From the NCBI RefSeq assembly GCF_021028975.2, contig NC_059432.1, positions 36,332,001-36,396,000 on the forward strand: DNA of 64,000 nucleotides. Reading direction: 5' to 3'. The translations under genes and the position numbers were made by a program. The notes below the pieces were generated by a model. The model was not told the DNA's origin. It worked only from the letters and a program-made list of their open reading frames with translations, and searched no databases. Positions 1 to 64,000 of this stretch are shown piece after piece (the stretch's first letter is position 1; every line of letters begins with the position of its first letter). The DNA comes from Sphaerodactylus townsendi (lineage: Eukaryota).

Positions 1-3000
1 GAAAGTGATCTAGTAGACACCGGCCCCTGCCTCATACACATCTGTTTTCCTTCTCTTATTCCACAGTGCTACAGGGACTGTCCCTACCATGCATTACACT
101 AACAGTCGGGCGTGAGAACCATGTTCAAGGTTTGGACCTAGAGAAGGACAAACATCAAGAAAAACAGGTTCTGACTAACAACAATATGCAGGCACACTAT
201 TGAGGTCAATATTAAGAAGGAGTTTTGTTTAAAGGAGAATTATATTCAAAGGTGATGAAAAGCAGTTTGCTTGGAGCAGCAGATTCTGGAAAGGGTTTTG
301 TTTTTTACTGTCCCTAGCCAAAGTTTCAGAGATTTTCCAAACAATACTAAGCAAAGGCTTAGGGTCCTTTTCCCCCCTTGCATGATCCTCATGTAAGTCT
401 GTTATAGCACGTTATCTGGCCTACAGAAGATGAGATACCAGCTCCTGGCACATGTGCTGAACAGCAGCAATGCCAGACTATTTTGGTTAGCACCCAGAGC
501 TGGTTCTCTGCCCACGAGGAACCCTGAGGCGCTGGTGGGGCAGCTAGTGCTGGAAAGAAGAGAGAAGATGGAAGGCTTGGCATATACCTATCATTGTCCT
601 TTGGACTCATGCAGCTGCCAGGTGGATCCTAGGAAAACCCTTGAGGCGTGGCTGCTCTCTGGAACTGTGCTTGCTCATAATGTATCTGCCCAAGTACAAC
701 ACTCCTCTCTTCATCAACTTTGGTTTATTGGCACAGCAACATCTTCAGTACCTTTTTCTCCTTTTTTTGTACTTGAGCCAAGAAGGCTGCACATCCCATT
801 AGTGGTGAAAGAAAATGCTGCGCTAAGGAAGAACTTTCTTTGCAACAAAACTTTATTTTTTGTGACTCTTTCTTAACTAAAAGGAGCTCTTTTAAACCGA
901 GCTATTACACACCGTAAGTAAAAATACAACTTTTTAATTTATTCGAAAGAGTTATGAATTGTTGAGAAAGAAGCATGCAGTCTTTTAAAAGCTAAGAAAG
1001 GTGAATAGATCCATGACTTGGCAAAGCATGTTGTGTGTATGTCCCTTCACTGTTTATAAAAGGTACTGCTTGAAGGACTCCCACATCTGAATAAAAATAC
1101 AGTCCAATCCATAGGGCTCCAACATGGCGCTGCTGTCATGCCACCGTGCTGCCTCCAGAGAGCTTACAGGTGGCATGGGGAGGCAGCAAACTTCAGGAAG
1201 TCCCAAGCTGCATGAAAGCTCTCCATAGGGTAAAATGGATTTATATCACCATTTCAGGAGGCATAAGTCCGAGGCCTGCCCTGGGGGCATTACTGGCTCA
1301 AAAGCCTGGTGGAACGTCCCTAGCTCCTTTCCCAGCTATGCTGGCACACAGTTCTGCAAAACCGCAGACTCTTCAGGGTTGGGTGCCGTGGAGCTCCGGC
1401 CGCCTGCCCATCTCCCCATTTGCCCTCCCCATCAGAGAAAGTACCGCTTATGCCAGTGGGGTTGGCAAACATGCTGGTGCAGCCCCACACTGACTCCACA
1501 AGCTGATTCCCATCCCCACCCCAGACAAGACTGCCCTTCAATATTTTAATTTTTAAAAAAACTAAGGACCACAATAAAATGGGCATTGAGGAGACACTGT
1601 ATCATCTCATGACTTCACAGATCACATAAACTAGCTAACATTTCTACATGTTCCATAGTAGGTTCACAATTACAAATAGAATCATTCAATAAGGGTGGGA
1701 GAGTGCGACAGAAAGGGAATGCGACATATTATGATAGCTCTAGTGCTGATGTTCTCATTCTGATGTTCTCATTCAAAAAGTGTACAGAGGTGAGGGAAAG
1801 TGAGAAAGTGGTTTTGACTTTTGCCTTCCAGCACTCTTTAGGTACAGAAGTTGATTTTCAAATGCTAAAGGTTCTCCCAAATAAAGATGATTTACAATAC
1901 TTACAAATTGTTCCAATACATTAAACATGCCCAAAACGTATCATATTATTTACAGCTAAAATTTATTCTGAGGTATGTGTTTTCAAAATGACAGTTCATC
2001 AGGTTTTTGTTACTGATGTCAAAAGAACTGAACTCCTGAAAACTGTTCGAAACATATGTGAGGAGAACTTCATTAACATGGATTTTATTTTTAATACTGT
2101 TGAGAAATGCTGTTGAGAAAGCCAAATTTGAAGGGAAAAAAACTATTCAAACTTTTACTCATGCATTATGTTTGAACAAAAATGTTTCCTTTTAAGACAC
2201 CTACATCTGTTTCAAATTGGCATCCCTATGTGAAGATATTAGCTGTCGCTATAATGGGGATATAATCTCTCACACATTTGTAAGTGTGTATAAATATGTA
2301 AACTCTGGGGTTATGACAGCTGAACCACAGGGAATGACTGTTTTGCTCAGGACAAGCCAAAAGTTATTTGGGTTCATTTTAATCTTTCACAACCTAAACT
2401 CTCTCAGAGGGCAAGCTGTTTTTCTCAAAACTGGACCCTGAGGTAAATTCTTAGCGATGCCTGGTCTTGTTACATTCATGAGTAACCCCATATATATATT
2501 AGGACTTCAAATGAATTTAGGACTACATATGGGGCGGGGAGGGGGCAGATGTATGCTGATGGGAAGTGAGTATACAAGACTCCTGGCTCTGCGAGAACAA
2601 TCGGGATAAGGTTTCAATCCCATATTTTTCAAGTCCAGCATTAAAAAGTTTTAAAGAAATGGTCTAAACAGTAGTGAGGATGGTAAGATTAGACACAGAA
2701 CGCATCATTTATACCTTAGAAATTCTGAATATAGACACAAAGAAATTGAGTTTCACTGTAGGGCCTACTTTCTCATAATTAAAGAGTAAACAGGAACACT
2801 GGCAAATGAACCGTCTTTTTGCGTTTACAGCTTGAAAAGAAGCCGTTTGGCAGACACTCAAGTCTCCAAAGGGCAAGGGTTCTGGCCAAGTTGTTCCTGC
2901 ATAGCCCGTTTACCCTGAACACAGAGTCCTTTTAGACAAAACGACAAACAACAGCAGAGGTAAAAGTTGGGTGGATTAGAAGTTGTACATCATTCAGATT

Positions 3001-3870
3001 GCTAGGTTAGGTCATTCGCCATTTTTTTTTCAAAATTTGCAAGGGAAGGAGGACACGGAGGTTACACAAGCAAGCCACAAGCATATTTTATCGTCTGTTT
3101 GTCCAAGAACATCCCACAAAACTGTCCAAAGAAATATGCAGCCACAAGTTACATCTCTAATTTTTGGTTCTCAATTTAGTTTATGTTAAACTGAGAAGTG
3201 CATTTATAAAAAAAATTATAAACACCATTTAAATGCTTTAGTATGTTTAATCAATTCTTCTTTTGAAATTTTAATAGAAATTGGGTTTTTTACTACAGTT
3301 ATGGAAGAGATGCTGTTTACCTTTGTGCCAGAACTCCAAATGTACTTCATGCTTAATTCACATCACTAAAAGGAAACAGAAAACATCTACACTGACAGAA
3401 TATTCTGCAACATTTAGAAATGGTAAATTCTACTTTTGGCGAAGTTTCTTAATATAGAGATTCAGGTCTATCCAAGTCTATTTTTATACACTGTATATAA
3501 GCCCTACTCCAAACATGTAACAATTCAGTTTCCTTGGATGAAGTTAGTTCATTTTGATCTGATTCATTTATTCACTGTGCAAAAAGATTCTTTTTTCTAT
3601 GTAACTGTTCCTATGTATATATCAATTTATGAACAAAATTATTTACTAGGATGTTATGGGTTTTCCGGGTTGCAGGGTCGTGTCCCAGTAGTATTTTCTC
3701 CTGACATTTCGCCTGCATCCTAGTGATTCCAGCCGTGAAAGCCTTTGACAAAATTATTTACATTTGAAAATATAGAAACTGTATAGTATTTTCGAAAATA
3801 AGAGAATACTTCTTGTGGATATCGTTTTACAGGAAACTAAGAGCTATGGCAGTGTTTGAGTGAAGGCAGG

Positions 3871-5433
3871 TGTAACAGGGTCCCTTATATTCAAGGGCGA
3901 GGGAGAGATATTATCCCATCGTTGCCACCAAATGTAACAGGGTTTGATGCTCAGACTCCCTTTCTGGAGTCTGCCTCACTCCAACTCTCCCCAGAGGAAA
4001 AAAAATAAAGCCCCTGACAAAAATGGAGGGAAACTCTGTGAGAAAGTTTTGGCTTTTACACAGCCAGACACCACCCTATGTAGACACACAGGAAAATAGA
4101 CTGGAACTCTTTGGTAACGTGAAACAGAATTTGTAACGTTTATTTGGCTAGAAATGAAGGCTTCTCAGTAGACTTGAGAGGTTTTAAACGCTTGTTGGTT
4201 ACAGAAAGTAAAACTTATTTCCTGAGAGGTTATTCAGTCAGTTACATTAAAGTTTTCTGTTTGGTCACACGCAGGTGGCCACTATACTCCTTCTCTTAAA
4301 GAGGTTCTGGTTCTCAAGCTTTATCATACACACGGGCCGTTTCTGCACGGAGGCGGAAGCGGCTAGGTCGGCGCATTTTGCGCCGACCCGACAACACTGG
4401 GGACGGTCCTGGGAAGAGCTGGGATGCCGGCGCCGCGGAGCGCTGGCGCCCGGGCGACCCGGCGTGTCCCTGGGCCTCCGGCACGTCGCCAAGGCCTGGG
4501 GACACGGCCCCCCCCCGGCCCTGCGCGCCTGCTCCAGCGGCGCAGGGCAGGGGGGTGTGTCCCCAGGCCTCGGCGACGCGCCGGAGGCCCAGGCCCAAGG
4601 TAAGTGCTGGGAGGGAGTGGGGGGGGAGGCGTCTTGAAGCCGCTGCCGTTCGCTCGGCAGCGTCTTCAAGGCGGCATTTCCCCAACAAGTGCGCTTCCGA
4701 GCGCACTGGGGAAACGCCGGCTTCGCGGCGATCGGGCAGCGCGAGGGCGGCGCGGCTGCGATGCAACTGCGCCCCCTGTGCGAATGGCGGCCTGGAGACG
4801 GTGTTTTTGCTGTCTCCAGGCTGCCATTAAATGCCTGTGCAGAAACGGCCACAGGTTCTGATTTACTTCAGCTTTCTCTCACAGAGGTTTCAGCTTTTAG
4901 TTGTTACACACAGAGACACTAGATTTTCTCTGTTCCACACCCTTTCCAGTTCACATAACCACCCAAGTCTTGACTGGAAGGACTCGGCTCAACACTCACC
5001 ACCTTCCCTTTCAGTCCCCTGTTAAGGCCTAACTGCCCCCTTTATGGACTGGTCTTCTCCTGACTGGGTTTTGAACTGAGGTTGGACAGACATTAGTCTG
5101 GACAGCCAAGCTGCCAAGCACCTGAGCGGCGGATTCACCTTCCACCAAGCCCAGGGCTTTCCTTCACACTCCATCAAGCCTCCTCAGCCTGAATAGAGCA
5201 GTCTGACTTCTTGTCAGAATGCACAAGCAGCGACAGATCTCTCTCCCTGATCTGCACTCAGCTTTCTGGATCAGTCCAAGAGTGAAACAAGACAAAAGAA
5301 CCCTCAGCACTCAAGCTGCCTCCTTTTCTTTTCCTGGGCAATTTTCTCCAGCCAATCAGGACTGGGCAGGACTTAACTATTTCAGGGCAGTCTCTCCCTG
5401 AAAACCACTTCCCAAATATGGGCATTTGTCACA
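3871..5433 (-). mobile_element. Internally deleted LTR retroelement (Gypsy/ERV-like): ~1-kb LTR + PBS + tip of second LTR
   Basis: Minus-strand ends TGTGACA...TGTTACA. 5-bp TSD GCAGG at 3866-3870 and 5434-5438. PBS TGGTGGCAACGATGGGAT at 3930-3913, 2 nt after the LTR end at 3933. Minus-strand AATAAA at 4139-4144. Confidence 0.85.
4335..4850. mobile_element. GC/CpG-rich non-autonomous TIR element (PIF/Harbinger-like) nested in the LTR
   Basis: TIRs GGCCGTTTCTGCAC / GTGCAGAAACGGCC; 3-bp flanks ACG/ACA; related termini at 27213-27595 and 41517. Confidence 0.75.
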
Positions 5434-6800
5434 GCAGGAATCTTTATAGGGGTATGCTTCAACATTGTACAAAATCTTTTCCCCAGAGTAAATGCGTTTC
5501 TCCAGCCTCCCCAAAAATATATTTTAACATAAATCACATTTAGACAATCAGATACAAAGAAGCAACGCTTTTAAGCTTGGAGGCATTAGCACTGACTACA
5601 CTGAGACATGGACAAGGAGGAAAGAAGAAATAAAATGCAAGAAATCCTTGTGGCAATAGAAGTATCAGTGAAGACAACAGAAGCCACCTTTACTCAAAAC
5701 GTCTGTCATCAAAAGACCACAAAACATTCTGCAGATTTCTTCACATTTTTTTCACAACTCACTTTTGACTGGCATTAAGAACATAATTCATCATGGTTTT
5801 AAAACCAGTGTGCAGTTATTTTATTTGCATGACATTTTATCTGTTAACTTGCACACTAAAGTTCATAGAAACTAGTTCCTTACCCCGTCTCTAAGCTCTT
5901 TTTGCCAGCCCTTCAGGTTAACAGGCTGGCCACTGTGTGTCACAGACTGCTGGATTAGGGGGAAGTCTACTGATCTGATTCAGGAGGTCTCCTATATTTT
6001 GTAGTAAAATTACTCATATACCAAACTACAAATCTTTTGTACAGCACCAAGCTGGCGAAACATAACCTCAAGATTTGAAAGTGGGTATCATGCCTTGATG
6101 AGACAACAACAGACTGAGTTGTAAATCTCAATTATCTCTGAATGTGCATCAATACAGCTGATTCTCAATGTGGTCAAATCTTTGAATATTTAAATCCAGA
6201 GACTGGAGATGTGAACAGGCAAGACAGGACTTTCTACAAACCTGAGGAAGGCTTGAAGTCTGCAGAAAAATCTGAAATGTAAAACACACACACACACATA
6301 TATTGGGAGGAGGGTAACCTGCTCCCAAAATAACAGAAGCAGTGTCTGTAGCTTTAAGAAACAAGTATCGCCAGCTTTGAGCTAGGGTTGTCAACACTGA
6401 GTTGGGGGACACATGGAAATTTTGGGTTGGTGTCCATGGAAGGTAGAGTTTTTGGGGGGAGGTGGGAAACTTATCAGGGATGTGATCCCATCCAGCCCAT
6501 TCTTCAAAGCTGCAGTTTCCTCCAAGATAATTAATTTCTATGGTCTGGAGATTAAATGGAATGGTCAGAGAACTTTGACCTCCAGGCAGAACCTGGAGGT
6601 TGGCAACTGAATGGCAAGCCTTGGATTCTGCCAATAAACGCAGGAAGAGGGAATTTTCCAGAGATGCACTGGCCTTTCAAAGAAGATTCATTGGCTTCCC
6701 ATCAACCACTTGAGTTCCAAGTCAGCTTGATACCACTTGAGTTCCATGACTCACAAATGCCCAGCTCTTTGCTACTGTTCAACAGGAGCCACCCCATGAA

Positions 6801-6900
6801 AGCCAGTGTGGTATAGTAGTTACAGTCTCAATGATCTGGGAGACCTAGGTTCAAATCCCTGTTCTGGCATGGAAGCTCATTGGCTGTTCTTGAGCCAGCC
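6801..6900 (+). mobile_element. tRNA-derived SINE head
   Basis: TGGTATAGTAGTTA (A box) and GGTTCAAATCCC (B box). Confidence 0.65.
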
Positions 6901-9900
6901 ACCAGGCATCTGGGTCTGGCCCAGTCTGGCAGCCAGAACCATGCACAATTTTCCCAGGGAGTGGCTGTCAGAAGGAGCAAGGAAGAAAAGCAGAAAATGG
7001 AGGGAGAACGGTAGGCTGATTTGTTAGTGGTCACATGGAAGCAGAAAAGGGAAGAATTTATAGGGGTTTATAGAGAAGAGAAACAAGAAAAATAACACAC
7101 AAGTCCATGCAGGTCTCCTGTTTGTGGTATGGTAATACTGATATTGAAGCAGTTAGCACAATAGACTGAATTCTTCTGTTAATATTTTATTTCATGCTTG
7201 GGGACAAGCTACACTGATGATGTTTCCAGATTATTAGATGTTCAGAATATGTGCCAGTTTCTAGAGGTTTGTAGGATGAAGACTTCTTTTCCTCTATTTT
7301 TTCCTCAGTTTCTTTTTGACCTCAGAACAATGTTCCCTAGATTTAAAAAAATGTAAAGTACATATACAGTTTGGCACCACAGTTTTAATTCATTTGTGCC
7401 CTGTAGCGTCATTAGTCTTTTTAAAAAAACCTAGTTTCATTTTTTGTTACGTATTGAAATTTTAAAAATGCTTTAATTGTATTTTAATTTAATTGCTTTA
7501 AACAAGGTTTGTTTAAATCATGCTGCTTTGGGGTTTTTAAAGAACTCTTTTGATTTTTTTAAAGTTTATGAAGATTGTTTACCCATTTCTACTTTAAAAA
7601 TTATCCAAATAAATACATACATAGAAACTATTCTGCAAAATTTTAGACAAAATTTTCACTGTACCTTTACAGCAAGCACTACAAGTTCTTTTTTAGCATG
7701 TCAGAAGTAACTACTACTCACAACTGCATGGATGTGCAGATACTTAGGAGAATGTCAGCCTTTCAGTAGTCAAAGCAAATCAAACAACACACCTTTGAGT
7801 GAGAATTCTCACTCTTCATTACTTGCCATTTAAAGGAAACTTGCTTTTAATAATGTGCTATTGCATTAATTCTCACAATTATTCTGTCTTCTCCAGTTTG
7901 CTTACTGGAGTATGCATATATTAAAACAACAATGAACAGGTAATTTCAGTAACTGAAAAGTCAATAAGCAGCAATCAAAGAACCTTCACTGATTGTAAAG
8001 GGCAGAGCTTTAACTACTAGTGAACAGTCTTAAATCAGTCGGCATTGGGACTGAATTCTTTGGCTGTTCTTGGCAGCAAAGAGGTCTTGAGGATAGTATG
8101 ACATAAGTGTATGTTTGTCTGGCATTTACTGTTCCTGCTTTCACTCCCTCAGGTTTCTTGAACTAATCAATAGGCAAGAAGACTACCCCACAATGTGATA
8201 CTGTGATTTGATGCATCACAGCATTCCCTCCCCTCAGTAATCCATGACACAAAGATAGCCTTCTCAAATGTGGCTGGCAGGTGACCCTGGCCACCTCTGC
8301 CCTCTGCTTTTAGATGTGGCTGAACATCCCCCGGGGGCATCCAATACTGTGGATCTGAATGACAAGGGGAAAGAGGGGAAACTATGAAGGATTTTCCTAT
8401 CTCCTCCACATCGCAGAGCTTGCCTATGGACTTTGCAACCATTTTATTAGAGCGGATGTTTGACTGGATCTAATTCCCAATCTTTTGCCAGACGTTGCAT
8501 AATACAGTCCCTGTTAGGGATGAAAAATACAGGTGGGCTTCAGCAGCAGCCCATTTCTCCATAAAAGCTCATCAAGTTGCCTCATACAGACACTGCATAC
8601 AAAGACAGACAGGATGGATCCTTAGTGGTCACCATACAGAAGATACAGGAGAAGTAACCAACACCTACCCAACCCTGAGAATAAAGAGAACCATTCAATA
8701 TCAAGTCTAAAATCACAGTGTTTCATCAATACGTGCAAGGGAACCAATGTTTTTATAGCTCTTGGCAACTCACAGTAAATAAATTTAGCATTAGTCTCCT
8801 ACTGTCCTACTACAATCAAACTAACTATAGTCAATACATTATTATCTACATTTCAATTAGGTATTTATATTCACCACCTTCTCTATGCAGCACTCTTTTC
8901 CTCTGTCCAAACAGCATTTCAATTTATCCAGGTGGGTACTAATTTTAATTTTACCCATACCTTTGAGATCAATGTTAACTTGATAGGGTTTAGGGTGTTT
9001 TGCCACTTAAACTAGATTACCGTTAACTTCAGTTACATTGGCCCTTTTGACTTGTCACTGTACACAAAGTAGAAATATTTTGCTGTCGTGATGGGGAAAG
9101 AATTTCACCATTCAAACCTGCTGTGATCTAGAGTGCGGGGGAGGGGGAGGGACTCTTTACGACTCAGATTTACTTTAACAGCTACTTTGAAATATCATCC
9201 ATTCCCAGCAAGTAATCCTTTGCTAGCTTCTTGTGTTCCTTAAAACCATATTATTCTAACCCTTTATTGATTGACTACATCCATTATCACTTGGAAGCTG
9301 TGTTAATCCCTTAGTAATTAACACCTTCATTAAAGTAATTTGAACTGAAAAGAAGTTTAAGGTGTATTATTGGCTTAGTTAAATTAAGCTTACTGGGAAT
9401 AAATTTTACATCATTTGAACTTTCAACTTCTTTCACCTGAGTATTTTTAGTTTGGCATTGATATATTAGGGGAGGGAAAATGGATCAAACTTCATAGAAC
9501 AAGCTTCATTAACAGTAAACTTCACGTCTCTTCAAAATGTCTATGATTTAGGCTGCTTTTCTGGGTTTTCTTAAAAAGGAAAGGGCAAGTGAGATGAAAG
9601 ACACCAAGAGTTCAAAGGTGACTAGCCCTTTAAAACAAAAATACAAACCTGTTTTTTTGCACAAGGGAAACAGAGTTGATCTGCTCCGTTTGAACTATAA
9701 CAAGATATCTGATAGACTATTACACAGGAAATAATCACTTAAATGCTAAAATAGGGCTTGTACAATAGGAAGGGAAAACAGACTTGACATAATGATAGGA
9801 CAAAAACCATGCTAGGTGAGAAGCCTAAAGACCAAGTCAGAAACCTGCTTGGAAACCCAACATAGGTAAATATGTAAAGGCCTAGAAAGGATGCGTGCTT

Positions 9901-10411
9901 GGCCAAGAAACTACATAGCATTATTTTTGCACAACAATTTAAAAGAACAAGGAGTGAAGCCCTCCTCAAGGAATGGGTTGTGACCTGACTCATTATTCTA
10001 CTGACCTCTCATCTTTGTGTTACTGGCCAGCTCAGTGTCTATTACATAACATGTACAGCGTGGATACTAAAGTTCACAATACAAAGAAACAGAATAATTT
10101 TGAAAATCTATACCTAGACTGTATCAACTCAATCATAAACAGAGACAGCTTTTTAAAAACTCTTCCCTGTGAAAAATATCCCCTCATAAGAAACTAGAAT
10201 ACTAGGGATCAGACTAAGCGGGGAAGCTTTCTAAATTCTATAGGCAAAGAGTTTTTTGATACAAGAATTGATTAATGTTGTGATTGGTACAGTCAAACAA
10301 CAGTTTTTCATACTTATCTGCACACCTACAGTGCAATCCTAGGAAGAATTACATACTTCTAAGCCCACTGATTACAAAGGGTGTAACTCTACTTAGGGGA
10401 TTGAAAATGTC

Positions 10412-10585
10412 ATGGTATAGTCCAATCTTTTCAGATCTCCAAAGCTAAGTAGGGCTAGTACTTGGAGGGAGATAATGAAGAAGTCTCTGCAGAAGAAGGC
10501 AACGGCAAATAATCTCTGCTTCTCACTTGCCTTAAAAGCCCTTTGCTGGGGTTGTCATAAGTCAGTTGCCACTTGATGGCACTTC
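10412..10585 (+). mobile_element. 5S rRNA-derived SINE (diverged)
   Basis: CAGATCTCCAAAGCTAAGTAGGG..TAGTACTTGGAGGGAGA head; CATAAGTCAGTTGCCACTTGATGGCAC tail. Confidence 0.7.
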
Positions 10586-13481
10586 CGTACGTAACTCTAG
10601 TTAGAATGGCTAATATAACAATGGCTAATATAACAATGCTAATACAACAATTTATTTCAAGTAATTTACTCAGCAGTTTAAGAGTTTGAAGAAGATTTAC
10701 ACATAATTATCTTTCAGATGTTTTAATCCTATAAAATTTTGAGACAGAATCTCCAAATATTCACACACAAAAAGGGGATCCAAGACTGCTCCCAATAAAA
10801 TTCAAATTTGATGTAAACTTTAATCAGCTTCAAAGCAAACACTGAATAAATACAGACATCAGTAATTATTTAATCATTATTTCTGGCTGTCTTGTGTTGC
10901 TCCCATGAAACATTTACATAGCATACAATATTCTCCTGAACTTACTGTTGTGGCTTCAATTCAGCCACAATAATTCAATCCCTCTCTTCATTCCAAGCCA
11001 CAAGACAATTTGCTTGGGGTGAAGAAGCAAGAGGAGAAGGCTCCCAACTTAGAATATAAAAGCCACAAGCACGTGTAAGACGGCTTGTATCACAACTTGT
11101 GAGCATACACGTTTCCAGTGAGCAGGAAATTCTGTATTCCTTTCCTAACTGAGCTATCTTCTTAATGTAAATGTGATCTTTTGATGCAGTATGTCCCACT
11201 CCATTTATTTATTTATTTAGAGCCATCAAGTCACAGCTGACTTATACCAGCCCTGTAGGGCTTTTAGTGCAAAAGATGTTCAGAGGAGGTTTGCCATTGC
11301 AGAAGTTTAGGCATTTTGAAAGTAAGCCTGAGCTCAAGTTACTAAACTTTCCCTCTTGTTTTCCTACAGCCCGGAAACCACACAGCACCCAAGTTTCCCT
11401 CTTGTTGTTCTGAATATGAGGAGGGGAGCCCTAGGAATATTTAGAAGTCATATGTTCTAACCATTTTTAATTTTCAGATAAAAAGAATGGCATTCATCTC
11501 CCTTTTAAGATATATCAACATTTCTATAGTAATATTGGGCAAATGATAACCTTGGTAGCACGTTATCCATGGAATAATAGCTGATGGCCAATTACTAAAT
11601 GAGTATTACGTTAACAGAAATGATGGAACCTGGCAAAAGAGCCCATTTCTTCTGGTTCTTAAAAGAGTTTCACTTCAAGATCTTTGCCCTGATTTCTGGT
11701 GACTGTAAAAGGAACACTTCCATCCAACATGGTAAGGCTCCTTCACAAGGATTGGCCCGTTACTATGCTGCAGAGACAGGATAAACCAAGACATTTCCTA
11801 CGCAACAGGGCTGTCCACATAGGAAATATGAACACATCTTGAAACAGACCCAAGTAGTTCTCCTAAATACTAAAGCTTTGTAGTCAGCTATCATGCCTGT
11901 TACATTTATTATTTGTGGCAGAAAGCACCAGCATACGCTGCCCTGTTCTTGCTAATCTCACACACTGTCATGAAATCACACAGAGGGAGTAAGCTGTTGT
12001 TGAGATAACTGGCTTCCATTAGTAAGCATGTGATTGGCAGGACGATAAAGTCTTTTCGCTCACAGGTCAGCTACTTTTTAAAAAGAGGGCAAACCTGCTG
12101 ATCCATCTTTTAGCTGCAGTCTCTCACTGAGCCCCAATTCTCTTGCCATTTAGCTTTGATATGGTTCAAGCTTCTCCCCTTGTATCAGCCTCTACCTGTC
12201 ATCAGCTCCTCTGTACTGAACAGCAAATATCAGGAGTTTGACCTCAGGGCACAGTCCGGGTGGGCAGGTAAGACCTGACCACCGGACTCACTTCCTTATC
12301 TTTCATATCCTGCAATTCATGGAACGGTATCAAATTCAAACTGAAAAACAGAAGCATGACCTCTTATGAGAACTTTCTGAAAAAAGACACTGCTGCCTTT
12401 CTAAGTAGGCTTGAAAAGAACTGTCATCTGCTGTATTAGGAAAGAAATGGATCATAAAAAAAGGAGAAAGGAGAAAAGAGCCCTAAATCCTTATTAAATG
12501 TCGCTCTTTATAAAGGATTCGCATCACCACGATGAGTGGCTGGTAAGGCAAGAAAAAAGGGGGCAGATAGTTATGTTCTGCACCCAGAAGTGCAATAAAT
12601 AAAGTGGAGTTGAATGGGATTTCACTATTATTATGTACCTGGAATGCACTTAGAATTCTAGCTAGCCGACACTTAGAAACACAGAAATTATTATATTTAG
12701 TACAGGCACACAATTCTCTCAACGTGTTAATTAAGAATTATCACTGCAATCTACCTCACAAAACAGTTGCGAGAATGAGATAGGCAAAAATCACAATATC
12801 ATCTATTTGATAATAAAAATTTGATAATAATCAAATTTTCTAATAGGAAGGGATTCAAACGGTAAATCCCAAGTAAGGAACGCGAAGGCTCCTGCTCCTA
12901 CCTGCCTAAGAGATCTAGTATAAACAATCTCAAGTAACATTTCAGTCTTTAAAAAATGTTTAGGACAGATTATATTCTAGAGAGTAAAGGTTGTTTTAAT
13001 GCTGGAGCGAGTTAATTTTAACCTTGAAAATATTTTTTTTAAAATCACATCCAATGGTCACTTTTAAACTCTTCCTTACCAGTTATCTTATCTACACACT
13101 TATTGACACCTATCACCACACATGTCTATAGTGAACGTTTCACAAAAACATTGGAATCATCTTCTAGTCTAGTTGGTATAATAGCACAATTATTCCAGTT
13201 CACAGCTGTATAAATATAAATATGCAAACATTCGTCACTGAGCCGCTATGCAATATGCAACCTTTTGCTCGTAGAAATAATAGACTTTCAGCAATGGAAT
13301 ATTTGCTTTCTGCGAAGTTCTCCAGAAACTACAGCGAATGTCCAGGAAAGACTGAAATAACAATTTTGTTTCCTATTTTGAACAAAAATACTATCAGAGC
13401 CTTTAAAGTGCTTTCATCACACAATTCTACTGTTATTGTTATCCATCAAAACATAATTTCACCTGCATTTTCAACGGAAAG

Positions 13482-14240
13482 CATAGAATCATAAGATTTA
13501 TTTTGCTTGGTCAGGCCTAAGGTTCATCAGCTGGTCTAAATGGACCTAAATGGACCAACAAAATAAATCTTAGACCAGCTGTTGATTTTTCAGCAGTGTC
13601 CAGTCCAGTGTATTTGAAAACACACACTAAATGATATTAAACTAGTAGATACCCGCTGGTTTGCCCCCAACATCTGGCATCTCAGAGATATGCTGCCTCA
13701 AAATACAAAAGGCCATTTAATTATCAAGATTGAGAGGCACCAACGGACCTATCTTTCATGAGTTCCCCCAGTCCTTTTAGAAAGGCTACCTGACCTAGTA
13801 GTCCATATTACGTCTTGTAGTGCCAGACCCCATGAGCATGTCCTATGGAACTAATTTGTTATTTGGAGACCCTATGTCTTCCATATCTTCTTTCCTTTCA
13901 GTATCATAATTTTATAACCCTAAATAATATTGACTTTTCCCCTAAACTAAAACTTTACAACCTCCCCAGTTTTCCCTTATAGAGAAGATATTTCACCCTC
14001 TTGAATAATTTAGCTGCTATTTTCTGTATTCTTTTCAGTATAATATAATACCATTTTGACATGATACAACCCCTACTGAAATGAGGCAATTGAAAGACAT
14101 AATATTCCAAAATGTAGTTTCATCACAGATATTTATTTTAATGCTTGGTTTATTTTTTTACTCTTGTAAAATAATTCTTAACAAGGAGTTAGACATTTGT
14201 TGTAATACAGATTGAGGAGCTGTTCAGCGAGATGTTAGGT
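13482..14240 (-). mobile_element. Old CR1-like fragment (boundaries approximate)
   Basis: Starts CATAGAATCATAAGA (reverse complement of the CR1 tail); decayed CR1-like sequence follows. Confidence 0.45.
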
Positions 14241-14789
14241 AGGATACCAAGACCATAATCTCAAATAACACAAAGAAAAGCAGAGCAAAACCCTACACAA
14301 ACTATGCCTTTTAAAATGGCATTGCGAAGTCTAGACAAAGAAATTATATAATTGATAGTTTCAGAAGACAGCCATAAAATAAAATGGAATATTAAAATCC
14401 AGGCCTTTAAATATGCAAACTACAATCCCAAGTTTATCTAATAAAATTGGAGGTCTGTGTAATTGTTGCTAAATGCATGGAAAAACAAGCTTAGCATTCC
14501 ATGGTAATGAAAAATTACTATAATTGCTAAATCAAAACAAAATTTTACTCCTCCATTAGTCTCCTATTTCCCCTTTCTGCCTTCTCCATTAACTGCCACT
14601 GCTTCAAAGACAGTGAATATGGTCATGAAGGAAGGGGACCATTCCCATAATAGGAAAAAGCAAAAGCAAAAAAACCCAAACTTGTATAATAGCAACAAAA
14701 TACATGTTTTTGAAACAAAATGAGAAAACAATTTTTGCACACTTTCAGTACAAACAAAGCCTGCTTATGTTCTTAGACGGGACACTGGA

Positions 14790-15005
14790 ACACCTCTGCA
14801 CCGAATGTGTACACCGACCTCAAACAACTGACGGTCAACTTAGAAGCAGTCTCAAAACAATTAGTTTATATAATACCTTGGATCAAAACAAGATTCATGA
14901 TTCTTGTTTTGATCCAAAGTATTATATAAACTAATTGTTTTGAGACTGTTTCTAAGTTGACCCTCAATTGTTTGAGGTCGGTGTACACATTCGGTGCAGA
15001 GGTGT
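14790..15005. repeat. 216-bp near-perfect palindrome without spacer
   Basis: 108-bp arms with 5 mismatches, centred on TCA|TGA at 14897/14898. Confidence 0.97.
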
Positions 15006-16799
15006 CTCAGGTTCGCTCTAGGTGCACTCACTCCCCTTTTGGCTGATACGTTAGATGCGACACAGCAAAACAATCAGCCATCATGGTACAAAACCACAGA
15101 AGCCAATGACAGTTTTTCAGAAATTTAGAAGAGTTACATCCAACTGATTTGGGGATTCAGAAAGTAGAAATAACTGATTCAGACAGGGAGACAGTACATC
15201 ACACATTTATGTTTATAATGGAGACTGTCATGGGACAAATGTAATTTTTATATACCACCTCTGTAGCGGTAGCTATGCTCCTCATTTCTTGCTGAGTTTG
15301 CAAGTTGACTGAGAGTTCACACATTTTTAAACTGAAAATGAACTCTAACGCTTCGATCTACCTTGATTTTCGATAGCTGAAGAAGTTACAGGAAAAAATC
15401 AACTAAATGCTTTTCAACAGAAGTGAAGAGTTTGAGATTGGCCTCCTTATTCTGCTATGTATTTTTGCTATATATTTTCCTCTGCTTATTTTGCATCTCA
15501 AATGCTCACTGGCTTATTTGCATTTGTGTTAGTTATCTCATGTTTAGTTAGAACCAATCAGATATCTAGATATAACCACAAGACAGTAATAGATCAGATT
15601 TAGAGAAAGGTGTTGGTTGTTTTTTTTTTTGTATAAATATGAATTCTTGTGACAAGCAAATCCAATTTATCTGGCTGGAACTCTGAGAAGAATAAGTGAG
15701 ATCATTATCCACCTTGAATATGATTATAGAAAAGTGGAATATAAATAAATAGGTGAGATTTGGGGGGTAAATTGGGGGTTAATTGGTAAAATTCATAAAA
15801 GCAGTGAGACAAAAAGTTGAAACCTAATTAAAAAACTATTACTTGCTATGATTACGTAATGCTAGGGACTATTAATTTTGGCATTTATCTTCACAGTGAA
15901 AGAAGGGTTAAGTTTTAATGCCTATATTTTTTCTGTCTTGCTCAATAAAAAGAATTTTCTATTTTTTCAATATTTATTTGGCTTATATAAAGCTCTCCCT
16001 GCAAATGGGATCAGAGTGGTGAACAACCATAAATATACAATTAAAAGAAGGTTTGAACAATTTCTAAAATGGCAGCCTTCTAAGTACATTTCAACAAGGG
16101 TTGGGATGACAGCATTGCTTCCAAAATCATCAATAATCAGCAACCATCAAAACTAAAAACACCAAACAAGAAGCAACAAAAGCAAACAAAACTTAAAAGA
16201 TGAAATTTGGAAAAAGGTGAAAAAAGAAGAGGCCAGCTTGAGATGGAAATACAGGTGTTCTGTCTGGTTAACAGTTCAGAGGAACAAACCCTATCCCCTA
16301 AATTTCTGTATTATCAGAGTTAAATCTCCTTTAAACCCTTTAAATGAGAGTTGTAAATCTCTTATAATATGATAAATCTTGGAGAACTGCTAATCAGTTT
16401 TGCCCAGGCAAAGTCTGGAAAATTATTAATATACATCTTCTCATAGGATGGGAGAGGAAACTTCTTAGTACGCTCCGAGACATCTTTCACATCAACAATG
16501 AAACCTCAACAAATATCTCTCAGATTAAACTCTGAAGAACATACTGGATATAGTTAATATTTATTATTATGGCTTGTAAAAGGTCTCTGAAATCCAAATA
16601 GTCAAACTATAAAGTCATGCTCATTCTATACCCCTCCTGCAAATTGTGAACCCATCACAATTTTAGGTGATATAATTGAGTCCTGCTCATCACTCCTACT
16701 GGTCACAGAGCTTTTGGGATCCTAGCTCATGAATCAAATACTTGGCAATGATTAAATGTGATACAAGTCTAAATAACAGAAGTATCAGAAACATCTTAC

Positions 16800-16873
16800 T
16801 TGTCTGAGGTCAATGAATGCTAATTGTAAGGTTTCTCCTTGGAATCCAGGTACTGGCTCAGAACTTGCAAACA
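16800..16873 (-). CDS. EXOC6: EXOC6 exon (~20), 74 nt, (L)FASSEPVPGFQGETLQLAFIDLRQ
   Basis: tttaacag|TGTTTGCA...AGACAA|gtaaga. Confidence 0.96.
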
Positions 16874-19800
16874 CTGTTAAACAAACAAATAGTAACAAGT
16901 CATTTTGAGTCAGAAGTCAAAAGTCTTGTCTGTTATTGTATAGATTATTAAAATGATTTAGGTTACTAGCACTTTCTAGAAAAAAAATTAATACCACAGA
17001 TTCACCGACACACATCCCAATGTTCTGGCATTGCATTGTGTATGCACAGAGGTCATGTGTCCCCAGGGTAGTATGTAATAACAACTTTGTGGAGGAAGGA
17101 ATTGTCTGAAGGCGAATGTTTATCCAACTATTTCAAACAATACCAGTTCCAAGGCTGTCACTTTGTTTCTTCAATTTTTTTTTCCAAGAACAAAACAAGA
17201 AAATCAGCTAGACGGTTGTCCTTTGTCTACTTCAACCGGGAGGGTAAGTTCTTTCCTTCTGGTGAGTTTTTCTTCACCAAAATTGACATTCTACTGATTC
17301 TTCTAAGTGAGAGTCTCCGTCTTGCAGTATAAGTGTGAGTTTCTGTCTTCACTAGCTTTGCCATCATTAATAAATAATAGTAATGATATCTTGGTCAGTG
17401 GTAAACAGAAACGGGGTAGGCCAATGACTCACTGGTTGGAAACCATTAAGAGGGACATGGGCCTGAACATCAACCAATTGAAAGAAGTTGTGGCAAACAG
17501 GGAAGAATGGAGGCAACTGGTTTACAGAGTATCCAAGAGTCGGACACTACTAAACCGATAAAGAAGAGAAGAGGGAATGATACCTTGTGGTTTGATAACA
17601 GGATTGAGATGACATAACTGCAGGTCTTCAGGAATGTAGGTTTCAGTTATCCAACTAATTTGAATTAAAAACATCCCCAATTTCTGAAACTTTAGGGCAG
17701 TTCTATTCTGAAGTATTCCCACAACCCTTCCCCTGTTGATCAGTCCCCGTCCTTGCAAAGGGGAACATTATATCAGGGATAAAATATCACCAGACCAGAA
17801 TCTTTTATGACCACTCCCTTAAATATACATATATTAATGGGGACTGCAGGGCTTGTCCACTGACTTCCTGAGGAGCTCACTCCAAATCTGGCTATAACCT
17901 GGATAAGGAACCTCATCAGGCTGAAAAATGATACTGCACACAAGAGATCATTCCCAGAGCTGAACTGCGTACAGAGAAGACTTTCAAACACAGCAGCTGT
18001 GTGAAATTATATATACTTTTGTCATTATATCGGCAAGTCTTTTAAATCCTTGGGCCTGCGTCCAGGTTAAATCTGGGGTTGGAAGCAAGAAACAACCCCT
18101 TAGTTTGTGGTCTGGGCTACAGTTTGTGAAAAAAGAAGAAAATGCCACAAAACTGGCATTTTCTTTTACATTCAGGTTCAAAAACAAGCATACAAGCATA
18201 CAAAAACAAGCATACAATTGGCCATGCTGGAAGGGGCTGATGGGAATTGTAGTCCATGAACTTCTGGAGAGCCTCAGGTTGCAGACCCCTGGTCTAAACA
18301 GCTAAATGAAAATAGAGAAGGAATATCAATCTACACCAGGGGTGTCCAACTCTGGCACTTCAGATGTTAATGGACTACAATTTCCATCAGCCCCTGCTTA
18401 TGGAAATTGTAGTCCATTAACATCTGAAGTGCCAGAGTTGGACACCCCTGGTCTACGTTTTTTAATGATTTTATGGCAATGGAATTCTAATCTCTGAAAC
18501 CTCCAGATTGTTAACTTGATTGCCCAGCGGTCTGGAGAAATGGGCAGCTGAAGCTCTTCATGGTATGGAGGTAACTAATACCCAATTAAGTTTCTATTAA
18601 AGGGGAGTGGTATTTTATTTCTCCGTGCAATTGGAAACCCTAATTGCCAAAGACGGAACACTGATAAAAATGCACATTGTTAATACTTAGTTCCTCAAAT
18701 ACTACAATGCTCAAGGATGGTATTTTCCAAGGTGACTAGTAAAGGCACAAATTATCTTTAGTTCACTGAATTGTTGGTTTTTCTCTAACTGGACATTTTC
18801 ATAATCTAAAACATAAATTTCTGTTCATGTTTCAATTAAACAGCAGATTATGTCAATGGACAACTAAGGAGGATAGGATTGTATCTGAGTGAATGACAGG
18901 TTTCTAAAGAAAGATTCCTGGCCTACAATTATCAACCCAAGTACCTACTGTGATATCTGTCAGTCAATCAGGCCTAAAAAGGGCACCTTAAATGAAATAA
19001 ACTGTATCTTTTCCTACCAGTTCCAGTGAGACATTTACATTGTAGAGCAACATTCTAACCAACAAAAGCAAGTCCGCCAACTTTAGTCTCATACTTACAT
19101 TCACACTGTATGACATCTAAATTAAACTGCTGAATCGCCCCCATGCTTATTTGTTTTAACTCATTATCCAGCAGCATCTGCATCAGGGAGGTTGAAAGAT
19201 GCTGGCAAGCGGACATGCAAGCAGTCTGTGCCACTTTCCCCTATCAAGAAAGGTAACAAGAATAAACAAGTACATAGGATCAGAATGTGTCATTGTTACC
19301 TACACTTACTAAGTTAAATGCAAAAAAAAATTGTTTTGAATGTTCCTATTACCAGCAATTAGTTTTGGTTTAGAACACAGCTTCCAAAGCAGTTGAACTT
19401 TAAAAAGTTTAGAAGGCTGTAACCCTGTTTCATATTGCACTATTAAACCTTTAAACCAATACCCAAACCCTTCTAAACAGCACAAATACAAAAGGTATCA
19501 TAAATACGTGTTATTTGTTACATTTGTAAATATGGCGCAAAAGCAATTTAAACTGACACATTACATACTTCAACGTCACAGAGCAGAAAACACATGCTTA
19601 TGGATTATCAACAACATGGACATTCTGAAACACTACATTCTACCTTCATATATTGGAACAATTCTACTACTTTTTGCCACTTCGATTTGAATCTATAAAC
19701 TTCTCTATTATCTGAGAGAACCACTCTAAAAATCACATTTTCCAAGTCATATGTAGCCCTCTGCTGTTCAAAATTCACTTACATGTCAATTACTATATTT

Positions 19801-22800
19801 TCACGTAATTTGTAATAGCAGTCAGTGTGAGTGATTATTCTAAAAACAGATCAAAGCCAGCTGTGAACATGCTAACATGCCAACCTGGGAACTGACTCCA
19901 CATTTACTCAGAAGTAAGTCCTATCATGTTCAAAAAGATTTAATCCAAGTAAGCATCCATACAACTGATACCTTAGGATCACTGCTCATTAATTCAAATT
20001 TAATTTGAACGAGAGATTTCTTTTGTAGCCAGATCTGATATTTTTGTAACAAGTTACCATTTCAAAGGAAACACATTAGAAAAAAGATGTTGCCATTAAT
20101 GCAGCTAATTCAAGAGTTAGAGCATTATAGCTGTTTTTATTTAGAAATAACATCTATTTAGAAATAACAATGGTATATATTCTTTGATACAATAAATATT
20201 AAACTTCAAAAGGAGAGGAAGGACTGTGCCAAAGGAGAGCAGATCCCAATATTCATTACATATGAAAGTTGCTGGGTACTTTTTGCAGGCAACACATTTT
20301 GCCCTCAACTGTGTTCAATTAAACCAGGGGCCTGCAACCTGTGGCTCTCCAGATGTTCATGAACTACAATTCCCATCAGCCCCTGCCAGCATGGCCAATT
20401 GGTCATGCTGGCAGGGGCTGATGGGAATTGTAGTTTATGAACATCAGGAGAGCCGCAGGTTGCAGACCCCTGAATTAAACCAAACATATTTACAGTCAGT
20501 CAGTACTACAGTCAGTACTACAAAATTCCTCCTGGTCCCCCCCTCCCCTCCAATGTCTACCTTGTATGTTGCAATATGTTCACATTTGTGAAAGGAAGTT
20601 CCATAGACCTATCTGATTAATGGGTATCTTGTAACAAAATTTTAAAAACTGTTCTGAAGCCAATGCATTTGACAGGAACAGAACAAGTGTCAACAAATAA
20701 GGCAAGAAACAAAGCACAGCCAGCATGCTCAGATGTCTCCCAAACCCACTGGTAATTACACTGGGAGACAGGCAAGGATATTCGCCAAACAGAACAATAT
20801 CAATATGAATGGGGAAAAGAAAGGAAAGAGGGAAGCGGGGAGGGGGGGAGAGAAGGGAGAACAAATCAATTAACTTAATTCAATTATAACGTAGCAGATT
20901 TAAGACACTTAATGGAAATGTCATTTTGATTTAATGGAACAACTGCATTTTGGTTTCATGCAGTGCTTCATCAAATCAGCTCCGTGTCCTATTTTTTGTG
21001 CCACTGTAATGTAATAACAGTAAGCAGATTAATTGAGTTCCCAAGATCAAAATGTTTTAAACGTCCAATTCCATCCCACATGTAAACATGTCGTAGACAG
21101 CACTGCTGTGCAATATTCCCTTTCACCTTATTCACCAAACCTATGCGTTCAAGCAGTTTAAAGCTGGCATATCAATAGGTCTGGAGCAAAAAGTAATGAT
21201 TACAACAGAGTCAATATGAAAGTGAATTTATCTGCCTCCTTTTGTTAGTTTTCATTCAAATACTTTACACGTTTGTTATAAGTGATTGTACAAATGCCGA
21301 CACCCTAAAATTCAACACAACTGCTTTCAACTATGCACTCCGACTGCAGGCTGATTGCTGTCAGGGCTCAGTCAAAGAAAAGCAAAAGGAAGGGAAAGAA
21401 ACAGAATCGTTTAAAGTCTCTGGTTTACATTTTAGAGCAGGGCGAAGAAGCAAGTCTGAGCTTTAAACTGCACCTGAAATTGTTCTTATTAAGCTTACTG
21501 TTACCAAAAGCTTTTCAAAGACATCCTTAACAAAATATACGCTTTTCCAAGCTGAAAGTGTACAAAACCCAATTTGTGCTTCATGCGATACCCATTCAAA
21601 TTCACATTCATCAGTAAAGCGCTGTTTATAGTGAGTCAAACGGTTTGTTACCACTGCTTCCTGTTTCTCTTAAATACATTTTTTTCAAGGGTGTGTAAGA
21701 ACACAACGATCATCTGTTAAAACAGTGAATTAAAATTGTTCTGCTGTTTCTAAAACCCTCTTTCACTATTGGCTAGCGCCAGAATACTGTTTAACTACAT
21801 CAGTTAAACATCAATTAAACTGGGTAAAACCAGTTTTGTTAAATTCGTCTGAAGTACTTTACACCTACTAACAATTTTTGCCTTCGTTTGTCAAATTAAA
21901 CGCATCCATTCCAATACACGTATTTTGTATTCCAACTCGGCAAAGCTGAAGAAATAAGGATTCTTTTATACATATATAAAAAGGAACACCTGCTAGGAGT
22001 TAGGCATCTACATTTTACCCACCCTTCCACATTTGCTGAAATACAAGTTTGCAAAAAGAGAAAACCCTTAGACAAACTTCTTATATTTCAAAGGAGTTTG
22101 CAAAAGAGAATCTGCTGACATGTTAAATCCTTTCTGTAGTATCCAAAAGCTTTTCTCTTAAGAACAATTGCTGTAAAGAGACGTTTGGCTCCTAGGAAAT
22201 TCCCAAAGGGTCAGCCATATGCATCCTTCCACGGCACCTTCACGGTGCAGCTTTCTAGACCCATGCTAGCTGTCTCAAAAGCAGCTTTCNNNNNNNNNNN
22301 NNNNNNNNNNNNNNNNNNNNNNNNNNNNNNNNNNNNNNNNNNNNNNNNNNNNNNNNNNNNNNNNNNNNNNNNNNNNNNNNNNNNNNNNNNNNNNNNNNNN
22401 NNNNNNNNNNNNNNNNNNNNNNNNNNNNNNNNNNNNNNNNNNNNNNNNNNNNNNNNNNNNNNNNNNNNNNNNNNNNNNNNNNNNNGGCTGTGCCAATCAA
22501 GGACAGCATGAGACGGCATTTGGAAGAATCAGTAAGAAACCTCTTTCTTTAAGTAGCCTACGTGGGCTTTTGATTGACAGCTTCTGAATATCGCTTGCGG
22601 AACACTACCGCCTTTTATCCAATAGTTCCTCACTGCAAGCTGTGAAATACGGCTTTTACTGCCAATCACAGGAACAATAAGACAGCCCCCCAAGCAAACA
22701 GGAAACAACAAAAGTTGTCTGTTAGATTCAAAAGTCTAGTTTTATAATTGAACAATACTGAAGCATGAATTAAGTAGGTTTTATTTTAATACATTCAGTC

Positions 22801-25800
22801 CAAAATTTAACACATTTACTATCAGGCTGGTAGGTACCCTTTTATGTTAAGAATATTAATTTGATCAACTGCACTGCATTTCAACTTTCCATTAAACCCC
22901 TCAGAATGATCATCAACTGTTTTATATTGACCAATCAAAACATACTATGTCAATTTGTTTGCTGAAAACATTTGCAATGCTTCCTTCAGGTTTTTCCTCT
23001 ATGGAGACGGTTAAGTAAGATTTTCAGACTAACATCCAATTTCAGACTAATATCCAGTTTCCAGCTGCCTTGGTGGTGTTGACTGGGCAGAATAAAATCT
23101 TTTTAAACAAATGTAATAAGAACACTTTGCCAGTTAGTTAATTATTAGGGTACAGTGTGTATCAACATATCACAGGTAAATGCACCAACTCATACATTTT
23201 AAGTTCTGGATTAGAACAAAAAATTATTTCTAGGAGAATTTTTTATGAGTAATGAATATGATGGGTCTTAGAGTTTGTTTCCAGCCATACCCTTTCTTAA
23301 CGCAAAAATCTAATTTACCAACTACCTATTTCATGAGTGAGTGAGAAAGATTTTTCAAAATGTTCAAAATCTGTCCTGTAATATGCAAGAACAGGATTAT
23401 ATAGAAAATGATGATAATTCATTAATTCTTAAATCAATTTGTGGTATGCTTATTTCTGAAAAACTCCGCGATGAAAGCAAAAACATACTAAGAATTCCAC
23501 AGCAGACCCAGCACAAACTAAAAGGACCATAAGAACTATGCAGCCCTCAAAAGATAAATTGACTTTAACCTCTACTTGAGAAACTGGGTAAGAAGTCTGC
23601 ATATCTATTAGCAATTGTGGCATACAAGCTCCTTCTCAAATCACTTCTTTTTCCTCAGCGAAGAGCAATCTAATAATAGGTTGGATTCAATTATCCCTCT
23701 TCCATTAACCAAGAGAAAGTCCTTCCTCCAGCAGTAGGAATCTTTTTCTGACGAAAATGCCTAATTTAGAGGAAATAACTGAATGTAATTCAACATTTCT
23801 CCCCCTTTTTGCTACACGGTATTGCAGTGTGCATCTCCACACATACATTTAATCACCTCAGTCAAGGAAATTGAGCTTGTGAAGATCAATAAGTTAGAAG
23901 CTGGAATAGTGGCACCTTTTTGGTTATGTATATTCCATATATAAATTCTGGGACAGATAGCTGCCAGAGATCCCATTCCTAAGAAAGATAGTTTCAGGCT
24001 GGAAAGCATGTTCGTTTGTAGTAGCAGAACAAAATTCAAGTCCAGTAGCACCTTAGAGAACAACAAAATTTTCCAGGGTATAAGCTATTGTGAGTCAAAG
24101 CTCACTTTCACAGATTTCTGCTAAATGTTTACACCCTGGAAAATTTTGTTGGTCTCCAAAGCTTCTGCTGGACTCTAATTTTGTTCTTATGAATGTTGCT
24201 CTGCCCAATAAAATAACATCCCACTGAATGTATCAATTTATTAGGCAAAGTGTCAATAAAGCTGCTTCAGAGTTAAAAAAAAGACAAGTTAGTACCACAT
24301 GGTGGTCTTCAAACAACTAATCTGACATACCTGTATAAAGAACCTGTATAACAGAAGGAGAATAAGACCAAGCTTGGTCAATGTCTTTCCTCACTTTCAC
24401 TGAATCTATTTTGTTTCACATATGCCTGAAGCCCCTTCTCAACAGTGGTCCCTGCACTATGGAATGCCCTCCCACCAGAGGCCTGCCAAACACCAACTCT
24501 TTTGGAGTTTTGGTGCCAGGAGATGATCAGACTCTTAACTTGGATGTTTGGCTGATGCCCCCTACAGGGACAGAAGGTGGCACTGAGGTGTCTACTATAC
24601 TCCACCCATCTTTGGGGGAGGTTGGGGTGAGAGTTTTAGAACTTGGATTTTATCGGGCTTTTTACTATAACCTGCCCTGAGACCATTGTAAAAGGCAGGG
24701 AATAAATTGAAACAACAACAACTATATAGAAGATCATCAAATATCATGACTTGAAGATCGAGATTCAACATCTATGATACAAACCAACTGAGGTCGTCCT
24801 AGTGATAATCGGCACCCTGGCTGCCATTCCAAAAACACTAGGGCTGCACTTGAAACACCTTCAATTTGACAAAATCAACACCTATCAGATTTAAAAGGCA
24901 GCCCTGCTGGGATCCACACAAAAACTACATTGATATGTTACAACGTCCTAAGTCTCTGGGTGAGGTTTGAATTGTAATGGAAGGCCAACAACCAGCTAAA
25001 GAACTGGCAGATGTGAAAAATAAAATAAAATAATAATAAATAAATGAAATAATAATAAATAAAATTCAATAATAACAATAACAAATATGCAGGAAAATAA
25101 CTTGGTGCCGGAGGACATTTTCCTCATGGTCTCTATAAGCAGCAACACACATATACACTGAAAAGGTTCCAAGAGACAAAACCGCGAGTGAGATCCTGAT
25201 TAAATTTTCTATTGATAGAAGGGGGGGGGGGGCAAATCCCACTGCAAGCCTCTGGTTCACCACCACTTATGCTTTTCCTGTGGTCTCCTATTCCTTAGAA
25301 ACTGCATTCCAGGGTGAGCCATGTGCTGATATAGGAAGGGAATTCTGCCCTATTAATACCTCCCATTAACAATATCAGTATTGGGATCCAACTGAATGAT
25401 TTTTCCTTCCGCCGTACAAACAGTATGATATGGAACTGTAAAATATAATCTTTGGTTCCCCCAGATGCAAGGCTTCAAAACACATAAATATGCTTATTCC
25501 AGTCACTAAAAAGAAAAAAAAACACAGCAAATTTTCACTGAGCTAAACACAAGTGTGTGCTTTACTTTGTAAGTTTTTAAGACTTCTGCAAGCCTCATAT
25601 GTTTGTGTTCATATTGTAAGGTTTCAATTAGTCTTTAATAACAAATGAAAAAATGAGCTTAAGAACACAACATTTGTCAAATTTGAAGCCCCCATGATAA
25701 GCAGCTTTTGGGCAGTCATTCATTTTTACTTTCTGTCTACATAAACTGTATGTTCTTTGCAAAAGCCTTTCACTTTTCTTCTGAACTGTTTGTCAGTAAA

Positions 25801-28800
25801 CATGTATATTCTTAAGTACATGAATTTTATTTAGTCCTTCAAGTAACATATGTGCTCCCGTACATAATTTGGCACAATATAGAACCAGTTTGACTTCCAG
25901 ATACTTTTTACATTCTGTTTTTATTTTTCTGTTGAAGCTCTGATTTCCTAAAATGCTCTATTGTATGAAACATGGCTATCAGGTGAAAAACATGCTGCGT
26001 GCAAATGAAAATTCTAAAATGAGAGAGTTTTCCCAACCCAGTTTTCCCAAAAGCCAGGAATTCTATTTTAAAAGCAGCAATTTATTTATTATAATGCAAA
26101 TATTTGTGTTGGACTAAAGTAAACTTCTTAAAATAAGTTGATGACCTGAAAATAATTGGGGCATGAATCCTTTAAAGCAATCCATCATCTTTTTTTAAGA
26201 CATACATTTGGGTGCAGACATTCTCCTAACTTCAAAAAGTATGTTTTTGAAAGAGGCTAGGAAACTTTCACCAGCTCTTTATTCTCAGCCACTATTTGTC
26301 CATTTTAACCCTATTTCGTATGCAGATCTCATAGCTGCATTTTGACACCTGACCTCACATCCAAGAGGTCTTATGTCTTCTTTGAATGATCTCATTTCAG
26401 ATGCAATGCATGCCCTATCATGTTTCTATGAGCCTTTAAAAGGTTCCTTCTGCCTTGATGTCCAAAAGACCAAGGTTAGTCTTCAACTTGGATTCTGCAT
26501 GCAGCTACACAACTTAGCAGCGAGTGTTGATCAAATCGAAAAGAGTACTTTTAATAATTCACTCCGTACTGAAGCAATAAGCCTGCAGGCAGTTCATAGT
26601 TTAAGTTTTCCACGTGCATGCTTTTTTCTAGCACTTGCGTCTACTTACCGACATAGCTGCATGGTCATTGTTGTTATTCTGAGAAGGAAACCAGTCAGGC
26701 AATCAAAACAAAACAAAAATTAAAAAGCACTGTCAATATCAAACAGCATTGGGGGAGCAATCAGAAAGGGAATGTGGTCTTAAGAAAACAAGCAATAAGC
26801 CTGCCAATTAGCTTTACTTCCAAAATCCTGAGTGGTGAAAGTTACACTTATATTAAGAACAAAATTCACTTTTTCCAGCTTACGGACATAAGGTTCTTGA
26901 GACAGAGTACCAAGATAAAATCATGCAACAAAACAGTCAAAATAAAAATAAATCCAATGTGCCTTAATGCAACAGAAAGCTTTGGTAAAGTGAAACAGAA
27001 CTTCTGTTTGAAGTTACAAACCAACCAGATACACATTTTAAAGGATTAACTGATATCAATTCTCCTGTAAGTCATAATAACAAAGCACAGTACTAGTGAA
27101 AGAGTCAGGAGAATAGCTTATTCTACATAAGCAGTATGTCTCCAAAGTCATTCTGAAAACACTTAGCAGAAGAATTATTAGAAAAGGTTTTGGATCAAGT
27201 GCAATTAACATAGGCCGGTGATCCGCAGCCCCGCAGAAATGTGACGGTTACGCAGCAGTCGCGATGGACAGCGTGACTGCCCTGATGTCCTGCCCGTCCC
27301 CATCTGTCAGTGCCTCCCCTCCCAGCTACTGTCAGGCCCAGTGCATGGGTCTGGGAAAGGTGCTTGGCCATGCAGGGAAAGCACCAGGGACGAGCGATAA
27401 TGTGTGTGTGTGGGGGAAAAGGTGACCCAGGCGTCTGGCAGTCGCCAAAAGAGTGGTTTTGCTGCTGAATAATGGCCGCCTTCGCTACCGTTTACGCTTC
27501 ACGACGGGCGAATAAAGACTGCGCTATACGTAACGCCTCGCTTATGGCTCTTTACCGTTGCCACGACGTCATATTTCGCCCGTGCGGAAACGGCCATAGT
27601 AATTCCAAATACTATGAATGGGACTCAACATACTGTGGGTAGTCTTCCACTCATGCATATAGATATAAGCTCCCGCTTTCTAGCTGAAAGGTCTCTCAAC
27701 CAACCAACCCCCCCCCACACACACACACACACACACACAGAGGAAGGTTCTTCCAGAGTGGTTCTCCATGCAGAATTGGGAGACGGGTATTCTGTTTTCA
27801 TGTATATGCAGAGACACTTTTATTTCACACACAGGGAATGGAAGGGGGGCAGGGAATTGGATCCTGGCCATTATCATTAGCCAGTTATTTAGTTCCTTTG
27901 TTGAAAATCCATGTGTGAATTTTTTGTATCTATTCAAGTTACAGCAAGTATTATCTACAAAAATATTAACACTAAATTGATTAGAGCAGTTCTTTTTTTA
28001 AAAAAGCTAGATGTTGCCTCTGTCATATGTTTACACTGAAGTTCTTATCAACTGATGAACCTAACAAACAATGCACAAAACAAACATTTCTGGGAAGAAA
28101 CACACGACAGGAAAACTGTTGGTACCACAGTAGTTAAGAGGAGTCTTATACCTTTATTAGAAAAGCTCATACAACACAGCTATGTAATTAAATGTGGGTG
28201 TTCTTTGTGGCTTAATATATATATACTTGTCTTCCACAGAACACTAAGGAACAGAAACGTTTTTGAAGTTACATCATATAAACTACACAGAAAGTGAACA
28301 TTTGTGGGTAAACACAGAAACCACATACTACAAATACTGCTTCTTCGACTGACTCTCTTTGACTTTTCATCTTACTCAAGTGACAAAATTGCTGCACATT
28401 TTAAAAGACACAGATGTAACATGTGAAAAGTGTGAAAAGTCCCCCTGCTGTCTTACAGCAAAATTCTGCTTTATGGTTAAACTGACTCTTTTCTGAAATA
28501 AGAATATGTGGTGGAAAGTGCTGTTATGCCACAGCTAACTTACAGCAACCCTACAGGGTTTTCAAGGCTAGAACCGTTCAAAGGTGGTTTGCCACTGCCT
28601 GCCTCTGTGTAACAATACTGGGCTTCCTTGGTGGTCTCCCATCCAACTATGGCCAACTTTGCTTAGCTTCCAAGATGTGACGAGAGTGAGCGATACCCAT
28701 TCCTCACTGAAAGATGACTATGCGGTCGTGATTCCTTCAGCGGAAGTTAAATGTGTACGCAACCCCGTGTCAGAGAAGTGCAGCTTCTCTTTTTAGATTA

Positions 28801-29156
28801 AAGCATCGTATTTAAGCACTGGCTTCGTCAAAAAGGTCCTTGGCATTGTTAAACATAGCACTTTGATAAAAGAGCATTTATATTGATCTGTTTTCATATA
28901 GTTGGGTCTGCCATTTTGTAGGCTCTGTGCTGCCATGGGTAACAAAACGGCAGGAGCAACTGTATAAAAATGAAAGTGTTGCTGGAACAATCTGGAACAA
29001 TCTAAATGCTCTTTTATCAAAGTGCTATGTTTAACAATGCCAAAGATAATGTTTTTGATGAAGCCAATGCTTCAATATGATTCTTTAATCTAAAAAAAGA
29101 ATCAGATGAGGCGGGGGGGGGGTGAAGGAAGGAGGGCACAATGACCCCACAAAACA

Positions 29157-29227
<71 letters not shown>

Positions 29228-32200
29228 GCATTTAATAGACCGCCCTATCCCCGAAGGGCTCAGGGTGGTGTACAGTAAAACCAATAGAAAACAATAAGAC
29301 ATAGTGTGCAAAGGCAAAAGTGCATTAAAATCCATTAAAACAGTAGCAACATCACACTTAATTAGCCGATTTTAAAAGAGGCGTCCGAATCACAAACACT
29401 GCATTGCAGCTAAAGGAAGATCCAGGAAGATTAATGGTGAATTAATGGTGGTTTAATCCTGGCATCTTTCCATGAGAAAGGGCGTAGACTGGGCCATCCA
29501 GGTCAAGGCACACTAATAATACAGCCAACCTCAAACAAAACTGACTAGGGAAGTGTCAAACCTACTACAGCAGTCAAAATTTGGTAAACATTTCCCCCCT
29601 ATAGTCAGAAGGCCTGGGAACTTGAGGTTCAATTCTTAACATGTTTGCTGGAAGTGAATATTTCATTATTCCCAGTGCAACATAATTTTAAATGTGTGAT
29701 TAGAATTTGGTGGCTTTAAAAGGAACATTGTGCTGAGAGTATGCTTGGCACAGAACAGTATGTGATGCTAGTACTTTTGCTTTCTGGCAGACTTTAATGT
29801 TAAGGCTAAATTTCAAGTTGTTACTCTTCCTATAATTTATACACAAAGATGGCTAACTACATCAAGAATAGATGAAAGCCTGTAGTGCATGCTGCCATAG
29901 CCAAATCTATCCTGAAAGCAGATGACAACAAATGATAAATTATCTATTGTACAACACAAGATGCTTTCAGGTTTCTAGCCAGTGCTTTTAAAGGCTATGT
30001 CCTCAGTCTTATTTTTATCCCCAGGATATTGAGCAGACTTTGGGTTCTCTGTCTGCCCACAGGGGCAATTCTGAGTCTTGGATCACATCAAAGGCTGAGC
30101 TTTGAACTGCATTAATATAGCAACTATTCTTCATAGAAAATGTATATACCATCCTAAGTGCTAGAAGAAAGTGTCAAGTACACTAGAATATTACAGCCAT
30201 AGTTAATCAGGAAATATAAATACACAGGGCCTGGTCTGACAGAGGGAAGAATTAACTGAATTTCTTCCCAGCAGCATGTCGAGTTTCTTCTCTACTTTTT
30301 GATGGGTGGGTTTTATGGTATTGTACCCCACTGGGGTTCCTGTCCTCCCCAGGCTCTGTCCCCAAACCTCCATGAGTTTTCCAGCCTGGATTTGGCTACC
30401 CTCCCCCCCACCCCCACCATTCCCTGTAAGTGGCTGAGGGCACCCAGCAATACAATAGTTACCAGATGGAGGGCTTTCCCCCCCCCCATCACTGTCACAA
30501 AGGAAGGAGGACATGAGAAGATAGCAGGTAGTTGAAAAAAAGAGAACAATTCCAAAGCGAGAGAAGCCATAAGTTAGAGATGGCCTACAACTAGTGGTGG
30601 GATTCAGCAGGTTCGCACCACTTTGGCAGAACCAGTTGTTAAAATGCCTCTTGGGAACAACCTCTTGTTAAATTATTTAAATCCCACCACCGGAACCAGT
30701 TGTTAAATTATTTGAATCCCACCACTGCGACCCACTTTCAGAGGTTTCACAAACCCTTTTGGGTCCAGAGCCACAGGCTGGGAAACATTGCTCTAATCTG
30801 TCCTGTAGTATTTTTTAAGTGTCACTGTAATTGCCTAAGGAGTGTTGGAAGAGTTCAGGCTAATTGTAAGCTGGGCATCTGCCAGTACTTGCAGAAATTG
30901 TTATGACCCAGGGATAGATGCTGGTTTCCCAAAGCAATTTTCTTCAGGTTTCTCTTTTTCCTTCAATCCCAGTCACTTCTGCGGATACAGGATATTTCCT
31001 AATTTGCACACACACACAAAGCTGCTTTTGATGGAAACCTCCTTAACTTACCCACCAAGCTCCAAACACTAAACTTCCAGCTGTTCCCATCAGCCCATGT
31101 TCTGCTCTTCTCAGAACAAAGACAACACACACAGAGACAGAGTTTTGCAAGCTTCTCCATGCTTTGAGCACATTCAGAGCTTGATCTGCATTTGATGGAT
31201 GGAAACCAGACTGGCGGGGCGGGGGGGGAATGGAAAACTCAGATTTTGCACCAGGCTACATTTTCCCTAGATACGCCTCTGATTGTAAATGGGATGCCAC
31301 CAGTTCAGACTGCTACTTGGGGGAATTATATCTTTAATGTTCTAATCTAGACCAGCGGTTCTCAACATGTGGGTCGGGACCCCTTTGGGGGTCGAATGAC
31401 CCTTTCACAGGGGTTGTCTAAGACTCTCTGCATCAGTGTTCTCCATCTGTTAAATGGATAAATGTTAGGGTTGGGGGTCACCACAACATGAGGAACTGTA
31501 TTAAAGGGTTGCGGAATTAGGAAGGTTGAGAACCACTGTTCTAGACAAAAGCCATAGTCTACACCAGGCTAACACTTTTTGGGAATCAGAACTGTGCAAA
31601 TAACAAACATTTATTTAGATCAGTCTAGCTCTCCAGGGATGCAACAGATCCCAAGATCTTTTCTCATGTTGTCCTCCGTACTAGCACTCTCTTCTGGCCT
31701 CAGAATAGTTTAACCCCAGCACTGCCATGCCTGCCTAGAGTAAAAGCACATGGACTGGGAGATTTCAGTGGGGAGGGGAAGTGGGAGGAATCCCTTTCTC
31801 CCCCTCCCACTTCTATTAGCAGAGCTACAGTGATAAAAACACCAGAAAGGACCATTTTGACCTCTGCCCCCTCCCCAAACTGCAGCTATATGGGTAGAAA
31901 GGACTGCTGGGCCAAGAGAAAAAGGGGGTCCGTGGCATGGCCAGTCTTTCTAATGATGAACTGCTGGATCCAGCCCATGGTCCCTGTGTGATTTACTGTG
32001 TGATTACAGCACTGCGAAACTTACTTACACCACTATGATGTTTCTAGAGCAGAAAGCACAGGCTACGTCCTTTTGTTATTGTGATGGATTTACTTCTGAA
32101 AAAAACCCTCTCTTAAAGCAAACATATTTTTTGCATTTTTTATATAAAACAGAACTTATAATTTTTATTTAGACTACAGATGGAAAGGGTTTATACCTTG

Positions 32201-35200
32201 ATGAATGATTCACAAGGAAAACAGTAAATACACAGATCTGTTCCCTGCAGCACGTGTAATATAGCCAAAATGCTCCTCTTAGCACTACTGAGGCTAGGTG
32301 TGCAACTGCCAAGACTACTGCCCATTTATTTTGTTCTGACAACTTCAACTAAAAGCAGAAAACTATTAGTTTTTTTACATGGACTTAATGAATTTCTTAA
32401 TTTATAGCACGATACTATAGCCCTTTTCTGCACCTCTTCCAATTACATGAGATCACTTTTTTAAGGTGGGACTATCAGAACATTATCCAGTTTTTCAAGT
32501 ACGGCCATACAACAGGTGTATACAAGAGCATTACACTACCAGTATTATCAATCAATTTTCTAAGAATACCCAACAGAATTTGCCTTTTACCACCGCAACC
32601 TACTCAGTCAACATTTTACCTGACCTGTGTATCATGACCATGTTAGTCAACATTTTGCAGTTCGTATGTAAGGGCAGTTCGTATGTAAGGGCAGGATTTC
32701 TTGGCAAAAATGTGAATCACTGTATACATACTGAGCCCAATTGGCCACTTTAAATGTGGTGTGAGAATACACTGGACTGCAAATAATGTATAGATACTGA
32801 GCCTAAAAACATTTGGCAGTCACCAGAAAAGGTGTTGGCAGGACCCCTACTTTAGGACAACTCCACAGCTGTTTTAGTGTGGGAAGTAAGGACACAGCTA
32901 GTGTCACACAAACCAAGAATACATTCCTTATTGTTCAGTGGGAAGGACTCTTTCTCAGCAAGGTCAGAGATAACATATAAAGCATGGGTTTCAAACTTAT
33001 GGCCCTCCAGCTATTCATGGACTATATTTCCCATCAGCCCCTGCCAACATGGCCAATTGGCAGAGCTGATGAGAATCGTAGTCCATGAGCATCTGCAGGG
33101 CCATAGGTTAGAGATCCCTGAAGTAAAGTCTTCAATGTGAGCAAGCCCTGTGACAAAGGATAACAAAGTTGGGAGTTCTAGTTCTAAGCTGGAGGATTTT
33201 TTCTGGGGCTAAGGTCCCCACAACTGCCCTGGCCATGGCTGCATATGTAGCAATTCTCATCTAGCAAGGTATTAGGTTGCATTAAACTCATAGTGAAGAC
33301 ATATCCCTGGTGAATTAAATTGGTTGATATATTAAGCCTAGCACAAACAAGAGACAAAGGAAATTTAAGATCTGTGTTTTGTGCCACAGCATATTATATA
33401 ATTAAATATTTGTAACAAACCTCCAAAGTATTCCTTGCTCAAATCCTTCATTGTAGTACTACTTCATTGTAGTACTACTCAGAATTAACTCAAGTATTCT
33501 ACGTAAGACAAGAAAACAGACTACACTGTCACAGAGAATGGACATAATATTTGCTTTGAAAGCACCTTGGGGGAAATAGAAAAAGCTGTTACGTTGCAGC
33601 TGATTTATGGTAACTGTATAGGAGTTTCAAGGCAAGAGACAGAGGTGGTTTGTCGCTACCTGCCTCTGTAAGCACCTATATCTTAAATGAAGTAAACTTT
33701 AAATTTTGAATAAAGATCCAGCCAGACAAACTACCAACTACAATGTAAGAGACCATCCCTATGAACCTGAATGTTAAGGAGATCTAATCTACCCTTCAAG
33801 GTTTTAATACATACACACATATATTTCATGTGGGCTACTGCCACTGTCTATGGCAGTGGGTCTCAACCTGGGGGTCGGGACGCCTTTGGGGGTTGAACGA
33901 CTCTTTCATAGGGGTCGCCTAAGACTCTCTGCATCAGTGGTCTCCATCTGTAAAATGGATAAATGTTAGGGTTGGGAGTCACCACAACATGAGGAACTGT
34001 ATTAAAGGGTTGCGGCATTAGGAAGGTTGAAAACCACTGGTCTATGATCTGGATCTTGCTTATTCTCATTAATCTAAAGCAGTGGTTCTCAACCTGGGGG
34101 TCAGGACCTCTTTGGGGTTGGGAGTCACCACAAACATGGACCCCTTTGGGGTTGGGAGTCACCACAACATGAAGAACTGTATTAAAGGGTTGCGGCATTA
34201 GGAAGGTTGAGAACCACTGATCTAAAGTACTGAGGAAGCTATATAAAAGCTTACTCACAGAAGCTGTATTCTTCAAGAGCCAGGTTGCTTTCAATAGGTT
34301 AAAAGTATCCTGGAAATATTACCCTATCAGGAAGCAATCAGCATAATCAAGAACCTCTTCACACGGTTGGAAGCTTCAGAACTCTCTGTGTCCAAACACA
34401 GAGGTAACAAGTCCATTTCTTAGTCATGGTCAAAAAACTGGTAAAAGGCCAAGTGCTGAAAGACCTGTCCCTTGGTTTAAAAAAATCCTGTCCCCCTTTC
34501 TTATCATTGTTAAGATAGTATTATATCTGCATTAATGCTAATCAGTATAAGTTTTAAAACCAGGATTTCAAACTCTAGTTTGTAAATCCTAGTACAAGTT
34601 AATCCTGGTGAGTTTCTGTCCAGGTACATTACACACAGTTAACAATGTCAAAGGAAGAGACAGATTACAAGGGGGAGAAGTGTGATCCTGCAAATTTGTA
34701 GCTCACTCCTGTTCCCTTAACTAAAGATAAACAGGGTGGTTATTGCTTTTATCTGCTACATCAAATCATCCTTGCTTTGCACATACCCAGACAAATGAAT
34801 CTACGATCACCTACAGTACATACTTACAGGCAAGTGAGTAAACACCTGAAAGGTGCTTCTCAAGAAGTTAATCAGATCCATTAAATAGCCACTGGCTCTC
34901 CCGTCTGGTTCAGTCATTGACCAGTCATAATCAGCAAGCTGAATGAACTCATCAATCTTCTGGTTGAGCTTGGTATAAATCTCCCCTTCCGCAGCATGTC
35001 TTGCATCCTGAATGGAGAAAAAAGAGACGGTAAGCGTAGTTCAAAATGTTACTGACACAGAGATAATTCCTACAAACGTTAGGAAAGACTCCATTTGACC
35101 CAAGACAAGAAGAAGGAAAAACCCATTAATGATATTATGTGATCCATATTGTAATACATTGCTTGAAATTAGTCACAATACTATGATAAACAAATTTTAA

Positions 35201-35450
35201 TTACTGAGATGCTTTATATGCCAGGCTTGGGTGGTAAAGGACACTTATGAGTTCCCGGGAAGAACCATGCTATTTATAAAAAATGCTACTTGGTCTTTTT
35301 CTGGATAATGTTAAAAAGCCAAATCATACCTCTATTTAAACGATAATTTTTCTGTATTGATTGACATTAATTTTTCAGGCTGTGTGTGGAATTATGTTTG
35401 TTTTACTGATTTTAGATACTGTCAATAACCCACTGTTTTTTGATGTATAC

Positions 35451-35498
<48 letters not shown>

Positions 35499-38400
35499 CG
35501 AGCGATCGATTGATTTACTAAACCACCCACCCCCGAAGGGCTCTGGAAGGGATTAGGAAGTTTCCTTACTAAATTCATGTGATCCAAAGGAAACAATGAC
35601 ATTAGACATTATCCAAATAAGACATCTTTAATAGTTTAAACATACAATGAAAACAAATAAGGCTACAGTCTATAAGCCTTGTCTTAAGGAAACAGGGAAC
35701 AGCATTATTCATGAGGCAATATAAATATGATAGCAAACAAAAATCCTCAGTTATTTTAAACATACTATTACTAACATAAGTTTCTTCCAGATGTTAATAA
35801 TAGCAGAGTGTTTTGAACTGCAGGATGGCAAGGTTTATTAAATGAATCCTGCTCTTCCTAAAAAGGCACACTGGGATTAATAAAAAAGGGATTTTCAATG
35901 AGAAGTGAAGCATGTGCATTGGTATAATCTTCCAACATAGAAATATGTTCAAGTAATAGAAGGGAGGGATCTGCAAAGTATGTGCCCTTATAACATAGCT
36001 GGGCTTGTTAGTTAATTCCCCAGGCACTTAGATACCACCAATGATAACCACAATAGGGCCCTCAGACAATTAGATAATACATATATAGTTCAATATAGGG
36101 GATCTCATTAAGGCTGTTACTGAAAACAAGAATGACAAAAGTTAAACCACTGCACAAAAATAATCACCTTTATGCTATACTCAGTATACAAACAGGCAAC
36201 AAATGGAATCTACAAAATGAAATAAGCAAAATATTTATTGAATGATAGAAGGAATAATAACTTCCGTTTGTAGCAACTGTTCTTGCGTATTTTATCAAAA
36301 CAAAATTTGGGATCTGGGCTCCAAAGTTCCACTGACAAAACAATTTTCTCAGACTGCAGAGCATAAGATCATGAATCAGATCAATATCTGTCCATCATTG
36401 TTTCATGACTTGCATTTGTTCTTACAAGCTCTAAAATCATAACTATGACAACAGAAGGCAGCTGGTAGGGAAAATAAGAAAGGGGTCAGAAAAAGGAAGA
36501 TGTTGGGTAGCAGAGATGGAGAGCTGGACCAAAAAAGGTTGTGTGTCTTGAACTCAAGGGCACAGGGAAGGCCAGAGCACACATACTCAGCTATTAAGAT
36601 ACTACTGCACTACTACTGTGCAACACAAATGATCCCAAATTCTGATCTGCAGATTATTAGTTCTGTCATGTCAGTTATAAATTACAGATGCACAAGTGGG
36701 GGACCCGCAAGGACTTGAAGGGGAGAGGACTCTAATTTTCTTCTGCATTTCCTCCTCCATTATTTCTCTCATCCTGTAGCCCTCATATCCTTTTCCAGAT
36801 TCCTTTTCTCTTTCCTACTAGCGAACATTCCTTTTATCTGCCACCATATTAAGCTGTATTTATTTTCTTCACTTACATCTCACCTTTCTTCACAATGGGC
36901 ACCCAAAACCAGAGGCATAGCTCCAAGGAGACCAGGGGGTGCACAACGCACCAGGCGTGTGCCCCTGTGGGGGTGTGGCGAGGGCCTCCTGGGAGCGGAA
37001 TGGGGCGTTCCAGGGTGGGGGATGCACCAGTGCACTGGGAGCTTTTCCTCCTTGCTACTCCTCTGCCCAAAACAGCTGACATCATTCACCTCTCCTGCAT
37101 TTTGATTGGCCTCCCTCCCTTCCTCCCCTCCCTTTTTTCTTTCTTCTTTTACCAAATCAGAAAGGCAGGGCACCACCTCTATATTGTCTATTAAATCATC
37201 TGCTAATATTACTATTTTATATGACATTTTATACAAGTTCACTGTATAACTATATTGTGAGCTGCTCCAATGAGAAGCAACTGGAAAAACTTACACGATA
37301 CGAGGATTTAAGGATTGAACTACAAAGACTCTGGCACAAACCAGTAAAGGTGGTCCCAGTGGTGATCGGCACACTGGGTGCAGTGCCTACAGACCTTGGA
37401 CGGCACTTAAAAACAATCGGCGCTGACAAAATCACCATATGTCAGCTGCAAAAGGCCACCCTACTCGGCTCTGCATGCATTATTCGTCGATACATCACAC
37501 AGTCCTAGATGCTTGGGAAGTGTCCGACATGTGATGTAATATAAAATCCAGCATATTGATCTTGTTTGCTGTGTATAACTGTTTTTGTATCAATATAATA
37601 ACAATAATTTTATCCATACAGCAAGCCTCTGAGGTAAATGACCCAGAAAGCTTCATTAGTAGATTAGCAATTCAAACCTGTGTCTCACACACCTAGTTTA
37701 GAACTCTAGTTACAATACCATCGTTGTTTTCATACAGTGGCTTCTGTAGCAAACAGCTGTGCCTTCCAGTGATTGTTTGCCATGCCTGGTCCCAATTAGT
37801 CCTCTCTCACAGGAAAAGCAGGCCTGGAAAGGGACCTGCCCCTTCTCCCCTGCCTTTTACAGAAACCAGCCAACAATTGAAGGCTGGCCATACTGTTGTG
37901 ACTGCCTAGTAGTTTCGACTGCAGAGGACATTAATTTCTTAAAGGTGTAGATGCTACTTCTATTGTTGTGGGAAGTTTTAACCCCCAAATGCAATTTTTA
38001 GGGGTTTTTTTAAATTCCAGGATTTTTTGCAAACCTGGAGCTTTTGTCAGGTTTGTAGAGAGATCTGTGCATGGCTTCACAGATGGAGCCATGTTGAGAT
38101 TCAGATATATTTATATAGCAATGAAAGCTGTTTAGAAACACTGATGGTAATTTTTATTTGACTACAAATACTGTATTTGCCCTTCGGTACAATTCAACCA
38201 AATGGACATCTAAACCATTTTACAACAATTACAATATGAGAATTTCTTGAACAAAAAACAGCCACATATATGCTATTTGGGCTTCTTCACTGGCTTTACA
38301 GTAAATCTCATGAAACACAGAGGTCTTTAATTCTACGTAATTCTACGTAAACATACAGTTTAAAACATACAGTTTTAAAACTCATTGCAGAATTTGAGTG

Positions 38401-41400
38401 GTAATGCTAAGTATCCCTAAGGCTGAAAACACATAAGTGTCATATTAAATGCAAGCAGGGTGTTTTTATCCTGACTTTGCCCTTTTAAAAATATTGATGT
38501 TCGAGATAAGCAATGGAATTTGATAGGTTTTATTTTTATTTTATTTATTTATTTTATTAAACTTATAGGCTGCCTATCCCCGAAGGGCTCAATTCATTTG
38601 AATTTAGTTACAAAATAAAAAAAGTACTAAAGACAGGACTAGTCTCATTAGGAATAATCTTCTTTAGTTTGTTAGTCTATGAAATCCTATCCTGCTTGGG
38701 TGTATTCACAATAACATAATGACTTGGAATTTAAGATACATATATCCCGTAACTGATTGAAGTTTTTTTTTAAAGCCTATGTTACAAAATATTGAAAATA
38801 TATAGAATAAAAAAATAGACAAAACGTGTATGAAACCACACTATTTAATGCATTGTCATTTGACATATTCTTCATTAAAATAAAAAATGAAATTCCTTTG
38901 CCTCTTGGAAATACATCCAAGTACTACAGTTTTGTTTTCACCTCCCCAACACTACCTGGCCTTTAAAAAACAACAACTGAGGGGAGTTTCATAAGAAGCT
39001 GGAGGTGTTGTGGGGGAGGCTAGCACAAGCCTACCAAATGAGTCTATAAACCTACGCCAACTGACCTGGGAGTAAATCTCATGAAACACAGAGGTCTTTA
39101 ATTCTACGTAAACATATGCAAGATTGAGCTACAAGCAGGTTTCTGGATCTCCAGGTTATTCATTATTTATACCTGACACGCTACTTTGGTGTCCTCAAAT
39201 CACATCATTTTGCTTGTGTAATAAACAAACAAACAAACCCCCAAAACAAACAGCAAAACCCCTGATGTAGGCCACAGGAATTTTCATCCCAATTCAATTA
39301 TTTTGTAGTAATTAAAAAAAAAATCCTGCACTACCTTTTAAGGCTAAAATGGTAAAAAAAATATGTGTTCAGTTCCTCTTAAGAAAAGCCTGACAGAATT
39401 TTTTAATCCCTCTGAGGGAAAAGGTTCTGAGTAACCCCACCAACTCCCAAGATACTTTCATGCCTGTGGAAATCCTTTCTGAAAACAAGCGATCAGAGAC
39501 TGCATCTTTCCCCAAGTCTTGACCCCGGCAGAAACAAGGTTGAAAGCTGCAAACAGCAAGCGCAAAGGGCAGGTCCAAAGGGATCCGCAAGTCTGCCTGT
39601 ATAAGGCATGCGATGCCAGTGCAATAATCCCACTAGACACTACTTTAATTCAAAGACTCCATACAGCAGCCCACTTGCAGCCCAAGAACATAAAATTGCT
39701 GCTCTTAAAGCAACCTCCCCCCAACATTCTTTCTTATGGAAACTTCACAGTGCCATGCCTTTAGAAATATACATTTTTTTTAGTTGATGAACAACATGTA
39801 TGATCAAGTCTAAACAATGCGTAGGAGTAACTTGGAAGAGGGGCAAAAACAGCTTCCCAGTTTTCCTCCTCCCAAATATGACCCCATCAGTATCTAAGAC
39901 GGTACACAGTTTACCATGGATTAACCGTAATGAGATTATGCCACTTTACATTAGGCCAATATTCTAAAAGCAATGACATGCTTATCATAACAATAATGAG
40001 CTCATCGTTTGTTTACGTTGGCTGTTCTTGTCCTCAGCAACACGGTAAGTTGGCAGGGAAAGGAATGTTTATGCTAATTCCATGTTGCACTTATGGACTG
40101 CATTATGCATTATGGACCATCCACGAAGAAAAAGGTGTGAAGGAGTTACCATACTAGATGTCACAAAAAAAACCCTGAAAGGCTTTAAAGATTCCCAGTT
40201 TTAGAAACCACATTGGGAATCAGGCTATTTTGAATTGCCATGAAGTTATAGTCAACTTATGGTGACCCCATAGGGTTCTCAAGGCAAGTGACACAGATGG
40301 TTTTGACTTTGCTTGCCTCTGTGTAGTGGCCTTGGACTTCTTTGGTGGTCTCCCATCCAAGTACTAACCAGGGCTCACCCTGCTTAGCTTCTGAGATCTG
40401 ATGAGATCAGACTAGCCTGGAATATCCACATCAGCTTTTGAAATGGGAATGTTCAAATGTAATTCAGGGGCAGGGTGGGAGGGAGGTTATTCTTCCACAA
40501 AACGAAGATGTTCCTTTCAGCCTTAAGTGTCCTTAACCTTCTCATATCTCTTCCCTTTCCATTTTGAATCTGAGAGGTTCAAGTTAGAGCTAGCCCTATA
40601 TAAATATTAGTCAAGGTGAAACACATCATAAGAATGTAAGAACTGCTCTCCTGGTTCAGACCAGAGGTTAAATTAATCTGAACCTCTCTTCAGCAATAGT
40701 TTCTCAGATGTTCCCAGGAAGATCACAAAGAAGGTGTGGTTGAGATAACTGTCTCCTTATGTTTTCCCACTGCCAGATAATCACATGGGTACACTTTCGG
40801 AGTAAGAAGGCTTGCTGAAGCTATCACTCTTAGCTTTGCACAGTGGCAGTATTGTAGCCAAGGTGCAATTATTGCTATCACTCTTAAAGTCTTAGTACTC
40901 TAAAATGTCAATGTTCACATACCTTAAATGTTGAAAGACCGTAAAGTCTTGCTGTGTGAACTGTTTCTTGGGAAATATTTGTAATATTTGTTATAAAATC
41001 CTCAAGGTATTTACATGCTTGCTCCAAATGTGTTGTGTTTATGATAATTTGTACCAGCTGAAACATACAAGAGCAAGTTAAGATAAAAATGGCAATTTCA
41101 CAGGGAGAATATTTATAATTTTTTACCAGTTATACCACCTTATGCAATCTTCCGAAGTTAAATGACTATCCTTCAGAATAAAATGAAGATATCAGACAGA
41201 AACTTTCAACTTGTCTATTTTTAGGGAACTCATTCCATACGGACTTATCTACCAAAGAACCTTCACATCTCTTCCACATAATATCTGTGCATTGCAGAAG
41301 ATACTGTAACCCATGTTTCACATCAGTGAAATTCAGTGGGATGCTGGGTCTGTTGAACTTTATTGTGTGAATTCAGCACATATTCTAGAATGTACCCAAG

Positions 41401-44400
41401 ACTTCTCCAATGACTGCAACATCCCAGCAAAGAACGTAATATCAAATGCACAGCAAGGGAATTTTTCAGCCTTTATTATCATTGAGAAATTTCTGAGGAA
41501 CCATAAGGTTCTCTGAGGCCCTTTCCGCACGGGCCAATAAACACATGTTAAATGCGGGATGAAACCTGGGTTGGAGGGAGGGACTTCACTTGGATCCTGC
41601 TCCTAACGTGGTTTTTCAAGAATGGCAATTTTTGTGATTCTTTTCTTTTAATGCGCCTCACAGCTGTAGCCGGGCGAACGGCCAGGCAGGAGGCGCATTA
41701 AGCGGCTACGATTCTCTAGTTGGATCTTAGTCCCTGGCTCACATCTGCTGACCCACACAGGGACAAAAGGCCGTATCATGGTCCTGGGGGTCGGTCGTGC
41801 CTGCCTATGAAGTTCTGTGTTGGGTGGCGGTAAGAAGCACAACAAAAGATGCACCACCCTGTGAAGGTGCATGCCCAGTTCACATGGCTGGCTGTCCACG
41901 GGACAGTCAGCCATGCGAATGGGCCCCAGCCCATTCATGTAACCCACCTTCCACCCACACTTATTAGTCCATGCAGCAAGGGTCCTAAATATACTTTAAA
42001 AAACGCCAACGAACTGCACAATTGCGCACTTCGTGCCAAGACATGTTTTTCACTAAACTTACCTCTGTCAAACCTATGTGAGGTTTTTTGATGAGGTTTT
42101 GTAAACAATTGCTTAAAGTTCTAGTCAGCAGCAAGTTTGTAGACTTTCTAAGCATATCATCTATTTCTGTTGAACTGAAAAACAAAGTTTGAGTTAAAAT
42201 AAATGAAGAAAATTGCCAACAAAACCATTAAATAATTTTTTGGTCTTTGAAAAACGAAAGGGCCAAAATTACTTCCAAAGCTGTATGTGCCCACATCTGT
42301 AGCTGGCATCTTCAGAGGTGTATCACAGAGGGAAGTCCATTACACACTGTGTCACTGTGTGTATGGGTTTAAGTCCTCTGTTTCTGTACAGGTAATGTTT
42401 AGAACCCAGTATACATTGTGGGGATAACAAAGTCAACATACAAAGAAAGGAAGAATGGAACAAATTGCTGGCTTGACTTAGACACCCACAATCAGTCAGC
42501 ATGGAGCAACATGCATGCAGACCCCCACTGAAACGCTGCCGAATTTTCACCTTTGTCATCTTGGTTGGGCCTGCTATGACTCCATCTGGGCCCACCTGTT
42601 CCCTCCCTTCCTTCTTTCATCTTTCCCTTGCTTTTAGCCTTAGGAACAGGCGCCTGTCTGAACTGTTTATACTGTTGAATGGCTTGGATCGTTTAAATTA
42701 TATGTAACTGCTGCCGGAATTTTAATGCGTAAGTTATGTTGTTGAGTTGCTGTTAATAACAGCCATGTTGTTGAGCCCCCTCGAGCCCTTCGGGGANNNN
42801 NNNNNNNNNNNNNNNNNNNNNNNNNNNNNNNNNNNNNNNNNNNNNNNNNNNNNNNNNNNNNNNNNNNNNNNNNNNNNNNNNNNNNNNNNNNNNNNNNNNN
42901 NNNNNNNNNNNNNNNNNNNNNNNNNNNNNCCCACACCCAAGATTGAGAATGCCAGAAAGAAAGCAGAGTTCCCAATAACTTTTAGCAAGGAAGAGGAAGA
43001 ATGTTACAAGAGCAAGGTCCCTGGAGGCAAAACAGCCATTAGCCTTTTAGTTCAGGAAAATGAAGGTTGGTGGCCAAGTCGCAGGTGACGTTGAAGTGAA
43101 CTTTTCATGGCAATGCCAACCTTATAACAGTACTGCTAGCAATGATAACTTCAGGTGACAAAAGGAACAGGCAGTACTCCTCCTCCACAGAGGAGGCTGC
43201 AGGCAGAGGACTAACAGACAACATGGGCTTCTTAGCCGGCCTCTCATAACAAACTCCAGTCTCTATTCACCTTGGGGTTCCCACCTCCGGGATGGAAAAT
43301 TCCAGGAGATTTTGTGGGTGGAGCCTGGGGATGACATGGTTTTGAGGTGGAGGTACTTCAGCAGAGTATAATGCCATAGAATTCACTTACAATGCATCAT
43401 TTTCTCTGGGGAAACTGATCCCTGTAGCCAGGAAATCAGTTGTAGTTCCAGGGGATCTCCAGCCACCAACTAGAGGTTGGCAACCCTGCCCCATTCAATC
43501 CAGTATTATTGTTCAGGTCCTAAAGGGCTCTATAAACACTCTTTCTCCAGCAATTAGGGCCCTGCGGGACCTTGGCGAGTTCTGCAGGGCCTGCAAAACT
43601 GAGCTGTTCCACCGGGCTTTTGGGGAGGCTGGCCAGTGAGTTCCGCCCCTCTCTGATGCCCATGTACCACCTGTTTATTTTCAGCAATTTGCCAGCCCCC
43701 TCCCGAGGTTAGGACCAGATACTATCCACCAAATTGTGGGTGGGTTGTACTGTTGCTACTGTTTTAACTGGATTTTATGGATTTCAATGATGTTATTCGA
43801 TTTGTCTTTTGTATACTGTTATTTGCTGTTTCCTGTCCAACTTGTACACTGCTCTGAGCCCTTCAGGGATAAAGCAGACTATTAAATTGAATTATTATTA
43901 TTATTATTATTATTTAATAATAATAACAACAACAATAATAATATTAACAACAACAATAAGGGTGAGGCTCAAATTGTAATGAAGGCCAACAACCAGCTAA
44001 GGATCTGGCAGCTGTGAAATCTACCATAATAATAATAATATATGATGGAAACATTGCTCAGAAGAGCAGCAACACAAACATTACCACACAAACGTTCCCT
44101 GGTTCAATTCCCTAATTACAGATTTCCCAAGAAAAAACAGATGGAAAGAAAGATATAGTCATTCATGACAGCCTGAACGACTACACTTTCAAAAGTCAGT
44201 GGTGTGTGGAATATTTCTTAACGGTACTTTAGTCTAACTACAATACTCTTTTAATTCTTATGTTGTTTTTGCCTGTCTAGATTTTCTATTCCTACTTGTG
44301 GGGCTGACCAGAACTGAACCAGTAAGGGGAAGGTGGCCTACAAATGTTGTTGTTAATAATAATAACAACTACATATAGCATTAAAGATATAAACAGTGAA

Positions 44401-47400
44401 TGATTTCCACAGGCATAATGAAAGATTTCAAAAACATACTTTCTATCCTTTTTTGGTAATCACATAGGAAATTGATCAGGAGAGCTCTTCAGCCATGCTT
44501 TGCTAACCACCTGACAAATTTTAATACAGGCATTGGTGTAATATGAGCTATATTTGTTATCAGTATAATTGGAAAAGACTAATTTGTATGGTTAATTAGT
44601 TCCTGTTTAGATATGGAGACCAACAGGCACTCCTTAGTAAGTATAGCTTATTAGTTCAGTATGTGTGAAAAGAGGCTAATTTACAATTGTCAACAGTGCC
44701 CAGCTGGATGACAAAGTGGAAATAGCTTCCAGATTCCAGCAAAGCAAAACAGAATTTCACATTTTATCCAGCTAAAGGAAAGTTTTTAAAGATCCGTTAA
44801 AATGGAAACCTTTTGTGCAACAATGTAAAGTTCTCTTTGTATGTTCTTTGCTCAACTATTTGAAATAAAACCTCTCACTGTTCTGAATGGTTTTAAAAAG
44901 AAACAGTGAAAATATAGTTCTGAATAGGCATGAAGATAATTATTAACAATAAACTCAACAACAAAATATTATTTCCACGAGTGGATCAAACATGACAGGT
45001 TTTTTTTAAGTTGTGTAAGTAAAAGAAAAAGCAAGCCACAACTCAATGGCACAAATACAAGGCCAAAACTAGGAAGGGAGCACGTAGATCCTGGAGTCAA
45101 AGACACAGCTTCATACTAAAGTGGCAGATCACACTATAGGATAGCTCCATACAATCCCAGCCATGACAGAAACTCAGCAGTAAGTCTGCATATTCCTGAG
45201 GTGATTTCACAGGGGCACCAGCGATCTGAATTGGTTCTAGGCTTTAAAAGCTTTTATCTGGCAGTACTAACACTATTACACACCAAATTTCATATCACAT
45301 TCACAATACATTAGCTGTACAGTTTGCTTTTGTGAGTGCTTACCTGCGGTGAAGTGATTCTGAAAACTTAAGGCTTGCATAAATGAATTCTTTAACCTGG
45401 ATATAAATTTGAGGCACTGACTGAGACATTGGAAGTTTCTTTGGAAAACACTGCTGTGGAAACAAAATTTTCAGAGCCATGTTATACCCGATTTCAAACT
45501 GACTGGCAAAAACTACACTATGCATTGTTAAACTATTAAAAAACTACACTATGCATTGTCTGATGCCACATATCTGGGGTTTTTTTCCTCTCAGCACAGA
45601 AAGAGGTATTCCATACCTAAAATGTGATGTACAAAACATCTTTTCTTCATACAAAATATATTTTATTTATTTATTTTATTTCTTTGATTTTTATACCGCA
45701 AGATCCCCAAAGGGCTCCGGACGGTGAACAGCACAATTCAAACATCAAACAGGAGCAGGTCATACACAAAATACAAATACATAGGCTCCATCCCATAATC
45801 ATCAATAAAACAACCTAAAAACTCATATAAAACAGCAGATAACAGTTAATACATACAGAGGCGTCCAGAAACCCCAATTTAAAACCTACCCCTTAAAAGG
45901 GGGGACGGCGGGCCCCTCAATATGAGGGGACCCTGATGTAACAGCACCAAGGCAAAGAGCAGTAAGGGGGCACCATATCAGCAGCTGGACACTCCAAAGG
46001 CCCGGTGGAACAGCACAGTCTTACAGGCCCTGCGGAACTCGCCAAGGTCCCGCAGGGCCCGGACAGCTGGAGGAAGGGTGTTCCACCAGGCCGGGGCCAG
46101 TGCTGTAAGGCCTGTGTGGAGGCAAGCCGCATCATTGAGGGGCCGGGGATCACCAGCAGATTGGCCTCCAGTATTCTAGTATTTACGTCTCCACTGCTGA
46201 ATCTATGGCTACTATTAAATTACAAAGAATACAGCTACATGTTCTAAATTTCGTAAACAAACTAGCAAAGAAAGTATGGAAGGTTTTGTCCTCCCAAATT
46301 CTTTCAGATATTATCCAGGTATCAAATTCCACTTTTGTCTACTGCTTTTCCAATAAGTGACAAAGAGCACATTAAAAAAATCCTCCATGGCTACTGCTGC
46401 CAATGTAATGCCTGAAAATGGTGGAATAAACTCACACATGAAGAAGTCAGGATGACAAAAGATAGCATGTGTACAATCCCACAACCCTATTAGCTGAGCA
46501 GCCTGGTGCTGCCCAGTAGAGGGGAAATACTGCACAGAATATGAACACTCTATTCAGTAAACGGAAGGCATTCACAGTATACAACAGAAACTCTGGCAAA
46601 GATGGTCACAAGTTACTACCACCCAGAATTAATTGCAAATGAGTAATACTTATTTGTACCCTGCCTGTTTCCAAAGATTCAAGTTGCCAAACAATACAGA
46701 ATACAATCAACCAAGAGTACACAAGTCAACAACATCAATATAGGCCTGATAATAATAATAAAATTCAATTACAATCCTAATGCAGGCCTCAACGTTAATC
46801 ATAAAAGAAGGGTCTGAACAAAAGCACTCCCAGAAGATATCCTTGCATACCTTCTAATGACTGAGAAGGCCCCAGATCAAACAAAGGATGAATCATCATA
46901 AAGAATAATGACTTGTTTCTTTAAAAAATACTTTTGAGCTTGCAATACCATGTCAAAACACAATAAGCAACAGTGACGGTTCATCTAATCACTGAAATCT
47001 TAATCTAACTAGTACAATTTATTTGCACATGAGAATTAAATTCAAAAATGACTCAAACCTATATTGTTCAGACACTAACACTCCTTCGTTTTAAAGGGAG
47101 CATAAGTATATGTACTCACCTTATCAAGTTCTAGATCCTGAAAGGGAAATTTGCTGATAACTATTTTGTACTCCTCCTCATTTGATACAGGTATTGGGCT
47201 GTAATTATCTGCTTCAAAAATATCCCTGCATAATTAAGTGAACAAGTTAGGAACATAAATCCTCAAACGCATCCTAAACGTGACAATAAGGAAACAATAT
47301 GTCCACAACTAAAAGTAAGCAATTCTTAACCCGTCACTTGCTTTGAAAAAGTAAAATCAAGCACATGCTTAGCTCAGGCGTGATGGAAAGGTCATTAAAC

Positions 47401-50400
47401 ATTCTGTCACCACACAGAGCTGCTTAACAGAAAGTGTGGGGACTGCTGGTGGGCAGAGGTGCAAAGAAACAGCTAAAGCACAGCAGTAATACTACTAGGG
47501 CTAACTGTGTCAGAATGATTTGTGTTAAGAGTGAAATAACTATTGGGCACAAACTGATACTGCAGACAAAACCCTATTGACATATTTTCATGGTCTGCTT
47601 TTTCCCTCATGTAACTTACAATACAGTGCTAGGCAGAGTTACTCCAGTCTAAGATCACCAAAATCAATGCATTTCAAATAACCTGCCTAGGACTGTGTCC
47701 TTAGACTGATTTTTTTGGATACATGGATAGGTAAGATGCTGATGTGAGGCACTACAGATTGAGACCACTGAAAGATTTCACAGCGAGCAATTCACATTCT
47801 TTCCTCCCTCCCCTCCCTTGCATGCCACACCTCACTCTCTCCCCTCCCTCACTCCTCTTCCCTTGCATGCCACCCCTCCTCCTCCCTCCCTTCCCTCTCC
47901 TCTCCCTCCACTGGGGTGGGTGGGTCATGTCCAGATGCCGGGCCCCCTCCCCTCTTGCCTTAAAAACCTTTTGAAAGGTCACCCATGTCTTCCTAACAAT
48001 AATGACTAGAAACATGCTAGCTGTTGTATTTCAAGTTGAAAACTGCAGATGTTGAATCCTGCCTCTGGTATCAAATTAAAGCACAATAGTGAATAAACAC
48101 AGGTCAGGGTATTATGCCAAGACCAAGAGGTGCAGAAGTTGTGTGATTCAAAATATGATTCTGCTGACAGTAATTCTTCAGATTATCTAAACTATTAACA
48201 TTTCAGAATACCAACAGCACCTCAAGAACTGGAAACTGAAATATTCCAGTGTACTTCTATCAAAGAAATAACCAAAATCATGTAACATAACTTCAAAAGT
48301 TTTTTTTCATTTAACAATACTAACCTGAATAGCACAGCCCATTTTTTAAGTAGCGTTTCATTATACTGGTCTCTTATTTCAAATAAGAGATCAAATAGCC
48401 TGTTCACAGGAAAACCATAACCCTAAAAGAAAAACACAAAAAAGAATATTGAAATAGCTATCATCATACTTGAACACAGAGGGCAGCAACATTCTACATG
48501 TTGCTGCCACCAAAAATTTAGTTAATCAGATCCATCATGCAAAATTCTTTCCCCCACAAAATCCTTCCCTTCCATGTGTGAGGATTGCTACCTTTGTCTT
48601 GTATGTATGTATCTCCTATACTCTTGAATCCTATGCCTTGGTTTACTCACTTGCAGTGGTACTCTGGTAGTCAAAAAGACAATACTTGCTCATTATCTCT
48701 CACATACTTTCATAGTATGTGAAAGCCACAATAATTTCTCACTGAACCTTAGTGTATGATTGCTCACTTTTCGTGGAGACAGATCTTATGAATCTGTGGA
48801 AGGTACACCTGTGACAGACCATCCAGAAGACACACTCTGGAGTGAGAAATGTGGAAAGCAAATGGTGGCAACTTCTACTGAGCCAAATTGTGAGTCAAGG
48901 TTTACTTCCCGCCTTATTATACATGGGCTGCAATTCTAATAGGTTGAGTATACAGGGCTTTGAAGATTCAACCCCCCTAGATAATTTTATTTTAATGATG
49001 AAAATAAACAGGTGAGCCAATAGGTGAACTGACGGAGCAAGCTCAGAAAATGGCGCCTGGAAGGAAGTCTGGGGACTACTGAGCAGCATGGGAACCTTTT
49101 CCACAGATCTGCACAGCAACTGAAAACACTTCCTCAAAAGAATTGATAAGTAAAAACATTTCCACAAAAGAATCGCTAAAGAAGAGGATTCATTTAAAAC
49201 ATTTTCAGGCTGAAAATAAAACGTTTTGGTGAAAAAACCAAAATGTAGAACTCCAAAGAGGAAGCATTTCATTTCCTGCATTAAAACATTTTATTTTGGT
49301 TGTGTGGAAAGGGCCATCATCATACAGCTCCAATACAATTATTGCCATTGATTGGGAGGGGGAGTGGTGGCGTTGGACTCAATTAAATAATAAAATTGGT
49401 ATTTTAGGAGGAACACAAGTTGAGATTGAAGTGTGCAGAATAACACCACATAGCACAGAAGTAAACCTGAACTTGCCATGACGACTCTGTTAAGCAGAAA
49501 GTTGTTGCCAATAATGGCTTTGTAATAATCACACCAGTACGGTGCATTTGTTTTAATACATGCATTCCACGCTCTTACATTTTAGGTGTACACTTTAACC
49601 AACTTCAGGGTATGCCTAAACATGTATTCTGCCAAAGGGGGCTATCCTAAAGCATGTATTCCTAATTTTGATTTTTCAACATGCATTTGCACTCACTGAT
49701 ACATGGCCTTGGAGTTCCATTTGGAATTCTTTTACTGCCCAAACTGAAATAACAGTTTAAATCCATTGCTACACACACTACCAACCTGCAAGGTATCGGC
49801 AAACACAACAATCAGATTCTTCAGCTCCAAAACCAGATCAGGATCAGTGCAATAGGACTGAAAGTTAAAATTACATAAGGTTTGTTTTTTTACATGAACA
49901 AGACAACAAAGATACTTTAAGCTCTGGTGAATTGTTATCCAGCTTCCTGGTCAGCAACTTATCAACAAGTCAATCTTAAGAGTGGAGTGGGGAAGAGATG
50001 GAGACAAACCCCATCACCACAATTAGCTATAAGACAAAACTTTCAGCAATTTATTCTCCAGCTTGGGGGAGGGCAAACAGCATGCCAGGAAGAGACCCCA
50101 TGCAACATCTCTCTCTCTCTTTTTTTTTTACACTATTAAGTCATAGCTGATTTATGGAGACCCCTCAGGGTTTTCAAGGAAAGAGCCACTCAGAGGTGGT
50201 TTGCCACTGCCTGCTTCCATGTCAGGTCTGGTATACCTTGAGAGGTCCCCCCTCCAAATACTTGCCAGGGTCAAGGCTTAGAGTGGGTGACTGGCCCAAG
50301 GTCACCTAGCAAGCTTCCATGGTGTAAGTGGGGATTCAAACCTGTGATTCCCAGATCCTACTCTGACACTTTAACCACTACTCAATGCTAGCTCTCCCAG

Positions 50401-53400
50401 CACACTTGCTGCTCAAAATGGTCTGCATAGTAAAAAGGCAGACAGATCTTTTCTTTATTATGTCTCAGTCTCTCCCCCAGCAAAAAAAAAAAGGTAGAGT
50501 AAAACAGGGTAGTGGGGGGGGGGGGGAATGAAAGAACTTCATCCTTGTGTCTGGTTTTCACTTTAAATAGGAACCAAGTCCAAGTGCTAGTACTTGCAAT
50601 AAGCAGAAAGAAAGGGAAATATATAATTTCAATTGTGTGAGAGGCTGCTTGGTTGGTATCTTTTATGTAGATGCATAGTTTTAACCACAGTAAATACTAT
50701 CCCAAGCCATCGTAAAAGGTTCAACCTCAAGTAATCCTAGCTACTCTATCATTCTTTTTCATGCAATTGTCAATTGGATAGACCAAAAAACTTTTTACAA
50801 ACAAAGATAATTTTACTCTATAAAGTGAGACACAGCAAAATATAACTAGTACTAAATTTACAATACTGGCCCAGCTTCAAGTAGCTAGTAAGGGATCCCT
50901 TACAAAGCAGATGTAATGCTTTGGGAGTACCAAAGGGCAGCTCTAAAGGTTTTGCTGGGGAAGTTTATTTTGGAAACAGGGGTTTTGGAATGATAATTAG
51001 GAACTACTTCCTGGTGGGCTTTCAGTGCTAAACTGATTCAATCTGATCTGATGAAGAGGTCAGTTGAAACTAATTAGGACAGATTGCAATAATAACAGCA
51101 GATTAACTCTGCATATTCCAAACTACCAGACTAAGAGCACAGTTTGGGAGATCCAGGGAGTTGTAAATCAGTAGAAGATTATGCAGATTGGCCATGGCTG
51201 TGGCTCACAGCCTGATACTACTGGGATAAACAAAAGCCTGGCAAGTCTTCCCCTACTGGGAGTAATTTTTAATTCCCCCCCCCCCAAAAAGTCCCTCACA
51301 GATAGAACTGTATTTTTTCATTTTGACATTTTACCCTTCTTTAAAACACAGGGGCAGGCTCCTTCAGTAAATTAGCTGAAAGGACACAGGCACAAGGCCT
51401 GGCCACTTACCGAATGAGTTCTAAGAACAGCTATGATCTTTGAAAGCGCCATGTTCCAGAGTTCATCGGTGTAAGCTCTTGTTATCAATCCTTGAGTTAC
51501 ATGTAAAATGTGATCTTCCACTACAAAAAAGCTGACACGTACACACACATAAAATGGACTTAACAGTGAAATAATTATTTTTTCCTAACACATATAGCAA
51601 AGAAACTCTGTTCTTGTCCTCATCAATCAATTAATGGGGTGTAAGCTAAAATATTTTTTTGTTTGTTTTCTTTTAGATGGGAAGGAGATCTTTGGAGTTA
51701 GATTGTATTGTTTTTCATCGGGCTTTGTAAAGCAACCTTGAGTCATGAGACAAACTGGACATAAATATTTTAATAAAATAAAAATGGTTTGGTTCAAGCC
51801 ATACTGCTTGTATCAGAGTTGAACTACAATCAATATTTTTGTTTCGGTCAAAGACCAGAAGGTATCAAATATAGAATATAAAATCCACATTTCCAGACCA
51901 AATACAAAATAAAATTGAGGTAACCTGTTTCCAAAGACTGTTTGTACAAACCCTAATATAAGTTGAACTACAGACAAACAATAAAGAAGAAAATTAGAAT
52001 ATTACCCGTTCTTTATCTTTTTTTTTTCCACTAGAAGAGATTTAACAGAATTCACAAACTAGTTCTATCATCCTCTGCTATGTGACTTGGAAACATGGAC
52101 CTCAGCTGCAGTAGCAGTTATATAGGCGCCTGAATGATACTGCCCATGACCACATGAGAGGAACACATTTCGTATAGCTTAAGCTACAGTTCAGTTCTGC
52201 ATACTTTACATGGACATGAACAAGAGAAATATAGGCTTGTTTGTATCACAAATACAAAATAAGTAGGGTTGCCCGCCTCCAGATCACAGAGATCAGCTCC
52301 ACTGGACAAAATGGCATTATACCCTTATAAAAGGTTTCTCTCTTCCCCAAGCCACCCTCCGTGGCTCCAAGAATTTCCCACCCCAGAATTGATAACCCTA
52401 CAGGTAAGCCCAGAGTTCACTTTCAAAGCAGTTTAGCTATTACGAGGTACGAGGAGAAACCACAAGTCATCCAGTTTCCCATCTTTCTTCATTGTCTTTT
52501 GCAATGTTTGAAAATGTCTTTAACAGGGCATCAGTGGTCTTCCACAAATGCTGTAACACGCCTGAAAATGAATACTGTAAATGCTCAGCAGTTAAACATT
52601 CCAATGAGGAAAAGTCACCCAATTTAACACTATAACACTTAGAAGAACAGTTAGTTGGGGACTTACCCTACAATTTGACTGAAGTATCTTCGGTAGCCTT
52701 CTACCGTTTCATGCTTTAAAAAAAAGAACACTTATTTCAACAGTGAAGTTACATATCCTTGCAAAATTTCAAGACAGGTTGGTCCTGTGGTCATGCATGT
52801 TTTGATTTTGTTAAAAGAAACAACAACAATCAAGTACCATATTTGACTGGGGCTGTAATACTAGTCTTGCTTGTTTCCTTCTCTGTTTTCTGTAGTAGTT
52901 TTCAAATGTTTCTGCATCAGCCTAAGGAAAATAATGCACACAAATGAATTTTAAGACACCTTCTTTTGGTTGGAAAAAAAAACCCCAGCAACACAAAATA
53001 TCTATTATTTACTACCACAGCAAACTTTGCATTGGTTCAACAAGCTGCATTCAAGCATATATGGAAGCTCCTTTGTAATATGTTACAGCTGGACTTAGTA
53101 TAAAAAGTCTTGACTTATATTTTCACAAGAACTGCTTTGGGCCACAGAGAGAAACACATCTCACCATGACATGCCCTGAAGATGCCCGCCAGAGATGTGG
53201 CCGAAACGTTAGGAGCAAAAACTACCAGACCATGGCCACACAGCCCAGAAAGCCCACAATAGCCAATTGATTCTGGCTGTGAAAGCCTTCAACAATACAA
53301 TAAACTGATTTGAAGTTGCAATACATTTCAGTTCCCCAAAAATGGCCATGCTGACATGAGGTAATTGGGGGCAAGGGGAACAAACTACACGAGTCTTCCT

Positions 53401-56400
53401 TTGCACTTGCTGCACACTTTTGATTCTTCAAAATTGTTCAACTTGATCCTGCAACTACATGTACATTGCATGTACGTTACATATCCATGGAATCTCTAGG
53501 ACAGAGGTGTCCAACTCTGGTGCTTCAGATGTTCATGGACTACAATTCCCATCAGCCCCTGCTGGCATGGCCAATTGCCATCAGGGGCTGATGGGAATTG
53601 TAGTCCATGAACATCTAAAGCACCAGAGTTGGACACCTCTGCTCTAGGGTATCAATGTGAGGCAGCTGAAGCCAAGCATGATCCACAGTATCAAGTTACC
53701 GAGACCTGAACTTGGTCTAAGCCAGTTCCTATCCCAGCATAGCACTGCTATTAGACACCAAGTGAAACCTATGGCATAGTTATGCAGATAAGGAGGTGGA
53801 GCATGCTTGGTTTTCAGAGGCTCCCCATTGAGAACTGTGTATATGAAGTGCCATCAAGTCACACAGACTTATGGCAACTTAGTAGGATTTTCAAGGCAAG
53901 AGACTAACAGAGGTGGTTGCATAGCAACCCAGGACTGGCAGTCTCCCATCCAAGTACTAACTAGGACTGACCCTGCTTAGCTTCTGAGGTCTGATGAGAT
54001 CAGGCTAGCCTGGGCCATTCAGGTCAGGGCACTGAAAACTACTGATATATAAAATATTCTTCAGCTGATGAGAGGCAAACACTAAAGCTAAGATACAAAT
54101 ATTATGGTTGATTTCACAGCTGGCAGTTCTTTAGCCGGTTGTTGGCCTTTCATTACAATTCGAGCCTCACCCAGAGGCCTAGGAAATTGTAATTTATCGG
54201 CGTAGTATTTGCGCTGATCCCAGCAGGGATGCCTTCTGTATCTGACAGAGAAGATCACTAAATACCACGATTTGAAAATCGAGCTTCAGCATCTATGGCA
54301 CAAACCTGCTGAGGTCATCCCAGTGGTAATAGGCACCCTGGGCACCATTCCGAAAACACTGGGACAGCACTTGAAACACCTTCAATTTGACAAAATCAAC
54401 ATCTGTCCGATACAAGTATTATATATAAGTAAACTGTATTGTAGTTTAGTTACAACATTAACATGTGCCGTTATTCAAACAGGAATATTTTATGTCTATG
54501 TGCTGGTCACGGGTGTGATAAAAGCCGCTGAAAGCATTTTGTTTTGTTTTATGTTCATATTACAACTATTTAGAGACAGTTACCCAACTAACCTGCTCCA
54601 AACCGATTTTACAATAGCTAATGCAAGCCTGGCTTAACTTTAACGTAAGAATGGAAATCTTATCTAATTACATTATCACTACCTTTCCCTATTTTCTAAT
54701 TAAAGAATAAAAATAAACAGTCTTTTGTTTTAACTGTGGAACTGCAGTATGGTGAAACGTACATTGTATATGCAGTAAAAGTTAAATAAAATGACTCAGA
54801 ATAGTTTCAATAGGGTTCCTCCAATATCAGTGATTCTTTCACTTCCTATATAAAAAATGTGGTAGCAACTAATTTAAGATTCCTCTGAAAACTAGAGAAA
54901 AATCTTGTCACTCCCTCAGACAGGAAACAAATCTTTCAGAAGTACTTTTCTGGAATTATGAAGTAGAACTACTGGTACTTTGTGCCACTTCAATAGACAT
55001 AGAATTTGTTACATGAACAAAAATGTTATATTTTTTGCAATGTTATAAAGAGTGATGGGCCCATTTTTTTTGTCAAGACAATTCATTCAGAAAGAACCAT
55101 CTGTCTGCTTAAAACCACAATAAAATTGCTCATCTACCTACTGAGGTAATGAAAAAAAAATCTAAACTAAGTTCAGTTTTACCCCTGTTGTGGTTAGCTT
55201 ACTTATTTCATTTCCCATTAATGAGTAAGATCAGAGCAAAATATATTTCAAGAGAAGAATCCAAACATGAAAAAATCCCAACAATATACACAGATGATCT
55301 CTTTGATGCAGAACTAAAATAAGATTATAAGTTTAAGCATATTGCTTCATCAGATCAAGATAACAATAGAACTACCAATTGATACAATATTCAGTTTGTA
55401 AATGCACTTGCAAATTCCTTGTGAATTTCCATCATCATACAAAGGTAGGATATTGTTGCTTAAATTGTCACAACAATCACTATTGGATAATTCCAAAAAA
55501 ATTGTATTTATCTACTAGGAGAGTTTATGGTATAAAAGGACAACTGAGATTTCCAAAATAAAGCCTCTCTCACTTACTCTGATTTCCCTCTTTAAGACAA
55601 AGAATATCCCCAAAGCCACAGCCGAAAGATTTTTTTTGTAGAAATCACTGTTAGCATCACCAGTGGTTCTGTGATAACTATGGGCAATGATAATACAGGG
55701 ATGCAAGGGCTGGGACCAAACATAAAAATTACAGGCAGAAAGTTACTGGCTGGACATTAGAAAATAAATGTTTACAATAAGAATAGTTCAGCAGTGGAAT
55801 CGGGCCGGCTACTTAAGGACGTGGAGAACTGCCACTCTCCAGCAGTCTTCAAGCAGCAGCAGCTAGACAAACACTTGTAAGGGATGTTCAAGGATGATCC
55901 TTCATGGAGCAAGGGGCTGGACTACATGGCCTGTATGCTCCTTCTAACTCCATAATTCTACAATTCTATGTATTTAGTTACACTTGATGTGAACATGGAC
56001 AGAAGCACTGGATACCCAGTTGTCTTGTCCCGCTCTCTTTCCTTTTCCCATTGACCCCTTGTTTATCCTTATCCAAGTTTCACCATTAAGTCTCCACCTG
56101 CATTCAATGTCAAGTAAGCTTGTAACTCAGAACTTTGAAGTTTGAAACCAGCTTCAAACCAGAATTCCAAACGCTAATGACGGCCAGCCTGAAGAGATCA
56201 GAAAGTTTCCCAAACTGTACTACTGTGTATAGTTTGCTGTGGGCTGGCTCCTGCTGTGCAATTTTGCCTCATTTAATATGCCATCAAATGTGTCATTATG
56301 CTTCACTTCGGTTCGGTTTTTAAAACTTCTGGTTAGATCTACAACCCAAATCCTATTTTATTGCTTACTGAATGTCCCATCTTGTTGATTATACTGACTC

Positions 56401-59400
56401 ATTCTGTATAATACACCTTGAATCCCAGTAAGGTAGACTATAAATAATATAAACAAATAAATTAATTCACGTTCAATCCTAGTGAGAAAAGTAGACTTTA
56501 TTGTAAATAAACAAGCAAATAAATTAATTCACCTTGATAAATAAATCCACTGACTATGGTCAATACTGATAGAAACATAACATTGAAATATAGTTTAGAA
56601 TAGTGGGAGAAAAAAGGAACTTTTAAACTTGGCTCAAATGGTTGGTGCCCCTGAACTTCTTTACTTAGTAAATATTTTAAAGCAACAGAAGAACCTTGGC
56701 TCAGTGTTTGACTATTTTGTTGTGAATGATCAACACTTCCACAAGAGTGCACTTGGGTAACTTACTTACATTATCCAATCAAATACCCACTTAGCTTCAT
56801 TGTGCTTACAAAGGTTATATGAGCTTTCATTAATGTAGAGCAGACCACTGAACCTTAAACGTGGCTGGCAAGGAAGCAAGCACGCTTGAACATACTTTTA
56901 GAGCATAGGTAGGTTTTAAGGAATTTGTGGGTAGCTTCCCCACAGAAAAGATCAACCATCAGACATGTGCAAAGAACAAAACAAATTAAGAACTATACAC
57001 ATACCAGAACTGAATAAATATGCAAGCATCTGTACACTGGAGAAAAATCTACTAGATCATGAGCTGTCAGAACCTGTAGGAAACAAGAAGAAAGAACAAC
57101 TATAATACTGCATGACAACTCAAAATTGGTGTTAGAAATTCAGATCAATAAGCTGGACAGATCACCTGCAGATGAACATTTACCCAGCTGTTGTAGCAAA
57201 TGTGTTCAGGCCCGTATTACTAAGAGGCTAGTTCAGGGATCTGCAACTTGCGGCTCTCCAGATGTTTATGGACTACAAATCCCATCAGCCCCTGCCTGAA
57301 CATCTGGAGAGTCGCAGGTTGCAGACACCTGGGCTAATTACTCAAACTTTATGCATATGACAAGAAAGCAATAGGAAATGTGATAAAAGCACTTTTTAAA
57401 ATCAAGGTAAAATCTATTAACATTTTGGACTATTCATGAAGAGAAAAGGAAATAATGGTAGGAACAGCCAAAAACATAGTATATACTAGGTTTCTGAAAT
57501 GTATTATCACTTTCACACAAACAATCACACACACATCTGCTTTCAGACCTCCTTGAAAAACAAAAAGGAGTCTTGTGGCACCTTAAAGGCTAACAAAGTT
57601 TATTTAACATTAGTCATGTGGTACCTTAAAGACTTCTATTTACTTTTGCTTTAACAGACTAAGCTTACTACCTCTCTGGACATATCATGAATGCTCTTCT
57701 TTGCATTACAAAAGTAAAATGGATCTACAGAAATGCATGCTATTACAATATAACCTGCAATATGATCTATTTTTTCCAAGTTTAGACATACATCTACAGA
57801 CAAGCATTAGCACCAGATTAAATAGTCATGCTGTCACTGAGTATCTTCTGCTGTTTTACAGCAGCTGAAACAGAACAGCTAGTTGTTTAAGTGCAGAGCA
57901 GACTAAGGCCTGGTCCACTCATGCAAGAAATAAGGCAGCAGAGCCCTCCAGTGACAGAACAGATTACGTTACTTCAGATGGCAAATTATAGATTCTGGCT
58001 CTGAAAATTCCTTTTAATAAAGGGGGAAAGGGTCCCTGAAAAGCAGATTTGCAGCAGGAACAAAGACACCTGTATCCCTTTTTCTGCTTGCCATGCTGAA
58101 TTTCCACTTGCAGGGAATGTTTATTCTGAACTGTGGGCTTCCAGCTGCAGTTGGATATAGTGCATTCTACCACTGTGTTCTTCTGCATGTTAGCCAAGTA
58201 TGATACTTGTTTGCTTAAATAGTTGCCTCCCTCCTTCCTCGTTTCCTTTTTCAAGGCAAGCTACTTTTAAATCTGAGGTGAGCTGTTCAGAGGAAAAATG
58301 GTACATTTCACTTGGTCCCTTAAGGAGGCTTGGAAACTCTTTGGATCCTCTGTTTTCCTGCATCTGAAAACCACTTGACAAGTTTCAGTATCCCACCTCT
58401 CCATTTCAGGAGCAATTAAAGTATTCAGCTAAAAAGTAATTGTTTGAAATACCTCAGCTTCGTGTTCCTCTTCTTCTTCAAGGTTTTGCTTTAAAACCAT
58501 TTCATTTCTTGTTTCTGGAACACCGTCATTATTTATGTACATATTTCTCCCATAGCTCTGTTTCTGTAGAGCAGCATTAAAGGTTTTCTGCTGCTGTGCC
58601 TGCATTACCAAAAGGTACATTAAATATTTTTTTAAAAAATCTCCCACAAGTTTCAGCTATGATCATAATAAACATGATCAGGAAGGTAGAAGATTTTTAT
58701 CTCTAACCAGCAAAGTCACTGAAGACAATGCTATTTGTTAGATGCTAAATGCAAAGACACAAAGAGAAAAACTACACAGAAATACCAGGAAAAGCTTGCT
58801 GACAAACAGCTATAAAGAAGGGGGGTGGGGGTTTGGCGGCCGATGGATGAGAGAAGAAATTTCAAGCAGGCAGCAGCCACCTCCAAACATTGCTTGCCAT
58901 TCAAACCCTATGGCGTCACTACAAGCTCGCTGTGACTTGTCAGTACTTTCCACAGTCAGTACACAATATGGGAATGGATGCCGTCCCTCCCACGGTCCCC
59001 TTTCCCCTGTGCCTGCTACCTCCCTAGCTCTTTCTGAACTTGGAGCCCAACTGGCACAAAACAAGACCACATTCCATATCCCAGTGTTTGACACTGACAC
59101 AACGAAGGCAGGGTGTGCTACTGTCAGGTCTAGGCTATCCACGAAAAAAAGAGGAGAAATAAGGAAGGAAAAAATAGTTCAAAGGAAATTAAATTTTCCA
59201 TTCCATGCACCCAAGCAAAACTTCCAAAATGAATTCGCATCGCAAATTCTAATTCAGTAATAAATTTGGCAGATAAAAGAGGGAAAGATGCTCACCACCA
59301 TACACACTATATCAGCATTAGATGCAGGTTCTCATACAGGACTGATTTGCATGATTCTTGTCCCTATGTAAGGTGAAGGGGAAAGGCTGTGCAAATCAGG

Positions 59401-62400
59401 ATCCATGTAGAGTGTAGAGTATATATGTAACAGGTAGGAGGCACCTGTGCCATTCCTCTAATACACAAAGCATGTATGACGAGAGGTTGAATTATTAGTT
59501 GCCCTGCAGCCGAATATCACATTTAATGGCAGCAAGTTTGGTTAGATTTCAATTATACCTGTTTCATTGCTGTTTCGCCGATTTTATCTGAATGCTTCCG
59601 GATACTCTCTAGGAAGTCCTTAAGATCAGACATGGAAATTTCTTTAATTTCTTCACGAAGTTTCGGAAGGTTTTCGATCATTATTTGGCAAAACCGATAC
59701 TGACTAACTCGAGGAAAGCATATGTTCTCAAGCTGTTCCATAGTTTTTAAAGCAGAGTAATATCTGAAAAGAAGAAGCAAGAGACGTTTAGGGGTCCCCT
59801 CCCCCTCAAAAACACTAACTACATGTAACAGTTTTTTAATGTGAATGTGATCAAAACAAATTATGGTAAATATATCCACAACATACATGGCTCATTTGCA
59901 ATTAGTACATGCAAACTGGACCCGGTGTGACACTGGCAAAGCAAAGAGTTATCCTGTGAAACTTGGTTCAGGTTTAGCATCTTGTTTAAAGGGTCTCGCA
60001 ACCCATGCAAAGTAGCTACGTATGCTTAGTTAGCAGACCAGCAAAAGAGCCACCAGGGTTTCAGATTTCTGGCACGCAAATTAAGCACGCATAGCTGCTT
60101 TGCACGGGGTTGCAGCGCAGCTTAAACAAGATGCTGAGCCCGTGAAAAGTCGAACAGCAAAGTGCTTTAGTGCACATTTAAAATGAAAGCAGCTGTCACC
60201 CTTATCAGTCTCAAAAGAAAACAGTTAGCAAAAGTGGGTTTTATATCTTAGATATTTTCTAAAATAGTCCGATCTACAAGCAGCAGATCTCAATCAGAAG
60301 TTGTGGGGTTTTTTCCCAAGGGAGGAGAGTGTGGGGGAGAGTGTCAGACTGGAATCTGACAGTCCCACATTTGAAACCCACCCCAATAGTTTACATTGGT
60401 TCCCCACATGGTGTTGTTTAGTGGTAGAAACAATTAATGAGATTTTGTATTTAAAGCACATTTAATAAAGTAAGTTTCATTATTTTTGTTTCCTTAGTGA
60501 CTCAATTTGCTGTCCACTCTTCCTTGAAGTAGTTCAAGGCTATTGTACACAAATTATTTATTTTTACCTTAACAATCTGGTAGGATTGGCATAGGCTGCA
60601 TGACTTTTAAAATCACTATACCACATTAGTACCAAATTACTATACTGGCAAGATTGGCACTGCTCGTGTTCTTCCTGTTTCTTGATTATCTATACAACAA
60701 GGCCGGCTCCGGAAGCTGAAACTATTTTACAGGTTTTCTTATGCACTAAACTCTGTTCCGCCCAAAGATGATAATTTGGTCAATTGAGGTACAGCAATTG
60801 AGAAAACTGTCTGTTTCCACTTTAGAATACAGTAGCAAATGAATATGAGAATTATCATTAATGTTCACATACTGCCTTTGTTAAAGCCATTATTTTATGA
60901 ATTATTGAACACAGTACTTTGATACCAGAGCCTTTATGCCAAAATATATATTTTAGTTTCAAACTTTCAGACAGATAGGGGGGTAGGGAACAGGGCTAAG
61001 TAAGCACTGGGACTCAGGCAAAGCATTCTACAACCAAGAAGGTCCTACATGCTTTGCTTTATGGCAGAAGAATATACAATCTACTATCATCCTTCGTATA
61101 ACACAGTACAGCCGCTACCGACAAAGAATTAGAAGCTTCGCATGTAACTTCTAATGTACAGCCATTCATTAATATTCCGTGCCTCTAAATACACACTGTT
61201 AAATAAAGAGGTTATTCTTTGGAAACCTAATGGAGCTATACATGGTTGCAGCCTGAGTGGCCCTGCTTTCTTCTTACTCCTGATCTCTGCTAGAGTCCTT
61301 TAGCGAGGGGTGCAGAGGCTTCCTGAGAATGCCAGTGTTTGGTCAAGGTGAAGCAGGTGACCCTTAGGACTGCCCTGTAAATCAAATAATTCTGCCTTCC
61401 AAACTGTACTAAGACAAGAACTTCAAGGGTTGCCTTATATTACATTACAGTATTCCAAATAAGCTGGGCATTCCACTAAGATGAACTCCCACTGCATGGC
61501 AAAGTCATTTCAGGCTGAAAGACAGATGCTCTTGTTGTCTGCCTAGTAAATACACTGGTTGTAAATATTTCCTACAAACATGTACAATATTTTTATTAGG
61601 AACTTATAATTCAAGTACAGTAGTTTACCTTTTCTTTAATTAAAATCAATTTTGGTTAACAGCCCTAAGATGTAGAACACTTGCTGTCAGGACAGTGTGT
61701 ACTAAAAAATTATGCTGTTACATATATGACCAGTTGGATATCGAAAGAAAGGAAACATTTATTTAAATAAATTTGGAATATATTTGGGTGGTCAGGAGAT
61801 CTGCACCAGTTATGAGCTCTATATATTGGAATATATTGGAATATATTTGGGTGGTCAGGAGATCTGCACCAGTTATGAGCTCTATATACACAATTCAGGT
61901 ATCACAAAAGCATTGTTAAATTGTTGCTTCTGATGTCTCATGCCTCATTTAAAGTTACAACAGCATTCACCAGAAAAGTGGACACAATTTAAAAACAGGT
62001 GTTTTTTCTGTTACATTATTTCCACAAGAGATGAATCCAGAACACAAAGTATTCTGTCTTATTATCAGTTATTTAAGAAGTCAAGAAAACCAGGGCTACA
62101 TATATCACACACACACACAGAGAGAACATGCATTCTAAAGCAAGAAAAGCTGAATTCGGCTTTTAAAAGAATTAAGCAACTTTGCATGTTATCATGTTTG
62201 AATAATTCATTGTTTCATGATGACCCAGATGTCCCCTTGCCCATCCACTGCAAATCCTACCCAGATTCTGAGATTGCAGAAAGCATTACCTATTCATTTT
62301 CAGGCAAATCATCACATCTAAACTAGATGTGACTAGAAACTGTTTGTTTTTAAATCATAGGATTCTAAGGAAACTGAATTAGGTGTTAATTCTACATTCT

Positions 62401-63445
62401 GCACTCCTTCTGTGCTTCGGTGAGATTGTAGTGCATACATAGCACAGCCTGAACTAACAGAGAGCCAAACATTCTGCTTTTAAGATTAGTAGAGTATACA
62501 AAAGTGTAAAAAGCAAACATGATCTACGGTACAGTGGCTACAGTGCTGAACTGTGATTTGTTCATAACAACTTGAGAAGGAATACTTCTAGTGGTTTCCT
62601 AGCATTATTCTACTCTTTTCATCAGTGATGAAAAAATATAGATTATCATTGTGTAAAAAAAATCTACAGATAATTTTTGAAGCACTGAAACTATATACTT
62701 TTGGACAGCCTACATTGAGGAATATTAGAAAGAATTAAATGAAGAGATTTTCAAGAGCTCACAAATTTAGGTCATAACAGACCCAAACAATCCCTATTCA
62801 AGTTCACTCAGAGAAATAAGGCTGAGTGAAAATATTTATATGTATTTAAAGGGTACTTTATTGTTTTTACCTAAACAAACTTTTGTATTACAGTAACTGC
62901 ATCAAGTAGCTAAATCAGACAACAACGAAAAATCAACAGCCTATACAGAGGACTTAATGGAGGAGAACTTTTTAAAGGAATTATGTGCATTTATTTAGAA
63001 TGTAGTTTGAATGGTTTACGAACAGGTTAGTAAACTTTCTCATCTTTTCCACAATAAGTAAATCATTTAAAACAGCCAGCTTTAGCAAATTTTAAATGCC
63101 ATGGAACAACTTTAAAGTTGTGTGAGTATTTTATGCTGTTTCAAAATAGAGCTTGCTTTTTCGTGGCCTTTGAAAATGCTTTAGTTTTCTCCCAACATCT
63201 GTTCATTTGTAATGACACACATGAAACAAACAAAGGCTTGGAATTCCAAAGAGAATACAATAAGACTAGACTAAGATTCATTAAATGACTTGCGCAGTAG
63301 TCTTTTACCATTCTGTTGGTAATTGTACAAGACAAGTGGATGCACCCATTCATTCAAAAAGTTACATTTCAACAGAATGCAAGGAAGAAATATACTCACC
63401 TTTTTACATTCATCTGCTCTTTTAGCTTGCTGTACATTTCCAGTA
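16800..63445 (-). CDS. EXOC6: Exocyst complex component 6 (Sec15A), partial multi-exon CDS (16 exons, 1748 nt in window)
   Basis: Manually spliced GT-AG exons give a continuous ORF from LEMYSKLKEQ..RYYSALKTMEQLEN to ..FASSEPVPGFQGETLQLAFIDLRQ. Phases are compatible at all 15 junctions. Residues match recalled EXOC6 rather than EXOC6B. Confidence 0.97.
17388..17561 (+). mobile_element. RTE-clade (BovB-like) LINE 3' fragment
   Basis: Translates GKQKRGRPMTHWLETIKRD...REEWRQLVYRVSKSRTLLN*, resembling the RTE ORF C-terminus. Confidence 0.8.
18215..18291. mobile_element. Half copy of palindromic hAT MITE
   Basis: Matches the right half of the element at 20325-20472. Confidence 0.8.
18337..18450. 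mobile_element. Palindromic hAT (Charlie-like) MITE
   Basis: CAGGGGTGTCCAACTCTGG...CCAGAGTTGGACACCCCTG; degenerate 8-bp TSD ATCTACAC/GTCTACGT. Confidence 0.85.
19099..19240 (-). CDS. EXOC6: EXOC6 exon (~19), 142 nt, GKVAQTACMS...NLDVIQCE
   Basis: cttgatag|GGGAAA...TGTGAAT|gtaagt. Confidence 0.97.
20325..20472. mobile_element. Palindromic hAT MITE
   Basis: CAGGGG...CCCCTG foldback; perfect 8-bp TSD AATTAAAC. Confidence 0.92.
22290..22485. other. Assembly gap
   Basis: 196 N. Confidence 1.
23994..24186. mobile_element. Penelope-like inverted pLTR fragment
   Basis: AGTCCAGTAGCACCTTAGAGAACAACAAAATTTTCCAGGGT with an inverted copy; related piece at 57565-57680. Confidence 0.55.
24728..25080 (+). 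mobile_element. R4/Dong-type (RLE) LINE 3' fragment with A/TAA-rich tail
   Basis: Decayed EKI.KY.DL..E...L...VIIGTLA reading frame; shares its 3'UTR with the copies at 43960 and 54106. Confidence 0.75.
26649..26678 (-). CDS. EXOC6: Candidate alternative 30-nt EXOC6 microexon (NNNNDHAAMS)
   Basis: gcctgactggtttccttctcag|AATAACAACAATGACCATGCAGCTATGTCG|gtaagt; phase 0/0, no stop; three downstream GCATG motifs. Confidence 0.72.
27213..27595. mobile_element. PIF/Harbinger-like MITE related to 4335-4850
   Basis: Right TIR GTGCGGAAACGGCC; left TIR eroded after GGCCG; 3-bp TSD ATA/ATA; CpG-rich. Confidence 0.65.
28788..29100. repeat. Long AT-rich inverted repeat (~100-bp arms, ~100-bp spacer), probable old MITE
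   Basis: TTGGCATTGTTAAACATAGCACTTTGATAAAAGAGCATTTA has a perfect reverse complement in the right arm; outer arms are diverged. Confidence 0.85.
29160..29400 (-). mobile_element. L2-like 3' end with long (TAA)n microsatellite tail (29160-29227)
   Basis: CCGCCCTATCCCCGAAGGGCTC end motif also present near 35525 and 38570. Confidence 0.65.
30592..30727. mobile_element. hAT-like MITE with duplicated right end
   Basis: (T)AGTGGTGGGATTCA...TGAATCCCACCACTG; TTGTTAAATTATTT(A/G)AATCCCACCAC occurs twice; no TSD seen. Confidence 0.6.
31353..31538 (+). mobile_element. SPIN-like (URR1-like) non-autonomous hAT MITE
   Basis: CAGCGGTTCTCAAC...GGGGTCACCACAACATGAGGAACTGTATTAAAGGG...GGTTGAGAACCACTG; TSD ATCTAGAC/TTCTAGAC. 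Confidence 0.85.
32029..32043 (-). CDS. EXOC6: Candidate alternative 15-nt EXOC6 microexon (KHHSG)
   Basis: tgtgctttctgctctag|AAACATCATAGTGGT|gtaagt; phase 0/0, in frame, no stop. Confidence 0.62.
32983..33120. mobile_element. Diverged palindromic hAT MITE
   Basis: Shares the CCCATCAGCCCCTGCC core; partial TSD ATATAAAG/AAGTAAAG. Confidence 0.75.
33854..34039 (+). mobile_element. SPIN-like hAT MITE
   Basis: Highly similar to 31353-31538; TSD GTCTATGG/GTCTATGA. Confidence 0.85.
34080..34219 (+). mobile_element. Rearranged SPIN-like hAT MITE
   Basis: Both TIRs present; perfect TSD ATCTAAAG; internal deletion plus ~31-bp duplication. Confidence 0.85.
34828..35007 (-). CDS. EXOC6: EXOC6 exon (~18), 180 nt, DARHAAEGEI...FQVFTHLP
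   Basis: cattcag|GATGCA...TTGCCT|gtaagt. Confidence 0.97.
35451..35497. repeat. (TGAT)n microsatellite
   Basis: About 11-12 units; forms the tail of an L2-like end. Confidence 0.95.
37270..37610 (+). mobile_element. R4/Dong-type (RLE) LINE 3' fragment
   Basis: ORF EKLTRYEDLRIELQRLW..VVPVVIGTLG..LQKATLLGS..IIRRY*, typical of the C-terminus of restriction-like endonuclease LINEs; TAA-like tail. Confidence 0.8.
40233..40432 (-). mobile_element. 5S rRNA-derived SINE
   Basis: Same family as 53846-54030; further partial copies near 11220, 28515 and 33585. Confidence 0.8.
40923..41057 (-). CDS. EXOC6: EXOC6 exon (~17), 135 nt, LVQIIINTTH...LYGLSTFK
   Basis: gtttcag|CTGGTA...TTTAAG|gtatgt. Confidence 0.97.
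41517..41710. mobile_element. Partial PIF/Harbinger-like MITE
   Basis: Begins GGCCCTTTCCGCACGGG, similar to the TIR of the two elements above; right end not located. Confidence 0.5.
42063..42174 (-). CDS. EXOC6: EXOC6 exon (~16), 112 nt, STEIDDMLRK...PHIGLTE
   Basis: ttttcag|TTCAACA...ACAGAG|gtaagt. Confidence 0.97.
42797..42929. other. Assembly gap
   Basis: 133 N, directly after an L2-like 3' end motif; probably a microsatellite tail. Confidence 1.
43270..43487. mobile_element. MITE-like repeat with AGGGTTGCCA-type termini
   Basis: Ends GGTTGGCAACCCT; related copies near 6380-6610, 30250-30400 and 52265-52400. Confidence 0.55.
43557..43895 (+). mobile_element. L2-like LINE 3' fragment
   Basis: FCRACKTELFHRAF-type ORF end, then ...CTGAGCCCTTCAGGG...(TTA)n tail. 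Confidence 0.65.
43960..44040 (+). mobile_element. Short R4/Dong-type 3' end with (TAA)n tail
   Basis: Matches the 3'UTR at 24958-25018; embedded in a TAA/CAA microsatellite. Confidence 0.75.
45344..45453 (-). CDS. EXOC6: EXOC6 exon (~15), 110 nt, QCFPKKLPMS...SESLHR(S)
   Basis: ttccacag|CAGTGT...CGCAG|gtaagc (NAGNAG acceptor). Confidence 0.95.
45660..46170 (-). mobile_element. L2-like LINE 3' fragment
   Basis: Reverse-complement similarity to 43557-43640 (GGGCCCTGCGGGACCTTGGCGAGTTC); TTTA-type tail. Confidence 0.65.
47120..47225 (-). CDS. EXOC6: EXOC6 exon (~14), 106 nt, DIFEADNYSP...FQDLELDK
   Basis: atgcag|GGATATT...GATAAG|gtgagt. Confidence 0.96.
48325..48422 (-). CDS. EXOC6: EXOC6 exon (~13), 98 nt, GYGFPVNRLF...KWAVLF(R)
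   Basis: ttttag|GGTTAT...TTCAG|gttagt. Confidence 0.96.
49786..49857 (-). CDS. EXOC6: EXOC6 exon (~12), 72 nt, SYCTDPDLVLELKNLIVVFADTLQ
   Basis: ctttcag|TCCTAT...TTGCAG|gttggt. Confidence 0.96.
50136..50396 (-). mobile_element. tRNA-headed SINE sharing its tail with the 5S-SINE family
   Basis: Minus-strand A-box-like GTAGTGGTTAAAG and B-box-like GGTTTGAATCCC; tail TTTTCAAGG..AGAGGTGGTTTGCCA shared with the 5S-SINE copies. Confidence 0.7.
51411..51531 (-). CDS. EXOC6: EXOC6 exon (~11), 121 nt, FFVVEDHILH...IIAVLRTHS
   Basis: gtgtcag|CTTTTTTGTA...CATTCG|gtaagt. Confidence 0.96.
52667..52713 (-). CDS. EXOC6: EXOC6 exon (~10), 47 nt, HETVEGYRRYFSQIV(G)
   Basis: tttaaag|CATGAA...GTAGG|gtaagt; preceded by a 124-nt intron. 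Confidence 0.95.
52838..52921 (-). CDS. EXOC6: EXOC6 exon (~9), 84 nt, ADAETFENYYRKQRRKQARLVLQPQSNM
   Basis: ttccttag|GCTGAT...AATATG|gtactt. Confidence 0.96.
53174..53300 (+). mobile_element. Penelope-like pLTR fragment
   Basis: CTGAAGATGCC..GAAACGTTAGGAG..GTGAAAGCCTTCAACAATAC; related fragments at 3650-3750, 11366-11391 and 42291-42380. Confidence 0.65.
53502..53641. mobile_element. Palindromic hAT MITE
   Basis: CAGAGGTGTCCAAC...GTTGGACACCTCTG; TSD CTCTAGGA/CTCTAGGG. Confidence 0.9.
53846..54030 (-). mobile_element. 5S rRNA-derived SINE
   Basis: Reverse complement contains GATCTCATCAGACCTCAGAAGCTAAGCAGGGTC..TTAGTACTTGGATGGGAGAC (5S box A/C region) plus a non-5S tail. Confidence 0.8.
54106..54408 (-). 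mobile_element. 5'-inverted R4/Dong-type LINE insertion
   Basis: 3' part on minus (54249-54106), 5' part on plus (~54247-54414); TSD GATACAA(A/G)TATTAT. Confidence 0.8.
55725..55968 (+). mobile_element. CR1 LINE 3' fragment
   Basis: GACATTAGAAAA..TTTAC..CAGTGGAA..TTCAAG..GGGGCTGGACTA..; ATTCTA-type octamer-like tail. Confidence 0.8.
57005..57073 (-). CDS. EXOC6: EXOC6 exon (~8), 69 nt, VLTAHDLVDFSPVYRCLHIYSVL
   Basis: cctacag|GTTCTG...GTTCTG|gtat; Sec15 DFSPVYRCLHI motif. Confidence 0.96.
57234..57331. mobile_element. Internally deleted hAT MITE
   Basis: Same family as 20325-20472; TSD GGCTAGTT/GGCTAATT. Confidence 0.85.
58453..58599 (-). CDS. EXOC6: EXOC6 exon (~7), 147 nt, AQQQKTF...EEEEEHEAE
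   Basis: atgcag|GCACAG...GCTGAG|gtattt; lies within ORF 58429..58647. Confidence 0.93.
59559..59763 (-). CDS. EXOC6: EXOC6 exon (~6), 205 nt, YYSALKTMEQ...IGETAMKQ
   Basis: ttttcag|ATATTAC...AAACAG|gtataa; lies within ORF 59553..59888. Confidence 0.97.
61773..61888. repeat. Perfect 53-bp tandem duplication with a 10-bp partial unit between the copies
   Basis: 61773-61825 is identical to 61836-61888. Confidence 0.95.
63400..63445 (-). CDS. EXOC6: EXOC6 exon (~5), 46 nt, (V)LEMYSKLKEQMNVK(R)
   Basis: ttcag|TACTGGAAATG...AAAAG|gtgagt. Confidence 0.93.
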
Positions 63446-64000
63446 CTGAATAAATGAAGATATGAAGATGCATAAGTTCTACTAGAAATCATGAATACAT
63501 TCCAATACGTGGGCGTGCCTGTGTATATATTACATATACATTCATGCACCCACTGCATTATCAATTTTAGAGACAAACACAACAGGATAATGAAAGTAAC
63601 CAAAACATAAAATAATATATGCATACTCAGGGAAGCACATTAACAGTGACAAAATCAGAGAAAGAATAACTTTGGACACCACAATCAAGCCTATTACCCA
63701 TATTCTAACATATTCCCAATTTACCTCTTAAGCAAAGAAAAAAAACTCCACAGCGTGCCTAAATTACACTGTGGGGAGCACAGCAGGCCAACAGTACCAC
63801 CTACTGTAATCCTCCAAAGTTACAGCAAAATGAAAGAGCGGAAGGTCAGAGATGCCTACTGGGGCATTTCATAGAAGACATGCTCTACCTAGGAGAAATC
63901 TGGCACACTTCAAAGGCTCACATGCAATATTATAGTAGCTAGCTAAAAATAAATATCCAAAATTTCTGCAGGATTCATAAAGACCCTGGTACAGTGTTGC

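Follow-up and report, generated by a model that had tools for sequence, protein, structure and literature searches.

A 30-nt exon in the EXOC6 gene of Sphaerodactylus townsendi as the probable orthologue of a conserved vertebrate cassette exon

The exon and its place in EXOC6

The window considered here, a 64-kb stretch of the genome of the gecko Sphaerodactylus townsendi, carries on its minus strand exons of EXOC6 (Sec15-like 1), a subunit of the exocyst vesicle-tethering complex. The following features define the exon under study and its neighbors.

34828..35007, minus strand: upstream constitutive EXOC6 exon of 60 codons, DARHAAEG...FQVFTHLP, followed by gtaagt
26679..26706, minus strand: 3′ splice site region ttgattgcctgactggtttccttctcag, with a branch-like CTGAC, a pyrimidine tract, cag, and a UGC at −23
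26678..26649, minus strand: 30-nt cassette microexon, phase 0-0, NNNNDHAAMS, sequence AATAACAACAATGACCATGCAGCTATGTCG
26643..26648, minus strand: 5′ splice site GTAAGT, which reads GTAAGT in five species and GTGAGT in pipefish
19099..19240, minus strand: downstream constitutive EXOC6 exon, GKVAQTACMSAC...IQCE

The identity of the gene was established with the upstream exon, which was searched against 1.84 billion representative proteins and matched EXOC6-type fragments with an E value of 3.6e-31. Two paralogue types appear in this search, one with INFLRSTFQVFTHLP, as in the window, and one with IAFLRSTFAVFTHLP, which is named EXOC6B in public records. The window gene is of the former type and is therefore EXOC6, as the preliminary description had assigned it. 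Taken over all its exons, the window is matched best by the EXOC6 protein of S. townsendi, isoform X2 being the top match.

Along the minus strand, ttgattgcctgactggtttccttctcag ends in the acceptor cag and is followed by AATAACAACAATGACCATGCAGCTATGTCG and then by gtaagtag. The branch-like CTGAC occupies 26698-26694, its A lying 17 nt 5′ of the exon, and the open phase-0 exon with CTGAC, U-rich tract, and consensus donor that had been described previously is thus found as stated. The same holds for the host intron, which is of phase 0 and is bounded by the exons ending in FTHLP (35007..34828) and starting with GKVAQ (19240..19099), both of which were located. The acceptor of the latter is ttgatag followed by GGGAAAGTGGCACAG, in which GGG AAA GTG encodes the start of GKVAQ. 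Since both flanking junctions fall between codons, the 30-nt insert preserves the reading frame. Four public sequencing runs, all of the DNA type, contain the locus. DNA contigs from two runs of this organism are identical to the window over 26350-26850, and contigs of a related organism show only three differences there, all of them intronic (26546, 26564, and 26775).

The 64 kb were also scanned for a Y-rich tract and YAG followed by 3-60 nt and GTRAGT. On the gene strand the scan returned eight such sites, of which at least three coincide with real EXOC6 exon ends and several are without other support; the opposite strand gave two. Because similar site pairs recur in the window, the splice-site picture alone is suggestive rather than decisive, and it is the homology evidence that settles the reality of the exon. 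A neighboring candidate, KHHSG at 32029-32043, was rejected, as it occurs in no isoform and lies within unconserved intron.

Annotated isoforms and nucleotide conservation

The preliminary description had proposed a search of EXOC6 isoforms for the peptide DHAAMSGKVAQ, and more than 200 public EXOC6 proteins indeed contain THLP-NNNNDHA[AS]MS-GKVAQ or a close variant. The carriers include teleosts, eel, sturgeon, gar, bichir, frogs, salamanders, and a caecilian, and, among amniotes, turtles, lizards, snakes, birds, a marsupial, and placental mammals. An older model of Chelonia mydas EXOC6 contains THLP-NNNNDHAAMS, and 40 residues around this junction were used as a query. All 119 of the 119 best matches to this query have the insert directly after THLP, and in 115 of them exactly 10 residues are followed by GKVAQ, the other four being models that do not continue into GKVAQ. 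Besides NNNNDHAAMS, the variants retrieved are NNNNDHASMS in many teleosts, SNNNDHAAMS in a second sturgeon copy, and NNTNDHAAMS in a catfish. A second protein search, with a marsupial isoform as query, found the insert in snakes (NNNNDYAAMS), a caecilian (SNTNDHAAMS), and frogs (NNSNDHAAMS, here after FTNLP), as well as in newt, axolotl, and many lizards. Placental mammals have TNSNDHAAMS in cetaceans, TNSSDHAAMS in cattle and seal, TNSSDHAAMT in dog, and TNNSDHAAMS in colugo.

For several species, public annotation lists EXOC6 isoforms of both kinds, those that carry the insert and those that lack it. In Anolis carolinensis, EXOC6 X1 has 829 aa with the insert and X3 has 819 aa without it, and the same kind of pair is formed by X1/X3 of Lacerta agilis, X1/X4 of Pantherophis guttatus, and X3/X2 of Eublepharis macularius. 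In pairwise comparison, the sole difference within these pairs is the 10 aa. As both inclusion and skipping are annotated within one species, the exon is a cassette exon, and the claim of a genuine in-frame alternative exon in the preliminary description is borne out. The description of the exon as "hidden" was mistaken, since the exon is already annotated in well over 100 vertebrates in RefSeq, UniProt, or Ensembl-derived models.

The DNA comparison comprised five further loci, from the pipefish Syngnathus scovelli, the skink Lerista edwardsae, the sterlet Acipenser ruthenus, the chicken Gallus gallus, and the eel Anguilla anguilla. All five contain orthologous DNA flanked by AG/GT splice sites, with exon identities to the gecko of 30/30 in skink and chicken, 29/30 in sterlet, 28/30 in pipefish, and 27/30 in eel. 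The 3′ splice site region is nearly identical to that of the gecko in skink and chicken, and looser in the fish. Synonymous constraint was measured as the number of identical codons among those encoding the same amino acid as in the gecko, with the following results.

Chicken vs gecko: microexon 9/9, upstream exon 27/53, downstream exon 27/42
Sterlet vs gecko: microexon 8/9, upstream exon 26/53, downstream exon 18/40
Pipefish vs gecko: microexon 8/8, upstream exon 17/54, downstream exon 16/41

The synonymous sites of the microexon thus show much higher conservation than those of either flanking exon, and the constraint on the exon therefore acts on its RNA as well as on the encoded peptide. 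The conservation extends into the intron, where two features stand out.

26048..26795, minus strand: conserved flanks of the microexon, ~115 nt upstream and ~600 nt downstream
26574..26600, minus strand: conserved intronic block ACTATGAACTGCCTGCAGGCTTATTGC of 27 nt, at +49..+75

Gecko and skink share 90% identity over 751 nt around the exon, and 50-column windows from just 5′ of the exon to beyond +600 are mostly at 88-98%, with one at 72%, while the remainder of the 8-kb upstream intron gives no gecko/skink alignment. The 27-nt block is identical in gecko, skink, and chicken and has three changes in sterlet and about six in eel. The comparisons thus show nucleotide constraint, on the exon and on the sequence immediately around it, well above what the encoded protein would need. 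Long conserved intronic flanks together with frozen synonymous sites are what regulated exons usually display.

On the evidence of these alignments, the exon is genuine, ancient, and found across bony vertebrates, and the exon in the window is in all probability orthologous to an alternative cassette exon of EXOC6 that is deeply conserved among vertebrates. Its use in S. townsendi is read from this orthology. Inclusion joins ...FQVFTHLP to NNNNDHAAMS and then to GKVAQ in frame, and skipping gives the shorter "canonical" protein. As the exon is already present in public gene models, it is not a discovery, and the catalogue of exons gains nothing new. What the case illustrates is that a genuine 30-nt alternative exon can be recovered from raw sequence by splice signals and frame alone. 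In view of its striking conservation at the nucleotide level, with a 27-nt intronic block kept as far as sterlet and eel, the exon would be a sensible subject for work on exocyst regulation.

Intronic elements and the control of inclusion

Downstream of the exon, the intron contains the following short motifs.

26617..26621, minus strand: GCAUG, RBFOX-type motif 1, +28 from the exon
26498..26503, minus strand: UGCAUG, RBFOX-type motif 2, about +146 from the exon
26475..26480, minus strand: ACUAAC, a QKI-type or branch-point-like hexamer, +169
26409..26413, minus strand: GCAUG, motif 3, +236, kept in skink and lost in chicken (GTGTGCATT)

The three GCATG sites listed in the preliminary description are all present on the minus strand, at 26621-26617, 26502-26498 (within TGCATG, 26503-26498), and 26413-26409. 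Three sites in ~270 nt compare with ~0.3 expected, the window as a whole having ~1.1 per kb per strand. In the multi-species comparison that had been suggested as a check, the exon and its splice sites are kept in all species and the motifs in only some of them. Five of the six lineages have the proximal GCAUG: skink and chicken at +27, gecko at +28, eel at +33, and pipefish at +56. In sterlet, GCAUG is missing from the 500 nt that follow the exon, and the matching place reads ACAUGCAC, degraded to ACAUG; the proximal motif is for this reason not universal. The second site is limited to sauropsids, with UGCAUG at +146 in gecko, +144 in skink, and +140 in chicken, where the surrounding sequence otherwise differs between chicken and gecko; it was not found in the three fish (sterlet, eel, and pipefish). 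The third is shared by gecko and skink and is missing from chicken. In squamates, the conservation of GCAUG is inseparable from the ~95% conservation of the whole flank. Across the six species compared, GCAUG is nevertheless kept beyond chance in most lineages.

RBFOX proteins that bind downstream of an exon promote its inclusion. The conservation of GCAUG in most lineages makes the RBFOX-type reading plausible and fits a splicing enhancer, such that a candidate RBFOX-type splicing enhancer may plausibly be placed downstream of the exon. According to this reading, conserved intronic elements just downstream would set the level of inclusion, GCAUG at +27..+56 being the most recognizable among them, and the RBFOX position rule would predict greater inclusion in RBFOX-expressing tissues. 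We consider the chances of an RBFOX-linked step in the regulation of inclusion to be evenly balanced. The full-text literature searched yielded nothing that links the EXOC6 exon to RBFOX.

We have also considered that the exon is real but that its inclusion is governed mainly by a non-RBFOX factor, the GCAUG sites being secondary, an alternative that we place somewhat short of an even chance. The candidates are SRRM3/SRRM4 acting via the upstream UGC, QKI acting via ACUAAC, and some other factor acting on the block 26600-26574. A UGC lies within 40 nt 5′ of the acceptor in 6/6 species, as the SRRM route would have it. However, the motif is so short that it occurs by chance in about one-third of 40-nt stretches, and its position shifts among the species (−23, −18, −7). 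Moreover, the exon, at 30 nt, is longer than the usual 3-27 nt of the SRRM4-dependent class, and it is missing from the zebrafish tables of neural and Srrm3/4-regulated exons, in which the only exoc6 entry is a 12-nt microexon (PMC12626424). The QKI route draws on ACUAAY being common to gecko (+169), skink (+167), and chicken (+163), but ACUAAC is absent in the three fish. For the third candidate, the 27-nt block is better conserved than GCAUG and persists in sterlet, which is without GCAUG.

A second alternative, which we regard as unlikely, is a structural switch in which the 3′ half of the exon and the 5′ splice site pair with the block at +49..+75 and so mask the donor, the GCAUG being located in the loop, where a bound protein could unmask the donor site. 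RNAalifold pairs exon columns 51-78 with block columns 135-161 (20 pairs), and gecko, skink, and chicken each have the stem in their minimum-energy fold. In these three species, the exon/block duplex is calculated at −18 kcal/mol, with z values of −2.4 to −3.0 relative to shuffled blocks, and belongs to the top 1% of intron windows. On the other hand, the folding energies of the whole region are ordinary (z −0.3 to −1.3), and so is the duplex in sterlet, eel, and pipefish (z −0.8, −0.5, and −0.1, respectively), although sterlet and eel keep the block. The covariation term of RNAalifold is +0.25, and the changes in eel break two central pairs with no compensation; the comparison comprises six sequences only, three of which are nearly identical. 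It is because the duplex is stable in sauropsids only and lacks covariation that we assign it a low probability. A switch of this kind would, if true, account as well for the freezing of all synonymous sites in the exon.

It is quite improbable that the exon is constitutive, that is, always included, in this species. Isoforms X1 and X2 of S. townsendi both include it, and its splice sites are strong; yet isoforms that skip it are found in E. macularius (X2), lizards, snakes, and birds, and the extended intronic conservation and the fixed synonymous positions likewise speak against constitutive use. Finally, the reading of the exon as a chance pseudo-exon, with splice-like signals around an unused open 30-mer of the kind seen in similar unsupported pairs in the window (e.g., 32029-32043, 19783-19839, and 12292-12340), is already refuted by the identical peptide and junction in the annotated proteins across bony vertebrates and by exon DNA that is 27-30/30 identical across fish and tetrapods.

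Protein context and comparison with known exons

The C-terminal domain of Drosophila Sec15 (PDB 2A2F) aligns across the site with an E value of 9e-83, and the alignment gap coincides with the insert. The Sphaerodactylus X1 isoform, taken as its database sequence, was modelled with AlphaFold2 on a 40-sequence alignment, which gave a mean pLDDT of 82.5. In the model, residues 656-665, which form the insert, fall in a loop of low confidence (652-662) that separates the helices 635-651 and 663-688; the pLDDT is below 50 for residues 657-663. The model suggests that the insert likely lengthens a disordered, polar, and flexible surface loop of the Sec15 C-terminal domain. The ten residues would then extend a flexible loop between two helices, such that the interaction with a partner could be tuned while the fold is unchanged. 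The C-terminal domain of Drosophila Sec15 reportedly binds Rab11.

A search of the full-text literature, including combinations with microexon, Rbfox, Srrm4, and cassette, returned no description of the 30-nt EXOC6 exon, and no paper found there deals with the effect of the ten residues on EXOC6, with the tissues of inclusion, or with a factor that reads the conserved flanks. The mouse MicroExonator supplements have no Exoc6 entry, nor do the supplements of the Snap23 muscle paper and the Calhoun zebrafish paper. An oligodendrocyte-specific exon in ASCOT was set aside, as it belongs to Exoc6b, a different gene. Since the zebrafish tables hold only the 12-nt exon and the mouse resource is without Exoc6, a strong brain-specific pattern is undocumented for the 30-nt exon.

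The 12-nt exoc6 microexon (zebrafish DreEX0031112, human HsaEX0023471) is neural-enriched and ~90% included in brain (PMC12626424 and its supplement). It belongs to the same gene and resembles the 30-nt exon in being a short cassette exon that keeps the frame and lies within the C-terminal portion of the protein. It differs in that it inserts V[HY][KR]G after ...LLEK, ~115 residues nearer to the C-terminus and outside the window. With the SRRM3/SRRM4-dependent neural microexons as a class, the 30-nt exon shares its short length, reading frame, deep conservation, vesicle-trafficking gene, surface loop, and upstream UGC, whereas the usual length in that class, 3-27 nt, is exceeded here. The resemblance to RBFOX-activated cassette exons lies in the GCAUG at +27..+56 in 5/6 lineages, the sauropsid UGCAUG at ~+145, and the long conserved downstream flank; it does not extend to sterlet, which has kept the EXOC6 exon and lost the GCAUG. 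Compared with annotated insert-bearing EXOC6 proteins, such as those of S. townsendi (XP_048361930.1 and XP_048361931.1), G. gallus (XP_025007365.1), and A. carolinensis (XP_008113544.2), which are computational gene models, the window exon shows no substantive difference and agrees in gene, FTHLP/GKVAQ junction, length, phase, and the peptide NNNNDHAAMS.

Repeated and conserved intronic sequence around the microexon

The 30-nt EXOC6 microexon encoding NNNNDHAAMS is flanked by an exact 15-nt direct repeat, GCAGGCTTATTGCTT, with one copy on either side:

26803-26789, minus strand: upstream copy of GCAGGCTTATTGCTT
26586-26572, minus strand: downstream copy of GCAGGCTTATTGCTT, belonging to the deeply conserved 27-nt intronic block

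In the locus comparison, the upstream copy is retained in neither the skink nor the chicken.

Further into the intron 3' of the microexon, the locus alignment reveals deeply conserved non-coding elements:

22749-22486, minus strand: identity to skink and sterlet
22289-21985, minus strand: identity to skink and sterlet
21053-20669, minus strand: retained in sterlet

The first two, which are separated by an N-masked run (about 22290-22485) that was left unfilled, have identities of 82-93% with the skink and 72-74% with the sterlet. The third is 72% identical to the sterlet sequence and forms part of a longer skink match (21439-20669) at 69%. Rather than serving in splicing, the elements within 22749-21985 and 21053-20669 may be enhancers.

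A probable pseudo-exon and doubtful gene models

The splice-site scan of the window also returned a candidate with good splice signals in the intron upstream of the microexon:

32029-32043, minus strand: 15-nt candidate exon encoding KHHSG

The 10 amino acids of the microexon are the only insert at the THLP/GKVAQ junction among the more than 200 isoforms examined, and the locus alignment finds no gecko-skink conservation in this part of the intron. The candidate is probably a chance pseudo-exon.

In an older Chelonia mydas EXOC6 model (P0151), the 60-residue exon is repeated after the microexon (THLP-NNNNDHAAMS-DARHAAEG...THLP-GKVAQ), apparently a duplication introduced during assembly or annotation. 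Two Podarcis records named 'cytochrome P450 26C1 isoform X1' (631 aa) group with EXOC6 proteins in the 90% cluster of P0348, which suggests read-through or fused models of the neighbouring EXOC6 and CYP26C1 genes.

Other isoform differences in EXOC6

In both Sphaerodactylus and Anolis, one Q following ELDK separates the two members of an isoform pair, as is typical of NAGNAG-type alternative acceptors:

about 47120 / 45462: exon junction ELDK/Q, from the isoform-pair comparison

EXOC6 also has a second annotated microexon, alternative and 12 nt long, which adds V[HY][KR]G following ...LLEK (protein records P0292/P0285 and P0441). Since the intron that follows 16797 extends past the window end, this exon was not found within the window. 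In zebrafish, the 12-nt exoc6 microexon is DreEX0031112, recorded as neural (PMC12626424).

What the first reader, a model, noticed from the sequence alone, without database searches (positions are those of the whole stretch)
26649..32043. Possible two-microexon combinatorial switch in the Sec15 C-terminal region
Both candidates lie in the same phase-0 intron, so four isoforms are possible: +0, +5, +10 or +15 aa (FTHLP-KHHSG-NNNNDHAAMS-GKVAQ). They carry different regulatory signatures (UGC versus GCAUG), so they might be controlled independently. Established: the Drosophila Sec15 C-terminal helical domain binds Rab11, and microexons are enriched in vesicle-trafficking genes where they alter interaction surfaces. 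Inference: a polar, His/Asn-rich loop insert tuning exocyst-Rab interaction by cell type.
Basis: inference. Interest (0 to 1): 0.85.

Follow-up and report, generated by a model that had tools for sequence, protein, structure and literature searches.

The report
One real EXOC6 microexon, one decoy
Only one of the two proposed tiny exons in this gecko EXOC6 (Sec15) gene holds up: the 30-base one is an ancient, already annotated alternative exon that lengthens a surface loop, while the 15-base one has no support and is probably a chance look-alike.

Summary
Both candidates are in the sequence as described, on the minus strand, between the exon ending FTHLP (34828) and the exon starting GKVAQ (19240).

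**The 30-nt exon is real but not new.**
- NNNNDHAAMS (26678-26649) is already in both RefSeq isoforms of Sphaerodactylus townsendi EXOC6, whose exons match the window 100%.
- The same or a near-identical peptide sits at this junction in 116 of 118 top EXOC6 hits, from ray-finned fish to birds and one marsupial; the other two carry it in broken models.
- Many species have annotated isoform pairs with and without it.
- It is 30/30 nt identical in gecko, wall lizard and chicken, inside a 762-nt conserved block.
- GCAUG motifs sit at conserved positions downstream.
- An AlphaFold model places it in a disordered loop between two helices of the Sec15 C-terminal domain.

**The 15-nt exon is unsupported.**
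- KHHSG (32043-32029) appears in none of about 460 Sec15-family proteins fetched.
- Its surroundings show no conservation with Podarcis or chicken.
- Shuffles give about 0.3 equally good decoys per 64 kb.

RNA reads could not be obtained. The four-isoform switch is therefore not supported; a two-state (+0/+10 aa) cassette exon is.

The parts
34828..35007 (-). Constitutive EXOC6 exon (60 codons, DARHAAEGE...VFTHLP), ends in phase 0. It is the 5' flank of the interval.
   Evidence: It is 100% identical to residues 596-655 of XP_048361930.1 (P0404), and 89.5% nt identical to Podarcis.
32029..32043 (-). Candidate A: a 15-nt in-frame pseudo-exon or candidate microexon (KHHSG) with an AG acceptor, a GTAAGTAAG donor, and UGC at -15 and -8. 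No support for its use.
   Evidence: for the anatomy. Absent from all fetched proteins. No conservation. Chance expectation. Not part of a repeat within the window.
26649..26678 (-). Exon B: an annotated, deeply conserved 30-nt cassette microexon of EXOC6 encoding NNNNDHAAMS (residues 656-665 of S. townsendi isoform X1).
   Evidence: It is 30/30 nt identical in Podarcis and chicken and 27/30 in a fish contig.
26071..26821 (-). Conserved intronic block that encloses exon B, about 140 nt upstream and about 580 nt downstream.
   Evidence: 86.7% identity over 762 nt to Podarcis. 70% over 672 nt to chicken. Alignment A1.
26617..26621 (-). GCAUG motif 28 nt downstream of exon B's donor. Further copies lie at 26502-26498 (UGCAUG, +146/147) and 26413-26409 (+236).
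   Evidence: The same offsets are seen in Podarcis (+26, +146, +234) and chicken (+27, +141), and one copy at +67 in the fish. Background is 0.38 per 300 nt.
19099..19240 (-). Constitutive EXOC6 exon (GKVAQTACMSACQHL...IQCE plus 1 nt). It is the 3' flank of the interval.
   Evidence: 100% identical to P0404 residues 666-712.

Best explanation
The interval holds one real regulated exon and one probable decoy.

Exon B (26678-26649, 30 nt, NNNNDHAAMS) is an ancient vertebrate cassette microexon of EXOC6 (Sec15A). It is already annotated in this species, which is very probably Sphaerodactylus townsendi.

**Shown**
- Exon B's sequence, its splice sites and about 750 nt of surrounding intron are under strong constraint.
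- Isoforms with and without it are annotated in many sauropsids.
- It adds 10 polar residues to a predicted disordered loop between two helices (residues 635-651 and 663-688 of isoform X1) in the C-terminal helical domain. That domain aligns to the Rab11-binding Drosophila Sec15 fragment.

**Inferred**
- Inclusion is promoted by RBFOX-family proteins binding the conserved downstream (U)GCAUG motifs. That would make it most used in neurons and/or muscle.
- The longer loop would tune a partner contact of Sec15 (Rab11/Rab8/Rabin8 or a neighbouring exocyst subunit) rather than the fold.

Candidate A (32043-32029, KHHSG) is most likely a chance pseudo-exon: good splice-site look-alikes in unconstrained intron. 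The gene therefore makes two forms at this junction (+0 and +10 aa), not four.
For: **Species and gene**
- All window exons match XP_048361930.1 (S. townsendi EXOC6 X1) at 100% inside exon bounds.
- Both RefSeq isoforms, X1 and X2, contain NNNNDHAAMS and neither contains KHHSG.

**Breadth of exon B**
- 116 of 118 top EXOC6 hits carry the 10-aa insert or a variant differing by 1-2 residues exactly between FTHLP and GKVAQ. The other two carry the same peptide after FTHLP in broken models.
- These span fish, amphibians, turtles, squamates, birds and one marsupial.

**Alternative use**
- Members of the same clusters lack the insert in the same species.

**DNA constraint**
- Exon B is 30/30 nt identical across gecko, Podarcis and chicken, with conserved flanks.
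- GCAUG offsets are conserved.

**Structure**
- phmmer against 2A2F (E = 9e-83) places the insert in an alignment gap.
- In the AF2 model (mean pLDDT 82.8) residues 657-664 have pLDDT below 50 and lie in coil between two confident helices.

**Against candidate A**
- No KHHSG, and no other extra insert at this junction, in about 460 fetched proteins.
- Local alignment of the exon A region to the Podarcis intron scores 22, against a shuffle mean of 21.7.
- No BLAST hit near A in Podarcis or chicken.
- Decoy expectation is 0.32 per 64 kb.
Against: - Absence of A rests on annotation and non-conservation only.
- Annotation pipelines often miss 15-nt exons.
- A has features typical of SRRM3/4-dependent microexons: two UGC close to the acceptor and a very strong donor. 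It lies in the same interval as a real microexon, where the strict-criteria chance expectation is only 0.06 (criteria chosen post hoc).
- No other gecko genome could be compared, so a gecko-specific exon is not excluded.
- In this species only B-containing isoforms are annotated, so skipping of B here is inferred from other species.
- RBFOX dependence, tissue pattern and any effect on Rab binding are all untested.
Confidence: 0.8

Rival explanations
1. Both exons are real and combine. A would be a young, gecko- or Sphaerodactylus-specific, SRRM3/4-dependent 15-nt microexon used in a few cell types, missed by annotation. It would give +5 and +15 aa forms alongside the ancient B.
For: - A has an acceptor with a 76% pyrimidine tract, UGC at -15 and -8, a GTAAGTAAG donor, and is in frame without a stop.
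- Under strict criteria only A and B qualify on the sense strand of the whole window, and none on the antisense strand.
- Shuffles give 0.06 per intron.
- Very short exons are often missed by gene predictors (general knowledge).
Against: - No protein with KHHSG or any 5-aa or 15-aa insert at this junction was fetched. This includes species with 10 or more annotated EXOC6 isoforms.
- There is no sequence conservation around A in Podarcis or chicken, whereas B sits in a 762-nt conserved block.
- Known neural microexons are typically deeply conserved (general knowledge).
- The criteria were tuned to A after seeing it.
- 0.32 such decoys are expected per 64 kb on one strand, and the scan reads very many windows.
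Confidence: 0.07
2. B is effectively constitutive in this gecko, always included, so there is no switch at all in this species. The +0 forms annotated elsewhere would be minor or lineage-specific.
For: Both S. townsendi RefSeq isoforms (823 and 822 aa) contain B.
Against: - +0 and +10 pairs are annotated in another gecko (Eublepharis X2 versus X3), and in lacertids, Anolis, Sceloporus, snakes and birds.
- Long ultraconserved flanking intron with conserved GCAUG motifs is the usual mark of regulated rather than constitutive exons (general knowledge).
- A species with only two annotated isoforms probably had limited RNA data.
Confidence: 0.12

Closest known systems
Annotated EXOC6 isoforms containing NNNNDHAAMS, e.g. 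XP_048361930.1 and XP_048361931.1 (S. townsendi), XP_028585614.1 (Podarcis muralis X1), XP_025007365.1 (Gallus gallus X1)
   Same: Exon B is this exon. It has the same peptide, the same position between FTHLP and GKVAQ, and identical nucleotides and splice sites in Podarcis and chicken.
   Different: Nothing differs for B. Candidate A has no counterpart in any of these models.
RBFOX-activated conserved neuronal/muscle cassette exons with downstream (U)GCAUG
   Same: Short frame-preserving exon, long conserved flanking intron, and GCAUG motifs at conserved offsets within 250 nt downstream of the donor.
   Different: RBFOX binding, RBFOX dependence and tissue specificity were not tested here. 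No paper in the searched library describes this exon.
SRRM3/SRRM4 (eMIC)-dependent neural microexons
   Same: Candidate A is 15 nt and in frame, with UGC motifs just upstream of the acceptor and a strong donor.
   Different: No conservation and no transcript or annotation evidence. Typical members are conserved across vertebrates.
Drosophila Sec15 C-terminal domain (PDB 2A2F), the Rab11-binding fragment
   Same: Residues 414-744 of the gecko protein align to it at E = 9e-83. The microexon maps inside this domain.
   Different: The fly protein has no residues at the insert position (an alignment gap between ...FAFKLP and HIAQAAC...). Whether the vertebrate loop touches a Rab is unknown.

Membership tests
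Vertebrate EXOC6 (Sec15A) gene | Exons encode a protein with Sec15 N- and C-terminal domains, orthologous to named EXOC6 rather than EXOC6B | tested here: met
   - Window exons are 100% identical to XP_048361930.1, 'exocyst complex component 6 isoform X1 [Sphaerodactylus townsendi]'.
- PF20651 and PF04091 are recorded for these proteins.
- EXOC6B hits are only about 70-74% identical.
Conserved alternative cassette microexon (exon B) | Very short exon (30 nt or less), a multiple of 3, with canonical splice sites | tested here: met
   30 nt, AG...GTAAGT, in frame. It is above the strict 3-27 nt cut-off used by some authors.
Conserved alternative cassette microexon (exon B) | Both inclusion and skipping isoforms exist | tested here: inconclusive
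   Annotated +10 and +0 pairs exist in the same species for many sauropsids, including the gecko Eublepharis. In S. townsendi only inclusion isoforms are annotated, and no reads were available.
Conserved alternative cassette microexon (exon B) | Conservation of the exon and flanking intron across distant species | tested here: met
   - 30/30 nt identical in gecko, Podarcis and chicken.
- 762-nt block at 86.7% identity to Podarcis, and 672 nt at 70% to chicken.
- The peptide is conserved down to ray-finned fish.
RBFOX-regulated exon (exon B) | (U)GCAUG within about 300 nt downstream of the donor, conserved | tested here: met
   Offsets are +28/+147/+236 in the gecko, +26/+146/+234 in Podarcis, +27/+141 in chicken and +67 in the fish. 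Background is 0.38 per 300 nt.
RBFOX-regulated exon (exon B) | Inclusion depends on RBFOX proteins; tissue-restricted inclusion | not testable with these tools
   No reads were available, and no paper was found.
SRRM3/4-dependent microexon (candidate A) | UGC motifs close upstream of the acceptor, plus a strong donor | tested here: met
   UGC at -15 and -8, donor GTAAGTAAG. The background rate of TGC is 0.63 per 40 nt, so this is weak evidence.
SRRM3/4-dependent microexon (candidate A) | Exon is present in transcripts or annotated isoforms | tested here: not met
   No KHHSG or other extra insert in about 460 fetched Sec15-family proteins, including both isoforms of this species. Direct reads were not obtainable.
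SRRM3/4-dependent microexon (candidate A) | Evolutionary conservation of the exon and flanks | tested here: not met
   No BLAST hit in the orthologous Podarcis or chicken intron. The Smith-Waterman score equals that of shuffles. Other geckos were not available.

The most novel reading that the evidence does not exclude
Candidate A is a young, gecko-lineage microexon, used in rare neuronal cell types and missed by annotation. It would have arisen in the same loop-coding junction as the ancient exon B, so that EXOC6 in this lineage makes +0/+5/+10/+15 aa loop variants.
Probability: 0.07. Interest if true: 0.45.

Novelty: already known. Interest (0 to 1): 0.2.

Why it matters
The real part of the finding is already in public annotation, so little changes. 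Exon B is nonetheless a striking case:
- Its 30 nt have stayed identical between gecko, lizard and chicken, synonymous sites included.
- It sits in about 750 nt of conserved intron.
- It lengthens a loop in the Rab-binding half of an exocyst subunit.
- No paper in the searched library describes it.

A functional study comparing the +10 and +0 forms in ciliogenesis or polarised exocytosis would be new biology. The case also shows that good splice-site look-alikes with UGC motifs occur by chance and need RNA or conservation support.

Tried and rejected
**Searches that did not help**
-, the search for homologous proteins with the 47-aa downstream exon, the representatives search with the 60-aa upstream exon. 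Both returned almost only genomic read-through ORF fragments (FTHLP followed by VS..., i.e. intron), which are useless for isoforms.
-, a search with a Laticauda protein. It turned out to be EXOC6B: 118 of 118 EXOC6B hits show no insert at the junction. The query had no insert, so insert-bearing forms would rank lower. This is weak evidence that EXOC6B lacks an equivalent exon.
- I first took the gene for EXOC6B from memory. Named hits showed it is EXOC6.

**RNA reads**
- Only local scripts read it.

**Orthologous loci that could not be fetched**
- Anolis, Tiliqua and Terrapene: gene range over 100 kb.
- Heteronotia X2: not on record.
- No second gecko could therefore be compared.

**Other checks**
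- Exon A as part of a repeat or transposon: no other copy in the window.
- Literature searches for an EXOC6 or EXOC6B microexon found only unrelated circRNA papers.

**Steps not taken**
The public protein P0404 served in its place.
Full report
**1. What is in the sequence**

The window carries most of a Sec15-family gene on the minus strand. Its exons can be followed from 63446 down to 16797.

The finding's interval lies between two constitutive exons:
- Exon 35007-34828 has 60 codons and ends ...VFTHLP|gtaagt in phase 0.
- Exon 19240-19099 starts ...cttgatag|GGGAAAGTGGCACAG, encoding GKVAQ.

- A is 32043-32029: ctgctctag|AAACATCATAGTGGT|gtaagtaag, encoding KHHSG.
- B is 26678-26649: ccttctcag|AATAACAACAATGACCATGCAGCTATGTCG|gtaagtaga, encoding NNNNDHAAMS.
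- A has UGC at -15 and -8. B has GCAUG at +28, +147 and +236.

So the observation as such is correct.

**2. Which gene and which genome**

- Named hits for the flanking exons are EXOC6, not EXOC6B.
- All window exons match XP_048361930.1 at 100% within exon bounds. That protein is exocyst complex component 6 isoform X1 of the gecko Sphaerodactylus townsendi, 823 aa (P0404).
- The window is therefore that genome or a very near relative.
The public protein P0404 was used instead.

**3. Exon B is real, old and already annotated**

*How it was found.* A Chelonia mydas EXOC6 model (P0166) turned up by accident. It carries FTHLP-NNNNDHAAMS followed by a duplicated exon.

*Breadth.* Searching with that junction gave 903 hits.
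- In 116 of the 118 listed besides the query itself, the insert between FTHLP and GKVAQ is a 10-aa peptide.
- It is NNNNDHAAMS in 82 of them. The rest differ by one or two residues: NNNNDHASMS, SNNNDHAAMS, NNNNDYAAMS, NNTNDHAAMS, SNTNDHAAMS, NNNNDHGSMS.
- The remaining two carry NNNNDHAAMS after FTHLP in broken models.
- Hits come from Polypterus, sturgeons, gar, bowfin, teleosts, salamanders, a caecilian, turtles, squamates, birds and a marsupial.

*In this species.* Both RefSeq isoforms of S. townsendi (X1 823 aa, X2 822 aa) contain it at residues 656-665.

*Alternative use.* Cluster members show +10 and +0 forms side by side in Lacerta agilis, Podarcis muralis, Anolis carolinensis and A. 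sagrei, Sceloporus, the gecko Eublepharis, and birds. It is therefore a cassette exon in sauropsids.

*DNA-level constraint.*
- The exon and its splice sites are identical, 30/30 nt, in the gecko, Podarcis muralis (L003) and chicken (L004). The match is 27/30 in a fish contig (L001).
- It sits in a block of 762 nt at 86.7% identity to Podarcis, and 672 nt at 70% to chicken.
- Identity at synonymous sites and in the flanks points to constraint on the RNA, as is usual for regulated exons (general knowledge).
- The downstream GCAUG motifs keep their offsets: +28/+147/+236 in the gecko, +26/+146/+234 in Podarcis, +27/+141 in chicken and +67 in the fish. Background is 0.38 per 300 nt.
- This fits RBFOX-type enhancement from the downstream intron. 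That is an inference from the established position rule for RBFOX, not a test.

**4. Where the insert sits in the protein**

- phmmer of P0404 against the PDB finds the Drosophila Sec15 C-terminal domain (2A2F, E = 9e-83, residues 414-744).
- The ten residues fall in an alignment gap between fly ...FAFKLP and HIAQAAC....
- An AlphaFold2 model of P0404 was built with a 107-sequence alignment (mean pLDDT 82.8, pTM 0.65).
- It has confident helices at 635-651 and 663-688, with coil between them. pLDDT is below 50 at 657-664.
- The exon therefore lengthens a flexible surface loop in the C-terminal half, the region reported to bind Rab11. The supporting citations, Zhang 2004 and Wu 2005, were seen only in the reference list of PMC3747259.
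- I could not measure the distance from this loop to the Rab-binding helix, because model coordinates are not exposed.
- From memory, Wu et al. found that the C subdomain binds Rab mainly through one helix. Whether the loop touches it is open.

**5. Candidate A has no support**

- None of about 460 Sec15-family proteins fetched contains KHHSG or any other extra residues at this junction. This includes both isoforms of this species and species with ten or more annotated EXOC6 isoforms.
- BLAST of the whole interval against the orthologous Podarcis and chicken introns gives no hit within 5 kb of A, apart from a dispersed repeat about 1 kb upstream (window 33120-32992). Several other intronic blocks align well.
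- A Smith-Waterman comparison of 121 nt around A with the Podarcis intron scores 22, against 21.7 ± 2.5 for shuffles.
- Podarcis has no in-frame AG...GTRAGT candidate there other than B and a 9-nt DQI.
- A is not part of a repeat in the window.

*How surprising is A by chance?*
- Criteria fitted to it after the fact give 0.06 per intron and 0.32 per 64 kb in dinucleotide shuffles.
- Slightly looser criteria (at least 60% pyrimidines) give 1.6 per 64 kb, against 4 observed.
- The same intron holds three other in-frame AG...GTRAGT pseudo-exons with weaker tracts.
- Across a scan of many windows, one such site next to a real microexon is not remarkable.

*What keeps A alive.* It has a good SRRM4-like signature, 15-nt exons are easily missed by annotation, no other gecko could be compared, and no reads could be examined.

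**6. RNA evidence**

- The absence of A and the skipping of B in this species remain untested at the read level.

**7. Verdict**

- The combinatorial four-isoform switch is not supported.
- What is there is a known, deeply conserved two-state cassette microexon in EXOC6 (+0/+10 aa). It has conserved downstream GCAUG motifs and lengthens a disordered loop of the Rab-binding domain.
- Beside it is a 15-nt splice-site look-alike that is probably a decoy. I put the chance that A is real at about 7%.
- Novelty: already known, at the level of annotation.
- The exon's function appears unstudied. Nothing was found in the searched library.

Noticed in passing
window 26730-26679 (minus strand), just upstream of exon B: A conserved upstream acceptor, GA(T/C)(A/G)TTGACAG|, lies 51 nt before exon B. 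Using it would read CFLIFVLF then a stop. Several bird EXOC6 isoforms are annotated as ending FTHLP-YILNFLF* or YILIFLF*, and in chicken that peptide maps to exactly this spot. It may be a conserved truncating or NMD-type alternative 3' splice site.
   Followed up: partly
window 22787-21921 (interrupted by the N run 22290-22485) and 21403-20645: Conserved non-coding blocks lie in the intron between exon B and the GKVAQ exon. They are 82-87% identical to Podarcis and up to 88% over 281 nt to chicken, as conserved as the exons, but all three frames have stops. They may be enhancers or splicing-regulatory elements. The N run was left untouched.
   Followed up: partly
window about 26790-26776 and 26585-26570 (minus strand): A 14-nt direct repeat, GCAGGCTTATTGCTT, flanks exon B about 100 nt upstream and about 65 nt downstream. 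The downstream copy is conserved in Podarcis and chicken, and partly in the fish.
   Followed up: no
window 4268-4867 (GC about 50%) and cluster of P0308: A GC-rich island sits near the 3' end of the window. Two lacertid 'cytochrome P450 26C1 isoform X1' models (631 aa) cluster with EXOC6 at 90% identity. This suggests read-through or fusion gene models between EXOC6 and its neighbour CYP26C1.
   Followed up: no
P0166 (Chelonia mydas EXOC6, 807 aa): This public gene model repeats the 60-aa DARHAAE...FTHLP exon after the microexon. It is likely an assembly or model artefact.
   Followed up: no
window 37330-37295 (minus strand): A third in-frame AG...GTAAGT pseudo-exon (36 nt, SLCSSILKSSYR, pyrimidine tract at least 70%) lies in the preceding intron. 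It was not examined further.
   Followed up: no
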